Of a stretch of 64,000 nucleotides of DNA, positions 1 through 64,000 are shown one piece after another. Both the position numbers and the translations under genes were made by a program. The stretch comes from an uncultured Holophagales bacterium (lineage in GTDB: Bacteria > Acidobacteriota > Thermoanaerobaculia > Multivoradales > UBA5704). Each line of letters begins with the position of its first letter. Position 1 is the first letter of the stretch. A model generated the notes under the pieces. That model was given only the letters and a program-made list of their open reading frames with translations, was not told where the DNA came from and did no database searches. The stretch covers positions 1,696,001 to 1,760,000 of the forward strand of contig CAWJGT010000009.1 in the NCBI GenBank assembly GCA_963842525.1. Reading direction: 5' to 3'.

Positions 1-1
1 G

Positions 2-523
2 GCGAGCGAGTACTATTCGATTGCCAAGAGAGTCCCGTTGTGGTTGTGGCCGGCCCGGCGCCGCCTGTTCCGCCAAGCCCTGGACAGCGTGGACCTCGCT
101 CTGAGGCTGAACCAGCCGGACCCCTCCGGCCTGCGGGGCATCCGCGGCAGCATCCTGCTGCACCTCGGCGCCCCGGCCGCGGCGGTCCGCGACTACGAGG
201 AGATGCTCCGTCTGCGCATCGAGAGTGGAGAAGGGATCAGCGAGGCTGAGGTCGAGCTCGGCATGGGCTACCTCTGGGCCGGCCGTGTCCGCAAGGCCGA
301 ACAGCTCCTGGAATCCGGCGTCGAGCGGCTCCAGCAGGAGCGCCCCTCCGGCTTCACTGTGAGGGCGCTACGCAAGCTGAGCCTCTTCTACAGAGTCACA
401 CTCCGCTGGCCGCGGAGCCGGCAGGTGCTCGCCGAGGCTCATGGGCTCGCCACCAGGCTGGGGTTGCAGGTACCAGATCGACCAGATCGGGCGGTTGGGG
501 TGGGCGGGGGGTGGAAGAGCTAA
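2..523 (+). CDS. TPR-like helical repeat protein, 5' truncated by window edge
   Basis: Frame is open from position 2; TPR-like segments (RGSILLHLGAPAAAVRDYEEML, ELGMGYLWAGRVRKAEQLL). Confidence 0.55.
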   Translation, partial: ASEYYSIAKRVPLWLWPARRRLFRQALDSVDLALRLNQPDPSGLRGIRGSILLHLGAPAAAVRDYEEMLRLRIESGEGISEAEVELGMGYLWAGRVRKAEQLLESGVERLQQERPSGFTVRALRKLSLFYRVTLRWPRSRQVLAEAHGLATRLGLQVPDRPDRAVGVGGGWKS

Positions 524-663
524 ACTAAGCGGAAGTGTGCCGTGTCTCATCTTTATGGGAGACTCTCAACATTGCCAGCGCAACTGAGGTGGCGGTGGGG
601 GAAATACAGGACGTGAGGCCGAAGCACATCTCCATCGAGCTTGACGAGGAGCCGGAGCCCGAA

Positions 664-1629
664 ATGCCTAGACGTGCGCTGCTGATCGGAATCGACGAGT
701 ATGATCACCTGGAACCTCTCAAGGCCTGCGTCGCTGACGCCAAGGCGATGGGGGACCTTCTCGCGCGGAACGAGGACGACAGTCCGAATTACGATTGCCG
801 AGTGGTCACCTCGAAGGAGACAAAGATCAACCGCAAGGCTCTGCGTCAGGAGTGGCGCCGCCTCTTCAACAACTTTCGGGGAGACATTCTCTTCTACTTC
901 TCGGGGCATGGAGCACCGACCGAAGTGGGTGGGTTTCTGGTCACCCAGGAAGGAGAGACTGACGATCCCGGCCTGTCGATGAACGACCTGCTGGTGATGG
1001 CCAATAGCTCTCGCGCGGAGCACGTGCTCCTGATCCTGGACTGCTGCCACAGCGGGGACCTCGGGAATCCGCCCAGCCTGCAGGGGCAAGGAGGCGTTCA
1101 CCAGGCTCAGCTTCGCGAAGGGTTGACGATTCTCGCCGCATCTCGCGCGACCGAGGCGGCCCTCGAAGTCGAGGGCCATGGCGTATTTACATGGCTTCTC
1201 CTGGGAGGGCTCCGGGGAGGGGCGGCGGACGTACGGGGGTATGTCTCAGCGGCATCCCTCTATGCCTATGTAGATCAGGCTCTTGGTCCCTGGGAGCAGC
1301 GACCGATGTACAAGTCCCATGCGGAACAGCTTCCTCCGGTCCGCCGCTGCGACGCCGCCGTGCCGGACTCGCTCCTTCGTACTCTCTCTACAGTCTTTGC
1401 TGCTGCCGATCGGCCGGTCCAACTCAATCCATCCTACGAGCCGACCCATAAGTCGGCGAAACCCGAAAATGTGGCTCTGTTCAAGAGTTTTAAGAAGCTT
1501 CGGGACGCACGTCTCCTCCTGACCGAGGACGGCAATGATCTTTACTACACGGCGCTGCACTCGGGCCGTGTCAGGCTGACTCCCCTCGGGCGATACTACT
1601 GGCATCTCGCCAGCCAGAGGCGAATCTAG
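664..1629 (+). CDS. Caspase-family (peptidase C14) protease resembling the type IV Thoeris effector
   Basis: ATG at 664 (MPRRALLIGIDEY); catalytic His in FYFSGHG and Cys in LILDCCHSG; C-terminal YVDQALGPWEQRP and LTPLGRYYWHLASQRRI. The frame is open back to 535. Confidence 0.85.
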   Translation: MPRRALLIGIDEYDHLEPLKACVADAKAMGDLLARNEDDSPNYDCRVVTSKETKINRKALRQEWRRLFNNFRGDILFYFSGHGAPTEVGGFLVTQEGETDDPGLSMNDLLVMANSSRAEHVLLILDCCHSGDLGNPPSLQGQGGVHQAQLREGLTILAASRATEAALEVEGHGVFTWLLLGGLRGGAADVRGYVSAASLYAYVDQALGPWEQRPMYKSHAEQLPPVRRCDAAVPDSLLRTLSTVFAAADRPVQLNPSYEPTHKSAKPENVALFKSFKKLRDARLLLTEDGNDLYYTALHSGRVRLTPLGRYYWHLASQRRI

Positions 1630-1668
1630 CGGTGGAGGCCTCGCTGTGCATCCGGGGGAATCTTTGAT

Positions 1669-2000
1669 CTAACCAAAAATATCCCAGGTCTTGATCGTGC
1701 CCCATTCCGCTCCTGGTGAGTAAGGCATGCTGCGCCATTCGATGCGAACAAAATTGGCACTATCCCTTCGGGGGATGCGCGCCACTTCGACAATTTCGTA
1801 GTGGTCCGATTCTCCAGGCTCAAGATAAAAATGACTGCAGCTGACGCTACCTGCTCCGCATACGATGAGTGGGCGAGGCTCCTGTTTTAGAGGTTCGCGG
1901 TCATGCATCACGGTTTCTCGTAGCTGCGGCTTGTGCTTGTGCCCATGCAGTACAAGATCGAAACCGAGTTTTTCGAGGAACCCATCTCTACGTATCGGCT
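1669..2000 (-). pseudogene. C-terminal remnant of a calcineurin-like metallophosphoesterase
   Basis: FDLVLHGHKH motif followed by IVCGAGS; the N-terminal DxH/GD/GNH motifs are absent; left boundary on the minus strand is approximate. Confidence 0.6.
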
Positions 2001-2054
2001 CTGGCCTGTGCCGTGCTGCCGGTGGCTCTCCCATGTCCGGACCGGATGGTGCGC

Positions 2055-3455
2055 CTACCTCGCTGCCCGCGTGCTCGGCTCCATCACCCGTGTAAACATC
2101 ATCCCATCTATCACCTGCGTCCAATCGGCCTTCATCTCGGCATAGCCGAGCGGGCGGCTGATCAGCGGCTGGCGCAGCCACTCGCCGCCCCGGGGCGGGT
2201 GGCGGAAGTCCACGATCGCGTTCTCCAAGCCGGCGCGGAACATCAGGTCTTCCAACGAGCCGGCGCTGGGCTTGTCGAGCGGCTCGGGTGGGGTGGTCCG
2301 GAACGCAGTGCCCACGTTGCCTTCGTAGGCTGTGAAGCCGAGGGTGTACATCTGGTCTCCCAGGGCCTTCCAGGCCACCTCGCCCATGACTTCCATGTCC
2401 TGGTAGGTCTTGATCAGCTCCGGCTGCCCCAGGCCGGGGTCGATCCGGCCGAGGTTGCGGGCGGCGTGGTAGGTGGCGGCCCAGACGATGATCTTTCGGC
2501 CCGGATAGCGCTCGTTCGCCAGCCAGATCAGGTTGCGCCCCATCTGGCGGTCCCGGAGCTGGCGCGTCCGCAGCCGGCCCTCGCCTGTGCTGGAGTCCGG
2601 GTCCCAGGCCATCCGCGCGAGGGAGCCTGTGCTCTCCAGGAGCTGGCGCCAGAAAGACGCTTCGGGATCCTGCCGGCCAGCGGTCTTCCCCGAGATCTCC
2701 GCGCGGAGGGCCTCGATCCCGGTCAGGAAGGTTTCCTGCTCGAGTGCGGACGGGACCGGGACCTCTCCGATCTCCCAGTCCCCCTCGGCCAGCGTCTGGA
2801 GCTTTGCTGTAAAAGCGGGCCAGTCCGCCCCATCCGTCGCTTTAGGGCCGAGGCTCTTCAGATAGGAGGTCAGATCGGCGACCAGGTGGTTGACGGACGC
2901 GGTGCCGGTGAATTGATTGTCGAAGCCTGCCAGCTCGAGAGGGCGTTGCGACCGGGCCCTGGCGCCCAGGTACTCCATCAGCGGTACGACCTGCTCGCTG
3001 CGGGTCCAGATTGTGAAGACCCCGCTCCGCACGGCCTTGATCGGATCTTCCCCGCTACGCAGAGCCTCATCGGCCTTCCAACAGTCGTAGAGGCCGCTCT
3101 CGAAGGCCAGCACGTCGAAACCCATCTCCTCGTGCAGGAATTGGATCAACCGCGCCTTGGCCAGGAAGGTCGTGCCGTCGCCATGGCTCTGCTCGCCGAG
3201 GAGGACGATCCTCCGGTTCTGGAGGATCTTTTTGAGCGGCCGGAGGTCCGAGAAATCCCGGTCCGCCGGAGACACCGAACGAAGGGGAATGGCGTTCTTC
3301 CGCAGCCATTCGATCCGGGGGTCGGCGGCCTCGCCGGCAGGGCTGGGCGCGGACACGGCGGCGGAGCACCCGGCCAGCGACGCGGCGAGGAGCAGGGCGC
3401 TGAGGAACTTTCTTCTGACGGAGCGTTCTAAGGGGAAGAAAAGGAGGGCCGTCAT
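2055..3455 (-). CDS. Erythromycin esterase family protein, probable lipoprotein
   Basis: IVLLGEQSHG, GFDVLAFESG, RDRQMGRNL, KIIVWAATYHAAR motifs; lipobox-like LAGC; start taken at ATG 3455 (uncertain). Confidence 0.85.
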   Translation of the reverse strand: MTALLFFPLERSVRRKFLSALLLAASLAGCSAAVSAPSPAGEAADPRIEWLRKNAIPLRSVSPADRDFSDLRPLKKILQNRRIVLLGEQSHGDGTTFLAKARLIQFLHEEMGFDVLAFESGLYDCWKADEALRSGEDPIKAVRSGVFTIWTRSEQVVPLMEYLGARARSQRPLELAGFDNQFTGTASVNHLVADLTSYLKSLGPKATDGADWPAFTAKLQTLAEGDWEIGEVPVPSALEQETFLTGIEALRAEISGKTAGRQDPEASFWRQLLESTGSLARMAWDPDSSTGEGRLRTRQLRDRQMGRNLIWLANERYPGRKIIVWAATYHAARNLGRIDPGLGQPELIKTYQDMEVMGEVAWKALGDQMYTLGFTAYEGNVGTAFRTTPPEPLDKPSAGSLEDLMFRAGLENAIVDFRHPPRGGEWLRQPLISRPLGYAEMKADWTQVIDGMMFTRVMEPSTRAAR

Positions 3456-3581
3456 GGAGAACAGGGGCATTCCACGCATTCTATGGCAGGCCCCTACACC
3501 TTCGCCTACAATCCCTCTCGGCCCTGAATCCGTTCCGGGTTCCGGGAATTCGGACGCGAGGTCCGAGACCAGGGAGGGTCC

Positions 3582-3944
3582 ATGCAGATCGCGCAGATCT
3601 CCGTGACGGTCCACGACGTCGACCGCGCAGTCGCCTTCTATCGCGACACGCTCGGTCTGAAGCTCCTCTTCCAGGCGCCTCCGAACATGGCGTTCTTCGA
3701 CAGCGCCGGGATCCGCCTCATGCTGTCCATTCCCGAGCCGGAATTCGATCATCCCTCCTCGGTCCTCTATTTCAAGGTGGCCGACATCCGGGCTCGGCAC
3801 GCCGAGCTGTCCGCCCGCGGCGTGACGTTTCGCGACGGGCCGCACCTCGTTGCCAAGATGCCGGACCACGACCTCTGGATGGCGTTCTTCCAGGACTCGG
3901 AAGGCAACATCCTGGCGCTGATGAGCGAGGTGCGGGACGAGTAG
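3582..3944 (+). CDS. VOC/glyoxalase family protein
   Basis: IAQISVTVHDVDRAVAFYRDTLGL ... FFQDSEGNILALMS; RBS GGAGGG upstream. Confidence 0.9.
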   Translation: MQIAQISVTVHDVDRAVAFYRDTLGLKLLFQAPPNMAFFDSAGIRLMLSIPEPEFDHPSSVLYFKVADIRARHAELSARGVTFRDGPHLVAKMPDHDLWMAFFQDSEGNILALMSEVRDE

Positions 3945-3945
3945 C

Positions 3946-4498
3946 ATGAGCCCGCACCGGCCGACGAAGGAGGCAGCTCCTCGCCGCGGCGGGGAAGACG
4001 GTCCCGGATGTCATTGCGCCCGGGCTGCGGGTGCTCTTCTGCGGGATCAACCCCGGCCTCTACACGGCGGCCATCGGACACCACTTCGGCCGGCCGGGCA
4101 ACCGCTTCTGGCCGGCGCTCCACGCCGCCGGCTTCACGGACCGGCTGCTCACCCCGTACGAAGAAAGCGAGCTACTCCCCCTCGGCTATGGCATCACCAA
4201 TGTGGTCGAACGCGCCACGGCGACGGCGGCCGAGCTGAGCCGGGACGAGCTGATCGAGGGTGGCCGGCGGCTTGTCGCAAAGCTAGAGAGCTACAGGCCT
4301 CGGTGTCTGGCGGTCCTTGGAGTCGGCGCCTACCGGACCGCCTTTGGCTGCCCCGACGCGGCCTTGGGCCGGCAGGACACCACCCTCGGCGGTGCCGCGG
4401 TCTGGGTCCTGCCCAATCCGAGCGGCTTGAACGCCCACTACACTCTGGATGGGCTGGCGGAGAAGCTCCGGGAGCTTCGGACCGCGGTCGGATCCTAG
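3946..4498 (+). CDS. mug: G/U mismatch-specific DNA glycosylase, apparent frameshift near 3972
   Basis: LFCGINPG, HHFGRPGNRFW, GITNVV, LPNPSGLN motifs; N-terminus MSPHRPTKE joins QLLAAAGKTVPDVIAPGLRV after removing one base. Confidence 0.85.
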
Positions 4499-4549
4499 CC
4501 CGAGGCCGTGGTGCGGTCAGGAAGGCGCTGCAGTGGTAGCATGTCCGAC

Positions 4550-4750
4550 ATGAAGCTGAAGGTTGTGGTGCACGAAGCCGAAGAGGGTGGCTACTGGGCC
4601 GAGGTTCCAGCCATCCCGGGTTGCGCAACCCAGGGCGAGAGCTTCGAAGAGCTTCTGAAAAATCTCTACGAGGCAGTCGAGGGTTGCCTGGCCGTGGATC
4701 TCGAGGCGGCGGAGCCCACAGGCGGGCGGATTATCGAAATCGCCGTATGA
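4550..4750 (+). CDS. hicB: HicB-family antitoxin (short, no DNA-binding domain)
   Basis: MKLKVVVHEAEEGGYWAEVPAIPGCATQGESFEELLKNLYEAVEGCL. Confidence 0.85.
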   Translation: MKLKVVVHEAEEGGYWAEVPAIPGCATQGESFEELLKNLYEAVEGCLAVDLEAAEPTGGRIIEIAV

Positions 4751-4953
4751 AGAGCATAACCGGGCGAGAGCTCGCCAAAGCTCTCGAGCAGCGAGGTTGG
4801 TCCCTCCTCCGGATGCAAGGTAGCCATCACATCTACGGAAAGTCAGGCAGCAACGCCAGACTTTCGGTCCCGATCCATGGAAACAAGCCGCTGAAGATTG
4901 GCCTCCTGCGCCACCTGCTCAAAGCCGCGTCGCTCTCCGAAGAGGACGTCTGA
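4747..4953 (+). CDS. hicA: HicA-family mRNA interferase toxin
   Basis: MKSITGRELAKALEQRGW...GSHHIY...VPIHGNKPLKIGLL; ATGA overlap with hicB. Confidence 0.88.
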   Translation: MKSITGRELAKALEQRGWSLLRMQGSHHIYGKSGSNARLSVPIHGNKPLKIGLLRHLLKAASLSEEDV

Positions 4954-5165
4954 GCGGCGGTAGGCGACAGTCCAGCGCTCTCATCTAACTAAGCCTAGCC
5001 TGGAACATCCCAGGCCCCAGGGATCGTTCCTCTCTCAGAGACCGCGTCCGCACGGCATGGCAGTGCGCCGTTGACCCCTGAGGCCGTAGGCTCTAAACTA
5101 TTGTTGGACAAGCACATCCACCGCTGACTCTGGAGGCTGCCATTCCCGATTCCCGCCCCACCGCC

Positions 5166-6996
5166 TTGCTTGCCGGATTCGACGCCGGCAGCGTCGAGGC
5201 CTGCCAGCGGCTGCTCGGTGGGGAGATGCTCGTCCTGGCGGCGGACTCGGAGGCGGAGGCGCTTGGCATCCTTGCGGACCTTCCTGTGGCGGTGCTCTGC
5301 CTCGGGGCTGGTTTTCCGGGGGAGCGTGCCCTGGCCTTCCTGGCAGCGGCTGACGAGCTCGCAGGTGCAGACACGCGGATCAACCTTGTGCTCGCCGGCG
5401 GGTCCGATCTCTCCCGGTTCCAGGACTGGATCGACCGCGACCGGCTCTTCTATCTGACGCCTGAGCCGATCCCGGCCGCGGATCTGGTCCCCCTTTTGCG
5501 CAGCGCGGTCGAGCGCCGCCGTGGCGCCGTCGTGGCTCCCTCGGTCAGCGAGGAGGCCCAGGCGGCGAGCCGGGTCGCGGCGGCCGTGGCTGCTGTTGCA
5601 GGCGCACGCACGGCTGCCGAGGCGGGGTGGTCTCTGGCCTCGGCGGCGGGCGACCTGGTCGCGGCCGAGCGGGCCTGGTGCCTGCTGCACGACCCGGAGA
5701 GCGACACGCTGTGGGAGGGGGAGCCGGGGGCTCCGGACGAGCGGCGGGAGAGCGCGGCCGTCGGGCTGGTCAGCTTCGTGGCGCGCACCGGCGCTCCGGT
5801 GGTCCTCGAACGGGTCGGGCGCGATCCGCGGTTCGACCGCGACGCCGACGATCCGCACGGAGGCGGCGACGAGCGCTTCGTCGCCGTGCCGGTGACCGCA
5901 CCTGGCTCGCCGCGGGTGCTCGCCGTGCTGGCCACGGTACGCCCGCCGGGCCGGCCACCCTTCTCGGAGCGGGACCTCGAGCTGTTGCAGCGGCTCGCCG
6001 AGCAGACGGGCCCGGGGCTCGCGCGCCACCTCGAGGTCGGCCTCGCCCTGTCGGCCGCGTCCCCGCTCTTCCGCGAGGAGGCGCTCGCCTTCCACCAGGA
6101 GGGGCTGCGGGTCGAGGGGGATCTCCTGCGGGCGGATCCGCGGTGGATGCAATGGACTTACCGCCTGCTCGTCATCGTGCTGGCGGCCGGGCTCCTCTTC
6201 AGCCTGCTGGGACGGGTCCGCGAGTTCTCCTCCGGGCCTGCCGTGGTGCGCCTCGGCGGACGGACCGACCTGCGTGCCACCGCGGCGGGGACGGTGGCCG
6301 AGGTGGAGGTCACGCGCGGCGAGCAGGTCGCGCCCGGCCGGCTCCTGGTCCGGCTCCACGACGCCCAGGAAGCCGCCGAGCTGGAGCGGATCGAGCGCGA
6401 GATCGAGCTGCAGCTCATCGACCGCCTGCGCAATCCGGCCGACCTTGCGGCCGAACGGTCGTTGATCTCGCTACGCGCCCAGCGCGAGCTGGCGCAGGCC
6501 CGCGTGGCCGAGCGCGAGGTGCGCGCTCCCGCGGCCGGCGTGGTGAGCGATCTGCGGATCCGGCCGGGCCAGCTCGTGCAGCCCGGGCAGGTCCTCGTCT
6601 CGCTGGTCGGCGAGGGCGGCGAGCCCCGGGTGCTCGCCCTGCTGCCCGGCGAGCACCGGCCGCTGCTCAAGCCCGGCATGCCGCTCCGCCTGGAGCTCCA
6701 GGGCTATCCTTATCTCTATCAACAGCTCACGGTCGAGGAGGTGGGGGACGAGGTGGTCGGCCCCGCCGAGGCGAAGCGCTATCTCGGAGAGGACATTGCC
6801 GACGCCGTGCCGCTCGAGGGGCCGGTCGTCCTGGTCACCGCCCGCCTTCCCTCCCTGACGTTCGAATTCGAGAGGCGCCAGCGGCGCTATCACGACGGCA
6901 TGTGGGCGCAGGCCGAGGTGCGCGTCCGCTCGGAGCGCATCCTGGTTGCCCTGGTGCCGGCCCTGCGGGCGCTGTTCGAGAAGCGGGAGGCCGGCG

Positions 6997-7004
<8 letters not shown>
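5166..7004 (+). CDS. Receiver-like + GAF + HlyD-family membrane fusion protein
   Basis: N-terminal receiver-like segment; GAF signature (GLVSFVARTG, DPRFDRDAD, PFSERDLELL); LFREEALAFH then one TM; lipoyl-like halves (AGTVAEVEVTRGEQV, VRAPAAGVVSDLRIRPGQLV). Start uncertain. Confidence 0.8.
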
Positions 7005-9255
<2,251 letters not shown>

Positions 9256-9269
9256 AATGCCCCGCGATC

Positions 9270-10964
9270 ATGCGAAACATCGGCCGCCTGCTCTCGTTCC
9301 TTTTCCGTTTCTCCAAGGACATCCCCTATTCGCGGCTGACGATCGTGATGATCGCGCTGACCGGCGCGATCGGCGGCATCGCCAGCACCAGCATGATCGC
9401 CCTGCTCACGCGCATCCTGACCCGGCAGGACCAGCCGGTGCAGCATCTGATCTGGCTTTTCGCCGCCCTCTGCCTGCTGCTCCCCGTCGTCCGCTTCGTG
9501 TCACAGATCCTGCTGATCAACCTGACGCAGAAGGCCCTGCTGCGTCTGCGGCTGATCCTCGTGCGGCGCGTCCTGGCCTCACCGCTACGGAACCTGGAGC
9601 AGCTCGGGCCGCACCGGCTGCTGGCCACGCTGACCGGCGACATCGGCATGATCGTCGACGCGCTCGGGGCTCTCCCGATCATGGTGATGCATTTCGCCAT
9701 AGTGGTGAGCTGCCTCGTCTACCTGGGTATGCTCTCCGGGTTGGTGCTGCTCCAGATCGCGGCCTTCATCATCATCGGAGTGATCTCCTACCAGCTCCCG
9801 ATCGTCCGGGCGATCGGTCACTTCACCCAGGCGCGCCAGACCTTCGACGAGCTCACGCGGCAGATCCGCGCTCTCGTCGAGGGGACCAAGGACCTCAAGA
9901 TGAACCGGGCTCGCCGCCACGCCTTCGTGGACGAGGTGGACGACGCGACGCAACGGCAGCTCCGCCAGGCGCGGGCGGGCCAGGTGGTCTTCACTGCGGC
10001 CTCGAGCTGGGGACAGTCGCTGTTCTTCTTCGTCCTCGGCTTGCTGGTCCTGGTGCTCCCGCGGTTCCAGCCGATGCCCTCGCAGGTCCTGATCGGCTTC
10101 ACGGTCCTTCTCTTCCAGTTGATGGGCCCGCTGGAGGTGCTGATGAACGTGCTGCCGGGCCTGGGGCGGGCCTGGGTCGCGGCGTCCAATGTCGAGCAGC
10201 TCGGCCTCTCGCTGCAGTCCGAGGGTGAGGAGCCGGAGGCCCCGCAGGGTACGCCCCTGGAGAGCCGGTGGGGCCGGCTGGAGCTGGCCGCAGTCACCCA
10301 CAGCTACCACCGGGAGAACGAAGAGGAGACCTTCGAGCTCGGCCCGATCGACATTGACTTCCGGCCGGGCGAGCTGGTCTTCCTCGTGGGCGGCAACGGC
10401 AGCGGCAAGACGACGCTCGCCAAGCTCATCCTCGGCCTCTACGCGCCGGAGTCCGGCGAGGTCCGCTTCGCCGGCAGGACCGTCGACGACGCGGGCCGGG
10501 AGCAATACCGCGAGCACTTCTCGGCCGTCTTCTCCGACTTCTTCGTCTTTGAAAGGCTTCTCGGGATCGAGGCCTCGACGCTCGACGAGAAGGCCCGCGG
10601 CTATCTGCGCAAGCTTCATCTTGAGAAGAAGGTCGAGGTCCGGGACGGCGTCCTCTCGACGATCGACCTGTCCCAGGGCCAGCGCAAGAGGCTCGCCCTG
10701 CTCACCGCCTACCTGGAGGACCGGCCCATCTACCTCTTCGACGAGTGGGCCGCGGACCAGGACCCCTTCTTCAAGGAGATCTTCTACCTGGAGCTCCTCC
10801 CCGAGCTGAAGGCGCGCGGCAAGACGGTGATCGTCATCAGCCACGACGACCACTACTACCACGTGGCCGACCGCATCCTGAAGCTCGACTATGGGAAGAT
10901 CGAAGCGGACCTCCCCGCCGCCGAGTACCTCGAAGGCAAGAGCCTGGCGCGGGCGGCCTCGTAG
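9270..10964 (+). CDS. Cyclic peptide export ABC transporter (PvdE/SyrD/YojI family)
   Basis: GGNGSGKTT, LSQGQRKRLALL, LFDEWAADQDPFFK, ISHDDHYY motifs typical of this family. Confidence 0.92.
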   Translation: MRNIGRLLSFLFRFSKDIPYSRLTIVMIALTGAIGGIASTSMIALLTRILTRQDQPVQHLIWLFAALCLLLPVVRFVSQILLINLTQKALLRLRLILVRRVLASPLRNLEQLGPHRLLATLTGDIGMIVDALGALPIMVMHFAIVVSCLVYLGMLSGLVLLQIAAFIIIGVISYQLPIVRAIGHFTQARQTFDELTRQIRALVEGTKDLKMNRARRHAFVDEVDDATQRQLRQARAGQVVFTAASSWGQSLFFFVLGLLVLVLPRFQPMPSQVLIGFTVLLFQLMGPLEVLMNVLPGLGRAWVAASNVEQLGLSLQSEGEEPEAPQGTPLESRWGRLELAAVTHSYHRENEEETFELGPIDIDFRPGELVFLVGGNGSGKTTLAKLILGLYAPESGEVRFAGRTVDDAGREQYREHFSAVFSDFFVFERLLGIEASTLDEKARGYLRKLHLEKKVEVRDGVLSTIDLSQGQRKRLALLTAYLEDRPIYLFDEWAADQDPFFKEIFYLELLPELKARGKTVIVISHDDHYYHVADRILKLDYGKIEADLPAAEYLEGKSLARAAS

Positions 10965-10974
10965 GGGAACCAGC

Positions 10975-11142
10975 TCAGGGCTGCGGATCGCCGAAGAGCC
11001 CCAGCTTCCAACGCAAACGCGCCAGCTCTGCTTCGGCGGGTGCCCGGATGAGCGTCTCCCGGAAGCCAATGCGGAGGCAGGCCTCCTCGTATTCGTCCCA
11101 CTCGAGGTCCGACAGCGGCAAGGACGGCTTGTTCTGAGCCAT
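10975..11142 (-). CDS. Small hypothetical protein (55 aa), not in the ORF track
   Basis: Read by hand: MAQNKPSLPLSDLEWDEYEEACLRIGFRETLIRAPAEAELARLRWKLGLFGDPQP*; GC-rich third positions; fits between operons. Confidence 0.5.
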   Translation of the reverse strand: MAQNKPSLPLSDLEWDEYEEACLRIGFRETLIRAPAEAELARLRWKLGLFGDPQP

Positions 11143-11215
11143 GACAAGAGTCTAGAGGATACGGGCAAGTCAAAGCTTCTCGAAAAAGGATACCGGAAAA
11201 GACGGAAAGTCACCC

Positions 11216-11331
11216 CCCTGGGACCGCGGGCGTCCCGCCCGCATAGACTCCCAGCGGCCGGTGCGTTGCCGGAAAGCCCTACGCCGGCCCGAGTCCCGTG
11301 GAGAGCGGGCGAGACGCCCGCGGTCCCAGGG
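11216..11331. repeat. REP-like inverted repeat pair
   Basis: CCCTGGGACCGCGGGCGTCCCGCCCGC (11216-11242) pairs with GCGGGCGAGACGCCCGCGGTCCCAGGG (11305-11331). Confidence 0.75.
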
Positions 11332-11417
11332 GAGAACCGAGTCATGCACCTGTGGCGTCTTTCTCATCCAGGAGCGCCTCCACCCCGCGGCCATTCCGCC
11401 GCCGCTTCGGGGCTCGG

Positions 11418-11530
11418 GGACCCGCGGCGTGGCACAGTGGACCTGCGGCGGATGCCGACGGACCTGCGTCGGCTGGCGACGGACCTGCGTCGGCTGGGAA
11501 CCTGCTGCGTCTGCCGGTGAACCTGCGGCT
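11418..11530. repeat. 21-bp period tandem repeat (array A)
   Basis: GGACCTGCGGCGGATGCCGAC / GGACCTGCGTCGGCTGGCGAC / GGACCTGCGTCGGCTGGGAAC starting at 11439, 11460, 11481, with degenerate flanking units. Confidence 0.75.
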
Positions 11531-11763
11531 GGCGCTGCGCAGGCTTCGACCTCGCCGTGGACGCCCGAGCTACGTCCCCGCTCCCCAGAGGGTGAGATTT
11601 TCCCTCCTGCCGCGACAAGGCCGTCCATTCGTCGTGTCGCGCAGAAACCCATCCCGCCGACACATTCATCTGTCTGCATAGGGTTGCCTCGCACCGGCAT
11701 TGTGGTACAGTGCGGTCATCTGATCGTTTGTAACTGTCGTAGACCCGGCCTCGGGAGTGTTGT

Positions 11764-12261
11764 TTGTCGTTCTGGATTCGTAAGAGCACCGTAGCGTCGC
11801 TCCGCAGCAAGGCTCGCCTCTTCGCACTGTTCGCCGGCTTGGCGCTGCTTGCGGCCTGCGGAGGCAATCGCCGTTCCTTCTTCGGCGGTGACGTCACGGT
11901 GGCGACGAGGATCGATCCGCGGGCCAATCAGGACAACCCGATTGCGGTCGAATTGGTCGTCGTCTACGACAAGAAGCTCCTCGAGCAGCTCCTCGCGCTC
12001 CCGGCCCGGGATTGGTTCAAGCGGCGCGAGCAGATCCGGCGGGACTATCCCGACGACAAGGGGTTCCTGTCCTGGAAGTGGGAGTGGGTCCCGGGTCAGG
12101 AGGTGCCGGCGCGGGACCTCTCGTTCGGCGTCGGGGTGCGCGGTGGGATCGTCTATGCGGACTATCTGACCGAGGGCGATCATCGCGCCCGCATCGATCC
12201 ACACCAGAGCTTCACGATCGTGCTTGGCGAGAAGGAGTTCACGACGGAGCCCCTGCCATGA
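11764..12261 (+). CDS. tssJ: T6SS lipoprotein TssJ-like
   Basis: Lipobox LAAC; ANQDNPIAVELVVVYD; first gene upstream of tssK; start uncertain. Confidence 0.7.
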   Translation: MSFWIRKSTVASLRSKARLFALFAGLALLAACGGNRRSFFGGDVTVATRIDPRANQDNPIAVELVVVYDKKLLEQLLALPARDWFKRREQIRRDYPDDKGFLSWKWEWVPGQEVPARDLSFGVGVRGGIVYADYLTEGDHRARIDPHQSFTIVLGEKEFTTEPLP

Positions 12262-13592
12262 GCGTCCGCCAGGTCCCCGACGCGATCCAGTGGCACGAGG
12301 GCATGCTCCTCGCGCCGCAGCATTTCCAGCAGCTCGCGCTACGGCAGGACAACCTCCTCCATTACCACGCGACCGCCATCTCCCCGTACCACTGGGGCAT
12401 CCGGCACCTGAAGATCGACCCCGTCCTCCTGGTCGAGGGGACGCTGCGGGTGACCGAGCTCGAAGCCGTGATGCCCGACGGCCTCGCCGTCTCCTGGTAC
12501 GGCAGCGGAGGAGACGACCTCGAAGCGAGCCTGGCGCCTTTTGCGGACGCCTTGAAGACGGCGCCGCTCCGGGTGCACCTCGCCGTGCCGGCGCGCCGCT
12601 CCGGCCTGTCGCCGGTCAAGGGGGAGCTGCCGCGCTACGACTCGATCGAGGGCGATCCGGTGGCCGACGAGAGCTCGGGCGACGGCGACCTGCGCATCCC
12701 GCGGCTGCGCCCGCGCCTCTCCCTGCTGGCCGCGGACACGCCGCCTCAGAAGTACGTCTCGTTCCCCCTGGCCGAGGTGGCCTACAGCAACGAGACGTTC
12801 GTGCTCACCGAGTTCCTGCCGCCCATGCTGCGGGTGACGCTGGGCTCGCCGCTCGGGCAGCTCTGCTCGACGATCGCGCGGCGGCTGCGCGAGAAGGCCG
12901 TGTTTCTCTCCGACCGCGCGCGGACGCCGTCAGTGGCGTCGCGTCCGCCGCAGCTCCTGGAGACCCGCGCCATGGTGCACAGCCTGGTGGCGGCGCTGCC
13001 GAACTTCGAGGCGGTGCTCAGCACCGGCCTGTCGCACCCCTACGCGCTCTACCTCGCCCTGACCTGGCTGGTCGGCCATGTGGCGTCGGTGGGGCGCGGC
13101 CTCCTGCCGCCGGTCCTCGATCCCTACGACCACGACGACCTCTGGGCCAGCTTCGATCAGGCGCGGCAGTTCGTCTTCCGGGTGATCGAAGAAGGGATCC
13201 TCGAGAGCTTCACGGCGTTCCCCTTCTACCTGGAGCGCGATGCCTTCCAGATCTCGTTCGACGAGGACTGGCGGACGCGCCGCCTGGTGCTCGGCGTACG
13301 GGCGCAGCAGGGGGTCTCGGAGACCGAGGTGGCCAAGTGGGTGGAGCAGTGCCTGATCGGCTCGAAGACGGTGATGCCGGGCCTGCGCGACCGGCGCATC
13401 CTCGGCGCCCGGCGCGAGCGGATCGAGAGCGAGGGGGACCTGGTGCCGGCGAGCGGCGTCGTGCTGTACGCCCTGGAGGCCGACGCGCAGCTCATCGAGC
13501 CCAACCAGATGCTGCAGGTGTGGAACGCCGCGGACCGGGGTGATCCGCCGCGCGCCTCCGAGATCGTCCTCTACGTGAAGAACCGGCGTTGA
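12258..13592 (+). CDS. tssK: T6SS baseplate subunit TssK
   Basis: IQWHEGMLLAPQHFQQ, YHWGI, EAVMPDG, PYDHDDL motifs. Confidence 0.9.
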   Translation: MSVRQVPDAIQWHEGMLLAPQHFQQLALRQDNLLHYHATAISPYHWGIRHLKIDPVLLVEGTLRVTELEAVMPDGLAVSWYGSGGDDLEASLAPFADALKTAPLRVHLAVPARRSGLSPVKGELPRYDSIEGDPVADESSGDGDLRIPRLRPRLSLLAADTPPQKYVSFPLAEVAYSNETFVLTEFLPPMLRVTLGSPLGQLCSTIARRLREKAVFLSDRARTPSVASRPPQLLETRAMVHSLVAALPNFEAVLSTGLSHPYALYLALTWLVGHVASVGRGLLPPVLDPYDHDDLWASFDQARQFVFRVIEEGILESFTAFPFYLERDAFQISFDEDWRTRRLVLGVRAQQGVSETEVAKWVEQCLIGSKTVMPGLRDRRILGARRERIESEGDLVPASGVVLYALEADAQLIEPNQMLQVWNAADRGDPPRASEIVLYVKNRR

Positions 13593-13614
13593 CGGGAGCC
13601 TCGGTGGTGCAGCG

Positions 13615-14436
13615 ATGAGCAACGGCGATTCTTTCCTTGTCAACCAGTTCCGCGATTTCTACCGCGAGGTGATCCGCTGGAAGGAGCGGGCTGTCCGCGA
13701 TCCGCTGGCTTTCCGGCCGCCGGTCGCCGTCACCATCCCTCCCTCTCCTGTCCCCGTCTCCTCCGTCTCCAATACCGAGGAGGCCGTGGCCGCCACCATC
13801 TGGCAGAGCCTGGTCGAGCAGCTCGAGCGGCAGGCCGTCGCGGTGCGGCGCAGCGGCGGCGAGTTCGCCGCCGAGGTCTTCCGCGAGGCCCAGTACGCCA
13901 TGGCCGCGCTCGCCGACGAGGTCTTCCTCCATCTCGACTGGCGCGGCCGGGACGAGTGGCAGGGGAACCTGCTGGAGCAGCGGCTCTTCGCCACCCATCG
14001 CGCCGGCGACGTGATATTCGAGCGGATCGAGCGCATCCTGCGCGCCCGCGACCCGCTGGACGTCGACCTGGCCAAGATCTACCTCATGGTCCTGGCGCTC
14101 GGCTTCCAGGGGCGCTACCGCGGGTCGGCCGACGGGCAAGCGCGCATCGACACCTACCGCCGCCAGCTCTACGCCTTCATCACCAACGAGGACCCCGACG
14201 CGCCGCGCGAGGCCAAGCCGCTCTTCTCCGAGGCCTACACCAGCACGCTGGAGATGGGGGAGGGGAGGCGTGTCGCGCCGGCGAGCCGCTGGTTCCTGGG
14301 GGTCTTCCTGCTCCTGATCCTCTGGGTGCTCGTCTCCCACCAGCTCTGGAGAGGGCTCATCACGGACATGGAACCGATCGTCCAGCGCATCCTGGTGGAC
14401 GACGTGAGCGCGGGGAGGCCGCCATCGACGCGCTGA
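13615..14436 (+). CDS. tssL: T6SS DotU/TssL membrane protein
   Basis: AQYAMAALADEVFL, LLEQRLF, YLMVLALGFQGRY, C-terminal TM. Confidence 0.9.
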   Translation: MSNGDSFLVNQFRDFYREVIRWKERAVRDPLAFRPPVAVTIPPSPVPVSSVSNTEEAVAATIWQSLVEQLERQAVAVRRSGGEFAAEVFREAQYAMAALADEVFLHLDWRGRDEWQGNLLEQRLFATHRAGDVIFERIERILRARDPLDVDLAKIYLMVLALGFQGRYRGSADGQARIDTYRRQLYAFITNEDPDAPREAKPLFSEAYTSTLEMGEGRRVAPASRWFLGVFLLLILWVLVSHQLWRGLITDMEPIVQRILVDDVSAGRPPSTR

Positions 14437-17400
14437 CGCAGCTCTCGCGCTACCTGCCGCAGGTGCTGGTCGCCATCGGCCTGCTGGTGCTGGCGATCGT
14501 CCTCCTGCTGGTGCTCCTGGTGCGCAAGCGCCGGGTGCAGGCGGCGCAGGCCGCGGCCGCAGAGGAGGCCGCCGCACCCGCAGCGGCGCCGGCGGAGGTC
14601 GTCACCGTCGACTTCACCCGCCCCGGCCAGGCGCTGCGTCTGCGCGGCTCGTTCTCGCGCGGCCTGCGCGACCTGCGCCGGCATCTCGGCCGGGGCGCCC
14701 GCTACCGGCTGCCCTGGTACCTGATGGTGGGGGAGACGAGCTCCGGCAAGTCCGAGCTTCTCGGCCGCGCCGGCCTCAACCTCCCCCTGGGGGAGCCGCC
14801 GGAGACCACGCCCGACGAGGGGGCCGGGTGCAACTTCTGGTTCCTGGACGGCGGCGTGGTGCTCGACGTGGCGGGCGACTTCCTGCTGCGCTCCGGCAGC
14901 CGCGGCAACGACGCCGGGTGGAAGCAGCTCCTCCATCTCCTGCGGGCGGAACGCCCGGAGCGCCCGCTGGACGGACTGTTGCTCGCCGTCTCGGCCGCCG
15001 GCCTGCTCGCCGACGGCCAGGCCGCGGTCACCGGCAAGGCCGACGAGATCTGCCGCAAGCTGCGCGACGCCCAGCGCGAGCTCGGCATGAATTTTCCGAT
15101 CTACGTCCTGGTCACCGGCTGTGACCGCGTCCCGGGCTTCGCCAGCCTCTTCCGCGAAGTGCCGGAGTCGGCGGAGGGGGAGATCTTCGGCTGGTCGAGC
15201 CCCTACGGCCTCGAGGCCCCCTTCCGGACCGAGTGGGTGGACGAGGCCTTCCAGACCGTCGGAGCGAGCCTCAAGAAGATCCAGCTCAACATCCTCGGCG
15301 AGCGGATCCAGATCGACGAGCCCGACGGCGTATTCCTCTTCCCCGCCGAGGTCCAGGGCCTGCGCGATCCGCTGCGGGTCCTGCTGAGCCAGATCTTCCG
15401 GGCGAGCACGTTCACCGAGCCGCTCGTCCTGCGCGGCCTCTACTTCTGCGGCGAGCTGCGCGGCGAGGCGATCGAGTCGAAGGCGGCTCCGGACCTCCTG
15501 GCGATGGGCTGGCAGTCGGCCTGGCGGGACGCGTCGAGGCGCGTCCTCTTCCTGCGCGACCTGCTGGAGCGCAAGGTCTTCCCCGAGCGCGGCCTGGCGC
15601 GCTTCGCCTCGCGCAACCTGACGGGGCGCAGCCGGCTCGTGCGCATCGCGCAGGTCGCCCTGGTGGTGCTGGCGCTCGTCACGGGCCTCGGCATCTGGTG
15701 GGCCCATTCGCGGCTCGCCAAGCGCGAGCCGAGCCTCCGGGCCTTCCTGCTCCAGACCTCGCGGGACCTGGCGGAGACCCGGGAGCGGCGGGCGGCCGGA
15801 GAGGACCTCACCGAAGCCTATCTGGAAGAGAGGACCCTCCGCTTCCTGGGCCGGACCGGGCTGGCGGGGATCGACGCCAGTGCCTACCGCTCGATCTTCC
15901 TGCCAAGCTCCTGGTTCAGCGCCTTCAACCGCGGCTTCAAGCAGTCGATCACCATCGGCTACAACGAGGTCGTCTTCAATGCCCTCTCGATGGAGCTCCA
16001 GCACCGGGCGTCCGACCTCATCCACAAAGGCCGCCCCGTCCGGCTCCAGGAGGCGCTGCCGCTGACCGACGACCTCGCGGACCTCGCCGGTGTCGGGTCC
16101 GCCGTCGGGGGTGGGGCCGAAGCCGGTCAGCCCGGGGTGTTTGAGGGGGTCGAGGAGGGCGAGGACGAGCGCTTTGTCAACGAGGACGTCGACGACACCG
16201 CCGCGATCACGTTCGCGGCCCCCGAGATCCTGGCGGTCGAGGGGACGCCCGAGGTCCTCGCGCTACGCGAGTACACGGCCCGGCTCACCGAGCTGTCGCG
16301 AAAGGCCCGCAGCTACAACAACCTGCGGGAGACCCGCGACCTCCACGAGCTGGCGGACCTCGTCCAGTACCTCTTCGGCGCCGCCATGCCGCCGGGGTTC
16401 TTCGAGCACGCGGGGACCTACCAGAAGGCGCTACGCTCGGTCGTCTACAAGCCGTTCGACTCCAATGTGTACCAGGCCGACGCGAGCCTCACGGCCACCC
16501 TCCTGGCGGACCAGATCTTCGAGCGCCTTTACCACGGCAACGCCCTCGTCTTCTACCTGAAGACGCTGCAGGACGAGCTCGACCAGATCGGGACGGCCGC
16601 GGCAGGGAACATTTCCAAGTCACGGCTGCTGCGCGAGCTCTCGGTGGCGGCGGAGCAGACCGAGCAGGTGCTGGCCCGCTCCGAGCTCGCCTGGACGGCC
16701 AGTCCGACCTTCGCCCTCGGGAAGCCCTTCGAGAAGGACCTCGAAGCGGTCCATGGCTGCGAGCTGCTGGGTCCCACCGTGGAGCAGGAGATCCGCCAGA
16801 AGGGCGAGGCCGCGACCCTGGCGCTCCAGCAGGAGCTCGCCGCCTACCAGACCGTCTACACCGGGCCGTTGCTGCGCCGCGACGCCCCGGGCAAGCCGTG
16901 GAAGCTCTCGCCCAACGTGCTGGAGCTGCGCAATGCGCTGCTCGGTCTGCTCAACGAGAGCTTCATGCACCTGCGCAGCCGCCGTACGCTCCAGGTGGAC
17001 GTCGCCCGCGGCACCCGGTTGACCTGGGACACCCGCCAGCTCCAGGAGGCGGTCCAGCTCTACGAGCCCTACAAGGCCTTTGTCGAGGGAGGGCTGCGCC
17101 GCTTCCCGCCCAGCCTGCGCGACCCGCTCCAGCAGTCCGCCCGCAACCGCCTGAGCGCCCGCCTCATGGAGCAGGTCGCCGAGGCCCAGCGCTTCAGCGC
17201 CGTCGTGGGAAGCGACACCTTCCTCGAGCGCGAGATCCAGGCCGAGGTGGACAACTTCCGGGCCGCCGGCCAGCCGCTCTCCGACCTGATCAGCATCTTC
17301 GATCGCATCGACTCTCCCGCGGACCACGAGTTGCTGCAGCGGGTCACGCTCGCCCAGGCCCAGGGCCTGCTGCGCTCGGTCGACCGCCTGCTGGAGTCGG

Positions 17401-18767
17401 AGTCGCTGTACGTGCCCAAGGGGGGAGACTTCGACTGGTGGGACGGCGGCAGGACGGTCGCCTTCGAGGCCTTCGGAGTGGACGACGCCGAGGAGCTCGC
17501 CGCCTACCTGGAAGCCCAGCGCGCACGGCTGGCCCAGATCGCCGAGCAGTACGCCGACCCGGCCCTGCGCGTGCTGGCGGGCTCGTCGCGCGACAGCGAG
17601 CTGCGCAAGCTGGTCAACAAGTGGAACGCCATCGTCGCCGAGCTCCGTAAGCACGACGCCAAGAAGCCGGGCAACTCGGTCGCCGCCCTGGAAGAGTGGA
17701 TCGGCCAGCTCCCGCAGCTCGACACCCGGAGCTGCATGAAGACCCTGGCGCCGAAGCGGCTGGACGAACGGCCGCCCGACTGGTTCCTCCAGGTGCGCGC
17801 CGGGCTGCGCCGCGAGCTTTTCGTGCGCTGCCAGGAGCTCGCCGGAGGGCAGGCCCGCAGCGGCTACCAGGAGATCGCGAGCGTTTTCAACCAGCGCCTC
17901 GCCGGCCGCTTCCCCTTCTCCCGCGAGCTGCCCGGCCCCCACGACCGCGAGGCCGATCCGGCCGACCTGCGCGCCTTCTTCAAGGTCTTCGACGCCCAGG
18001 CCCCGGCCCTCGAGGCCCTCGCCGAAGGCGATCCCCGCTTCGGCGACCAGGAGGACGAGATCCGCCTCTTCCTCGAACGCATGCGCAAGGTGCGCGCCCT
18101 GTTCGGCCCGTTCCTCGAAGATCCGAAACGGCCGGAGGTCCCGTCCTTCGACTTCGAGGTCGACTTCCGGACCAACACCAAGACCGGGCATGAGAAGGGG
18201 GGCAACCAGATCATCCGCTGGGAGCTGACCGCCGGCGACGACCGGCTGGTCCGCTGGAGCGCTCCCGTGCTGGGCGCCCGCTGGAGCCTGGGCGAGCCGG
18301 TCCGCCTGGCCCTGCAATGGGCCAAGGACGCCGAGGACATGCCGCTGCCGCCCCCCGGCAAGGCCGCCGAGCCGCGCATGAAGGTGGAGGGCCGGACCGT
18401 CTCCTACACCTATACCGGCCGCTGGTCGCTCTTCTCCTTCCTGCGCGAGCGCGCCGGCGAGGAGACCGACTTCGAAGGCGGCGACGACCCGCACCCGCAG
18501 ACGCTCCGCTTCGCGATCGACACCGGCCCGGCCCCGGCCGCCGGTCAGGACGAGGACGAGGAGAACGACAAGAATAAGCCCGCGACTCCGGAGAGGACGG
18601 GCCAGGTCAAGGTCTTCGTCCGCGTCACGCTGATGGCGATCGAGAAAAAGGACAAGGAAGAGACGCGCAAGGAGATCGAGCTGCCGGACTTCCCGGCCCG
18701 CGCTCCCGTGCCGAGCGCCCAGATGGCGGGGGGCGAAGAGGCCGGCGCGCAGGGGAAAACGCGATGA
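14424..18767 (+). CDS. tssM: T6SS membrane subunit TssM/IcmF (long form)
   Basis: LPWYLMVGETSSGKS Walker A, RPERPLDGLLL, LRGLYFCG, LAGRFPF; start placed at in-frame ATC after GGGGAGG (no ATG; possibly a sequence error). Confidence 0.88.
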   Translation: MDALTQLSRYLPQVLVAIGLLVLAIVLLLVLLVRKRRVQAAQAAAAEEAAAPAAAPAEVVTVDFTRPGQALRLRGSFSRGLRDLRRHLGRGARYRLPWYLMVGETSSGKSELLGRAGLNLPLGEPPETTPDEGAGCNFWFLDGGVVLDVAGDFLLRSGSRGNDAGWKQLLHLLRAERPERPLDGLLLAVSAAGLLADGQAAVTGKADEICRKLRDAQRELGMNFPIYVLVTGCDRVPGFASLFREVPESAEGEIFGWSSPYGLEAPFRTEWVDEAFQTVGASLKKIQLNILGERIQIDEPDGVFLFPAEVQGLRDPLRVLLSQIFRASTFTEPLVLRGLYFCGELRGEAIESKAAPDLLAMGWQSAWRDASRRVLFLRDLLERKVFPERGLARFASRNLTGRSRLVRIAQVALVVLALVTGLGIWWAHSRLAKREPSLRAFLLQTSRDLAETRERRAAGEDLTEAYLEERTLRFLGRTGLAGIDASAYRSIFLPSSWFSAFNRGFKQSITIGYNEVVFNALSMELQHRASDLIHKGRPVRLQEALPLTDDLADLAGVGSAVGGGAEAGQPGVFEGVEEGEDERFVNEDVDDTAAITFAAPEILAVEGTPEVLALREYTARLTELSRKARSYNNLRETRDLHELADLVQYLFGAAMPPGFFEHAGTYQKALRSVVYKPFDSNVYQADASLTATLLADQIFERLYHGNALVFYLKTLQDELDQIGTAAAGNISKSRLLRELSVAAEQTEQVLARSELAWTASPTFALGKPFEKDLEAVHGCELLGPTVEQEIRQKGEAATLALQQELAAYQTVYTGPLLRRDAPGKPWKLSPNVLELRNALLGLLNESFMHLRSRRTLQVDVARGTRLTWDTRQLQEAVQLYEPYKAFVEGGLRRFPPSLRDPLQQSARNRLSARLMEQVAEAQRFSAVVGSDTFLEREIQAEVDNFRAAGQPLSDLISIFDRIDSPADHELLQRVTLAQAQGLLRSVDRLLESESLYVPKGGDFDWWDGGRTVAFEAFGVDDAEELAAYLEAQRARLAQIAEQYADPALRVLAGSSRDSELRKLVNKWNAIVAELRKHDAKKPGNSVAALEEWIGQLPQLDTRSCMKTLAPKRLDERPPDWFLQVRAGLRRELFVRCQELAGGQARSGYQEIASVFNQRLAGRFPFSRELPGPHDREADPADLRAFFKVFDAQAPALEALAEGDPRFGDQEDEIRLFLERMRKVRALFGPFLEDPKRPEVPSFDFEVDFRTNTKTGHEKGGNQIIRWELTAGDDRLVRWSAPVLGARWSLGEPVRLALQWAKDAEDMPLPPPGKAAEPRMKVEGRTVSYTYTGRWSLFSFLRERAGEETDFEGGDDPHPQTLRFAIDTGPAPAAGQDEDEENDKNKPATPERTGQVKVFVRVTLMAIEKKDKEETRKEIELPDFPARAPVPSAQMAGGEEAGAQGKTR

Positions 18768-19873
18768 AGGTCGACCTGGAGAGGCTTCTCACCCCCATCT
18801 CGGGCACCCGGCCGTCGGGCGAGCCGCTGCGCTATGCGGGGCTCTACGACCAGGTCCAGGAGGCGCGGCGGGAGGACGACCCGACGCTGCCGCAGGGGGT
18901 CTGGAAAACCGAGCTCAAGAAGGCCGACTGGCCCGAGGTCGAGCGGCTCTGCCAGGAGGCGCTGGAGACCCGCACCAAGGACCTGCAGCTCGCCGTGTGG
19001 CTGCTGGAGGCCTGGCTCCATCTCGACGGCGCGGCGGGCGTGGCCCAGGGTCTGCACCTCCTCGGCGGCCTCTGCGAGAGCTTCTGGGACACCCTTCATC
19101 CTGCCAGCGAAGAGGGCGGTGACTCGGAGGGGGATGGCCTGGAGGCGCGCATCGCGCCGCTCTGGTGGCTGGAGGAGAGGCTCTCCGAGCAGGTCCGGCA
19201 GCAGATCCCGGTCACCGACCCGGGGACGAACGAGGCGCCGGTCTACACGCTCGCCGACTGGGAGAGCGCCTGCCATCTGGAGAACCTGGCGCGCACCAAC
19301 CCGGCCGTGCTGCATGCCGCCGAAGGCGACCCCGTCAAGGTGACGCCGCCGAAATTCCTGACCAGCGTCAGCCTGACGCCGGCCTCGTTCTATGCCGTGC
19401 TGGTGTCGAACCTGCGCCAGGCCCTGGAGGCCGTGGGCGGGCTCGCCGCCCTGCTGGAGAGCCGTTGCGGCGCCCAGGCGCCCGGGTTCCGCCGCTTCAC
19501 CGCGAGCCTGGCCGCCATCCAGCAGATGGGACAGCGGATCCTGGAGGAGAAGCCGCGGGAGACCGCCGAGCCGGAGGAGGGAGACGACATGGCCATGCCG
19601 CTCTGGGCCGACGACAGCGGAGAGGAGCTGGAGCCCGGCTCCGCGGGAGGGCCGATCCGCAGCCGCAGCGAGGCGTACCGGCGCCTGGCGGATGCGGCGG
19701 ACTTCCTGATGCGCACCGAGCCGCACAGCCCGGTGCCCTATCTGGTCAAGCGCGCTGTCGGCTGGGGGAGCCTGAGCCTCTCCGAGCTGCTCCAGGAGCT
19801 GCTGCGGGACGGCTCGGAGCTGAATGCCTTGTACAGCCTGCTGGGGATCAAGGGAGTGGGAATCGAACGGTGA
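18764..19873 (+). CDS. tssA: T6SS TssA (ImpA_N domain)
   Basis: LLTPISGTRPSGEPLRY, ADWPEV, TKDLQLAVWL, C-terminal IRSRSEAY...EPHSPVPYLVKRAVGWG. Confidence 0.9.
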   Translation: MKVDLERLLTPISGTRPSGEPLRYAGLYDQVQEARREDDPTLPQGVWKTELKKADWPEVERLCQEALETRTKDLQLAVWLLEAWLHLDGAAGVAQGLHLLGGLCESFWDTLHPASEEGGDSEGDGLEARIAPLWWLEERLSEQVRQQIPVTDPGTNEAPVYTLADWESACHLENLARTNPAVLHAAEGDPVKVTPPKFLTSVSLTPASFYAVLVSNLRQALEAVGGLAALLESRCGAQAPGFRRFTASLAAIQQMGQRILEEKPRETAEPEEGDDMAMPLWADDSGEELEPGSAGGPIRSRSEAYRRLADAADFLMRTEPHSPVPYLVKRAVGWGSLSLSELLQELLRDGSELNALYSLLGIKGVGIER

Positions 19874-19916
19874 AAACGCGCTTCGGCGATCGAGATCGAA
19901 GCGAACAGGAGGACAT

Positions 19917-20438
19917 ATGCCCGAGAGCACGCAGAAGAAGTTGAGCCGGATCCGGCCGCCGCGGGTGCAGATCACCTACGACGTCGAGACCGGCGGCGCC
20001 ATCATCATGAAGGAGCTTCCGTTCGTGGCCGGCATCCTTGCCGACCTCTCCGGCAAGCCCGCCGAGGCGCTCCCCAAGATGAAGGACCGGAAGTTCGTCG
20101 AGATCGACCGCGACAACTTCAACGACGTCCTGGCTTCCTGCAAGCCGCGCCTGGCCTTCCGGGTCCAGAACCGGCTGTCGGAGGAGGACAGCAAACTGTC
20201 GGTCGAGCTGGGCTTCAAGCACATGGACGAATTCAACCCCGCCGAGGTGGTCAAGCAGATCGAGCCGTTGCGCAAGCTGTTCGAAGCGCGCCAGCGTCTG
20301 ATGGACCTCCTCGCCAAGCTCGACGGCAACGACAAGCTGGAAGAGCTGCTGCGCGAGGTTGCCGAGAAACCCGAGAGCCAGCAGGCTCTCAAGGCTCTGA
20401 CCAACGGCGGCGCCGAAACCGCTCCGGCCACCACCTAG
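19917..20438 (+). CDS. tssB: T6SS contractile sheath small subunit
   Basis: RPPRVQITYDVETGGA...ELPFVAGILADLSG...RKFVEIDRDNF. Confidence 0.95.
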   Translation: MPESTQKKLSRIRPPRVQITYDVETGGAIIMKELPFVAGILADLSGKPAEALPKMKDRKFVEIDRDNFNDVLASCKPRLAFRVQNRLSEEDSKLSVELGFKHMDEFNPAEVVKQIEPLRKLFEARQRLMDLLAKLDGNDKLEELLREVAEKPESQQALKALTNGGAETAPATT

Positions 20439-20451
20439 GAGGGAATGAACC

Positions 20452-21943
20452 ATGGCTGACGAGACCAACGCCGGCGCCGCCCCAGAGGCGGGAGCCGCTA
20501 CGACGCAAGAGCAGACCCTGCTCGACAAGATCATCCAGGAAGGCAAGATGGCGCGCGACGAGTCGCAGCAGGCCTATGCCAAGGACCTGATCAGCGAGTT
20601 CGTCAATCAGATCCTCGAAGGCGGGATGACGGTGTCCTCCGACACCGTGGCCTCCATCGAGGCACAGGTGGCGCGCATCGACGAGCTGCTGACCGCGCAG
20701 CTGAACGAGATCCTCCACGACGACGACTTCCAGCACCTGGAGGCCTCCTGGCGCGGCCTGCACTACCTGGTGTTCAACTCCGAGACCGGCACGCGCTGAA
20801 GCTGCGCGTCCTCAACGCCACCAAGAAGGAGCTCCTCAACGACCTGGAGAAGGCCACCGAGTTCGACCAGAGCCAGCTCTTCAAGAAGGTCTACGAGGAG
20901 GAGTACGGCACCTTCGGCGGCAACCCCTACGGCATGCTGGTCGGCGACTACGAGTTCGGCCGCCACGCGCAGGACATGGCCCTGCTCGAAAAGATCTCGA
21001 ACGTCGCCGCCGCGGCGCACGCGCCGTTCATCGCCGCCGCCAGCCCCAAGCTGTTCGACATGGGACGGCTTCACCGAGCTCGGCGTGCCGCGCGACCTGG
21101 CGAAGATCTTCGAGAGCGCCGAGCTGATCAAGTGGCGTTCCTTCCGCGACAGCGAGGATTCGCGCTACGTCGCCCTCGTGCTGCCGCACATCCTGCTGCG
21201 CCTGCCCTACGGGTCCAACACCATCTCGGTGGAGGCTTCAACTTCGAGGAGGACGTCGACGGCCGCGACCACAAGAAGTACCTGTGGGGCAACGCCGCCT
21301 AGGCCCTCGGCGCAGCGCATCACCAACGCCTTCGCCCTCTATTCATGGTCCGCGGCGATCCGCGGCGTCGAGGGCGGCGGCATGGTCGAGGGGCTGCCGA
21401 CCCACACCTTCAAGACCGACGAAGGGGACATCGCCCTGAAGTGCCCGACCGAGATCGCCATCACCGACCGCCGCGAGAAGGAGCTCGACGACCTCGGCTT
21501 CATCTCCCTGGTCCACTGCAAGGGCACCGACTACGCGGCCTTCTTCGGCGGCGCAGACCACGCAGAAGCCGAAGGTCTACGACACGGCCGAGGCCAACGC
21601 CAACGCGCGCATCTCGGCGCAGCTGCCCTACATCCTGGCGGCCTCGCGCTTCGCCCACTACCTCAAGGCGATGATGCGCGACAAGATCGGCAGCTTCATG
21701 ACCGCCGACAACGTGTCGACCTTCCTCAACCGCTGGATCAACAACTACGTGATGGGCCGCGACGACGCCGGCCAGGACCTCAAGGCCCAGTACCCGCTGC
21801 GCGAGGCCCGCGTCGACGTCTCCGAAGTGCCCGGCAAGCCGGGCGTCTACAAGGCCGTCGCGTTCCTCCGGCCCCACTTCCAGCTCGAGGAGCTGACCAC
21901 CTCGATCCGGCTGGTGGCCGCCCTGCCGCCTCCCGCGGCCTAA
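20452..21943 (+). CDS. tssC: T6SS contractile sheath large subunit, broken by about five indels
   Basis: Fragments in alternating frames: [94 protein letters not shown]. Confidence 0.9.
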
Positions 21944-21978
21944 CGGCATGACAGGACTCTGATCCCAGGAGAAATACG

Positions 21979-22485
21979 ATGGCGACCAATATGTATCTCA
22001 AGTTTGAGACCCCCGCGGTCACCGGCGGCAGCACGTCCGCCGAGCACGCGGGAGAGATCGAGATCATGTCCTGGAGCCACGGCTTCAGCCAGCCGACCTC
22101 GCCGGTGCGCAGCACCGCCGGCGCCGGCTCCGTGGAGCAGGCGAACCACTCGAATTTCACGTTCACCAAATACATCGACTCCGCGACGGACGATCTCCTC
22201 AAAAACTGCTGGTCGGGCAAGCAGTTCGCCAAGGCCACGGTGACCTGCTACCGCGCGGACGGCGCCGCCGACAACAAGCCGGTCGAATACCTGAAGATCA
22301 TCATGGAGCACGTGGTCATCTCCAACTTCAGCATTTCGGGCGGCGCCGGCGACGTCCCGGTGGAAAACGTCTCCCTCGACTACGGCATCGTGCAGTACAA
22401 CTATAAGCCGCAGAAGAAGGCGGACGGCAGCGGCGGCACGGCCGTGCCCATCAAGCACGACCTGGAGACGAGGGTGATTTCGTAA
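21979..22485 (+). CDS. hcp: T6SS tube protein Hcp
   Basis: GGSTSAEHAGEIEIMSWSHG, FTFTKYIDSAT, PVENVSLDY. Confidence 0.95.
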   Translation: MATNMYLKFETPAVTGGSTSAEHAGEIEIMSWSHGFSQPTSPVRSTAGAGSVEQANHSNFTFTKYIDSATDDLLKNCWSGKQFAKATVTCYRADGAADNKPVEYLKIIMEHVVISNFSISGGAGDVPVENVSLDYGIVQYNYKPQKKADGSGGTAVPIKHDLETRVIS

Positions 22486-22488
22486 GGC

Positions 22489-22971
22489 ATGAGCGATCAT
22501 GTCAGGGCGCCTCTCTTCGACCGGCTCGTGGACCTCGATCCACGGTCGCCCGGAGAGCCGCGTCCCCTGCGGACGCTGGACCGTGCCGGGCTGCGCGAGT
22601 CGGTCCGCCGGGAGCTGGAGCGGCTGCTCAACACCCGCTCCTCACTTCCGGTGGACCGGCTCGAAGAGCGCCCGGACCTGACGGTCCTGGAGTACGGGAT
22701 CCCGGACTTCTCGGCCTTTTCGGCCGGCAGGCCCGAGGACCAGCAGCGCATGGCCCGGATCCTCGCCCGCGCCATCGCCGCTTTCGAGCCGCGCCTGCAC
22801 GAGGTGCGGGCCGTCTTCGAGGAGCTCTACGACTCGGGCCGGGCCGCGGCCTGGCGCTTCGACGCGGTCCTGATCTTCGACGAGGTGCGCGAGCCGGTGT
22901 CGTTCCCCACCCTCCTCACGGTGCAGAGCGGCGAGGCCCAGGTGAGCCTGACGAGCCTGCGGAATGGGTGA
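22489..22971 (+). CDS. tssE: T6SS baseplate TssE (gp25-like)
   Basis: PLFDRL, ESVRRELERLLNTR, YGIPDF, IAAFEPRL. Confidence 0.9.
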   Translation: MSDHVRAPLFDRLVDLDPRSPGEPRPLRTLDRAGLRESVRRELERLLNTRSSLPVDRLEERPDLTVLEYGIPDFSAFSAGRPEDQQRMARILARAIAAFEPRLHEVRAVFEELYDSGRAAAWRFDAVLIFDEVREPVSFPTLLTVQSGEAQVSLTSLRNG

Positions 22972-24775
22972 GCGCGAAGACCTGCTGCGCGCCTACTGGC
23001 GCGAGCTCTCCTACCTGCGCCGCATGGGGCAGGACTTCGCCCAGACCTACCCCAAGGTGGCCGGCCGGCTGGAGCTGGGGTCCGAAATGCCGGCGGACCC
23101 GCACGTCGAGCGCCTCATCGAGTCGTTCGCTTTCCTCACCGCGCGCATCCAGCACAACCTCGACAGCGACTTCCCCGAGATCGCCGTCGAGCTGCTCAAC
23201 CTCCTGCATCCTCATTATCTGAACCCCGTGCCGTCGATGTCGATCGCCCGCTTCGACGTCGACCCCGAGCGCGGCAAGATCCTCAGCGGCTTCGCGGTCC
23301 CCAAGCACACGCAGCTCTTCGCCCATGCCCACGACGGGCCGGTCTGCCGCTTCCGCACCTGCTACCCCGTCACCCTCTGGCCGATCGAAGTGACCCACGC
23401 CGGCTTCGAGGCGACCGACCAGTACAACGTCCTCGACGCCCGATCCGACGTGGCCACCGTGCTGCGCCTGCGCCTGGAGGCCCGCGGCGGCTCGCTCGCC
23501 GAGCTCGAGCTGGACCGCCTGCGCTTCTTCCTCGACGGCGACCGCATGATGGTCCACAAGCTCTACGAGCTGCTCTTCTGCAACTGCCGCGGCGTGCTGC
23601 TGCTGCCGGAGGGGGACCGCGGCCGCGTACCGCGCGCCCTGCCGGCGGATGCCATCCAGCCGGTCGGCTTCGGGCGGGACGAGGAGGTGATCCCCGCGCC
23701 GCCTTTCAGCCAGCCCGCCTACCGGCTGCTGCAGGAGTACTTCACCTTCCCGGACAAGCTCCTCTTCTTCGACCTTGCCGGCCTCTCCGCCCACGCCTCG
23801 CAGCAGGCCGTCGACGTCCTGATCCTGCTCGACCGCATGCCGAAGGACCGTCTGGCGGTCAACCGCCAGACCTTCGCCCTGGGGTGCACGCCGATCATCA
23901 ACCTTTTCCAGCGGACGACCGAGCCGATCCGGCTCGACCACCGCCGGACCGAGTATTCGCTGGTGCCGGACGCGCGGCGCGAGCGACATACCGAGATCCA
24001 TTCGATCCTCGCGGTCACCGGCTCCGCCGACCCGCGCCACCGCACGCGGGTGTACGAGCCCTTCTACTCGTTCAACCACCACATGGCCGAGCGCGGGCAC
24101 AAGGCGTTCTGGCATGCGCGGCGGCTGGCCAGCCTGCGCAAGGAGGTGCCCGGCAGCGAGATGGTCCTGTCGCTCGTCGACCTCGACTTCCGGCCCTACC
24201 TGCCGCCCGTCGAGACCATCTACGCCCATACGCTGTGCACCAACCGGCGCCTCGCCGAGCAGCTCCTGGCCGGAGCCGTGCTGCAGACCGACGTCTCGGT
24301 GCCGGTCTCGCGCATCGTCTGCCTGACCAAGCCGACGCCGCAGATCGATCCGCCGAGCGACGGCTCGACCCTCTGGCGCCTGGTCTCGCACCTGTCGCTC
24401 AACTATCTTTCGTTGTCGGACGGCGAGGAGAGCCTGAAAGCGCTGCGCGAGATCCTCAAGCTCTACAGCTTCTCCGAGCACGCGCCGGTCCAGCAGCAGA
24501 TCCAGGGCATCCGCGACATGTCGCTGCGCAAGATCGTGCAGCGGGTCGGCCGCGACGCCTGGCGCGGCTTCTGCCGCGGCACCGAGGTGACGCTGGTCTT
24601 CGACGAGAGCGCCTACGTGGGCGGCGGGGCGTTCCTGCTTTCCGCGGTGCTCAACCGGTTCTTCGCCCTCTACACCTCGATCAATTCATTCACGCAGCTC
24701 GTCGTCCAGAGCCGGCAGCGCGAAGGAGTCTGGAAGCGGTGGCCTTCCGTGGCTGGGGAACAGACGGTTCTGTAG
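22964..24775 (+). CDS. tssF: T6SS baseplate TssF
   Basis: YWRELSYLR, DPHVERLIESFAFL, LLQEYFTFP, LGCTPIINLF, WRLVSHLSLNYLSL, SINSFTQL. Confidence 0.95.
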   Translation: MGEREDLLRAYWRELSYLRRMGQDFAQTYPKVAGRLELGSEMPADPHVERLIESFAFLTARIQHNLDSDFPEIAVELLNLLHPHYLNPVPSMSIARFDVDPERGKILSGFAVPKHTQLFAHAHDGPVCRFRTCYPVTLWPIEVTHAGFEATDQYNVLDARSDVATVLRLRLEARGGSLAELELDRLRFFLDGDRMMVHKLYELLFCNCRGVLLLPEGDRGRVPRALPADAIQPVGFGRDEEVIPAPPFSQPAYRLLQEYFTFPDKLLFFDLAGLSAHASQQAVDVLILLDRMPKDRLAVNRQTFALGCTPIINLFQRTTEPIRLDHRRTEYSLVPDARRERHTEIHSILAVTGSADPRHRTRVYEPFYSFNHHMAERGHKAFWHARRLASLRKEVPGSEMVLSLVDLDFRPYLPPVETIYAHTLCTNRRLAEQLLAGAVLQTDVSVPVSRIVCLTKPTPQIDPPSDGSTLWRLVSHLSLNYLSLSDGEESLKALREILKLYSFSEHAPVQQQIQGIRDMSLRKIVQRVGRDAWRGFCRGTEVTLVFDESAYVGGGAFLLSAVLNRFFALYTSINSFTQLVVQSRQREGVWKRWPSVAGEQTVL

Positions 24776-25760
24776 CGCAGCTCCTCTTCGACGAGGGCTG
24801 GCGGTTCGAGCTCTACCAGGCCGTCCGCCTGCTGGAGAAGATGGCGCCTGAAAGGGTCTCGGTGGGGGAGGGGAGCGAGCCCGACAGCGAGGCGGTGCGC
24901 TTCGTCTCCCGCGTCGGCTTCGACTTCCCTGCCTCCGAGGTCCAGGAGGTCGCGCTCCAGAACGACGGCAAGCCCGTCCGCCTGACGGTCAACGTCATGG
25001 GCCTCGCCGGCGCGCTCGGGCCTCTGCCGGCGCCGTTTTCGGAGATGCTGCTGCAGCGGGTCGCGGCGAAGGACACTGCCTTCCGCGACTTCCTGGACAT
25101 CTTCAACCACCGCCTGGTATCCCTCCTCTATCGCGCGCGAAAACGCACCCGGCCCGGCCTCGCCTGGGAGCGCCCGGACAACGAGCCCAGCGCCCGCACC
25201 GCCTTCGCCCTCCTCGGCCTGGGCACCGACGGCCTGCGCGGTCGGATGGACATCGAGGACCGCGCGCTCCTCCAGTACACCGGCCTCGTGGCCCGGCGGG
25301 CCCGCTCGGCCGTGGGTCTCGAGGTGGTGCTCGCCGACTATTTCGGTGTCGGCATCCGCTGCACGCAGCTCCTCGGCCGCTGGCTGGAGGTGTCCGAAGA
25401 CCAGCGCACCGCGATCGGAACCCTCGGAGGCCGCAACCATGCATTGACCGCCGTGGGAAGCGGCGCCGTGCTGGGCGGTCGCGTCTGGGACCAGCGAGGC
25501 CGCTTCGAAGTGCGAGTCGGACCGCTCACCCTGGGCCAGTTCCTCGACTTCCTGCCGATCGGCCGCGGCTATCGCTCGCTCGCCCAGCTCATCCGCCTCT
25601 ACGCCGGCAACGAGCACGACGTCGACGTCCGCCTGACCCTCCAAGCCGCCGAAGTCCCCCCCTGCCGCCTCGGCGCCGGACCGCGTCTGGGGTGGAGTCT
25701 TGGCTACGCACGAAGCCGTTCGAAGGGGATGACTCGCAGGTACGGCTGCGGCCAGGGTGA
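24739..25760 (+). CDS. tssG: T6SS baseplate TssG, probable frameshift near 25697
   Basis: FELYQAVRLLE, GLAGALGPLP, FLDIFNHRL, PRLGW; corrected end SWLRTKPFEGDDSQVRLRPG* at 25760. Confidence 0.88.
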
Positions 25761-25776
25761 ACGCCTCTGTGAGGAA

Positions 25777-25795
25777 GGTGGTTATAATAACCACC
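25777..25795. promoter_or_regulatory. Palindromic operator overlapping the -10 TATAAT of hicAB
   Basis: GGTGGTTAT-A-ATAACCACC perfect 9-bp inverted repeat containing TATAAT directly before the GTG start at 25796. Confidence 0.75.
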
Positions 25796-25984
25796 GTGAG
25801 GAGCGCGGAGGTGATCAGAAAGCTGGAGGCTGATGGCTGGGTGCTCGATCGCATCAAGGGCTCGCACCACCAGTTCTCTCATTCCGACAAGCCTGGGATC
25901 GTCACGGTTCCCCATCCGCGCAAAGACATACCGCTGCCGACCCTGCGCAGTATCTATCGGCAGGCCGGCTGGTCCTGGAGGTGA
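25796..25984 (+). CDS. hicA: HicA-family toxin
   Basis: MRSAEVIRKLEADGWVLDRIKGSHHQF...VTVPHPRKDIP. Confidence 0.9.
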   Translation: MRSAEVIRKLEADGWVLDRIKGSHHQFSHSDKPGIVTVPHPRKDIPLPTLRSIYRQAGWSWR

Positions 25985-25987
25985 GTC

Positions 25988-26410
25988 ATGCGTTTCGCGT
26001 TGGCACTGCATACGGATGACGGCGTCAGGTACGGCGTCACAATCCCCGACCTCCCGGGTTGCTTCTCCGCCGGTGACTCCTTCGATGAGGCGGTCGAGAT
26101 GGCCCGGGAGGCTATCGACGCCCACTGTGAGCTGCTCGCGGAGAAGGGCCTGGATATCCCAGCTCCTCGGCCGCTGGCTGAGCATCAGGCGGACCCGGAT
26201 CTTGCGGGAGCCGTCTGGGTGGTGATCGAGGTGGCCGTGGAACAGTATCTCGGGCGCGCCGAGAAGATCAACATCACAGTCCCTGCCCGCCTGCTCCGTC
26301 GCATTGACGAATACGCCAAGAGCCACGGTGAAAGCCGCTCAGGGTTCCTCACGCGCGCCGCGGTCCAGGCGATGGGAGACGCTCCGGGCTCTCGTTCCCG
26401 AGAAACCTGA
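25988..26410 (+). CDS. hicB: HicB-family antitoxin with C-terminal RHH domain
   Basis: YGVTIPDLPGCFSAGDSFDEA...KINITVPARLLRRIDEYA...SRSGFL. Confidence 0.92.
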   Translation: MRFALALHTDDGVRYGVTIPDLPGCFSAGDSFDEAVEMAREAIDAHCELLAEKGLDIPAPRPLAEHQADPDLAGAVWVVIEVAVEQYLGRAEKINITVPARLLRRIDEYAKSHGESRSGFLTRAAVQAMGDAPGSRSRET

Positions 26411-26426
26411 AGGGTGCTGGTAAAAT

Positions 26427-26527
26427 CAGCCCCGACAGGGGCGGTCGGAATTAGCCCGGGATTTCAATCACGGGAACCGAGCATCCCATCCTCCGAGAGC
26501 CCCGCCAGGGGCGACAGGAATCCGACC
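26427..26527. repeat. REP/BIME-like hairpin element, copy 1
   Basis: CAGCCCCGACAGGGGCGGTCGGAATTAGCCCGGGATTTCAATC...GAGCCCCGCCAGGGGCGACAGGAA; near-identical copy at 29360-29460. Confidence 0.8.
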
Positions 26528-26529
26528 CT

Positions 26530-26885
26530 TCGGAGCGTGCGCTGGGCCAGCGTAAGGAGACGCTGGCTTTGCGGAGCGTACGCTGGTCCATTGTCCCGGG
26601 ACGCTGCTCCAGTGTGAAGGGACACTGGAAATGCGGAGCGTACGCTGGTCCGTTGTCCCGGGACACTGGTCCAGTGTGAGGAGACACTGGAAATGCGGAG
26701 CGTACACTGGTCCATTGTCCCGGTACACTGCTCCAGTGTGAGGAGACACTGGAAATGCGGAGCGTACACTGGTCCATTGTCCCGGGACACTGGTCCAGTG
26801 TGAGGGGACGCTGGAAATGCGGGGCGTACGCTGAGCCAGTGTCCCGGACGCTACTCCAGCGTGAGAGGACGCTGGCAATGCGGCG
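26530..26885. repeat. 62-bp tandem repeat built from 20-21-bp subunits (array B)
   Basis: Units GCGGAGCGTACRCTGGTCCATTGTCCCGGGACRCTGSTCCAGTGTGARGRGACACTGGAAAT starting at 26571, 26633, 26695, 26757, 26819. Confidence 0.9.
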
Positions 26886-26927
26886 TCGGTCAGTCATTCG
26901 GAGAAGCCCGGATCACGAGCCTCTCCA

Positions 26928-28172
26928 TCAGGGCAACAGGCGCCTCTCCGGTGTTCGGGCCGCGAGCTCGCGGGCTATGGCGTCGGCGAGCCGCCGGGCA
27001 GAACGGCGGATGTGACGGAGCGCGGGAGCGGTTCCGCACAGCCAGAGACCGGGTCGGCCGGGGACCGGTCCGTCGAGCAACCGGGCTGGCAGGTCGCCGG
27101 CGAGCCGGAAGCCGCCTTTCTCCAAGCCAATTGCCAGGAGGATGTCGTCGAACTGCTCGCGCCGCCCGTCAGCGAAAACCGCCCCCTCGGGCGTGAGCTC
27201 GATGATGTCCGGTGTGACGAGGACCTCGCCGTGCCGCACCAGGTCAACCCAGGGACCTCCGATCAGCGGAGGACGCCCGGCGCGCTGGTCGAGGAGGATT
27301 TGCTCGGGTGTCTTGAGAGCGAGGCCGCGCTCGCGCAGATCGCCGAACCAGCGCTCCTGAACGCGGAACCAGAGCTGTGCCGCCACGCCCTCCGCCAAGG
27401 CGCCGGCCCTGGCGCCGAGAAGCCGGCCCACCGCAGACGCCCGCTCCGGCAGCCACTGCAACCACCGGAAGCAGTTGACGCGCAGGACTTCCAGGGGGAC
27501 GACATGCAAGGGGCCGCGGACCGACACGGCGACCCGGGTGCCGCGCCGCCAGAGCTCCGGGATCATGTCCGCCGCGGTGTTGCCCAGCCCCACGATGAGC
27601 ACGCGCCGGCCGGACTGCGTCCCGCTGTTCCTGAGGCCTTCAGGCCGTAACCAGCGGCCCAGGAAGAGGTTCTGGCCAGGCCAGTCCGGCGTGCGGGGCC
27701 CGGCAAAGAAGCCGGTCGCGAGGACGACGTGCCGGGCCTGGCAGCAGCCGTGCGGTGTCTCGATCCGCCAGCGGGCGCCGTCGCGCTCCACGGCCGTGAC
27801 CTCGCGGCCGTATTCGATGTCCAGAGCGAACCTCCGGGCATAGGCGGCGAGATATGCCGCCAGCTCTGCCCGGTCGGGATACGGTGTGGTCGACCGGAGG
27901 CTGAGCCCGGGCAAGGCCGAGAGCGAGCGGGATGTGTGCAGGCGCAGCGGCTCGTAATGTTGCACCCACGCCCATCCGGGCGCCGCACCGCGCTCGAGCA
28001 GGCGTGCACGGAGGCCGCGCCGGGCAAGGCACGCTCCCACCGCGAGGCCGGCCGGCCCCGCACCGACGATCACGACCTCTGGAGCACTCTGCAACGTGCT
28101 GTCTTCTTCGCTGTCGCTGGGCTCATCGCCCCGATTCCATGATGCAGACTTTATCAGGAACGAGGAGATCAA
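26928..28172 (-). CDS. Flavin-containing monooxygenase (FMO/YUCCA-like)
   Basis: VVIVGAGPAG FAD motif, HYEPLRLHT, VVLATG, VLIVGLGNTA NADPH motif; true start may be TTG at 28094. Confidence 0.85.
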   Translation of the reverse strand: MISSFLIKSASWNRGDEPSDSEEDSTLQSAPEVVIVGAGPAGLAVGACLARRGLRARLLERGAAPGWAWVQHYEPLRLHTSRSLSALPGLSLRSTTPYPDRAELAAYLAAYARRFALDIEYGREVTAVERDGARWRIETPHGCCQARHVVLATGFFAGPRTPDWPGQNLFLGRWLRPEGLRNSGTQSGRRVLIVGLGNTAADMIPELWRRGTRVAVSVRGPLHVVPLEVLRVNCFRWLQWLPERASAVGRLLGARAGALAEGVAAQLWFRVQERWFGDLRERGLALKTPEQILLDQRAGRPPLIGGPWVDLVRHGEVLVTPDIIELTPEGAVFADGRREQFDDILLAIGLEKGGFRLAGDLPARLLDGPVPGRPGLWLCGTAPALRHIRRSARRLADAIARELAARTPERRLLP

Positions 28173-28333
28173 GAGGCTCGATCATCCGTCTGAAACACCG
28201 AGAGCCTGCCCATCCAGACACGACAAGAGCTCTCCTTTTTGCCGCGATTCTTCGGTTCCCGGCGGGTAGCGCGGGAAGGTCGCCGGCACGCACCCAATCT
28301 TCTGAGGACCTTCTTCCTGAAAGGAGAGACCAG

Positions 28334-28579
28334 ATGAATTTTGCGAAGAGATCGACCCTCAAGGCCGGAGTGCTGGCCGTCGCGCTCCTTCTCGCCGTGC
28401 TCGCCGTCTCCTTCCCTGCCCCGGCTCGTGCGTACTGTCTGTGGGGAGTTCAGATCACCGATTACTACACGACCGGCGGCGTCTGTGTCACGGGCTGCGA
28501 CAACCGTACGAATTGCTGGGGAGACACGTCGGGCGACATCTACGACTCCCAGATGGGCGAGTGCTGGTACTGCGTGTAG
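28334..28579 (+). CDS. Small secreted six-cysteine peptide (DUF6289-like)
   Basis: RBS AAGGAG; Sec signal MNFAKR...PAPARA; mature YCLWGVQITDYYTTGGVCVTGCDNRTNCWGDTSGDIYDSQMGECWYCV. Confidence 0.75.
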   Translation: MNFAKRSTLKAGVLAVALLLAVLAVSFPAPARAYCLWGVQITDYYTTGGVCVTGCDNRTNCWGDTSGDIYDSQMGECWYCV

Positions 28580-28768
28580 CACCCAGGAGCTGCGGAGAGG
28601 TGCCCGCTGGAGAGGTGCCAGGCGACTCTTCCGGGCGCGACGCTGGGAGAGCCGGCGTCTCGCCGGCATCATCAAGACAGCGGGCCGAAAGCCCGGACTT
28701 CTGGGAAGAACGGCGCCCAGTGGGCGATGGCTCGGCCCTTGCGCCGAAGACAGCTGCATGGACGTTCC

Positions 28769-29187
28769 CCGCGGTGACACGAAGTGGTCCCGCGGGACCA
28801 GCAAGATGTCCCGCGGGACCAGCTCCATCCACCGCGGGGAGTCGAACCGCTGCCGCGGCGGCGACAACGCCCACCGCGGGACCAGCTACAGCCACCGCGG
28901 GGAGTCGAACCGCTGCCGCGGCGGCGACAACGCCCACTGCGGGACCAGCTCCATCCACCGCGGGGAGTCGAACCGCTGCCGCGGCGGCGACAACGCCCAC
29001 TGCGGGACCAGCTACAGCCACCGCGGGGAGTCGAACCGCTGCCGCGGCGGCGACAACGCCCACCGCGGGACCAGCTACAGCCACCGCGGGAAGTCGAACC
29101 GCTGCCGTGGCAGCGGCAACGCCCACCGCGGCAGCAGCTCCATCCACCGCGGGGAGTCGAACCAGTCCGCGGGACCAGCAGGACTGC
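28769..29187. repeat. 21-bp periodic array with 63-bp higher-order unit (array C)
   Basis: CCGCGG (or a one-base variant) every 21 bp from 28769 to 29147, last at 29167; about 20 units cycling three subunit types. Confidence 0.92.
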
Positions 29188-29359
29188 CGGCTTCCCGCCC
29201 TAGATCCTACACTCCCGCTCAGCATGACACGGTGCGCTGACCGCCGTTTGCAGCAGCGCGGTGCTGGGGAGCCGCCACGAAACCGTTCGTTCGCAGGTGC
29301 GGCTGAAACTCGCGTCAGAGGTCTCGCGTTCCCGTGAAACCTGAGAGTCTGTTTAAAGT

Positions 29360-29460
29360 CAGCCCCGGTAGGGGCGGTCGGAATTAGCCCGGGATTTCAA
29401 TCCCGGGAACCAAGCATCCAACCCTCCAGAGCCCCGCCAGGGGCGACAGGAAACCCGACC
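29360..29460. repeat. REP/BIME-like hairpin element, copy 2
   Basis: Near-identical to 26427-26527. Confidence 0.8.
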
Positions 29461-29514
29461 GGCGAGTTTGCCGATGTAGTAGTATTTCTCCAGGCCATGA
29501 AAGGCGAACGTCGC

Positions 29515-31607
29515 ATGGAGAACACCCCTATCCGTATCCTCGAAAAGGACAACAACCGCCGCGGTGATCTCTTCGGGCGGCTCATGGCTGACCTGTTCGT
29601 CGCCCTTGGCTACGAGCAGCCGCGTCTCAACGTTCACAAGCCCGGCCGCGAGCTGGACCTGTGGGCCGACCACCGTCTCGAACCGCGCCGCGCCGTCGCC
29701 GAGTGCAAGGCCACGGCCCAGCCGATTGGCGGCGCCGACGTGAACAAGTTCGTCGGCGTCCTCGACGCCGAGCGCGGGGATAAGAAGAAGCACCCGGTCA
29801 CGGGCTATTTCATCTCTCTCGCTGGCTTCAAGGAAACTGCGATCGAGCAAGACAGGCAAGGGCGCCGCACCAAGATCATTATGTTGACGGGTCCCCAGGT
29901 CGTCAGCGAGCCCCCGTGTGCACCCACGCCACGCTTTCGCCGTTTGACGCAGACGACATCCGCCGTCTCAGTGTCGCATGGCACCGGGAGGTTGTGGGCG
30001 ACACGGAGAAAGTCCGCGCCGACGCCGAGGAGCTCGCCGCGACCATCATGAGGAACGATCGCATCCAGCGCCTCGCCGTGAACCCGCTCCTCCTCACCAC
30101 GCTTTTGCTGGTGAAGCGCTGGGTCGGCTCACTCCCTACCCGCAGGGCAATCCTCTACGGCAAGGCCGTCGAGGTCCTCCTCATGACGTGGAACACCGAG
30201 GGCCACGAGCCGATCCCTGACGAAGAGGCCCTGCCGCAGCTTTGTTATGTGGCCTCAGCGATGATGCTTGAGGGCACCCAAAAGATCAGCCGTCCTCGTT
30301 TGGCTGCGCTACTTCAAGAGGCTCGCGAAGCCCTCCCCACAGAGCTCGGCTACGTCAAGGGCTCGGTGGAAGAATTCATTCACCGCGTCGAAGACCGCAG
30401 CAGTCTGCTGATGATGACGGGACACGACGTGGAGGACGGTCGGCTGGTCGAGTTCTTCGAATTTCGCCATCTCACCTTTCAGGAATTGCTCACCGCGCGG
30501 GCGATGGTCGAAGGCTGGCATCCCGGTCGCAAGGAAGAGGATACGCTCGTAAGTGTCCTCGAACCGCATTTCGAGAAGGAGGAATGGCGTGAGGTTATAC
30601 CGCTTGCCGCCGTCTTAGGAGGAAAAAAAGCGGAAGCGCTCATTCAGCGACTGACGGAGAGGATTAAAGAGTTTGAAAGCGATCGAGTTGGCAGTGACCA
30701 CCCACTGCTTCTCAACGTTGGCAACTGCCTGGCCGACGAGGCGGCGGCGCGACCGGAAACTATCCGTGCGGCGGTCCACGAACTGGTACGACTGGGCCGG
30801 GCTGCGACCTCGGCGCCTTTCGCCCGGCTGCTTGCACGAGGCCGCTACGGGGCAGATTTGCGCGAAGAAGGAAGGAAGGCACTGGGTGCAGCAGCGCCGG
30901 AGCGGGTTAATGCCACCATGGTTTTGTCTCAGATCATTTGGTGGCAGACCTTAGAGACCGAAGGTGCAGACAGATATGCGAACGCGGTTGCCCGGTTTAT
31001 TGAGTGGTTGCGCCACCCCGAAAGGCTTATTCGGTGCGAGGGCGCACTCGGTTGTGTGCAGTTGTGCCTTCGGCTCAAGAGGGATGACTTTCGGACTGAG
31101 CGCGAGGCGTGTACCGATTTGCTTCGGCAGGTAGGTGCGGCGCTGTTGCCAATGCTGTTCACAGAAGCGGTCTCGGAGCAGGATGCCTCAGCTTGGGCAC
31201 TGGCTGAACTAGGCGCGTGCCGGGTCTGGACACCTCCGGCGGAACCGGATTTGCTCGGCCGGCTCTTCACGTTGTGGCGGTGCGGCCCTGACGCTAAAAT
31301 TCGAAGTATTGCCGTGGAAGCGCTGGTTGCCCAGCCTCTCACGCCGCGTGACTATGGGCGACACTGCGTCTACATTCAGGATACGGAGCTTGAGGATCTG
31401 CTCCAGGACTATGCCGAACTGAAAGGTGGGTTCGAGAAACCCGCTGCCCTTATCCTGGCTTGGTATCTGCGTGCACTCAGTAACGAGGAAATCGCCCAAC
31501 GCATCCACGAGCATCTCAAGGAGCGCCACACTGTACACGAGGACACCTCTGGCCGCACGCTTCGTGAACTCCTGGAGCATCTCAGCGAAACGGGAGGCCC
31601 TACATGA
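29515..31607 (+). pseudogene. Restriction endonuclease (Mrr-like) - NACHT protein with internal deletion of the NTPase core
   Basis: N-terminal RELDL...VAECKA nuclease motif; junction near 29910 jumps to the post-NTPase region (LSPFDADDI, LAVNPLLLT, FEFRHLTFQE); no Walker A or B. Confidence 0.75.
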
Positions 31608-32422
31608 TCATCGCCCTGGCATCCCCTTCCGTCGCCTCATCTCTTGACGACGGCTTGGACAAGATCAAGCATCTCCTGTCCGAAGCCTCGTCCCAAGGAG
31701 CAGAGATCGTATGTTTCCCGGAAGCCTACATACCGGGTTTGCGGGGACAGGATTTTGAAGTCTTGCCCTTTGATCAGGCGCAGCAGGAGCGGGTGCTCCA
31801 GACCGTGGCGCAGTGGGCGCGGACGTATGCGGTGGCCACGATCCTCGGGATGGAAAGGCTCACGGAGGCGGGCCGGCAGATTGCCGCTTTTGTCTTTGAC
31901 GCCCAGGGGCAGATCCAGGGATACCAGAGCAAGAACCAGATCGACCCGACCGAAGATCGGTTCTATGTGCCTGGACATACCCGGCAGCTCTTCGAGGTCG
32001 ACGGGGTCAAGTTTGGGGTGGCGATCTGCCATGAGGGCTGGCGCTATCCGGAGACGGTGCGGTGGGCGGCGGTGCGGGGCGCCAAGATCGTTTTTCATCT
32101 TCAACATACGGGAAACAAGCAAGAGGGCGTGCGTCTGACACAGTGGGGCTCGGCCGACGCGCCCTACTACGAGAAGGCGATGATGATGCGCAGCATCGAA
32201 AACACGATCTACTTTGCCAGCGTCAACTATGCTTTGCCCTTCCAGGAATCGGCGACAAGCCTCAGCGACCCGTCAGGCCGGTGCCAAGCGTACCTGCCCT
32301 ATGGCCAGGAAGGCGTGCTGGTGCAGGCCATCAATGTCGAGGAAGCGACCGGTCTGCTCGCCACCCGATACGCACCCGAGCGGTATCAGGAAGCCCCGGT
32401 CGGCTATGATGGTGCGAAATGA
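31604..32422 (+). CDS. Carbon-nitrogen hydrolase (nitrilase family)
   Basis: EIVCFPEAY, YQSKNQ, GVAICHEGWRYPE (E-K-C triad). Confidence 0.9.
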   Translation: MIIALASPSVASSLDDGLDKIKHLLSEASSQGAEIVCFPEAYIPGLRGQDFEVLPFDQAQQERVLQTVAQWARTYAVATILGMERLTEAGRQIAAFVFDAQGQIQGYQSKNQIDPTEDRFYVPGHTRQLFEVDGVKFGVAICHEGWRYPETVRWAAVRGAKIVFHLQHTGNKQEGVRLTQWGSADAPYYEKAMMMRSIENTIYFASVNYALPFQESATSLSDPSGRCQAYLPYGQEGVLVQAINVEEATGLLATRYAPERYQEAPVGYDGAK

Positions 32423-33975
32423 GAACACGACTCTCGTCCACCCTGTGCGGAGCTTTTTTCATCCCACTCTTGCTGGCCGGCTGCTCGTTGCGCGCGGAGC
32501 CGGCGCCGGTGAAGCCCACGGTGTATGCCGCGTATGTTCTGCTGGCGGAGTCTCCCGCGGGAAGCACCGTCGCCTTTGCGCGCGTCATCGTCGATCCCGG
32601 CCTGAGCTGCCCTGCGCTCGTCGGCGCTGGAGCGGAGCGGATCGCGATGACGCCGCGCCGCAATCCGCACGGGTTTGCGGTCAAGGTCTGTGAGGCCCGC
32701 TATCCGTTCGGGCGCTCGCTCACGGTCGAGGGCGGCCCGGTGCTCCCGCGGGTGGTCGAAGCGCCTTCGCGCATCGCGGTGCTTGGCGATTCGGGCTGCA
32801 AGCCGAAGGATCAGGCAGGGTGCGGGCTCGACGATCCGGAGTGGCCTTTGCCGGTTCTGGCCCGAGCCGCGGCGATGAGCCGGCCCGATCTCGTCCTCCA
32901 TGTGGGCGACTACAACTATCGCGGCACGCCGAGCGGCTTCAAGACCGCGGTCGACGGCAAAGAGGTCCAGCAGTGGTATTACGATGCCGGCGATGGTGCG
33001 ACCCCGGCGGAGCAGTGCGGGCTCCCGGGTCCTTACTTCAGCCAGAACAGCACGGGCAATCCGGACGCGGACAACTGGCAGGCCTGGTGGCTGGATTTCT
33101 TTCAGCCGGCCGGTGACCTCCTGACCGCGGCCCCTTGGGTCTTCGCGCGCGGCAATCATGAGCTGTGCAGCCACGCGGGCCCGGGCTGGTTCTACTTCCT
33201 CGACGCAAGCTCCGAGCTGCCCGAGGGGGGAGGCCGGCAGCTCGCCTGCCCTTCGCAGGACGGGGCGGCGGGGCCGGCTCTGCCTCATCTGCAGCTCGTC
33301 GAGCCCCAGGTGATCCACCTCGGTGACCTCGATCTGCTGGTGCTCGATTCCGCCAACGCCTGCGACCAGTTGCCCGGGCTGGTCGATGTCTACCGGCGCC
33401 AGCTCATGGCGGCGGCGGGGAGGCTCCGCGGCCACAAGGCATGGCTGGTGACCCACCGGCCGATCTGGGGGATCGAGGACGCGGGCTCCACGCTCTACGG
33501 CTGTGACGGCCAGCCGGAGAGCGGTCCCACGCTTCCCTATGGAGAGCTCAACCAGACCCTCCAATGCGCTCTGCGAGGCGAAGCCGGAAAGGCTCTGCTT
33601 CCCGTGCTCGACCAGATCATCGCCGGCCACATGCACCGGTTCGAGGCCCTCTCCTTCGCCGCCCCGTCCGGCCGTCCGCCATCGCTCATCGTGGGCAACA
33701 GCGGGGTCGCAGAAGACACCGGACCGCCGGCCGGTGCTTTTGCTCAGGCGATCGACGGCGCGGCGGCCTCGGGCTTCTCGGTCGCACAGTTCGGATACCT
33801 CGAGCTGGCGAAGGACGGCAGCGGCGCATGGCGCGGAGCGATGGTGGCTGTGGACCCCGCGGCGTGGTCGCCCTTCCTGGCTCCCTGCACGCCAGGAGCC
33901 GTGGACCAGGCGTTCTGCGTCAAGCCAGCCACCACGCCAGATCCGGGCACGAAGGCCCGGACTGGCGGCCGCTGA
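32419..33975 (+). CDS. Metallophosphoesterase family lipoprotein
   Basis: Lipobox LAGC; VLGDSGC, HVGDYNY, RGNHE, VTHRP, GHMH motifs. Confidence 0.88.
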   Translation: MRTRLSSTLCGAFFIPLLLAGCSLRAEPAPVKPTVYAAYVLLAESPAGSTVAFARVIVDPGLSCPALVGAGAERIAMTPRRNPHGFAVKVCEARYPFGRSLTVEGGPVLPRVVEAPSRIAVLGDSGCKPKDQAGCGLDDPEWPLPVLARAAAMSRPDLVLHVGDYNYRGTPSGFKTAVDGKEVQQWYYDAGDGATPAEQCGLPGPYFSQNSTGNPDADNWQAWWLDFFQPAGDLLTAAPWVFARGNHELCSHAGPGWFYFLDASSELPEGGGRQLACPSQDGAAGPALPHLQLVEPQVIHLGDLDLLVLDSANACDQLPGLVDVYRRQLMAAAGRLRGHKAWLVTHRPIWGIEDAGSTLYGCDGQPESGPTLPYGELNQTLQCALRGEAGKALLPVLDQIIAGHMHRFEALSFAAPSGRPPSLIVGNSGVAEDTGPPAGAFAQAIDGAAASGFSVAQFGYLELAKDGSGAWRGAMVAVDPAAWSPFLAPCTPGAVDQAFCVKPATTPDPGTKARTGGR

Positions 33976-33986
33976 GCTATTCGCCG

Positions 33987-35690
33987 TCATGGATTGCCGG
34001 CCGCCACCTGCCGGCCATCCTCGGCCTTGGCCCGGAGCAGCGGGGCGATGCGTTCGATCTCGCCCTGGAGATGGCCGACGATCTCTTCCATCCCTGACCA
34101 TTCCACCCTGCGTCCTCGCGTCTCGAGGTCGTGGCAGATCTTCGCCAGCCGGCGGGCGCCGAGCTGCGCGCCGCTCCCCATGAAGGCGTGGGCGACGAAG
34201 ACGAAATTGAGGTTGTCCTTGGCGGCCAGGGCGAGCCGCAGCTCCGCGAGCCGGCGCGGCGCCTCGGCCAGGAAGCGGTCGATGATCGGCGACACCAGCT
34301 CCTGGCCGGTCCTGGCCTGGAGCTGCCGCAACTGATCGATGTATTTCGGATCGAACGACTCGACGTCGCCGTTGGCACCGGCGGCGGGAGGCGGCGCCGG
34401 CACAGCGGTTCCCTCCCCGCGGCACAACGCCGCGCGCAGATCCTCCAGAAGCACCGGCTTGCTCAGGTAGTCGTCCATCCCGGCGGCCAGACAGGTCTCG
34501 CGGTCCTCGCGCAGGGCGTTGGCGGTCACCGCGATGATCCGCGGGCGCTCTCTGGGCGGACATTCGCTCCGGATGCGCCGCGTCGCCTCGAGCCCGTCCA
34601 TCCGGGGCATCTGGACGTCCATGAGGATGACGTCGTAGTGCTGCCGGCGCAGCGCGGTCAGGGTCTCCTCGCCGTTGGCGGCCACGTCCGCTGCATAGCC
34701 CAGCCGTTGCAGCAGGAGAAGCGCCACCTTCTGGTTGACCACGTTGTCCTCGGCGACCAGGATGCGCAGCGGCGGGAGCCCGGATCCGGCGATCCTGCCC
34801 GCATCTTTGCTCTCGCGCGGGCCGGCTCACTCTCCACCCACATCCGCCCTCCCAGCCCCTGGGCGAGCCGGTGGCTGATGGCCAGGCCCAGCCCGGTTCC
34901 GCCATACAGCCGGCTGGTCGAGGAGTCCGCCTGGCTGAACGGGCGGAACAGGCGATCCATACGGTCTGCGGAGATGCCGATCCCGGTGTCGCGCACGGCG
35001 AAGCGGAAGCTCCGCCAGCTCGCCCCCCGAGCCTTCCGGCGGCGGTGAACAGGCCTCGACCCGGACGAGGACCTCTCCCGAGGAGGTGAACTTGACCGCG
35101 TTGCCCAGGAGGTTGACCAGGATCTGGCGCAGCCGGGTGGCGTCGCTCTCGATCAGGGCCGGCACCGCGGGATCGATCAGGCAGCCGATCTCCAGCCCCA
35201 GCCGGTCCGCCAGGGTGAAAGAGGGATCACGAAGGAGACCTCGACCGGCCCGGACTCGAATCCCCTGGCATCGCGCCCCCAGACGCGAAACCGGTAGGAG
35301 CCTGCCGTGCAGACGGGCGAGGCCGATGCCCGTGGCGAACCACATCGAGCCGTCCGCGCCGGCCAGGATGTCGCGGATGCTGTTTGACTCCTCCCGGTTC
35401 GGCATGTCGACCGTCTTCCAGGAGCGGCCGTTGTAGACCGCCGCGCCATCCTGGGTGCCGGTCCAGAGGTAGCCTCGCGCGTCGAGGGCGAAGGCTTGGG
35501 GCGAGCTTTGGGGCAGACCTTGCTCAGAGGCGAAAAAACGGACGGACGGACGGCCTTCGGGGAGGCGGGGGACGTCGGAGAACCCGATGGCAAGGGCGGG
35601 GGCCGCGGCGAGCAGAGTCAGAGCCGCTCCCGCAAGGAGGCGGAGAAAGATCCGGCCCAGGGCCGCATAGCTCCGCGCAGAAACATCCAT
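33987..35690 (-). pseudogene. Internally deleted tandem copy of the adjacent hybrid histidine kinase
   Basis: Retains signal peptide and first propeller blades, a short Y_Y_Y piece, HATPase, REC and Hpt that closely match 35796-40090; lacks most propellers and the H-box; frameshifted. Confidence 0.85.
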
Positions 35691-35795
35691 CGACGAGATC
35701 CGCCCTCTCACACAGGGAGGGGCCTATTGTGCCATGCCGGCAGCACAGCTTCTCATTGCAGACGAGATGAGCTGGATCGTCACCGCACCCTTGCT

Positions 35796-40090
<4,295 letters not shown>

Positions 40091-40148
40091 GATCGCCCTC
40101 TCACACAGGGAAAGGCCTATTCTGCCATGCTGCCGGCACAGCGACTAG

Positions 40149-41576
40149 TTACGGACGGCGGGCGGTCATCCGCGCCACGATCTCCAGGAACTGTGCGTCC
40201 TTCCGCAGCTCCGCGAAAGCCGGCTCCGCCTCCAGGGCCTTCGCATCAGAAAAGCCCTTGTCCACGGCCATGCTCAGGGATTCCAGTGCCTTCTTGTGGC
40301 CGGGCTTTCCCTTGAGGGCGTACAGGGTCGCGATTTCCACCCACGGGCCGGGATCTTCTGGACGGATTTCGGCTCCGACGGACAGCATGAAGATGGCGCG
40401 GTCGTACTGCTTTTTCGCGACGAGCGCCTGCGGCTGGTAAAACCGTAGCTGGCCCAGGTACATGTTGAGGACCCGCTTGGCGGCGAGGCTCTCCTCGGTA
40501 TCGGCGGCATGGGCCGACTCCATGCGCTTCTTGAGCTCCGGGATCTTGAGCGCGGCGGCGACCTGCGCCACGGTCACCGGCTCGTTGCCCGGACTGGTGC
40601 GCATCAGGATGCCGGGCGCGTTGGCGAGGATCTCCTTGTCCCGGCGGTCCCGGGCTTCGCGGTCGCGCAGCTCCTGCTGGCAGGCCGGCGAGGCGGCCAG
40701 GGCCGCCGCCTCGCGTTCGGCCTCCGACACATCCCGTAGACCGGCATAGTCGACGGCCATGGCCGACCAGGTGTGGAGGGCGTCCCCTGGATGGACCGCG
40801 GCCTGCGCCCGTGCCCGCTCGCGGTCCGCGGCCCATTCCGCCTCGATCAGCGCGGGGCTCTTCTCCCGCAGCCCCTTTTTCATCGCCTGAAGCTCCATCC
40901 AGCCGACCGCTCTGCTGGCGAGCTCCACCGGCGGCCAGTCATGCGTGCCGGCGAAGCCCTCGATGCGGTGCGGGACGGCGAGCGCCGCGAGCGCCTGATC
41001 GAGGTCCCGCATCTCGTAGTAGTTGAAATCGCGGTCGCCATACGTGCCGTAGAAGACGAAGGGGTTGTCCCGCTTGGGCTGCGATCCGATGGGGAAGCCG
41101 GCGCTGGCTCCGATGACCCCGGCGATCGACCCGGGCGCCGTGAGAGCCAGGACGCAGGCGAAGCGCACCGTGCCCGAGTAGCCTGCCGCGTACACGCGCC
41201 GGTCGTCGATCGAAAAGCGGGCATGGGTGTCCGCCCACAACGCCTTCATGGCCGCGAAGTTACCCTCCATCGGCCGGTCGCCCCCCACGTCGCTCGCCGT
41301 GCTCCAGGAGCTGACCACGATCCAGCCGTAGGTCTCGGCAGCCCGCTGAAACAGCTCAGCCACTCTCTTGCCGTCCCCGCGCGCGTCGAAGGCATAGAGG
41401 ACCGGCCACTGGCGCTCCGGGGTGTACGTGGAAGGAAGATAGAGGGCGTATGCCTGGTCCGGCTGTTTCTCGCAGACCACCCGCTCGATCACCGTCCCCC
41501 GTGGCAGCTCGGCCGCGGTGGCGCCGGACGCGAAGAGGTGGAGGAGGGCCAGGAGGAAGGTCAGGGTGCGGGGCAT
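40149..41576 (-). CDS. Secreted alpha/beta-hydrolase-fold protein with C-terminal TPR
   Basis: Signal peptide; YALYLPSTY, RVYAAGYSG, FAGTHDW; C-terminal TPR-end-like segment. Confidence 0.75.
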   Translation of the reverse strand: MPRTLTFLLALLHLFASGATAAELPRGTVIERVVCEKQPDQAYALYLPSTYTPERQWPVLYAFDARGDGKRVAELFQRAAETYGWIVVSSWSTASDVGGDRPMEGNFAAMKALWADTHARFSIDDRRVYAAGYSGTVRFACVLALTAPGSIAGVIGASAGFPIGSQPKRDNPFVFYGTYGDRDFNYYEMRDLDQALAALAVPHRIEGFAGTHDWPPVELASRAVGWMELQAMKKGLREKSPALIEAEWAADRERARAQAAVHPGDALHTWSAMAVDYAGLRDVSEAEREAAALAASPACQQELRDREARDRRDKEILANAPGILMRTSPGNEPVTVAQVAAALKIPELKKRMESAHAADTEESLAAKRVLNMYLGQLRFYQPQALVAKKQYDRAIFMLSVGAEIRPEDPGPWVEIATLYALKGKPGHKKALESLSMAVDKGFSDAKALEAEPAFAELRKDAQFLEIVARMTARRP

Positions 41577-41714
41577 CGGAGCATGATAGCGGGTGGTCGC
41601 CTGACAGTGGAACAGCGTGAGCTGTTCTCGCCTTGCAAGACGGCTCGACTCCTTGCGAGGGGCCTTCCGCTCCTTGCTAGAATTCACCCGAGGAGGATGC
41701 GATGGAAACCGCTG

Positions 41715-43040
41715 TTACCAAGAAAGGCCAGACGAATATTCCGGCGGCGATCCGCAAGCGGTATCAAGATCCTCTTTCGCGCGCCCCGCCTCCAGCCAGA
41801 GCACCGCCAAGTCCAAGCCCGAAAGGGCTGCGTCGTAGGGCAGCTCCTCGGCGGTGAAGACCCGTTGCACCTGCTCCAGCCGCTCCATGGCTTCCCGCTT
41901 CTGCCCCAACCCGGCCAGGGTCTTCGCTTCCAGCCGGTCGAGGCGGGTGAGGTCCAGCGCGTTGCGCTGCTGTTCCGCGAGCTCGCGTACCTTCGGCAGC
42001 AGCTCTGCCGCTTCCGCGTAGCGTTCCATGTAACAGAAGTTTCTCGCAGTCTTAAACCGCAGCGAAAGAAGCAGGTGCGGATCGCACGACGCTTCAACAG
42101 GAGCTTCAGCTTCATCCAAGACGGCCAGCGCAGCTTCAAATTCCCCCATCTGATCGAAGACGCGCTCTTTTTCAAGCAGGATCATAGCGGCCGCCGATCT
42201 GTCGTCGCCACGGCTCGCAAAAGCCTGGTCGAAGAGGACCAAGGCTTTTGAAAACTGCCGTTGCTCCCGCCGCAGGGCAGCTTCAAAAAGGTGCAACCCC
42301 CATTCGGGGAGCAACCCTTCGGGGTCGGTTCCGGACTTCCAGAGGTCCCTGGCCATGGTGAAGGCCTGATCGGCCCCCTCGAAGTCATTCGCGACGCGGC
42401 GTGCGTTGCCGATGTGAAGCCAGCAAAAGCCTAGGAGCCGGCGTTGGAAGCTTCCCTCCTCTGCCACCCGCTCGGCGATGAAGAGGGCCAGATCCGCGAG
42501 ATCTAGCGCCTCGTCGGTCTTGTGGGCGGCCGCCCGCACGCTTGCCGTGCACACCCGCACGGCCAACGCCCAGCTCCGCGAAGCCCGCAGTGCAAATCCG
42601 AGCAACCGACGCCGCTTGCGCATCGGCAAGGGATCCAGCGCCGCCCAGACCTCCTCGGCTTCCCGCAACGCCACTATAGAAGACTTGCGGCCCGGTGCCG
42701 CAACTCCCTCTTCGATCCCATCAGAGGCTACCGAAAGCTGCGCGATGTCGAGGGTCACCTGCGCAGGATCCGCGGCGGCAACTCTGTGGCGAGCGGCGGA
42801 AATCAGCGCAGTGTAGAAGCGCCGGACGTGCACAACCAGGGACCACTCAAGGCCCGCGGTCCTCGCCATCCGCCGGAGGGCAGCTTCCGGCGGAGCCTTC
42901 TTGCCTGCCTCATAGTCCGAGAGGTCGCTCTGCGACACCCCGGCCTTCTCCCCGAAATCGTTCTGCGACTTCCTGCCGGCGTGGAAGCGCAGGAAACGGA
43001 CCACATACTTCAGAACCTCGGGATCACCCCTCTTCGCCAT
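41715..43040 (-). CDS. XRE-family HTH + TPR regulator (RRNPP-like architecture)
   Basis: HTH SQNDFGEKAGVSQSDLSDYEAGKKAP; successive TPR-like helices (HIGNARRVANDFEGADQAF, RQFSKALVLFDQA, MGEFEAALAVLDEA); C-terminus may be deleted. Confidence 0.8.
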   Translation of the reverse strand: MAKRGDPEVLKYVVRFLRFHAGRKSQNDFGEKAGVSQSDLSDYEAGKKAPPEAALRRMARTAGLEWSLVVHVRRFYTALISAARHRVAAADPAQVTLDIAQLSVASDGIEEGVAAPGRKSSIVALREAEEVWAALDPLPMRKRRRLLGFALRASRSWALAVRVCTASVRAAAHKTDEALDLADLALFIAERVAEEGSFQRRLLGFCWLHIGNARRVANDFEGADQAFTMARDLWKSGTDPEGLLPEWGLHLFEAALRREQRQFSKALVLFDQAFASRGDDRSAAAMILLEKERVFDQMGEFEAALAVLDEAEAPVEASCDPHLLLSLRFKTARNFCYMERYAEAAELLPKVRELAEQQRNALDLTRLDRLEAKTLAGLGQKREAMERLEQVQRVFTAEELPYDAALSGLDLAVLWLEAGRAKEDLDTACGSPPEYSSGLSW

Positions 43041-43153
43041 GCCTCTCACCCCTCTGTGCTGGACATGAGCTATGGTCGTTTGGTGCACTTTTGTCCAAAG
43101 AGGCGCCCGCACGGCCATGGGGGCCGCGCCGGAGCGCTCTCCCGGGAGCCATC

Positions 43154-43414
43154 ATGCTCAGCACCTCTCTGCGTCGCAAGGTCATCCTTCTCCTGTTAGT
43201 CGCGGTCCTTGCCGTTCCCTGGGCTGCTCTGGCCGGGCCACCGACCGGGCACCTTCGGGCGGTGGAAGCCAACGTCCCCGTACACCCCGATTTCTTCGGC
43301 GGGCTCTGGAGTTGGCTCACGAGGCTGTGGAGCGAAACGGGCTGCAGCATCGACCCGCTCGGCCACTGCATCCCCGGCACTAGAATAGGACGCGCCAAGA
43401 CCCGCTTCCAATGA
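43154..43414 (+). CDS. Small secreted peptide with Trp-rich helix and GCSIDPLGHC motif
   Basis: RBS GGGAG; signal MLSTSLRRKVILLLLVAVLAVPWAALA; FFGGLWSWLTRLWSETGCSIDPLGHC; ATGA overlap with the kinase. Confidence 0.7.
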   Translation: MLSTSLRRKVILLLLVAVLAVPWAALAGPPTGHLRAVEANVPVHPDFFGGLWSWLTRLWSETGCSIDPLGHCIPGTRIGRAKTRFQ

Positions 43415-46130
43415 CCGATCAAGAACGCTCCTCCCCTGGCAAGGACCGGCCGGCTTATCTCGGCGCCTACCGGTTGGAGCGCCCGCTGGGGCAGGGTGGA
43501 ATGGGGGAGGTGTTCCTTGCTTGGGACGACCGGCTGGGACGGCGGGTGGCGATCAAACGGCTCCGTCCTGGCTCCGGGGATCCGGAGGGACGGGAGCGAC
43601 TCCGCCGCGAGGCCCGCGCAGCGGCGGGCGTCTCCCATCCGGCCCTGGTGCAGGTCTACGACGTCGTCCTCGATCCGGCGGGCGATGCGGTGGTCCTCGA
43701 GTATGTCGAGGGGCGGACCTTCGCCGAGCTGCTGGCCGGCGGGACCTGCCCACCGGGGCTTGCTGTCCGCCTGGGGAGGGAGATCGCCGAGGGCCTCGCG
43801 GCCGCCCACGCGGCCGGCCTGGTCCACCGCGACCTCAAGGCCGAGAATGTGATCCTCACCCCTTCCAGCCACGCCAAGGTCCTCGACTTCGGCCTTGCCC
43901 GCCCGGTGGGGCCGGAGGCGCAGCGGCTCACCGATCACGGGATGCTCCTCGGGACCTATCACGCCATGTCGCCCGAGCAGGCCCGCGGCGCCGAGCTGGA
44001 CGGGCGCTCCGATCTCTTCTCGCTGGGCGTCCTGCTCTACGAGCTTCTGACCGGCCGCTCGCCGTTCCGGGGCAGCGACCCCGTGGATACCCTGCAGCGG
44101 GTGACCTCGGCCGAGCCGATCCCGCTTGCGCAGCTACGGCCGGACCTCCCCCCTGAGATCGGTGCGCTCGTCAGCCGCCTCCTCGCCAAGGACCCTGGAG
44201 CACGGCCGGCGAATGCGGGCATTGTTGCGCGCGAGCTTGCGGCGATCAGCGAGCTTCCTGCCCTTGCCGGCTGTGGCGATGAGGCGTGGGGTGGAGGCCT
44301 GTGGAGCGACCTGCCGACGGCTGGGCCTGGACCGGGATTGCCGGCGATGTCTGCGATGGGGGCGACGCCGGCGACCGCCCCAGCCCTTGCCCCTGCCGCG
44401 GGTCCCAGGATCTCCGGAAGCTCGTTCGCACCGCCGCGCTTCCGTCTTCGCCGGCCGGCTGTCTGGGTGGCGATGGTCCTCGTGGGGCTCGGCCTCCTGG
44501 GCAGCCTCGCCCTGCACTATCGCGCCCGGCCGCCGCGGCGCGTGGTGGTGCTGCGGCCGGTCGTGACTTCCGGATCTCCAGAGACCCCGGAAATCACCGA
44601 ACGGCTGTCCCTCGCTGCCTCCGGGGTCCTCGTCGCCAGCCTGGCCGGGCTCACGTCGTTTGAGGGCCTGGCTCCTCTCGATCCGTCCCAGGCTGGAACG
44701 GCTGGAGACGCCGCCGGCTCGCTGGCCGGCGCGGCGCGGGCGGCAGCGGCGGACGAGGTGCTCTCGGCGACTCTCGAACGAACGGAAGGCGAGCTTGCCC
44801 GCCTCACTCTCCGCCGGGTTGCCGCGGATGGGCAAGTCTTGTGGGCCGAAGGCTTCGAGATCCCCACGGCGCCGGCCGATCTCCACCTGCTGGCCGACGC
44901 CGTCTACGTCCATCTCCGGAGGGCCTGGCCGCAAGCGCGACGGCGCGACGGCACTCCCGACCTCGACGCGCGCGACGAGGACTACGCGGCCTTCCTCGAT
45001 ATCCGCCGCCGGATCGATTCGGGTCGGTCGCCGCTGGCGCCGGAGCTCGTCCGCCTGGAGGAGATCCTTCGCCGCTCGCCGCGCTTCCTCGAAGCCCAGC
45101 TCCAGGCGGCGCGCTGCGCTGAAAGCCTCTATCAATCGAAGCGCGATCCCGATTTCCTGGTCCGTGGCAACCGCTTCGTGGCCGCGGCGCGGGAGATTGC
45201 TCCCAACGATCCCCGGCCGCTCGCCGAGCTTTTCCGCCTCTCCGTCGCCTCCGGCCAGACAGCAGAGGCTCGAGAAGGCCCTGGCGGAGCTTGCGCGGCT
45301 CCAGCCGGCAGACCCCGAGCTTGCGGTCCTGCGTGCGAGCCTCGCCGAGAGCCGCGGCCGGACGGACGACGCGCTCGCCGAGCTGCGCGCCGCGGTGACC
45401 CAGGTGCCGTCCTGGAGGAACCTCTATCGTCTGGCCGACCTCGCCGCCCGGAGCGGGCGCGTTGCCGAGGCACGCGGGCATTTCCAGGCGCTCCTCGCCC
45501 GCTCGCCCGGCAATCTCTGGGCGCGCGAGAAGCTTGCCGAGATGGAGCTGCTCTACGGCGATCTGCCCCGCGCCGAGCAGCTTTACTCGGACCTCCTCGC
45601 CACCTCGGACCAGCGTAGCTACTGGACCAACCTCGGCCTCACCCGATTCCTCCTTGGCCGGCCGGCGGCGGCGGTCGAGGCCTATCGCAAGGCGCTCGGC
45701 TTCGATCCCGAGCACGTCTACGTCCGCTTGAACCTGGCCGATGCCCTTCTCGCCCTGGGCCGGGAAGGGGAGGCGAAGGACCTCTATGCCCGGGTCCTCG
45801 GCGCGCTGGAGGCGAACCGGAAGGCGGCGCCTCCGAGCGCGGTCGACGAGATGACCCGCGCTCAGTGTCTGGTCCAGCTCGGCCGCGCCCGCGAGGCGGT
45901 CGAGCTCACCCAGCAGACGCTGCAGGCGAACCCCGGCGATCCTCAGGTGGTCTATCTGGCGTCGCTCGTCTACGCCCTGGCCGGCGACCGCGCCTCCGCG
46001 CTCGTCAACGCCGAAGCCGCGCTCGACAAGGGCGTCCAGCCGCGCTGGTTCCGGCTCGCCGCCTTTGCTCCGCTCGCGGGCGACTCCGAGCTTCTCGGCG
46101 CGGCTCGCCGGCCACGATCAACGGCACTAA
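43411..46130 (+). CDS. Ser/Thr protein kinase with TM and TPR domains; frameshift near 45270, end approximate
   Basis: LGQGGMGEV, VAIK, HRDLKAEN, DFG, MSPEQ, DLFSLG; TM; TPRs continue in the 44660..46267 frame. Confidence 0.88.
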
Positions 46131-46136
46131 CCCGCC

Positions 46137-46883
46137 CTAACCAGGAGGGCCACCGTTGTCGATCACCGGGTCGCCGGTCGCCAGCGTCTCGCCGCCCGCG
46201 CCCACGAGCCTCATGTGGTAGGTGTACTTGCCTAGCGGGGCCCGCCACTGGCCCGCTCCGACGATGAACTGGCTCGCCCCGGAGTCGCTGCCCGCAGAGC
46301 GCAGGCTGGTGAGGCTCTGGAAGGGGCCGATCAGCGGGTGCCGGGCACCCTGCGGGCCTTCGGAAACGTACAGGTAGACCGACCCTTCGGGTGGAAGATC
46401 ATAGAAGGTCCAGAACGGAGAGTCGCCGTCGTTCAGCCGCAGGGTGAAGGGCTCGGCGATCAGGAGCCCTTGCTCCCCATCGTAGCGGACCCTCACCTCG
46501 GGGGTGGTGTCGACGCGGGTGGCGTGGTTGTCGAGCGTGGCAGCCGAGCGGGTGGAGACGGTCTGCGGGGCCTCCTGCGAGCCGAAAACGAGCGCGGCAT
46601 GGTAGGTGTGAACGCCACCATGCTCTGGACCGGCATTGCCCTTGCCCACCAGGGTGAGGAGGTCCGGGGAGGTCTGCAGGACGTGGAAGGGGCCGAGTCG
46701 GCGGTCGAAGCGCAGGGCCGGGACGGCTTGGAGATCCGCGGGAACGTCGAGGAACTTCCAGACCACCCGTTGATCGTCCTGCAGCTCGAAGCCGGGCGGG
46801 TCGATGACCAGAAACGGTCCTTCGGCATCCTCCTGATAGGAGACCTCGACGACGAGCTTCTGAGGCATTTCCTGATTTGTCAT
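46137..46883 (-). CDS. Hypothetical protein with two tandem beta-sandwich (DP-EP-like) domains
   Basis: Two similar halves (VEVSY..DQRVVWKF..GPF..HTYH and VRVRY..DSPFWTF..GPF..YTYH) ending DPVIDNGGPP. Confidence 0.55.
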   Translation of the reverse strand: MTNQEMPQKLVVEVSYQEDAEGPFLVIDPPGFELQDDQRVVWKFLDVPADLQAVPALRFDRRLGPFHVLQTSPDLLTLVGKGNAGPEHGGVHTYHAALVFGSQEAPQTVSTRSAATLDNHATRVDTTPEVRVRYDGEQGLLIAEPFTLRLNDGDSPFWTFYDLPPEGSVYLYVSEGPQGARHPLIGPFQSLTSLRSAGSDSGASQFIVGAGQWRAPLGKYTYHMRLVGAGGETLATGDPVIDNGGPPG

Positions 46884-47007
46884 GTTTCCATCCCTCTCCC
46901 TTGGTAACTCGAAAGTCATGCGCGAGCCCTGGTCCCTCACCCCCGGCCCCTCTCCCATCCGCACTCCCGACCACCGGGAGAGGGGAGCCCACCGCCCAAG
47001 CCCATGC

Positions 47008-47119
47008 CCAGGGTTTACACCCTGGGCTACCGAATGTCGCCCTCCGGGCTCGCGAGAGCCCGGGATTCCAGAGCCCGGAGGGCGAAACTGGGTAGCCCCG
47101 GGTGTCAACCCGGGGCGAG
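47008..47119. repeat. REP-doublet element, copy 1
   Basis: CCAGGGTTTACACCCTGGGCTACCGAATGTCGCCCTCCGGGCTC...GAGCCCGGAGGGCG...TAGCCCCGGGTGTCAACCCGGGG; near-identical copy at 53235-53344. Confidence 0.85.
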
Positions 47120-47186
47120 CAGGGCGTCCCGGTCTGGCAAGCTTGCCATCGCATAGACTCTAGCGCAGGGGGGCTCACGACCAGCC

Positions 47187-49181
47187 ATGCCGGACACAGA
47201 GACGCCGCGCCCGCGGCTGATCGCGGTTGCCGGGCCGCGGGCCGGATCGGTCTTCAAGCTTGGGGACACGGAGCTGGTCATCGGCCGGCAGGCCGGCTGC
47301 TATGTCCAGCTTCGGGACCTCGAGGTGTCGCGCCGCCACTGCTCGGTCACGAGGATCGCAGGAAGTGCCGCAGGAAGTGCCGCAGGAAGTGCCAGCCGTT
47401 TCGTCGTGCGCGATCTGGGCAGCCGCCATGGCACCTTCGTCAACGGCTTGGCCGTGACCGAACGCGAGCTGGTGGAAGGGGATGGGATCGGCGCCGGCAG
47501 CTCGCTGCTCATCTTTGCAACCGGCGAGGAGCCGGCCGGCGAGCGTTGCGCGGTCCAGCTCGACGAGGGCGCGTGGACCGCCGACACCTCGGTCCAGCTC
47601 GCGCCGCGCGAGAGCGCCTACCTGCGGCCGGCGCCTTCAGGGTCTCCAGTGCCGGCGATATTGCCAGAGGCCGGCTCGCGCCTGCTGCGTGACCTCTCGC
47701 TGCTGGTGCGGGTCAGCGCGGTCCTCCAGTCCTTGCCGGCGGTCGAGCCGCTCTGCCGCCGCCTCCTCGGCCTGCTCTTCGAGGCGATACCTGCCGAGCG
47801 CGCCGCCTTTCTCCTCCTCGACCGGGAGGACGGCGAACCGGCTCTCGCCTACACCCTCGAACGCCGCAGCGGCTCCGCCCGGCCCTTCAAGGTGAGCCGC
47901 ACGGTGGTTGCGCGGGTGCTCGGGGAGCGGACCGGCCTGCTCGCCAGCGATTCGCTGCGGACCTCCGACCTGGGAGAGGCCGCGAGCGTGCGGGCGGCGC
48001 GCCTGCGCTCACTCCTCGCCGTCCCCGTGCTCCACCTGGACCGCGCTCTGGGGCTCATCTATCTCGATACGCCCGAGAGCGGAGACGCGGTGCGCTTCGA
48101 CCGCGGCCACCTGGAGCTGGCGACCGCGGTGGCCGGCCTTACCGCGCCGGCCCTCGCCAACGCCCGCCGCATCGAGCGGCTGGAGGCGGAGCGGCGAGCC
48201 GCTGCCGCGGGAGCCCTTGGCCGCGGGCTGGTGGGGAAGAGCCCGCGCCTCTTCGCCGTCCGCGGCTTCCTCGCCCGGGTGGCGCCCACCGACTCGACCG
48301 TCCTCCTCCGCGGCGAGAGCGGCACGGGCAAAGAGCTTGCGGCGCGGGCGATCCATGAGGGGAGCCCGCGCGCCGGCGGCCCCTTCGTCGCCATCAACTG
48401 CGCCACCCTGTCCGAAACCCTGCTCGAAAGCGAGCTCTTCGGCCACGAGAAAGGGGCCTTCACCGGCGCCGTGGCGCAAAAGATCGGCAAGCTCGAAGCA
48501 GCGGAAGGCGGCACCCTCTTCCTGGACGAGGTGGGGGAGATCCCGGTCCACCTTCAGGCCAAGCTCCTCCGCGCCCTGGAAGAACGCGAGCTGGTGCGGG
48601 TGGGGAGCACGCGCGCTATCAGAGTCGACGTGCGGGTGATCGCCGCCACCCACCGCGACCTCGAAAAAGGGATCGCCACCGGGACCTTCCGCGCCGACCT
48701 CTACTATCGCCTGAACGTCCTCGCCTTGGAGCTGCCGCCGCTGCGCGACCGGCGCGAGGACATCCCACTCCTGGCCCGGCATTTCGTCGCCCGCCTGGGA
48801 CCGCGGCTCGGCCGCCCTGCCGCCGCCTTCACCCCGGAGGCCCTGGACTGCCTGTTGCGCTACCCCTGGCCGGGCAACGTGCGCGAGCTCGCCAACGCCA
48901 TCGAGCGTGCCCTGGTGCTGGGGGACGGGGACTGGCTGCGGCCCGAAGACCTCCCCGAAGCAGTGGTCGAGGCCGGCGGCCGGAGCGCAGGGCGCGAAGC
49001 CGGCCCCGTCGCCCCCTACCACGAGGCGCTCCTGCGTCTGAAGGAAGACCTGGTGCTCACAGCGATCGAGCAGGCCGCCGGCAACGTCACCCGGGCCGCC
49101 GAGCTCCTGGGCATCCACCCAAACTACCTCCACCGCCTGATCCGTAACCTCGGCCTGCGGCCCCGTCTCGGGCTCTCCTGA
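47187..49181 (+). CDS. FHA-GAF sigma54-dependent transcriptional activator (bEBP)
   Basis: FHA ([20 protein letters not shown]); GAF; [37 protein letters not shown]; Fis-type HTH. Confidence 0.95.
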
Positions 49182-49200
49182 CAGCTCGTTGACCGCCGCC

Positions 49201-49355
49201 ATCCGATCTCTTCACCCAAGCCGATCGGCTCGTGGCGTCTATCCGATCGGCTAGACCGGGCGCTTCCCGGTCTCTTAGCCGATCCTGCAATCCCTTTGTT
49301 TGCAGGCGGATAGGAAAACAACATCCCTTCTCTCCCGGCTGGCACCGAACCTGCC
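49201..49355 (+). promoter_or_regulatory. Sigma54 -24/-12 promoter with upstream CCGATCGG palindromic boxes
   Basis: TGGCACCGAACCTGC at 49340-49354 (GG-N10-GC); CCGATC(GG) at 49203, 49221, 49243, 49279. Confidence 0.65.
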
Positions 49356-49499
49356 TTGGACAGGGTGCGAAGTGAACAAACCGCGCTACCGCGCGCCAAC
49401 CCAGGAGGAAGACACATGGCCAGCACCGTCATCGATTGATTCCGCCCGCGCTCACCCGAAAGGCCTTGAAACATAACGGGTAGGAACTCTGAGAGGAGA

Positions 49500-50624
49500 A
49501 TGATGATGAACCGCTGCAAAAAGATCATGTTTCCATGCCTGCTTGCCTTCGCCGCCTCCCTGCCCATGCTTCCAGGGGCAGCCGCAGCAAGGACTCCATG
49601 CCTGGCGCTCGTCTCCGATCAGGAGGCGAAGACGCCGAAGCCTCTCGAGCCGAGCGGCATGGTCTGGGACGGGAAGAGCACCCTCTACATCGTCAGCGAC
49701 AACGGCCAGATCGTATCCATTCCCGTCGCGGCTCCGTACACGACGGATCCGACCCAGTGGACGATCCTCTACCAATGGGACAAGAAGGGCTCGGGAGACA
49801 AGGAGAAGGCGGCCAACGATTTCGAGAGCGTCGCCAGAGTGCCGGGACGGGACGACTTTCTCTACGTCGGCATCGAAGGCGACAACTGCTCGAAGTGCGA
49901 CGGGTCCACGATCAAGGAGCTCTCCATCTCCGGCAAGAAGTTCACGGGCAATGCATGGCTGCTCGGGGGCACCAAGATGGAATCCATGACGTTCATCCCC
50001 GACGCCGCGGTCGACCCGGAGGGCTTCAAAGGGTATTTCCTGACCGCGGCTCAAAACAGCGGCACGGTCCACCGCTACGACCTCGAGTTGGGAGGCAAGA
50101 AGACCGTCACGGAGAACACGAACGTCCCGACTTTCACCCCTGCGATCGAGCCCAAGAATTCCGATTTCCAGTTCTCTCCGGGCAACTCCGTGTTCTATGC
50201 CGCCTATGACGACGACAGCGAACACGACCCGGCCAAGCCAGGGAAACAGCGGGTCGTGCAGTACACCAGGTCGGGCAACACTTTCGTCAACGGCATCACC
50301 ACGTATCTTCCCTACAGTCGTGGCGTCGAAGCGGTTGCCGATGTCTTGAAGGGAGGGACGGTCAGTCTCTACATCGGCATCGATCTGAGCTCCAAGCAAA
50401 GGCCGTCGGCCAATGCCCCCAATCGGGTCGACCTGTATGCGCCATTTCCGAATTACGACGACTGCCCCTGTGCGGCCCAGACGTCGTGCGGTCTCATCAA
50501 GGGTACGAATTGCGGCTGGTGCGCCTCCCTTCATCGGGCCCTGCCGGGTACGGAGGACGGGGGGCCGAGCGTCGGGACGTGCGTCAATTGGATCTGGAAG
50601 TCCTCGAGCTGCAAGAACAACTGA
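49500..50624 (+). CDS. Secreted beta-propeller-like protein with Cys-rich C-terminal module
   Basis: Signal peptide; blade starts EPSGMVW, DFESVA, MESMTF, GVEAVA; tail C..C..CGWC..C..C. Confidence 0.65.
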   Translation: MMMNRCKKIMFPCLLAFAASLPMLPGAAAARTPCLALVSDQEAKTPKPLEPSGMVWDGKSTLYIVSDNGQIVSIPVAAPYTTDPTQWTILYQWDKKGSGDKEKAANDFESVARVPGRDDFLYVGIEGDNCSKCDGSTIKELSISGKKFTGNAWLLGGTKMESMTFIPDAAVDPEGFKGYFLTAAQNSGTVHRYDLELGGKKTVTENTNVPTFTPAIEPKNSDFQFSPGNSVFYAAYDDDSEHDPAKPGKQRVVQYTRSGNTFVNGITTYLPYSRGVEAVADVLKGGTVSLYIGIDLSSKQRPSANAPNRVDLYAPFPNYDDCPCAAQTSCGLIKGTNCGWCASLHRALPGTEDGGPSVGTCVNWIWKSSSCKNN

Positions 50625-50693
50625 GCCGGGCTTCCCTACCGTGCGACTGGAGGAGCGGCTCCCCGGGGCCCCAAGCCGGACCGCTCCCCTCGT

Positions 50694-50771
50694 CGTAAGG
50701 ACGACCGCACAGGTCAGGCCGTCGAGGTCGCCGCGGGTGACGAGAAGCATAAGGCTGGCTCCCGGTTCGAA
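50694..50771. repeat. Direct duplication of the 5' end of the DHH phosphoesterase gene
   Basis: Nearly identical to about 53088-53166 (CGTAAGGACGACCGCACAGG...GCATAAGGCTGGCTCCCGGTTCGAAG). Confidence 0.9.
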
Positions 50772-50867
50772 GGCAGTCGTGGAGCCGGCAGAGTGCTTCC
50801 CAAGCACTCTACTCCGTTGTAGCATTGGAGCGGCGCTGCCGCTTACCGGCATCCCCGTGACTGCCGC

Positions 50868-51170
50868 ATGACAACCACAGCCTCGCGGGCACGATTCGAA
50901 GTAACCGACCACTTTGAGCTCAGCGGTCGCGGCGGCTTCGTCATAGGGCATATCAAAGACGGTGTGATTCGCCCAGGAATGCTCGCCCAAACGGGCACAG
51001 ACCCATCGACGTTGACGATCAGCGGAGTTGAGTTCCTGGACAACCTTGCCGAGAAGAGGTTCTGGAATGCGCTAGTGTTTGCGGAGCGCCCCGCCCTAGA
51101 CTTTGTCAAGAGGGTGTTCCCACTCGGTAGCATTATCGAATTGGGGGCCGCGTATGAAGACGGAAACTGA
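50868..51170 (+). CDS. Small protein resembling translation-factor beta-barrel (EF-Tu domain II-like)
   Basis: FEVTDHFELSGRGGFVIGHIKDGVIRPGM; lower GC than the flanks. Confidence 0.5.
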   Translation: MTTTASRARFEVTDHFELSGRGGFVIGHIKDGVIRPGMLAQTGTDPSTLTISGVEFLDNLAEKRFWNALVFAERPALDFVKRVFPLGSIIELGAAYEDGN

Positions 51171-51998
51171 CGACGCGCGTGGAGTCCTGAGTGGTCGATT
51201 GGAACCTGCTGCGGAGAACGTGGTGAGATTCCTTGGTGCACTGGTCTTGATTCTGTCGATCGCTCTGCTTGGCTTCTCGATATACGCCCTCGGAGCCGCC
51301 AAGGCCATGGCCGGTCGTTTGACTGTGGTCGGCGACGCATTCGGCCAACAACTCGATGCGAGGGATTGGCAGCGCCACTGGGTCGCGGCGTCGATCATCA
51401 ACGGCCTCCTGGCAGCGATAGGCGTTGCCGCCGGCTTCGGCCTGCTAACTCGGCGCTCCGCGGTCTCGACGAGAGTACAGGCGAGCCCCTGCCAACTCAC
51501 GTACGCACGCCGGCCGGAACGCACGTGGAGCTTCGCAGCGTAGAGCTCCAGAGCGAGGTCGCCGAACGCTTTGGGAGCAGCGTGGAACTGATGATGCTCA
51601 AGCACGGGATCTTCGATGATGCCTCCGTATCGGTGATTAGCCTGGCGACCATTGCTGGCATTGGTGGCGAGGCGGGAGTGAACCTCGATCGCGGGCGCTT
51701 CCGAGCCAACATTGTGCTCGAGACTCGCCACTGCGAGCCGTTTCTCGAGGATGCGTGGGTAGGCGGGACACTGGTGTTCGGCAACACCGAGCCAAAGCCA
51801 GCCGTGAGCGTGACGGCCCGTGACGTGCGATGCATGATGCTCAACCTCGATCCGGACACGGCCACACAAGACAAGCGGGTGCTGAAGACAGTCGTACGTC
51901 TGAACAAGAACAACGCGGGCGTCTATGGCACGGTGGTGCAAAGCGGTACAATCCGCGTTGGTGAGCCAGTGAGCCTCATATTGGACGCGCGGCGCTGA
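51154..51998 (+). pseudogene. Chimeric remnant: truncated membrane protein joined to an N-truncated MOSC-domain protein
   Basis: Two TM segments then a junction near 51465; MOSC motifs IFDDASVSVI, RFRANIV, RCMMLNLDPDT, GVYGTVVQSGTI. Confidence 0.7.
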
Positions 51999-52251
51999 AG
52001 ACGCGCAACACGCTCAACAACTCCTGCAAGGGGACTTGCTTCCCCTGTGCGACGTTGCTGACCTGTACCGGTCAAAGCTGCGTCAGTTGCCCAAACTGCC
52101 CAAGCGGGGTCGAGTGCTGACACGAATGCGATGAATTGGAAATTGGAGGGCTTCAGATTTTTCCGAAGCCCTTCAGAACCTTCCTAAGCCTTCGAGAACC
52201 GACGAATCAGCCGCCACGCCGAGGAGCTTGCTGCGGGAGGGGCGTCCTAGA

Positions 52252-53144
52252 TCAGCCGTTCGCCTTCAGCTCGTTGATCACCATCTGGATCTGCTGGTCC
52301 GGATCGTCCATCAGCGGGATGCTGCCCGCGCCGCGGTGGCCGCCGCCGCCGTAGCGGGCGGCGAGCTCGCCGACGTTGGTCTTGCAGGTCCGGTTGAAGA
52401 TGCTGTGGCCGATGAGCAGCACCGGGAAGGAGCGGTTCGGCCCCCAGTGGACGCGCGTCGAGACGTTGACCTCCGGAAAGAGCGCATAGACCAGGAAGCG
52501 GTTGCCGATCGGCGGGTAGTCGAGGTCCCGGAAGTCGGTGATGACCACGTTGCCGTCGACCCGGCTGTGGCTGCGCAGCTCGGTGCGGAAGCTCTCGTCC
52601 TGGCTGTCGAGGATCTCGCAGCGCTTGCGCACGCTGGGGTCCGCCAGGACCTCCTCGACCGGAGGGCCGGACTTGAGCAGGTCGACGAGGTGCATGAAAT
52701 AGCTCTCGAAGGTGCCGAGCCCGGTGCGGCCGTCGATGGTGAAGCCGAGCTTGATGTAGCCCTGGGGAGCGAGGACGTCCTCGGGCCTGAGGTTTGCCGA
52801 ATCGAGGCGATCGGTCTCCTCGACGAGGTCCATGAGCTGGGCATCGCATCCTCGCCGCCGTAATACTCGTAGACCAGCCGCGCCGCCGACGGGGCCTCGC
52901 CGAAGGCGCCCTTGAACCCACCCATGGGCACGTTGGGGGTCGCCGTGTGCAGGTGGTGGTCGAACCACATCGAGCATGCGGGGTGGTAGGGGAGGTTGGC
53001 GATGATGTCGCCTGACCGGATCTCGGCCCGTCCGTCGGAGATGTCCTGGGGATGGATGAGCTCGATCTTCTCGATCGGCTCGTTGAGCGTAAGGACGACC
53101 GCACAGGTCAGGCCGTCGAGGTCGCCGCGGGTGACGAGACGCAT
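52252..53144 (-). CDS. DHH-family phosphoesterase (exopolyphosphatase-like); frameshift near 52845
   Basis: MRLVTRGDLDGL, WFDHH, APSAAR, YGGGGHRGAG. Confidence 0.88.
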
Positions 53145-53234
53145 AAGGCTGGCTCCCGGTTCGAAGTTCCCGGGAAGGGTACCAGATTCCGGGGCGGGAG
53201 CGCCGAGGCGCTCGCTCCGCAGCGCGTTTCCTTG

Positions 53235-53344
53235 CCAGGGTTCACACCCTGGGCTACCGAATGGCGCCCTCCGGGCTCAAAAGCCTGGGATTCCAGAGCC
53301 CGGAGGGCGGAACTGGGTAGCCCCGGGTGTCAACCCGGGGCGAG
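53235..53344. repeat. REP-doublet element, copy 2
   Basis: Near-identical to 47008-47119. Confidence 0.85.
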
Positions 53345-53423
53345 TGGGCCGGGGGTGAGGTTTCTTCGCCACGGATCGCATACTCTCTCTCCGTCAAGCC
53401 GTTCGGATCTCAGGAGACCGTCC

Positions 53424-55910
53424 TTGCCCTTCACCCTCCCCGCCCTCCGCCCCCTCGCCCGCCTCGATTCTCCGGAGTCCGGGGTTCGTCGTTGTGCCGG
53501 TGTTGACGCTCGCCGTCGGCATCGGGGCCAATGCGGCGATCTTCAGCGTGGTCGATGCGGTGCTGATCCGTCCCCTGCCGTATCCGGAGCCGGAGCGGCT
53601 CGTGTCGATCGGACACACGGCGCCGGGGCTGGGGATGGAGAACGTGCCGCTCTCGGATGCGTCGTATGTCCTCTACCGCAAGAACAACCGGGTCGCTCGA
53701 AGAGCTGGGGATGTATTGGGCGACCTCCGCCACGCTGACCGGCGCAGCGGGACCCGGAGCGGTTGAGCGCCACGCATGCCACGGGCTCCCTGTTCACGGT
53801 GCTGCGGGTTCCGGCCGCCTTGGGGCATGTGATCCAGGAGGCCGACGAGCGGCCCGGGGCGGACAAGGTGGTGCTTCTGTCCCATGCTCTCTGGCAGCGC
53901 TGGTTCGGCGGCGACCCCGGGGTGCTGGGCTCGTCGCTGCGGGTCGACGGCGAGGTGCGGCGCGTGATCGGCGTCATGCCCGAAGGGTTCCACTTCCCGG
54001 ATGCCGAGACGGAGCTGTGGATCCCGGTGACGCTCGACCTGGCGGGCCTCCAGATGGGGAACTTCAACTTCGGAGGGCTGGGCCGGATGCGCTCCGGGAC
54101 CACGGCCGGGCAGGCCGACCGCGAGCTCTCGGCTCTGGTCCAGCGCATCCCGGAGGCCGGCGGCGAGGAGCAGGGGATCACCCGCGGCATGCTCGAGCAG
54201 GCGAAGCTCTCCGTCGTCGTCGAGCCGCTGCGGGACGCGGTCGTGGGGGATCTCGAAAACATCCTCTGGACGCTGCTGGGCGGCGTCGGGCTCGTCCTCC
54301 TGATCGCCTGCGCCAACGTGGCCAACCTCTTCCTGGTGCGGGCGGAGTCGCGGCAGCGGGAGATGGCGGTGCGCTCCGCCCTGGGAGCCTCGCGGCGCGA
54401 GATCGCCCGTCTCTTCCTGGCCGAGAGCCTCGCGCTCGCTTTGGCCGGCGGCGCCGTCGGGATCCTCCTGGCCGCCGCGGGCGTACGCCTCCTGGTGAGA
54501 CTGCGGCCCCAGGGCATCCCGCGCCTGGAGGAGATCGGCGTCGACGGCTCGGTGCTCGCCTTCACGGTCCTGCTGAGCCTGCTCGCGGGTGTTCTGGTCG
54601 GCGTGCTGGCGGCGTTCCGCTTCAATGCGCCGGACCTGATGCCTTCCCTCAAGGAAGGAGGCCGCGGCGGCGGTATGGCGGGGGTGGGCCGTGCGCGCCA
54701 TCTCGCCCGCCACGTCCTGGTGGCCTTCCAGGTGGCCTTCGCCCTCATGCTCCTGGTGGGAGCGGTCCTCATGGTGCAGAGCTTCTGGCGGCTGCGCGAT
54801 GTGGACCCGGGGCTGCGGCCGGAGGGAGTCCTCACCCTGCGCCTCGACCTGCCCGCGGCCAAGTATCAGGACCCGCCGTCCGCCGCCCGGTTCGTGACGC
54901 AGCTCCTGGAGCAGGTGCGAGCCCTTCCCGGCGTCGCGTCGGCGGGCACGGTGTCGGAGCTGCCGCTGACCGGCCGGCTGACGGGCGGCGGCCATGTGAT
55001 CGAGGACCACCCTCTGCCTCCCGACACCCTGCCAACCCTCATCGGCTACCGCACCGTCAGCCCCGGCTACTTCGAGACCATGGGGATCCCCTTGATCGCG
55101 GGGAGGACCTTCGACCGCCTCGATCCGGACCGGCCGGCCGACGGGGTGGTGGTCAGCGAGGCTGTGGCGAAGCGCTTCTGGCCCCAGGGGAGCGCCCTGG
55201 GGAAGCGGCTGTCCCCCGGTGATCCGGAGGAGCCGAGGTGGTTCACCATCGCCGGCGTGGTCGGGAGTGTCCGGGAGCAGAGGCTCGAGGAGCCGCCGAC
55301 CGAGGTGGTCTACTACCCGGTGCGCGCGCGTGCCGCCGGAGCACCGGCCGATGCGGAGGCGGTATCGCGGAGCTTCAGCCTCGTCGTCCACAGCACGTCC
55401 GGCAGGCCCGAGTCGCACGTCCAGCCCATCCAGAAGGTGATCCGGTCGCTCGACCCGAGCCTGCCGCTCTTCGAGGTCCGCACCATGCAGGAGGTCGTGG
55501 ACCGGTCCATGGCGCGCACCTCCTTCACCATGCTGCTGCTGGTGATCGCCGCCGCCATGGCCCTCCTGCTGGCCTCGGTAGGGCTCTACGGCGTCATCTC
55601 CTACGTCATGAGCCAGCGCACGCAGGAGATCGGTGTGCGAATGGCTCTCGGGGCGCGCCGGCTGGACATCGTCCGGATGGTGCTGCGGGAGGGGCTGGTT
55701 GTCACGCTCGCCGGCATCGCCCTGGGTCTGGCCGGCGCGTTGGGCGTCACGCGGCTGATGCGCGGCCTGCTCTACGGCGTGGAACCGGCCGATCCTGTGA
55801 CCTTCTCCCTGGTGCCCATTCTCCTCGCCGCCATCGCGCTCTTCGCGAGTTGGCTGCCCGCCCAGAGGGCTGCCGAGGTCGAGCCGCTGGAAGCGATCCG
55901 CTACGAATAG
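53424..55910 (+). CDS. ADOP-family duplicated ABC permease (MacB/FtsX), N-terminal frameshifts
   Basis: [53 protein letters not shown]; TTG start after AGGAG. Confidence 0.88.
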
Positions 55911-55968
55911 CATCCGCCTGTAACGTTCACCCTGTTCCCTTCGTAGTGGCATCCGAGGAGGGACTCTC

Positions 55969-58443
55969 ATGCTGTCAGCCATTCCAGTGCTCCGCCCGCT
56001 GGCCCGGGCGTTCGGCCGCAATCCGGGTTTCGTGTTGATCGCCGTGCTCACCCTGGCCGCCGGGATCGGCGCCAATGCGGCGATCTTCAGCGTGGTCAAT
56101 GCCGTGCTGATCCGCCCGCTGCCGTATCCGGAGCCGGACCGGGTCGTGGCGGTCTGGCATACGGCGCCGGGGCTCGAAATGCCGCAGTTCGAGCTGTCGG
56201 ATGCGAGCTACCTCCTCTATCGCCAGCGCAACCGGGTGCTCGAAGACCTGGGGATCTATTGGGATGGAGCGCAGACCCTGACCGGCGACGGCGAGCCCAA
56301 GCGGGTCGGCGCTTCGGGCCTGACGGCCTCGGTCTTCTCGGTGCTGCGGGCGCAGGCCGCGCTCGGACGGACCCTTCAGGCCGCCGACGAGCGCCGGGGT
56401 GCTCCGAAGGTCGCCGTTCTCTCCCACGCGTTGTGGCAGAGCCGGTTCGGCGGCGATCCCGAGGTCCTCGGCAAGACGCTGCGCCTCGACGGTGAGCTCT
56501 ATCGGGTCGTGGGCGTCATGCCCGAGATCTTCCACTTCCCGGTGGCGGAGACCGAGCTCTGGGTGCCCATGACCCTCGATCCCACACGGCTCGCTTCCGG
56601 CAACTTCAACTACAACGCGGTCGGGCGGCTGCGGCCCGGGGTCTCTGCCGAGCGGGCCGCCGGCGAGCTGTCGCAGCTCGTCTGGGCCCTGCCTGAGGTC
56701 ACTACCGATGAGGGCATCACCCGCGGCATGATCGAGCACGCGAAGCTCGCGTTGCTCGTCCGGCCGCTGCGCGACGACGTCGTCGGGGAGGTCGAGCGCG
56801 TGCTCTGGCTCCTCCTGGGCAGCGTCGGCTGCATCCTCCTGATCGCCTGCGCCAACGTGGCCAACCTCCTGCTGGTGCGGGCCGAGAGCCGGCAGCGCGA
56901 GGTGGCGGTGCGCACGGCCCTGGGAGCCTCGCGCGGCCAGATCGCCCGGCTGTTCCTGAGCGAGAGCCTGGCTCTTTCGCTGCTTGGCGGGGCGCTGGGC
57001 CTGGCCCTGGCCGCCGCGGGCGTGCGCCTGCTGGTGAGCCTGCGGCCCGAGGGCATCCCCCGCCTGGAGGAGATCGGCATCGGCGGCTCGGTGCTCGCCT
57101 TCACCCTCGCGGTGTCCCTCCTGGCCGGCCTGCTGATCGGCGCCCTGGCCGCGCTGTTCTATGGTTCCCCGAACCTGATTCCTGCGCTCAAGGAAGGGGG
57201 CCGCGGCGGCACGGCCGGCCGCGAGCGCCACCTCGTGCGCAACACCCTGGTGGTCGCCGAGACGGCCCTCGCCCTGGTCCTCCTGGTGGGAGCGGGCCTC
57301 ATGGTTAAGAGCTTCTGGCGATTGCGCAGCGTCGATCCGGGCTTCGACCCGCGGGGCGTGCTCACCGTGCGCCTGGATCTCCCGGAGGCGGAGTACCGGG
57401 ACGCCTTCGCCAATGCCCGGTTCGTCCAGCAGCTCCTCGAACGGGTGCGGGCGATCCCCGGGGTGGCCACGGGGGGGACGATCAGCAACCTCCCGCTGTC
57501 CGGCAACAACTCGAACAGCACTTACACCTTCGAGGACTTCCCCCTGCCGCCCGACACCGTGCCGCCGGTCCTCAGCACCCGCTTCGCGAGCCCCGGTTAT
57601 TTCGAGGCCATGGGCATCCCCCTGATCGAGGGGACGGCCTTCGAGCGTCTGGATCCGGCCAAGCGCGCCAATGGAATCGTGATCAGCGAGGCCCTGGCAA
57701 AACATTACTATCCGCAAGGGGGAGCCCTCGGCCGCCGCATCACCGCGGGGCTGCGGGACAAACAGCCAGCCTGGTACACCATCGTCGGCGTGGTGGGGAG
57801 CGTCCGCGACCAGGGCTTGCACACCGCTCTCACCGAGGCGATCTACTTCCCCGTGCTGCGGCTCGGCACGAAAGACGTCGAGGAGGAGGAGTGGGTGCCG
57901 CGCAATTTCACCCTCGTGGTGCGCAGCCGGGGCGCGGCTCCGGAGGCGCTGGCGCGGCAGGTGCGCGAAGCCATCTGGTCGCTCGACCGGAACCTGCCCC
58001 TCTCCCGGATCGCGACCATGGACGAGCTCGTGGAGCGCTCCATGGTGCGCACGTCGTTCACCATGCTGCTTCTGGTGATCGCCGCGTCCGTGGCGCTCCT
58101 GCTCGGCGCCGTGGGGCTCTACGGCGTCATCTCGTATGTGGTCAGCCAGCGGACGCAGGAAATCGGAGTGCGCATGGCCCTCGGTGCAGGCCGGCGGGAC
58201 ATCGCCCGCATGGTGCTGCGCGAAGGGCTCGGCCTTTCCCTTTTGGGCATCGTCCTCGGCCTCGCCGGCGCCTTTGCCGTCACGCGGCTGATGTATGCCT
58301 TGCTCTTCGAGGTGAGCGCCACGGACCTGGCGACCTTCGCGGTCGTCCCGATGCTCCTCGCCGCAGTGGCCCTCCTCGCCAGCTACATCCCAGCCCGCAA
58401 GGCTGCCGGGGTCGATCCGCTGGAAGCGATCCGCTATGAGTGA
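55969..58443 (+). CDS. ADOP-family duplicated ABC permease
   Basis: Same motifs, intact; tandem paralog of the previous gene. Confidence 0.93.
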
Positions 58444-58720
58444 GGCGCGAGAAGGAACCCGACCAGGCCCATCAGCAGGAAGAGCACGGCGAACCCGGCC
58501 CTGAGCAGGGCCAGGCCCCATAGAACTGCGAACGAGTCGACCTCCGCGGGGTCGTACCGGACCGCGACCGCCTCGCCGACCTCGAAGCCCTGGAAGCCGC
58601 GGTGGCCGAGGAGCCGGAGCAGAAGCTGGCAACGGTGACGATCCAGCAGCCCGGCTCTTGGAACGAACAGGGCGTCGTCGCCTTCGGAGAGCTGGACCCG
58701 GTGGTCTTCAGCGAGCTGGT
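58434..58720 (-). pseudogene. DUF3592-like membrane protein remnant
   Basis: FEVGEAVAVRYDPA followed by a TM helix; no clear start. Confidence 0.45.
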
Positions 58721-58862
58721 GCGGGACGTGGAGTCTCTGCGGGGCTGACCCCCTCACCCCCGACCCCTTTTCTATCGCCCCCGAGGGCAATCCGCAAGTC
58801 GCAGAGCCGCGGCCGCGTTTCCCAGCGCATGTGAGGGTCAAGGGGCAATACCGTTCGATTAG

Positions 58863-59145
58863 TTTGTCAGATTGCCGCAGAGAGACTGAGCCCCCGGAGG
58901 GGGCGACGGCGTGTAGCCCAGGGCGTGAGCCCTGGGTAAAAGGCCCGAATAATTTCTCCGAGCCCCGGTAGGGGCGACAGCGCGGGCGAGGGGCGCAAGC
59001 CCCGAAGGGCGTGGAGGAAGGTGCCGTCGCCCCGCTGGGGCTGGGGGTCAATCGGGGACCGCAGACCCAGGGCTGACGCCCTGGGCTACACGCCGTCGCC
59101 CCCCTCCGGGGGCTCAGAATCTCCTCTACCCAGCAATCTGACAAA
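58863..59145. mobile_element. Nested palindromic MITE/REPIN-like element
   Basis: Outer IR TTTGTCAGATTGC / GCAATCTGACAAA; inner long IR CTGAGCCCCCGGAGGGGGCGACGGCGTGTAGCCCAGGGCGT and its complement; no transposase. Confidence 0.7.
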
Positions 59146-59268
59146 GTAGAATTAGGGCTCGTCACGAAATAAGGCCTTCTAGCGAGCTGACAAGGTCTGT
59201 CCTGGGACCCCAGACCCGTCGTGTCATCCTGAGCATAGCGAAGGATCTGGGGGCAGGGAGGCTGCACG

Positions 59269-59490
59269 CCGCGGGACCACTGCGAGCCACCGCAGTGAGC
59301 GTCCATGGTCCCGCGGTGGCTCCCGCCGGTGCCGCGGGACCACAGCGAGCCACCGCAGTGAGCGTCGATGGTCCCGTGGTGGCTCCTGCCGGTGCCGCGG
59401 GACCACAGCGAGCCACCGCAGGGAACGTCGATGGTCCCGTGGTGAATCCTGCCGGTTCCGCGGGACCACTGACGCGAGTCTCCACGGGGA
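59269..59490. repeat. 21-bp periodic array with 63-bp higher-order unit (array D)
   Basis: CCGCGG/CCGCAG/CCGTGG at 59269, 59290, 59311 ... 59458; shares CCGCGGGACCA with array C. Confidence 0.88.
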
Positions 59491-59585
59491 CCACTCGCGT
59501 GCCGAACAGCATTGGGTCAAGGGGGGAGGCTCTTGCGATAGAATCATTGCAATTTTCCACGTGAGCCGCCGCCTCGGAGGACGGA

Positions 59586-62500
59586 ATGCCGAGATACGAG
59601 TACGTCGAGGGGACGTCTGCGAAGTTCTGGGAGATCGAGGTCGATGGCGCCTCGGTCACCACGCGCTGGGGGCGTCTCGGCACCGCGGGGCAGGAGAAGA
59701 CCAAGGCCTTCGCGAGCCCCGACAAGGCGCGGGCCGAATACGACGGCCTGATCCGGGAGAAGGTGGGGAAGGGCTACCAGCAGGCCGGCGAGGTCGAGGG
59801 GAGAAGTCCTCACCCCCTGTCCCCCTCTCCCATCTCCCTTCCACCCCCCGCCGGGAGAGGGGGAACGCATCCGGAGCCTTCCAGCGAGCTCGCCACAGCG
59901 GCATCAACAACGTCCCCCCTCTCCCGGGGCAGGGAGGGTGGGAGATGGGAGAGGGGGACAGGGGGTGAGGACCAGCCTCCGCTACCACGCGACTACGTCA
60001 TCGCCTGGACCGACGCCCTGCGCCGCAAGCTCCACCCGCGCCGGGGCTCGGGCATGCGGACGGTCCCCCTCTCGCCCAAGGCAGCCTTCGCGCGCATGCG
60101 GGCGCACTGGGATTTGCACGCCGGGCTGTGGAAGAAGGCACCCCAGGACCGGGAGCCGTCGCTGGTCCTCGCCCTGGAGGCGGTCCGCCGGCGCTTCAGC
60201 GGGCCTCCGGACGCCGTGCCGCCTCCCGCCGGGGCCGAGGTGGAAGCGGCCACCTTCGCCGTGTTGAGGCATTCCAGCCAAGTCCGTTTGCGTCAGGCCG
60301 GGGACGTGCACGACGAGGTGGTGGACTTCTGGGCCGGCACGTCCGGACTGGCCGGCGCGGTCCGCTTCCTGCTGGCATCCCTTGACGTCGCCCCTGTGTC
60401 TCTCGGCATCCCTCCGGCGGTCTGGCTGGTCCGCCCGGACGCGGGGGTGTCGGAATCGTGGTTGTTGCAGGCGTTCCCCGGCTCCATGCCCGCCCTGGCG
60501 GCCGCACAGGGAAAACCCCCGGCCATGGTGAGCGCTCTCGTGGCCGCCCTGGCGAGCGGGGTGGAACGGGACCTCCATGCCCGCCTTGGCGGTTTCGCCC
60601 AGGCACGGCTGGAAGGATGGCTGCGCCTGCGGCGGCTCCTGGCCTCGGCGGACGAAGCGGCATGGCAGGAGGCGCGCGAAGAGGCGTCCCGGCTGCGGGA
60701 GGGAGCGCCGCTGCTGCGGCGCGCGGCGCTCTCCTATCTCTTCCCCGATGTCCTGGAGTGGGCCGAGGAGGATGTGCGAGGGGCCCTGGGCATGAGCCTC
60801 TTCCCCAAGTATGCGGGGTGTCTCGCCACCTGCCTGCGCGATGCCGACCTGATCGACCGGATGATGGCGAACAATCCTTTCTATATCCTGCCCTGGACCG
60901 GCAGAGGTTGGGACGTGACGGGCGTGGCGCTCTCCCTGGTGGAGGGATTGGGGGAGGCGGCGGTACCGCGCATCGTGCGCTTCTTCGATCCCCGCTTTCC
61001 GGCGGAGGATCGGAAGGCGGCCGCGGAGGCGCTGGCCATCGTCCCTGCCGCGGAGGCCGCCACGGCGCTGGCTGTGCGGCTCGACGACAAGGCTGTGACC
61101 GGCGCGGCGCAGACCTTCGCCGCGAGCTTTCCCCGGCTGGCCCTGCCAGCTTTCGCCGCTCAGCTCGGCCGCGGCCCGGGCGGCCGGACGGCCGAGTCGC
61201 TGCTGGCGGGGATCGCCGGTGGAGACCCGGAGCTCGCCGCGGAGCTGCTGCCCTCCCTGCCCGAGCCGTCGCGCCGCACCCTGGAGGCTTTGCTGGCGCG
61301 GACCGCCGCTCCCGAGAGGGAGGCCGGCCCCGGCGAGCTGCCGCGGGTTCTGGCCCATCCCCCCTGGACGGAGAAACGGACGCGCAAGCCGCCGCGGATC
61401 CTGACCCTCGAGCCGCTGCCGGACCAGGAGTCGATGGCCTGGAAACCGGGGCAGCGGGAGCGGTGGCTCGCCATCCGTTCGTCCTGGGACCTGGGGCCTG
61501 ATCTCTCGTCGTACGACCGGGACGCCCACGTGGTGTCCTCGATCCTCGGCCCGCAGGCGATCATCCCGGTGCCGCAGGCGATGAGCGACGAGGTGCTGCG
61601 GCGGCGCATCGCGTGGGAGCTGTCCTCCGGCCGGAAGCCGTTCTGCGCCTATGTGGGCCTCCTCGCCTCGGCCTCGCCCGGGCTGGCGCTCGCGCTGTGG
61701 GAGATGATCCCCCCGGAGTTTTGGTCCCTCAGCCAGCAGCGGCTGGAGCGGTTCGTGGCGCAGCACGGGCTGGCGGCCTTGCCCGGGCTCCTGCGGTTCG
61801 CCCAGGCGCACCTGACGGCGGCTCTGGAGGTCTGCCTGCCCTTCCGCTCGGCGAGGATCGCGCCTCTGGCGGCCGACGCACTTGTCCGTCTCAAGGCGGC
61901 TCGCCCGGCCGCGCAACGCTGGCTCCTCGCCCACGCCGAGACCGCCGCCTTCGCCCTGATCCCGCCGGCGGTCGGGCCGGCAGGCCCGGCGCGGCAGGGC
62001 GCAGAGGCCGCGCTCCGCATCCTCGCCGCCGAGGGCCACGAAGAGGTCGTCCTTGCCGCGGCGGCGCGCTATGGCGGCGAGGCGCGGGAGGCCGTGGGAG
62101 AGCTGCTGGCCTTCGACCCTCTCGACCTGTTCCCGGCCAAGCTGCCGAAGAGGCCCGCCTTCTGGCAGCCGCCGGCCTTCGCCCGGCCGCTGCTGCGCGA
62201 CCGCGCGACCGCCCTGCCCCTCGGCGCCATCGAGCATCTGGGTGCGATGCTCGCCTTTTCACGGCCGGACGAGCCCTACTCCGGAATCGCTCAGGTCAGG
62301 GAGGCGTGCGATCCGGAGTCGCTCGCGGCCTTCGCCTGGGACCTCTTCTCCTCTTGGCTGAACGCCGGCTCGCCCGCCAAGGAGGGGTGGGCCTTGCAGG
62401 CGCTCGGCCTCCTGGGCGACGACGGGTGCGCGCGGCGGCTCGCGGCCCTGATCCGGCAGTGGCCGGGCGAAGGGGGCCACGCCCGCGCTGTCGCCGGCCT

Positions 62501-63592
62501 CGACGTCCTGCGGGCCATCGGCACCGATGTTGCCCTGATGCACCTCCACGGCATCGCCCAGAAGGTGAAGTTCAAGGCGCTCCAGGAGAAGGCACAGGAG
62601 AAGGTCGGCGAGGTCGCGGAGCAGCGGGGCCTCACTCCCGAGGAGCTGGCCGACCGCCTGGTGCCCGACCTCGGCCTCGGCCCGGACGGCTCCATGGCCC
62701 TCGATTTTGGAGGGGGGGCCCCCGCGCTTTCCGCGTCGGCTTCGACGAGCATCTGAAGCCCTTCGTGCGGGACGCCGCGGGCAAGCGGATCTCCGATCTG
62801 CCGAAGCCTGGCAAGGGGGATAATCCGGAGCTGGCGGCGCGGGCGCAAGAGGCCTGGAAGGCGCTCAAGAAGGACGCGAAGACCGTCGCCTCGCAGCAGA
62901 TCCTGCGCCTGGAGCGGGCGATGTGCGACCGCCGGCGCTGGCCCGAGGAGGTGTTCCGGCCGTTCCTCGCCGAGCACCCGCTGGTCCAGCACCTCGCCCG
63001 CCGGCTCGTCTGGGCAACGTGGGATGCAGACGGAAAGCTCGAAAGCACGTTCCGGATCTCCGAGGACGGCAGCTTTGCCAGCGCCGCCGACGAGGCCTGG
63101 GAGCTGCCTTCCGGCTCGACCCTGGGTCTGGTTCACACCCTCGACCTGACGGACGACCTCGCGGCACGCTGGGGCCAGGTGCTGGGCGATTACGAGATCC
63201 TCCAACCGTTCCGCCAGATCGGCCGCGAGGTCTACGCCATCTCCTGGGCGGAAAAGGAGGCCCTGGAGCTGCACCGCTTCGACGGAATGAAGGTGCCCAC
63301 GGGGAAGATCCTGGGGCTGGTGGCGCGGGGCTGGGTGCGTGGCGACCCGCAGGACGCCGGCCTCGTTTTCTGGGTCGAGAAGCCCCTGCCCGGCACCGGC
63401 CGCGTGGCCCGCCTGGAATTCCTGCCGGGGTTCCCCGTCATGGACCTCACGGACTTCGAGGAGCAGGAGATCCATCGCCTCACCCTGGAGGAGCCGGGCG
63501 GTTGGACGGAGGGAGGGGCGCTCGCCTTCGGCGCGCTGGAGCCGATCCTCTTCAGCGAGCTGGTGCGGGAGCTGGAGATGCTGCGCGCCTGA
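59586..63592 (+). CDS. WGR + DUF4132 domain protein; frameshift near 62715
   Basis: SAKFWEI...TRWGRLGTAGQ (WGR); LADRLVPDLGL; LERAMCDRRRW; YEILQPFRQIGRE; ILFSELVREL. Confidence 0.9.
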
Positions 63593-63610
63593 GGCCGGCG
63601 AGGGTACACC

Positions 63611-64000
63611 ATGGAAATCGACACCTTCTGGACCGACGCGCTACGCCGCAAGCTCCATCCGCGCCGGGGCTCGGGGGTGCGGACCCGGCCGCGCAAGCCG
63701 GCGGAGGCCTTCGCCCGCATGCAAGCGGCCTGGAAGAGCCGCGCCGAGGCCTGGGCCGAAACAGCGCAGTGGAAAGACCCCGGGACGCGGCCTCTCTTTG
63801 CGGCGGCTCGCGACAAGCTGGCCGGGAGCGCCGAGGCCGTTCCGCCGCCCGGAAGCCCCGAAGAGGAAGCGGCGGTCCTGGCGGTCCTCTCCATCAAGGA
63901 GGGCTGGGACCCTCCCATCGGAAGCGAAGTCGTCGATTACTGGCTCGGGACGGCCGGCCCGGCATTCGCGGTGGAGGCGCTGGCCGCTTCCCTGGAGATC
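63611..64000 (+). CDS. Paralog of the DUF4132 protein lacking WGR, 3' truncated by window edge
   Basis: MEIDTFWTDALRRKLHPRRGSG matches WTDALRRKLHPRRGSG of the upstream gene. Confidence 0.75.
   Translation, partial: MEIDTFWTDALRRKLHPRRGSGVRTRPRKPAEAFARMQAAWKSRAEAWAETAQWKDPGTRPLFAAARDKLAGSAEAVPPPGSPEEEAAVLAVLSIKEGWDPPIGSEVVDYWLGTAGPAFAVEALAASLEI

Follow-up and report, generated by a model that had tools for sequence, protein, structure and literature searches.

The closest described systems to the locus reported here are the RRNPP(A) receptor-peptide pairs, NprR-NprX and PlcR-PapR and, more distantly, Rgg-SHP, PrgX, AimR-AimP and Rap-Phr. In PapR, Phr and AimP the signal motif stands at the free C-terminus of the propeptide, and in the Rgg2/Rgg3-SHP system of Streptococcus pyogenes two receptors answer one peptide type. 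Propeptides with tandem pheromone copies have been described for RRNPPA systems (PMC9765709; PMC11343458). Peptide signalling through cytoplasmic TPR proteins is treated as a trait of Bacillota and phages, and PMC9765709 and PMC10075063 contain no Gram-negative or acidobacterial case. Our literature searches found no report of an RRNPP system in Acidobacteria or diderms, though supplements of RRNPP surveys may list candidates outside Bacillota, and neither a quorum sensing report on Thermoanaerobaculia nor acidobacterial work on tetratricopeptide, XRE or pheromone subjects; for IDPNG or DPNG they returned invertase motifs and the like only.

Like the RRNPP(A) systems, the gene cassette described here has a cytoplasmic receptor in which an XRE-type HTH at the N-terminus precedes a C-terminal TPR superhelix, an adjoining small gene for an exported propeptide with a conserved motif at or near its C-terminus, and tandem candidate mature-peptide copies within one propeptide; paralogous cassettes are numerous within a genome, and the best structural matches of the receptor include NprR and Rap (Z 19-20). 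It differs from them in its occurrence in Acidobacteriota instead of Bacillota, with Thermoanaerobaculia MAGs as the nearest named records, in a TPR domain with no more than marginal sequence similarity to RRNPP receptors and a generic fold match, and in a new peptide family that combines a Trp helix with D-P-x-G cores, Cys-flanked in class A.

The divergent gene pair of the window

The window analysed is a stretch of 64,000 nucleotides from an uncultured Holophagales bacterium (contig CAWJGT010000009.1, positions 1,696,001 to 1,760,000). As an earlier note on this DNA had claimed, an XRE-HTH and TPR gene (41715-43040, minus strand) is divergent from an 86-aa ORF (43154-43414, plus strand), and inspection of the sequence confirmed that their start codons are separated by 113 bp (43041-43153). 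The features of the locus, in window coordinates, are the following.

41715..43040, minus strand: receptor gene, XRE-type HTH, linker and ~8 TPR-like repeats, 441 aa, predicted cytoplasmic
42849..42992, minus strand: HTH_31 / HTH_3 DNA-binding domain of the receptor (Pfam, residues 43-90 of the 467-aa ORF)
41775..42554, minus strand: TPR sensor domain of the receptor (TPR_MalT-like match, residues 189-448)
43079..43099, no strand: inverted repeat TTTGG-N11-CCAAA, arms 43079-43083 and 43095-43099
43100..43141, plus strand: imperfect 16-bp stem-loop in the peptide mRNA leader, just 5' of the ribosome-binding site
43144..43148, plus strand: ribosome-binding site GGGAG, 5 nt before the ATG
43154..43414, plus strand: propeptide gene, 86 aa, with leader 1-27, variable spacer, helix 47-61, core 63-72 and an aberrant tail
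43340..43369, plus strand: core G-C-S-I-D-P-L-G-H-C, residues 63-72, candidate mature peptide or disulfide loop
43411..46267, plus strand: Ser/Thr protein kinase gene, its ATG overlapping the peptide stop (ATGA)

The receptor ORF spans 41715-43118 on the minus strand, and alignment with paralogs places the real start at MAKRGD, with the ATG at 43038-43040. Its HTH was recognised in Pfam above the cut-offs (HTH_31, E 1e-7; HTH_3, 1.8e-6), and its TPR region gave matches below theirs (TPR_MalT, 2.3e-6; TPR_12, 9.8e-6). Comparison of a profile of 28 homologs with PDB sequences revealed matches to solved XRE-family HTHs, among them HipB, 434 repressor and SinR, together with marginal matches to RapH (E 0.0026 over 88 residues) and PlcR (E 0.016, HTH only). 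No hydrophobic 19-mer typical of a TM helix was detected in the receptors, which are accordingly predicted to be soluble proteins without membrane segments.

The AF2 model of the receptor is all-helical with ~8 hairpins (pLDDT 87.4); the protein has both a TPR-type superhelix sensor and an N-terminal HTH output domain. In VIA-align, the model matched best to the TPR domain of LGN (Z 22.8, rmsd 4.7 Å over 302 residues), phage Rap reaching Z 20.4 and NprR Z 20.0; alignments with the peptide-binding TPRs of LGN, Rap and NprR spanned Z 19-23. Rap and NprR scored no better than APC/C, KLC1 and other unrelated TPR proteins at Z 18-22, the full range for unrelated TPR proteins being Z 18-23. TPR domains of the LGN/Pins type hold extended peptides in a concave channel; they belong, however, to eukaryotic scaffold proteins with 12% identity to the receptor and share the repeat fold alone, and no functional inference is drawn from them. 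The RRNPP likeness suggested in the earlier note is upheld in part, by the parallel gene and domain layout; the modelled fold, in contrast, fits Rap and NprR no better than it fits unrelated TPR solenoids, and its likeness to RRNPP receptors is generic.

The 86-aa ORF contains every element ascribed to it beforehand, namely a Sec-type leader (judged by eye), a spacer, an amphipathic Trp helix and GCSIDPLGHC. In the leader, a basic n-region (SLRRK) is followed by an h-region rich in Leu and by A-L-A ahead of G28, which reads by eye as Sec-like according to the -3/-1 rule. A Tat leader (RRK after S/T) was considered and rejected, the RR not being conserved in the peptide family and the h-region being strongly hydrophobic. 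Residues 47-61, FFGGLWSWLTRLWSE, make up the amphipathic LWxxLxxxW helix. The ORF matches the peptide-family model at 3.2e-21, and across the aligned family G-C-x-x-D-P-x-G is kept, with D, P and G of the core near-invariant. Pfam and NCBIfam searches of the window peptide gave nothing meaningful; that the family is undescribed, as proposed earlier, agrees with the lack of a matching Pfam, NCBIfam or Rfam family and of any paper found.

The cassette family in Thermoanaerobaculia

An iterated HMM search revealed 52 peptide ORFs of the window family in the 9.95-Mb genome to which the window belongs. The statement of the earlier note that GCxxDPxG peptides recur beside such regulators in Thermoanaerobaculia was borne out by the adjacency of the two genes. 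Among the 51 own-genome peptides with an assignable start, 47 lie within 1.5 kb of a receptor-HMM match, against 2.1 expected by chance; in other genomes a receptor flanks the best peptide locus in 28 of 29 cases, as well as all five further loci of genome G013, and both named MAG loci, which were found with the receptor protein as query, are paired (2/2). About 8 of 29 full-length 'orphan' receptors (nine were flagged, one of them dubious) have a diverged partner ORF overlooked by the HMM, recognised by leader, W-helix and DPxG. The 142 receptor-HMM ORF matches include many fragments, and part of the receptor family is pseudogenised or mis-assembled.

The peptide is present in all 24 genomes of the same taxonomic family and in 8 of 16 others of the order, and a 301-genome sample of the phylum gave just 2; judged from these searches, it does not extend beyond a single order within the sampled phylum. 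Public proteins contributed 3,914 peptide cluster representatives, the named relatives being Thermoanaerobaculia MAGs. On this sequence evidence the cassette is a very large, undescribed, lineage-specific family of soil Acidobacteria (Thermoanaerobaculia).

Two layouts were observed. The class A peptide gene lies antisense between two XRE-HTH and TPR genes; in class B the gene that comes after the peptide, on the same strand, encodes a TPR protein with an HxxxCxxC N-terminus, in which H-x3-C-x2-C is set in a helical domain of ~50 residues. Many class B peptide ORFs end directly after ..DPNG, placing the motif at a free C-terminus. The canonical unit, with two receptors or a non-HTH receptor, had not been part of the earlier note. 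It also departs from the RRNPP(A) plan: two receptors with different HTHs and one sensor type flank an antisense peptide gene, and class B carries the HxxxCxxC domain in place of the HTH. Apart from receptors, peptide and overlapping alternate-frame ORFs, no gene cluster occurs in more than seven peptide loci within 5 kb, and hence no modifying enzyme, transporter or immunity gene recurs with the cassette.

The class B partner resembles the zinc-binding anti-sigma factors (ZAS; Pfam zf-HC2) in its H-x3-C-x2-C start and in that one family member, the peptide-less C34:44031-45431, lies directly downstream of an ECF sigma gene. It differs from them in that zf-HC2 matches 2 of 10 N-termini at E 0.07-0.17, below cut-off, and in that peptide-linked class B loci are without an adjacent sigma gene; the window receptor, moreover, is not of class B. 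An ECF sigma factor as a conserved class B partner was rejected, none being found next to the peptide-linked class B loci.

Comparison of the 8 loci in which both receptors are complete showed that identity between the two TPR domains of one locus ranges from 52 to 95% (median 67%), compared with 41-42% between loci. The two HTH domains of one locus are 16-31% identical (median 24%), and identity between loci is higher (30% among upstream and 29% among downstream receptors). This combination of similar TPRs and dissimilar HTHs within a locus therefore points to two different outputs served by one locus-specific sensor; in the tree, receptors of one locus or module lineage group together. At the 7 non-D-P-G positions, agreement among cores is 64% within a precursor and 36% between precursors, the within-precursor value being reached by 0 of 1000 shuffles, and the residue after Cys agrees in 42% of comparisons within precursors versus 9% between them. 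Similar TPRs, locus-specific cores and the conserved leader hairpin described below lend indirect support to a candidate matched peptide-sensor pair, while gene conversion or recent internal duplication could produce the similarity of TPRs within loci and of cores within precursors without selection for matching. Complex prediction for the C11 receptor (residues 115-487) and C11 peptide (residues 29-100), the intact closest paralog pair of the window copy, gave a score of 0.01 with alignments for both partners and counts neither way.

The arrangement recalls Rgg2/Rgg3-SHP in its two paralogous cytoplasmic regulators, its one kind of short secreted peptide and its divergent receptor-peptide pairs; unlike there, both receptors flank a single peptide gene, and the sensor is similar within a locus where the HTHs differ. 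By analogy one might guess at opposite regulatory signs of the two cassette receptors.

The intergenic region and the peptide mRNA leader

An inverted repeat between the two genes, to which the earlier note had drawn attention, does exist at 43079-43099, but its right arm is absent from the nearest relatives (L086, L087 and L049); it is not a conserved element and for this reason was given no weight. With arms of just 5 bp it falls under the 6-nt minimum of our repeat scan, which in the same 131 bases returned a longer pair, TGGACA/TGTCCA, and several 6-bp palindromes. The left part of the repeat (TTTGGTnCACTTTT) is kept in the nearest relatives and aligns with a GGCAC(C/T)nTA box of class A loci, a possible promoter or operator element. 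A sigma-54 reading of this box was rejected by eye, the spacing to GC being one base short or variable, and scans of 42950-43450 for the sigma-70 consensus and for terminators gave 0 sites.

The stem-loop of the peptide mRNA leader, GAGGCGCCCGC-A-CGGCC / loop / GGCCG..CGG..GCGC..CUC, has a z-score of just -1.2 when folded as a single sequence. Among 28 MAFFT-aligned loci 76.7% of the stem positions are paired, against 41-48% when the stem is slid; for 50 distinct loci, in an alignment fitted to the model, the corresponding values are 78.5% and 39-46%. Covariation in the same model-fitted alignment of 50 loci is 0.333 versus 0.163 after shuffling, with 0 of 500 shuffles reaching the observed value, and G-U pairs are frequent when the stem is read on the peptide-sense strand. 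From the MAFFT alignment, RNAalifold recovered a 3-bp stem tip only, the longer stem coming from a structure that we named ourselves and from the model-based alignment. Conservation of stem-loop and box extends to the upstream regions of class B as well as class A peptides, and the window locus ranks second among matches to the leader model (77.3 bits). The Rfam search of 42900-43500, with E up to 10, returned 0 matches. The ribosome-binding site reads GAAAGGAG in most paralogs. The conserved elements of the region are the promoter-proximal box and the leader stem-loop, not the inverted repeat, a point that was absent from the earlier note. The RRNPP(A) systems differ from the cassette with respect to this conserved structured mRNA leader; the ligand role of the cassette peptide is putative.

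State of the window copy and possible function

The window receptor corresponds to REC_up, the upstream, divergent receptor of a class A cassette, minus ~60 C-terminal residues. The C-terminal deletion that had been suspected earlier is real: homology to the closest paralog ends at ..LEAGRAKE, and the ~60 residues carried by at least 20 homologs are absent in all frames. The peptide carries one core only, the second core of its relatives being missing, and its homology to the closest paralog ends at ..CIPGT. The locus lacks the complete class A layout, for it retains the upstream divergent receptor only, and has the kinase gene where canonical cassettes have their second receptor gene; by its gene content it is a truncated class A derivative. 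Pfam identified Pkinase (2.8e-43) in 43411-45618 and TPR families in the frame 44660-46267, the kinase reading frame shifting near 45.25 kb into the TPR-rich frame. From the ATGA overlap, the window peptide is predicted to be translationally coupled to a membrane Ser/Thr kinase. The kinase was rejected as a conserved partner of the family: one lies within ~1 kb at 2 of 52 loci, and within 36 bp at the window locus only. Truncation on both sides and fusion to a kinase operon are further points that the earlier note did not make. A comparison with 5 other genomes of the genus revealed no close ortholog of the window locus, and a search for sequencing runs listed no RNA run matching the window and three soil-metagenome DNA runs of one study, the best with 0.21 of words. 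The window copy is remodelled and possibly decaying, and may be rewired or non-functional.

Whether it has lost its function altogether has to be weighed for this copy separately. It is rather unlikely, in our estimation, that the window holds a non-functional remnant of a duplicated C11-like module, in which the receptor 3' end, the peptide 3' end and the second receptor were lost through flanking rearrangements and the open frames are chance survivors. The abrupt ends of homology at ..GRAKE and ..CIPGT, with the lost parts absent in all frames, would fit such a history, as would the missing second receptor, the lack of a close ortholog in the 5 same-genus genomes and the frame shift in the adjoining kinase. 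On the other hand, the two ORFs remain open through 441 and 86 codons, respectively. Stem-loop, box and ribosome-binding site are all retained, the locus ranking second among matches to the leader model; confidence in the receptor structure extends as far as residue 420, and a working operon is suggested by the overlap (ATGA) of the peptide stop with the start of the kinase.

Our tentative reading, to which we give a little less than balanced confidence, is that the window pair is a remodelled copy of the Thermoanaerobaculia propeptide-TPR cassette and works by analogy with RRNPP signalling. The propeptide would be exported by Sec and cut outside the cytoplasm into one to four short, locus-specific peptides built on x-[I/L]-D-P-x-G, the class A mature peptide being closed by a disulfide. 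It would then be taken up again, possibly with OppA-family binding proteins, for which the genome encodes three genes, and would bind the concave face of the TPR domain. Binding would switch the attached HTH, whose targets would be the shared intergenic promoter and probably further sites; in class B an anti-sigma-like domain would be switched instead. The organism is one that we take, by its phylum, to be diderm. Since an exported peptide in a diderm ends in the periplasm, cytoplasmic sensing requires that the inner membrane be crossed again, and past that membrane the disulfide loop would be reduced, which counts against signalling of this kind. Furthermore, D-P-x-G is identical in all ~50 paralogs of one cell, and specificity would for that reason have to rest on 3-5 residues.

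Should the peptide itself be the end product, acting as an antimicrobial, adhesive, metal-binding or envelope component while the TPR domain senses something else, an exported peptide under cytoplasmic regulators would be expected, and a Cys-loop with a D-P-x-G turn would be in keeping with a product that is stable outside the cell. The invariance of D-P-x-G argues for a common structural role, and the unit xxxxDPNG[RK] also occurs as 30-40 nonapeptide repeats in the large secreted proteins P0006, P0009 and P0065, where it resembles a structural element more than a signal; a search for long DPNG-repeat proteins gave none in the window's taxonomic family, the one match among 41 genomes coming from a sister family. 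We nevertheless regard a regulated secreted effector as unlikely. No immunity, transporter or maturation gene is conserved near the peptide genes, ~50 near-identical, separately regulated products, each with its own sensor pair, are hard to explain, and neither locus-specific TPRs on two regulators with differing HTHs nor locus-specific cores are predicted by it. The repeated-core anatomy behind a leader, with Cys-rich cores, also recalls the multi-core precursor of an enzymatically modified ribosomal natural product (RiPP). This is highly improbable, given that genes for modifying enzymes, proteases or exporters do not recur beside those for the peptides and that the precursor begins with a leader of the Sec type and not with one for RiPP recognition.

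The TPR domain may instead bind the unexported precursor, for example through the Trp helix or the leader, and report the state of export or of the envelope, not cell density. TPR chaperones of type III secretion bind their substrates and offer a possible analogy. Coupling to secretion would need no re-import in a diderm and would accord with the LWxxLxxxW helix, which is as conserved as the core and in which W52 and W59 are invariant in class A peptides; the anti-sigma-like output of class B would fit envelope-stress logic, with C34:44031-45431 directly following an ECF sigma gene. It leaves unexplained, however, the tandem C-terminal cores and the ORFs that end exactly at DPNG, the leaders resemble ordinary, efficient Sec leaders, and ECF sigma genes do not lie beside the peptide-linked class B loci. 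We therefore judge it improbable.

Extended from the window copy to the family, the signalling reading becomes a bolder claim that we put forward as possible and with less assurance: Thermoanaerobaculia may run dozens of private peptide channels per cell, which would be the first peptide signalling family with cytoplasmic receptors in a diderm phylum, with multi-copy, locus-specific D-P-x-G peptides, locus-matched TPR sensors joined either to two different DNA-binding heads or to one anti-sigma-like head that would tie the peptides to sigma-factor control, and a structured leader as second control layer. Annotation easily overlooks peptide genes of such small size, and the window copy illustrates both decay and rewiring of a cassette. 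If the peptide is not a ligand, the cassette is still among the largest unannotated gene families of the class and needs a function. If signalling is true, the question is raised by which route a diderm brings a peptide signal back in, and the family would offer a natural library of orthogonal peptide-sensor pairs. A family of thousands of signalling cassettes in a soil lineage that is abundant and barely cultured would alter current ideas on the distribution of peptide communication.

Receptor and peptide genes of the window

The earlier note had claimed a divergent pair formed by an XRE-HTH + TPR receptor gene and a short peptide gene, and our analysis recovered this pair, with 113 bp between the start codons. 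The pair and its surroundings comprise the following features.

37430-40090, minus strand: large Reg_prop (two-component regulator propeller) repeat protein, on the receptor's 3' side
40149-41687, minus strand: 512-aa protein with a weak esterase match, its start 27 bp after the truncated receptor's stop
41715-43118, minus strand: receptor ORF
43100-43141: imperfect 16-bp stem-loop of the class A peptide leader
43154-43414, plus strand: peptide ORF, 86 aa
43411-46267, plus strand: Ser/Thr kinase gene, with a break near 45250-45270

Paralog alignment placed the receptor start at MAKRGD (ATG 43038-43040), giving a protein of 441 aa in which Pfam searches detected HTH_31 (E 1e-7) and HTH_3 (E 1.8e-6) above cut-off, and a MalT-like TPR stretch and TPR_12 below it. 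The peptide opens with a basic n-region, followed by a Leu-rich core and A-L-A|G, a succession of residues that can be read as a putative Sec-type leader; residues 47-61 are FFGGLWSWLTRLWSE, residues 63-72 are GCSIDPLGHC, and no known family was matched in Pfam or NCBIfam. The inverted repeat reported between the genes (TTTGG/CCAAA, 43079-43083 / 43095-43099) is present, but its right arm is lost in the closest relatives; the arms are 5 bp long, and a longer pair and several 6-bp palindromes occur in the same 131 bases.

The suspected C-terminal deletion of the receptor was borne out, as homology ends at ..LEAGRAKE and about 60 further residues of homologs are missing in all frames. Peptide homology ends at ..CIPGT, ahead of the spacer and of the second core that its relatives carry, and no downstream receptor is found at the window locus. 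The peptide stop overlaps the start of the Ser/Thr kinase gene (ATGA; Pkinase 2.8e-43), which near 45.25 kb changes into a TPR-rich frame (ORF 44660-46267), the kinase frame itself extending to 45618 with a junk-like, Arg/Pro-rich tail. This change is either a real frameshift, making the gene a pseudogene, or an assembly indel. Many receptor paralogs of the same genome are likewise divided into 2-5 consecutive ORF pieces or carry in-frame stops (e.g., C1:43274-46984, C19:68953-70021 and C25:403539-406275), and together with the kinase frameshift they reflect either widespread pseudogenisation of the receptor family or assembly indel errors. The kinase was rejected as a regular partner, being 36 bp away at the window locus and within about 1 kb at one other locus (contig C31).

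The closest relative is the C11 module, an intact cassette of the same genome (receptor 58%, peptide 49% identical). No close ortholog of the receptor-peptide segment was detected in the five other genomes of the genus; the best match in that search, with 67% DNA identity, was the C11 copy of the window's own genome. The window copy retains both ORFs, its leader stem-loop and its ribosome-binding site intact, and its leader scores second best of all loci. The window copy is thus an atypical, truncated cassette member, either rewired or decaying.

Paralogs, pairing and distribution

With the window peptide as query, 21 places at E < 1e-3 were found in the genome that holds the window (34 contigs, 9.95 Mb), and an iterated HMM over all stop-to-stop ORFs extended the family from 23 to 42 and then 52 peptide ORFs. 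In all 52, a leader and a variable spacer are followed by an amphipathic [LF]WxxLxxxW helix and by 1-4 tandem cores with the consensus [DE]-x-G-[C/S/H/M]-x-[I/L]-D-P-x-G; one group has Cys-flanked cores, and the other has cores without Cys and ORFs often ending exactly in ..DPNG or ..DPNGRP. The receptor has about 100 paralogous places in the genome, where its family HMM matched 142 ORFs; 74 of these are close to full length, and many of the remaining ones are fragments. A start could be assigned for 51 peptide genes, and 47 of these have a receptor-family match within 1.5 kb, against 2.1 expected by chance from the 4.2% of the genome that lies within 1.5 kb of such a match. Among 29 full-length 'orphan' receptors, 9 were flagged, about 8 credibly, as having next to them a diverged ORF that escaped the HMM despite its leader, W-helix and DPxG. 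A tandem array of five HxxxCxxC+TPR paralogs at C9:424157-434063, where the HMM found no peptide gene, has diverged small ORFs (leader, W-helix, C-I-D-P-x-G) between some of its members.

Two layouts were distinguished. In class A, the peptide gene, with Cys-flanked cores, lies antisense between two XRE-HTH+TPR genes, the upstream one divergent and the downstream one convergent. In class B, a TPR protein gene comes after the peptide gene in the same orientation, and an N-terminal H-x3-C-x2-C replaces the HTH in its product; Pfam zf-HC2 matches just 2 of 10 of these N-termini, both below cut-off. No TM-like segment was seen in the receptors. ORFs recurring within 5 kb of the peptide genes were the receptor family, overlapping alternate-frame ORFs, the peptide and clusters present at 7 loci or fewer; genes for proteases, transporters, immunity or modifying enzymes were not among them. 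At C34:43598-45431 and C34:46015-47867, peptide-less TPR-family members are immediately preceded by ECF sigma (Sigma70_r2) genes; a sigma gene adjoining the anti-sigma-like form was seen nowhere else.

The peptide model matched all 24 other genomes of the family (5-61 matches per genome) and 8 of 16 genomes from other families of the order; in an even phylum sample of 301 genomes, with 16 candidates scored per genome, only the own genome and one same-family genome matched at E ≤ 1e-5. Adjacency held elsewhere, with a receptor in the 1.5-kb flank at 28 of the 29 best loci of other genomes, the remaining locus being on a short contig; the best loci of five genomes outside the family were all class B. 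The recurrence in Thermoanaerobaculia suggested in the earlier note was borne out, and two named MAG records, 'Thermoanaerobaculia bacterium' and 'Thermoanaerobaculum sp.', carry a receptor-peptide-receptor unit. Among 1.84 billion cluster representatives, the peptide profile matched 3,914 proteins at E ≤ 1e-3 and 1,078 at ≤ 1e-10. Three large secreted proteins of public metagenomes (P0006, P0009 and P0065; 669-783 aa) carry about 30-40 nine-residue repeats, x-x-x-[I/L/V/M]-D-P-N-G-[R/K], the same unit as the peptide cores, besides C-terminal DEWDxEVVKR repeats. Such long repeat proteins were not found in the window's family and were matched in one of 41 genomes, from a sister family (L096, G025:C7). 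The repeat proteins suggest a further role of the DPNG unit, structural or as part of a polyprotein.

Peptide leader, cores and sensor domains

Upstream of the peptide start, class A leaders contain a GGCAC(C/T)nTA box (TTTGGTGCACTTTT in the window), the stem-loop and GAAAGGAG before the ATG. In a MAFFT alignment of 28 loci, with the structure taken from the window's own fold, 76.7% of cells pair, against 41-48% with partners slid, and covariation is 0.218, against 0.171 in shuffled alignments (reached by 1 of 500). A covariance model built from that alignment located the stem-loop at 57 places, 50 of them distinct, class B leaders included; in the model-fitted alignment, which by construction is biased towards the structure, the paired share is 78.5% (39-46% with partners slid), double changes occur in 15 of 16 pairs, and covariation is 0.333 against 0.163 (0 of 500 shuffles). 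G-U pairs are frequent on the peptide-sense strand, which speaks for a putative RNA stem rather than a DNA palindrome. No Rfam match was obtained for the leader, and the single-sequence fold of the window leader is unexceptional (z -1.2).

The 172 cores of 69 precursors with at least two cores were compared at the seven non-D-P-G positions: agreement is 64% within a precursor and 36% between precursors, and 0 of 1000 shuffles reach the within-precursor value; at the residue after Cys the values are 42% and 9%. In the eight loci with both receptors complete, TPR domains within a locus are 52-95% identical (median 67%) and between loci 41-42%; HTH domains within a locus are 16-31% identical (median 24%), lower than between loci (upstream-upstream 30%, downstream-downstream 29%). 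In a FastTree phylogeny of 70 receptors, both receptors of one locus or one module lineage cluster, and the class A receptors make up a single group that sits within class B and orphan proteins. The receptor pattern fits two outputs that would read one locus-specific input, gene conversion between neighbours being the neutral alternative; the likeness of cores could also stem from recent internal duplication.

Relation to peptide quorum sensing of Bacillota

The AF2 model of the receptor (pLDDT 87.4) consists of HTH, helical linker and TPR superhelix. In structural comparison it is closest to TPRs that hold peptides, with LGN at Z 22.8, a phage Rap with its pheromone at Z 20.4 and NprR at Z 20.0 apo and 19.4 with NprX; the fold match is generic, since APC/C subunits, KLC1 and others also score Z 18-21. 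A profile of 28 receptor sequences matches XRE HTHs and, only marginally, RapH (E 0.0026) and PlcR (HTH, E 0.016). The closest anatomy is that of RRNPP(A) systems with HTH+TPR receptors, which the cassette resembles in the order of its domains, in having a propeptide for export encoded next to the receptor, in a conserved motif placed C-terminally, in paralog expansion and in tandem peptide copies, which are described for RRNPP(A) systems (PMC9765709, PMC11343458). It differs in phylum, cell envelope and peptide family, in having two receptors that share one sensor type, in the non-HTH class and in the structured leader. Given the marginal receptor matches to RRNPP proteins, the cassette may work like RRNPP but is not filed as a member.

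No paper in the literature searched connects Acidobacteria or Thermoanaerobaculia with RRNPP or with peptide pheromones, and the main text of two RRNPP surveys (PMC9765709, PMC10075063) mentions neither Gram-negative nor acidobacterial systems. Three OppA-family binding-protein genes in the own genome would permit re-import of the peptide. A class B peptide gene (C9:408120-408416) has one of them (C9:403765-404823, minus strand) about 3.3 kb away, possibly by coincidence. Binding of the ligand, its processing and its re-import are tentative steps, to which we would give slightly less than an even chance. The RRNPP-like interpretation of the earlier note is supported in part. The analysis shows a real and very large cassette family, of which the sources searched contain no description, and both the anatomy and the evolution of the cassette fit a matched peptide-sensor pair.
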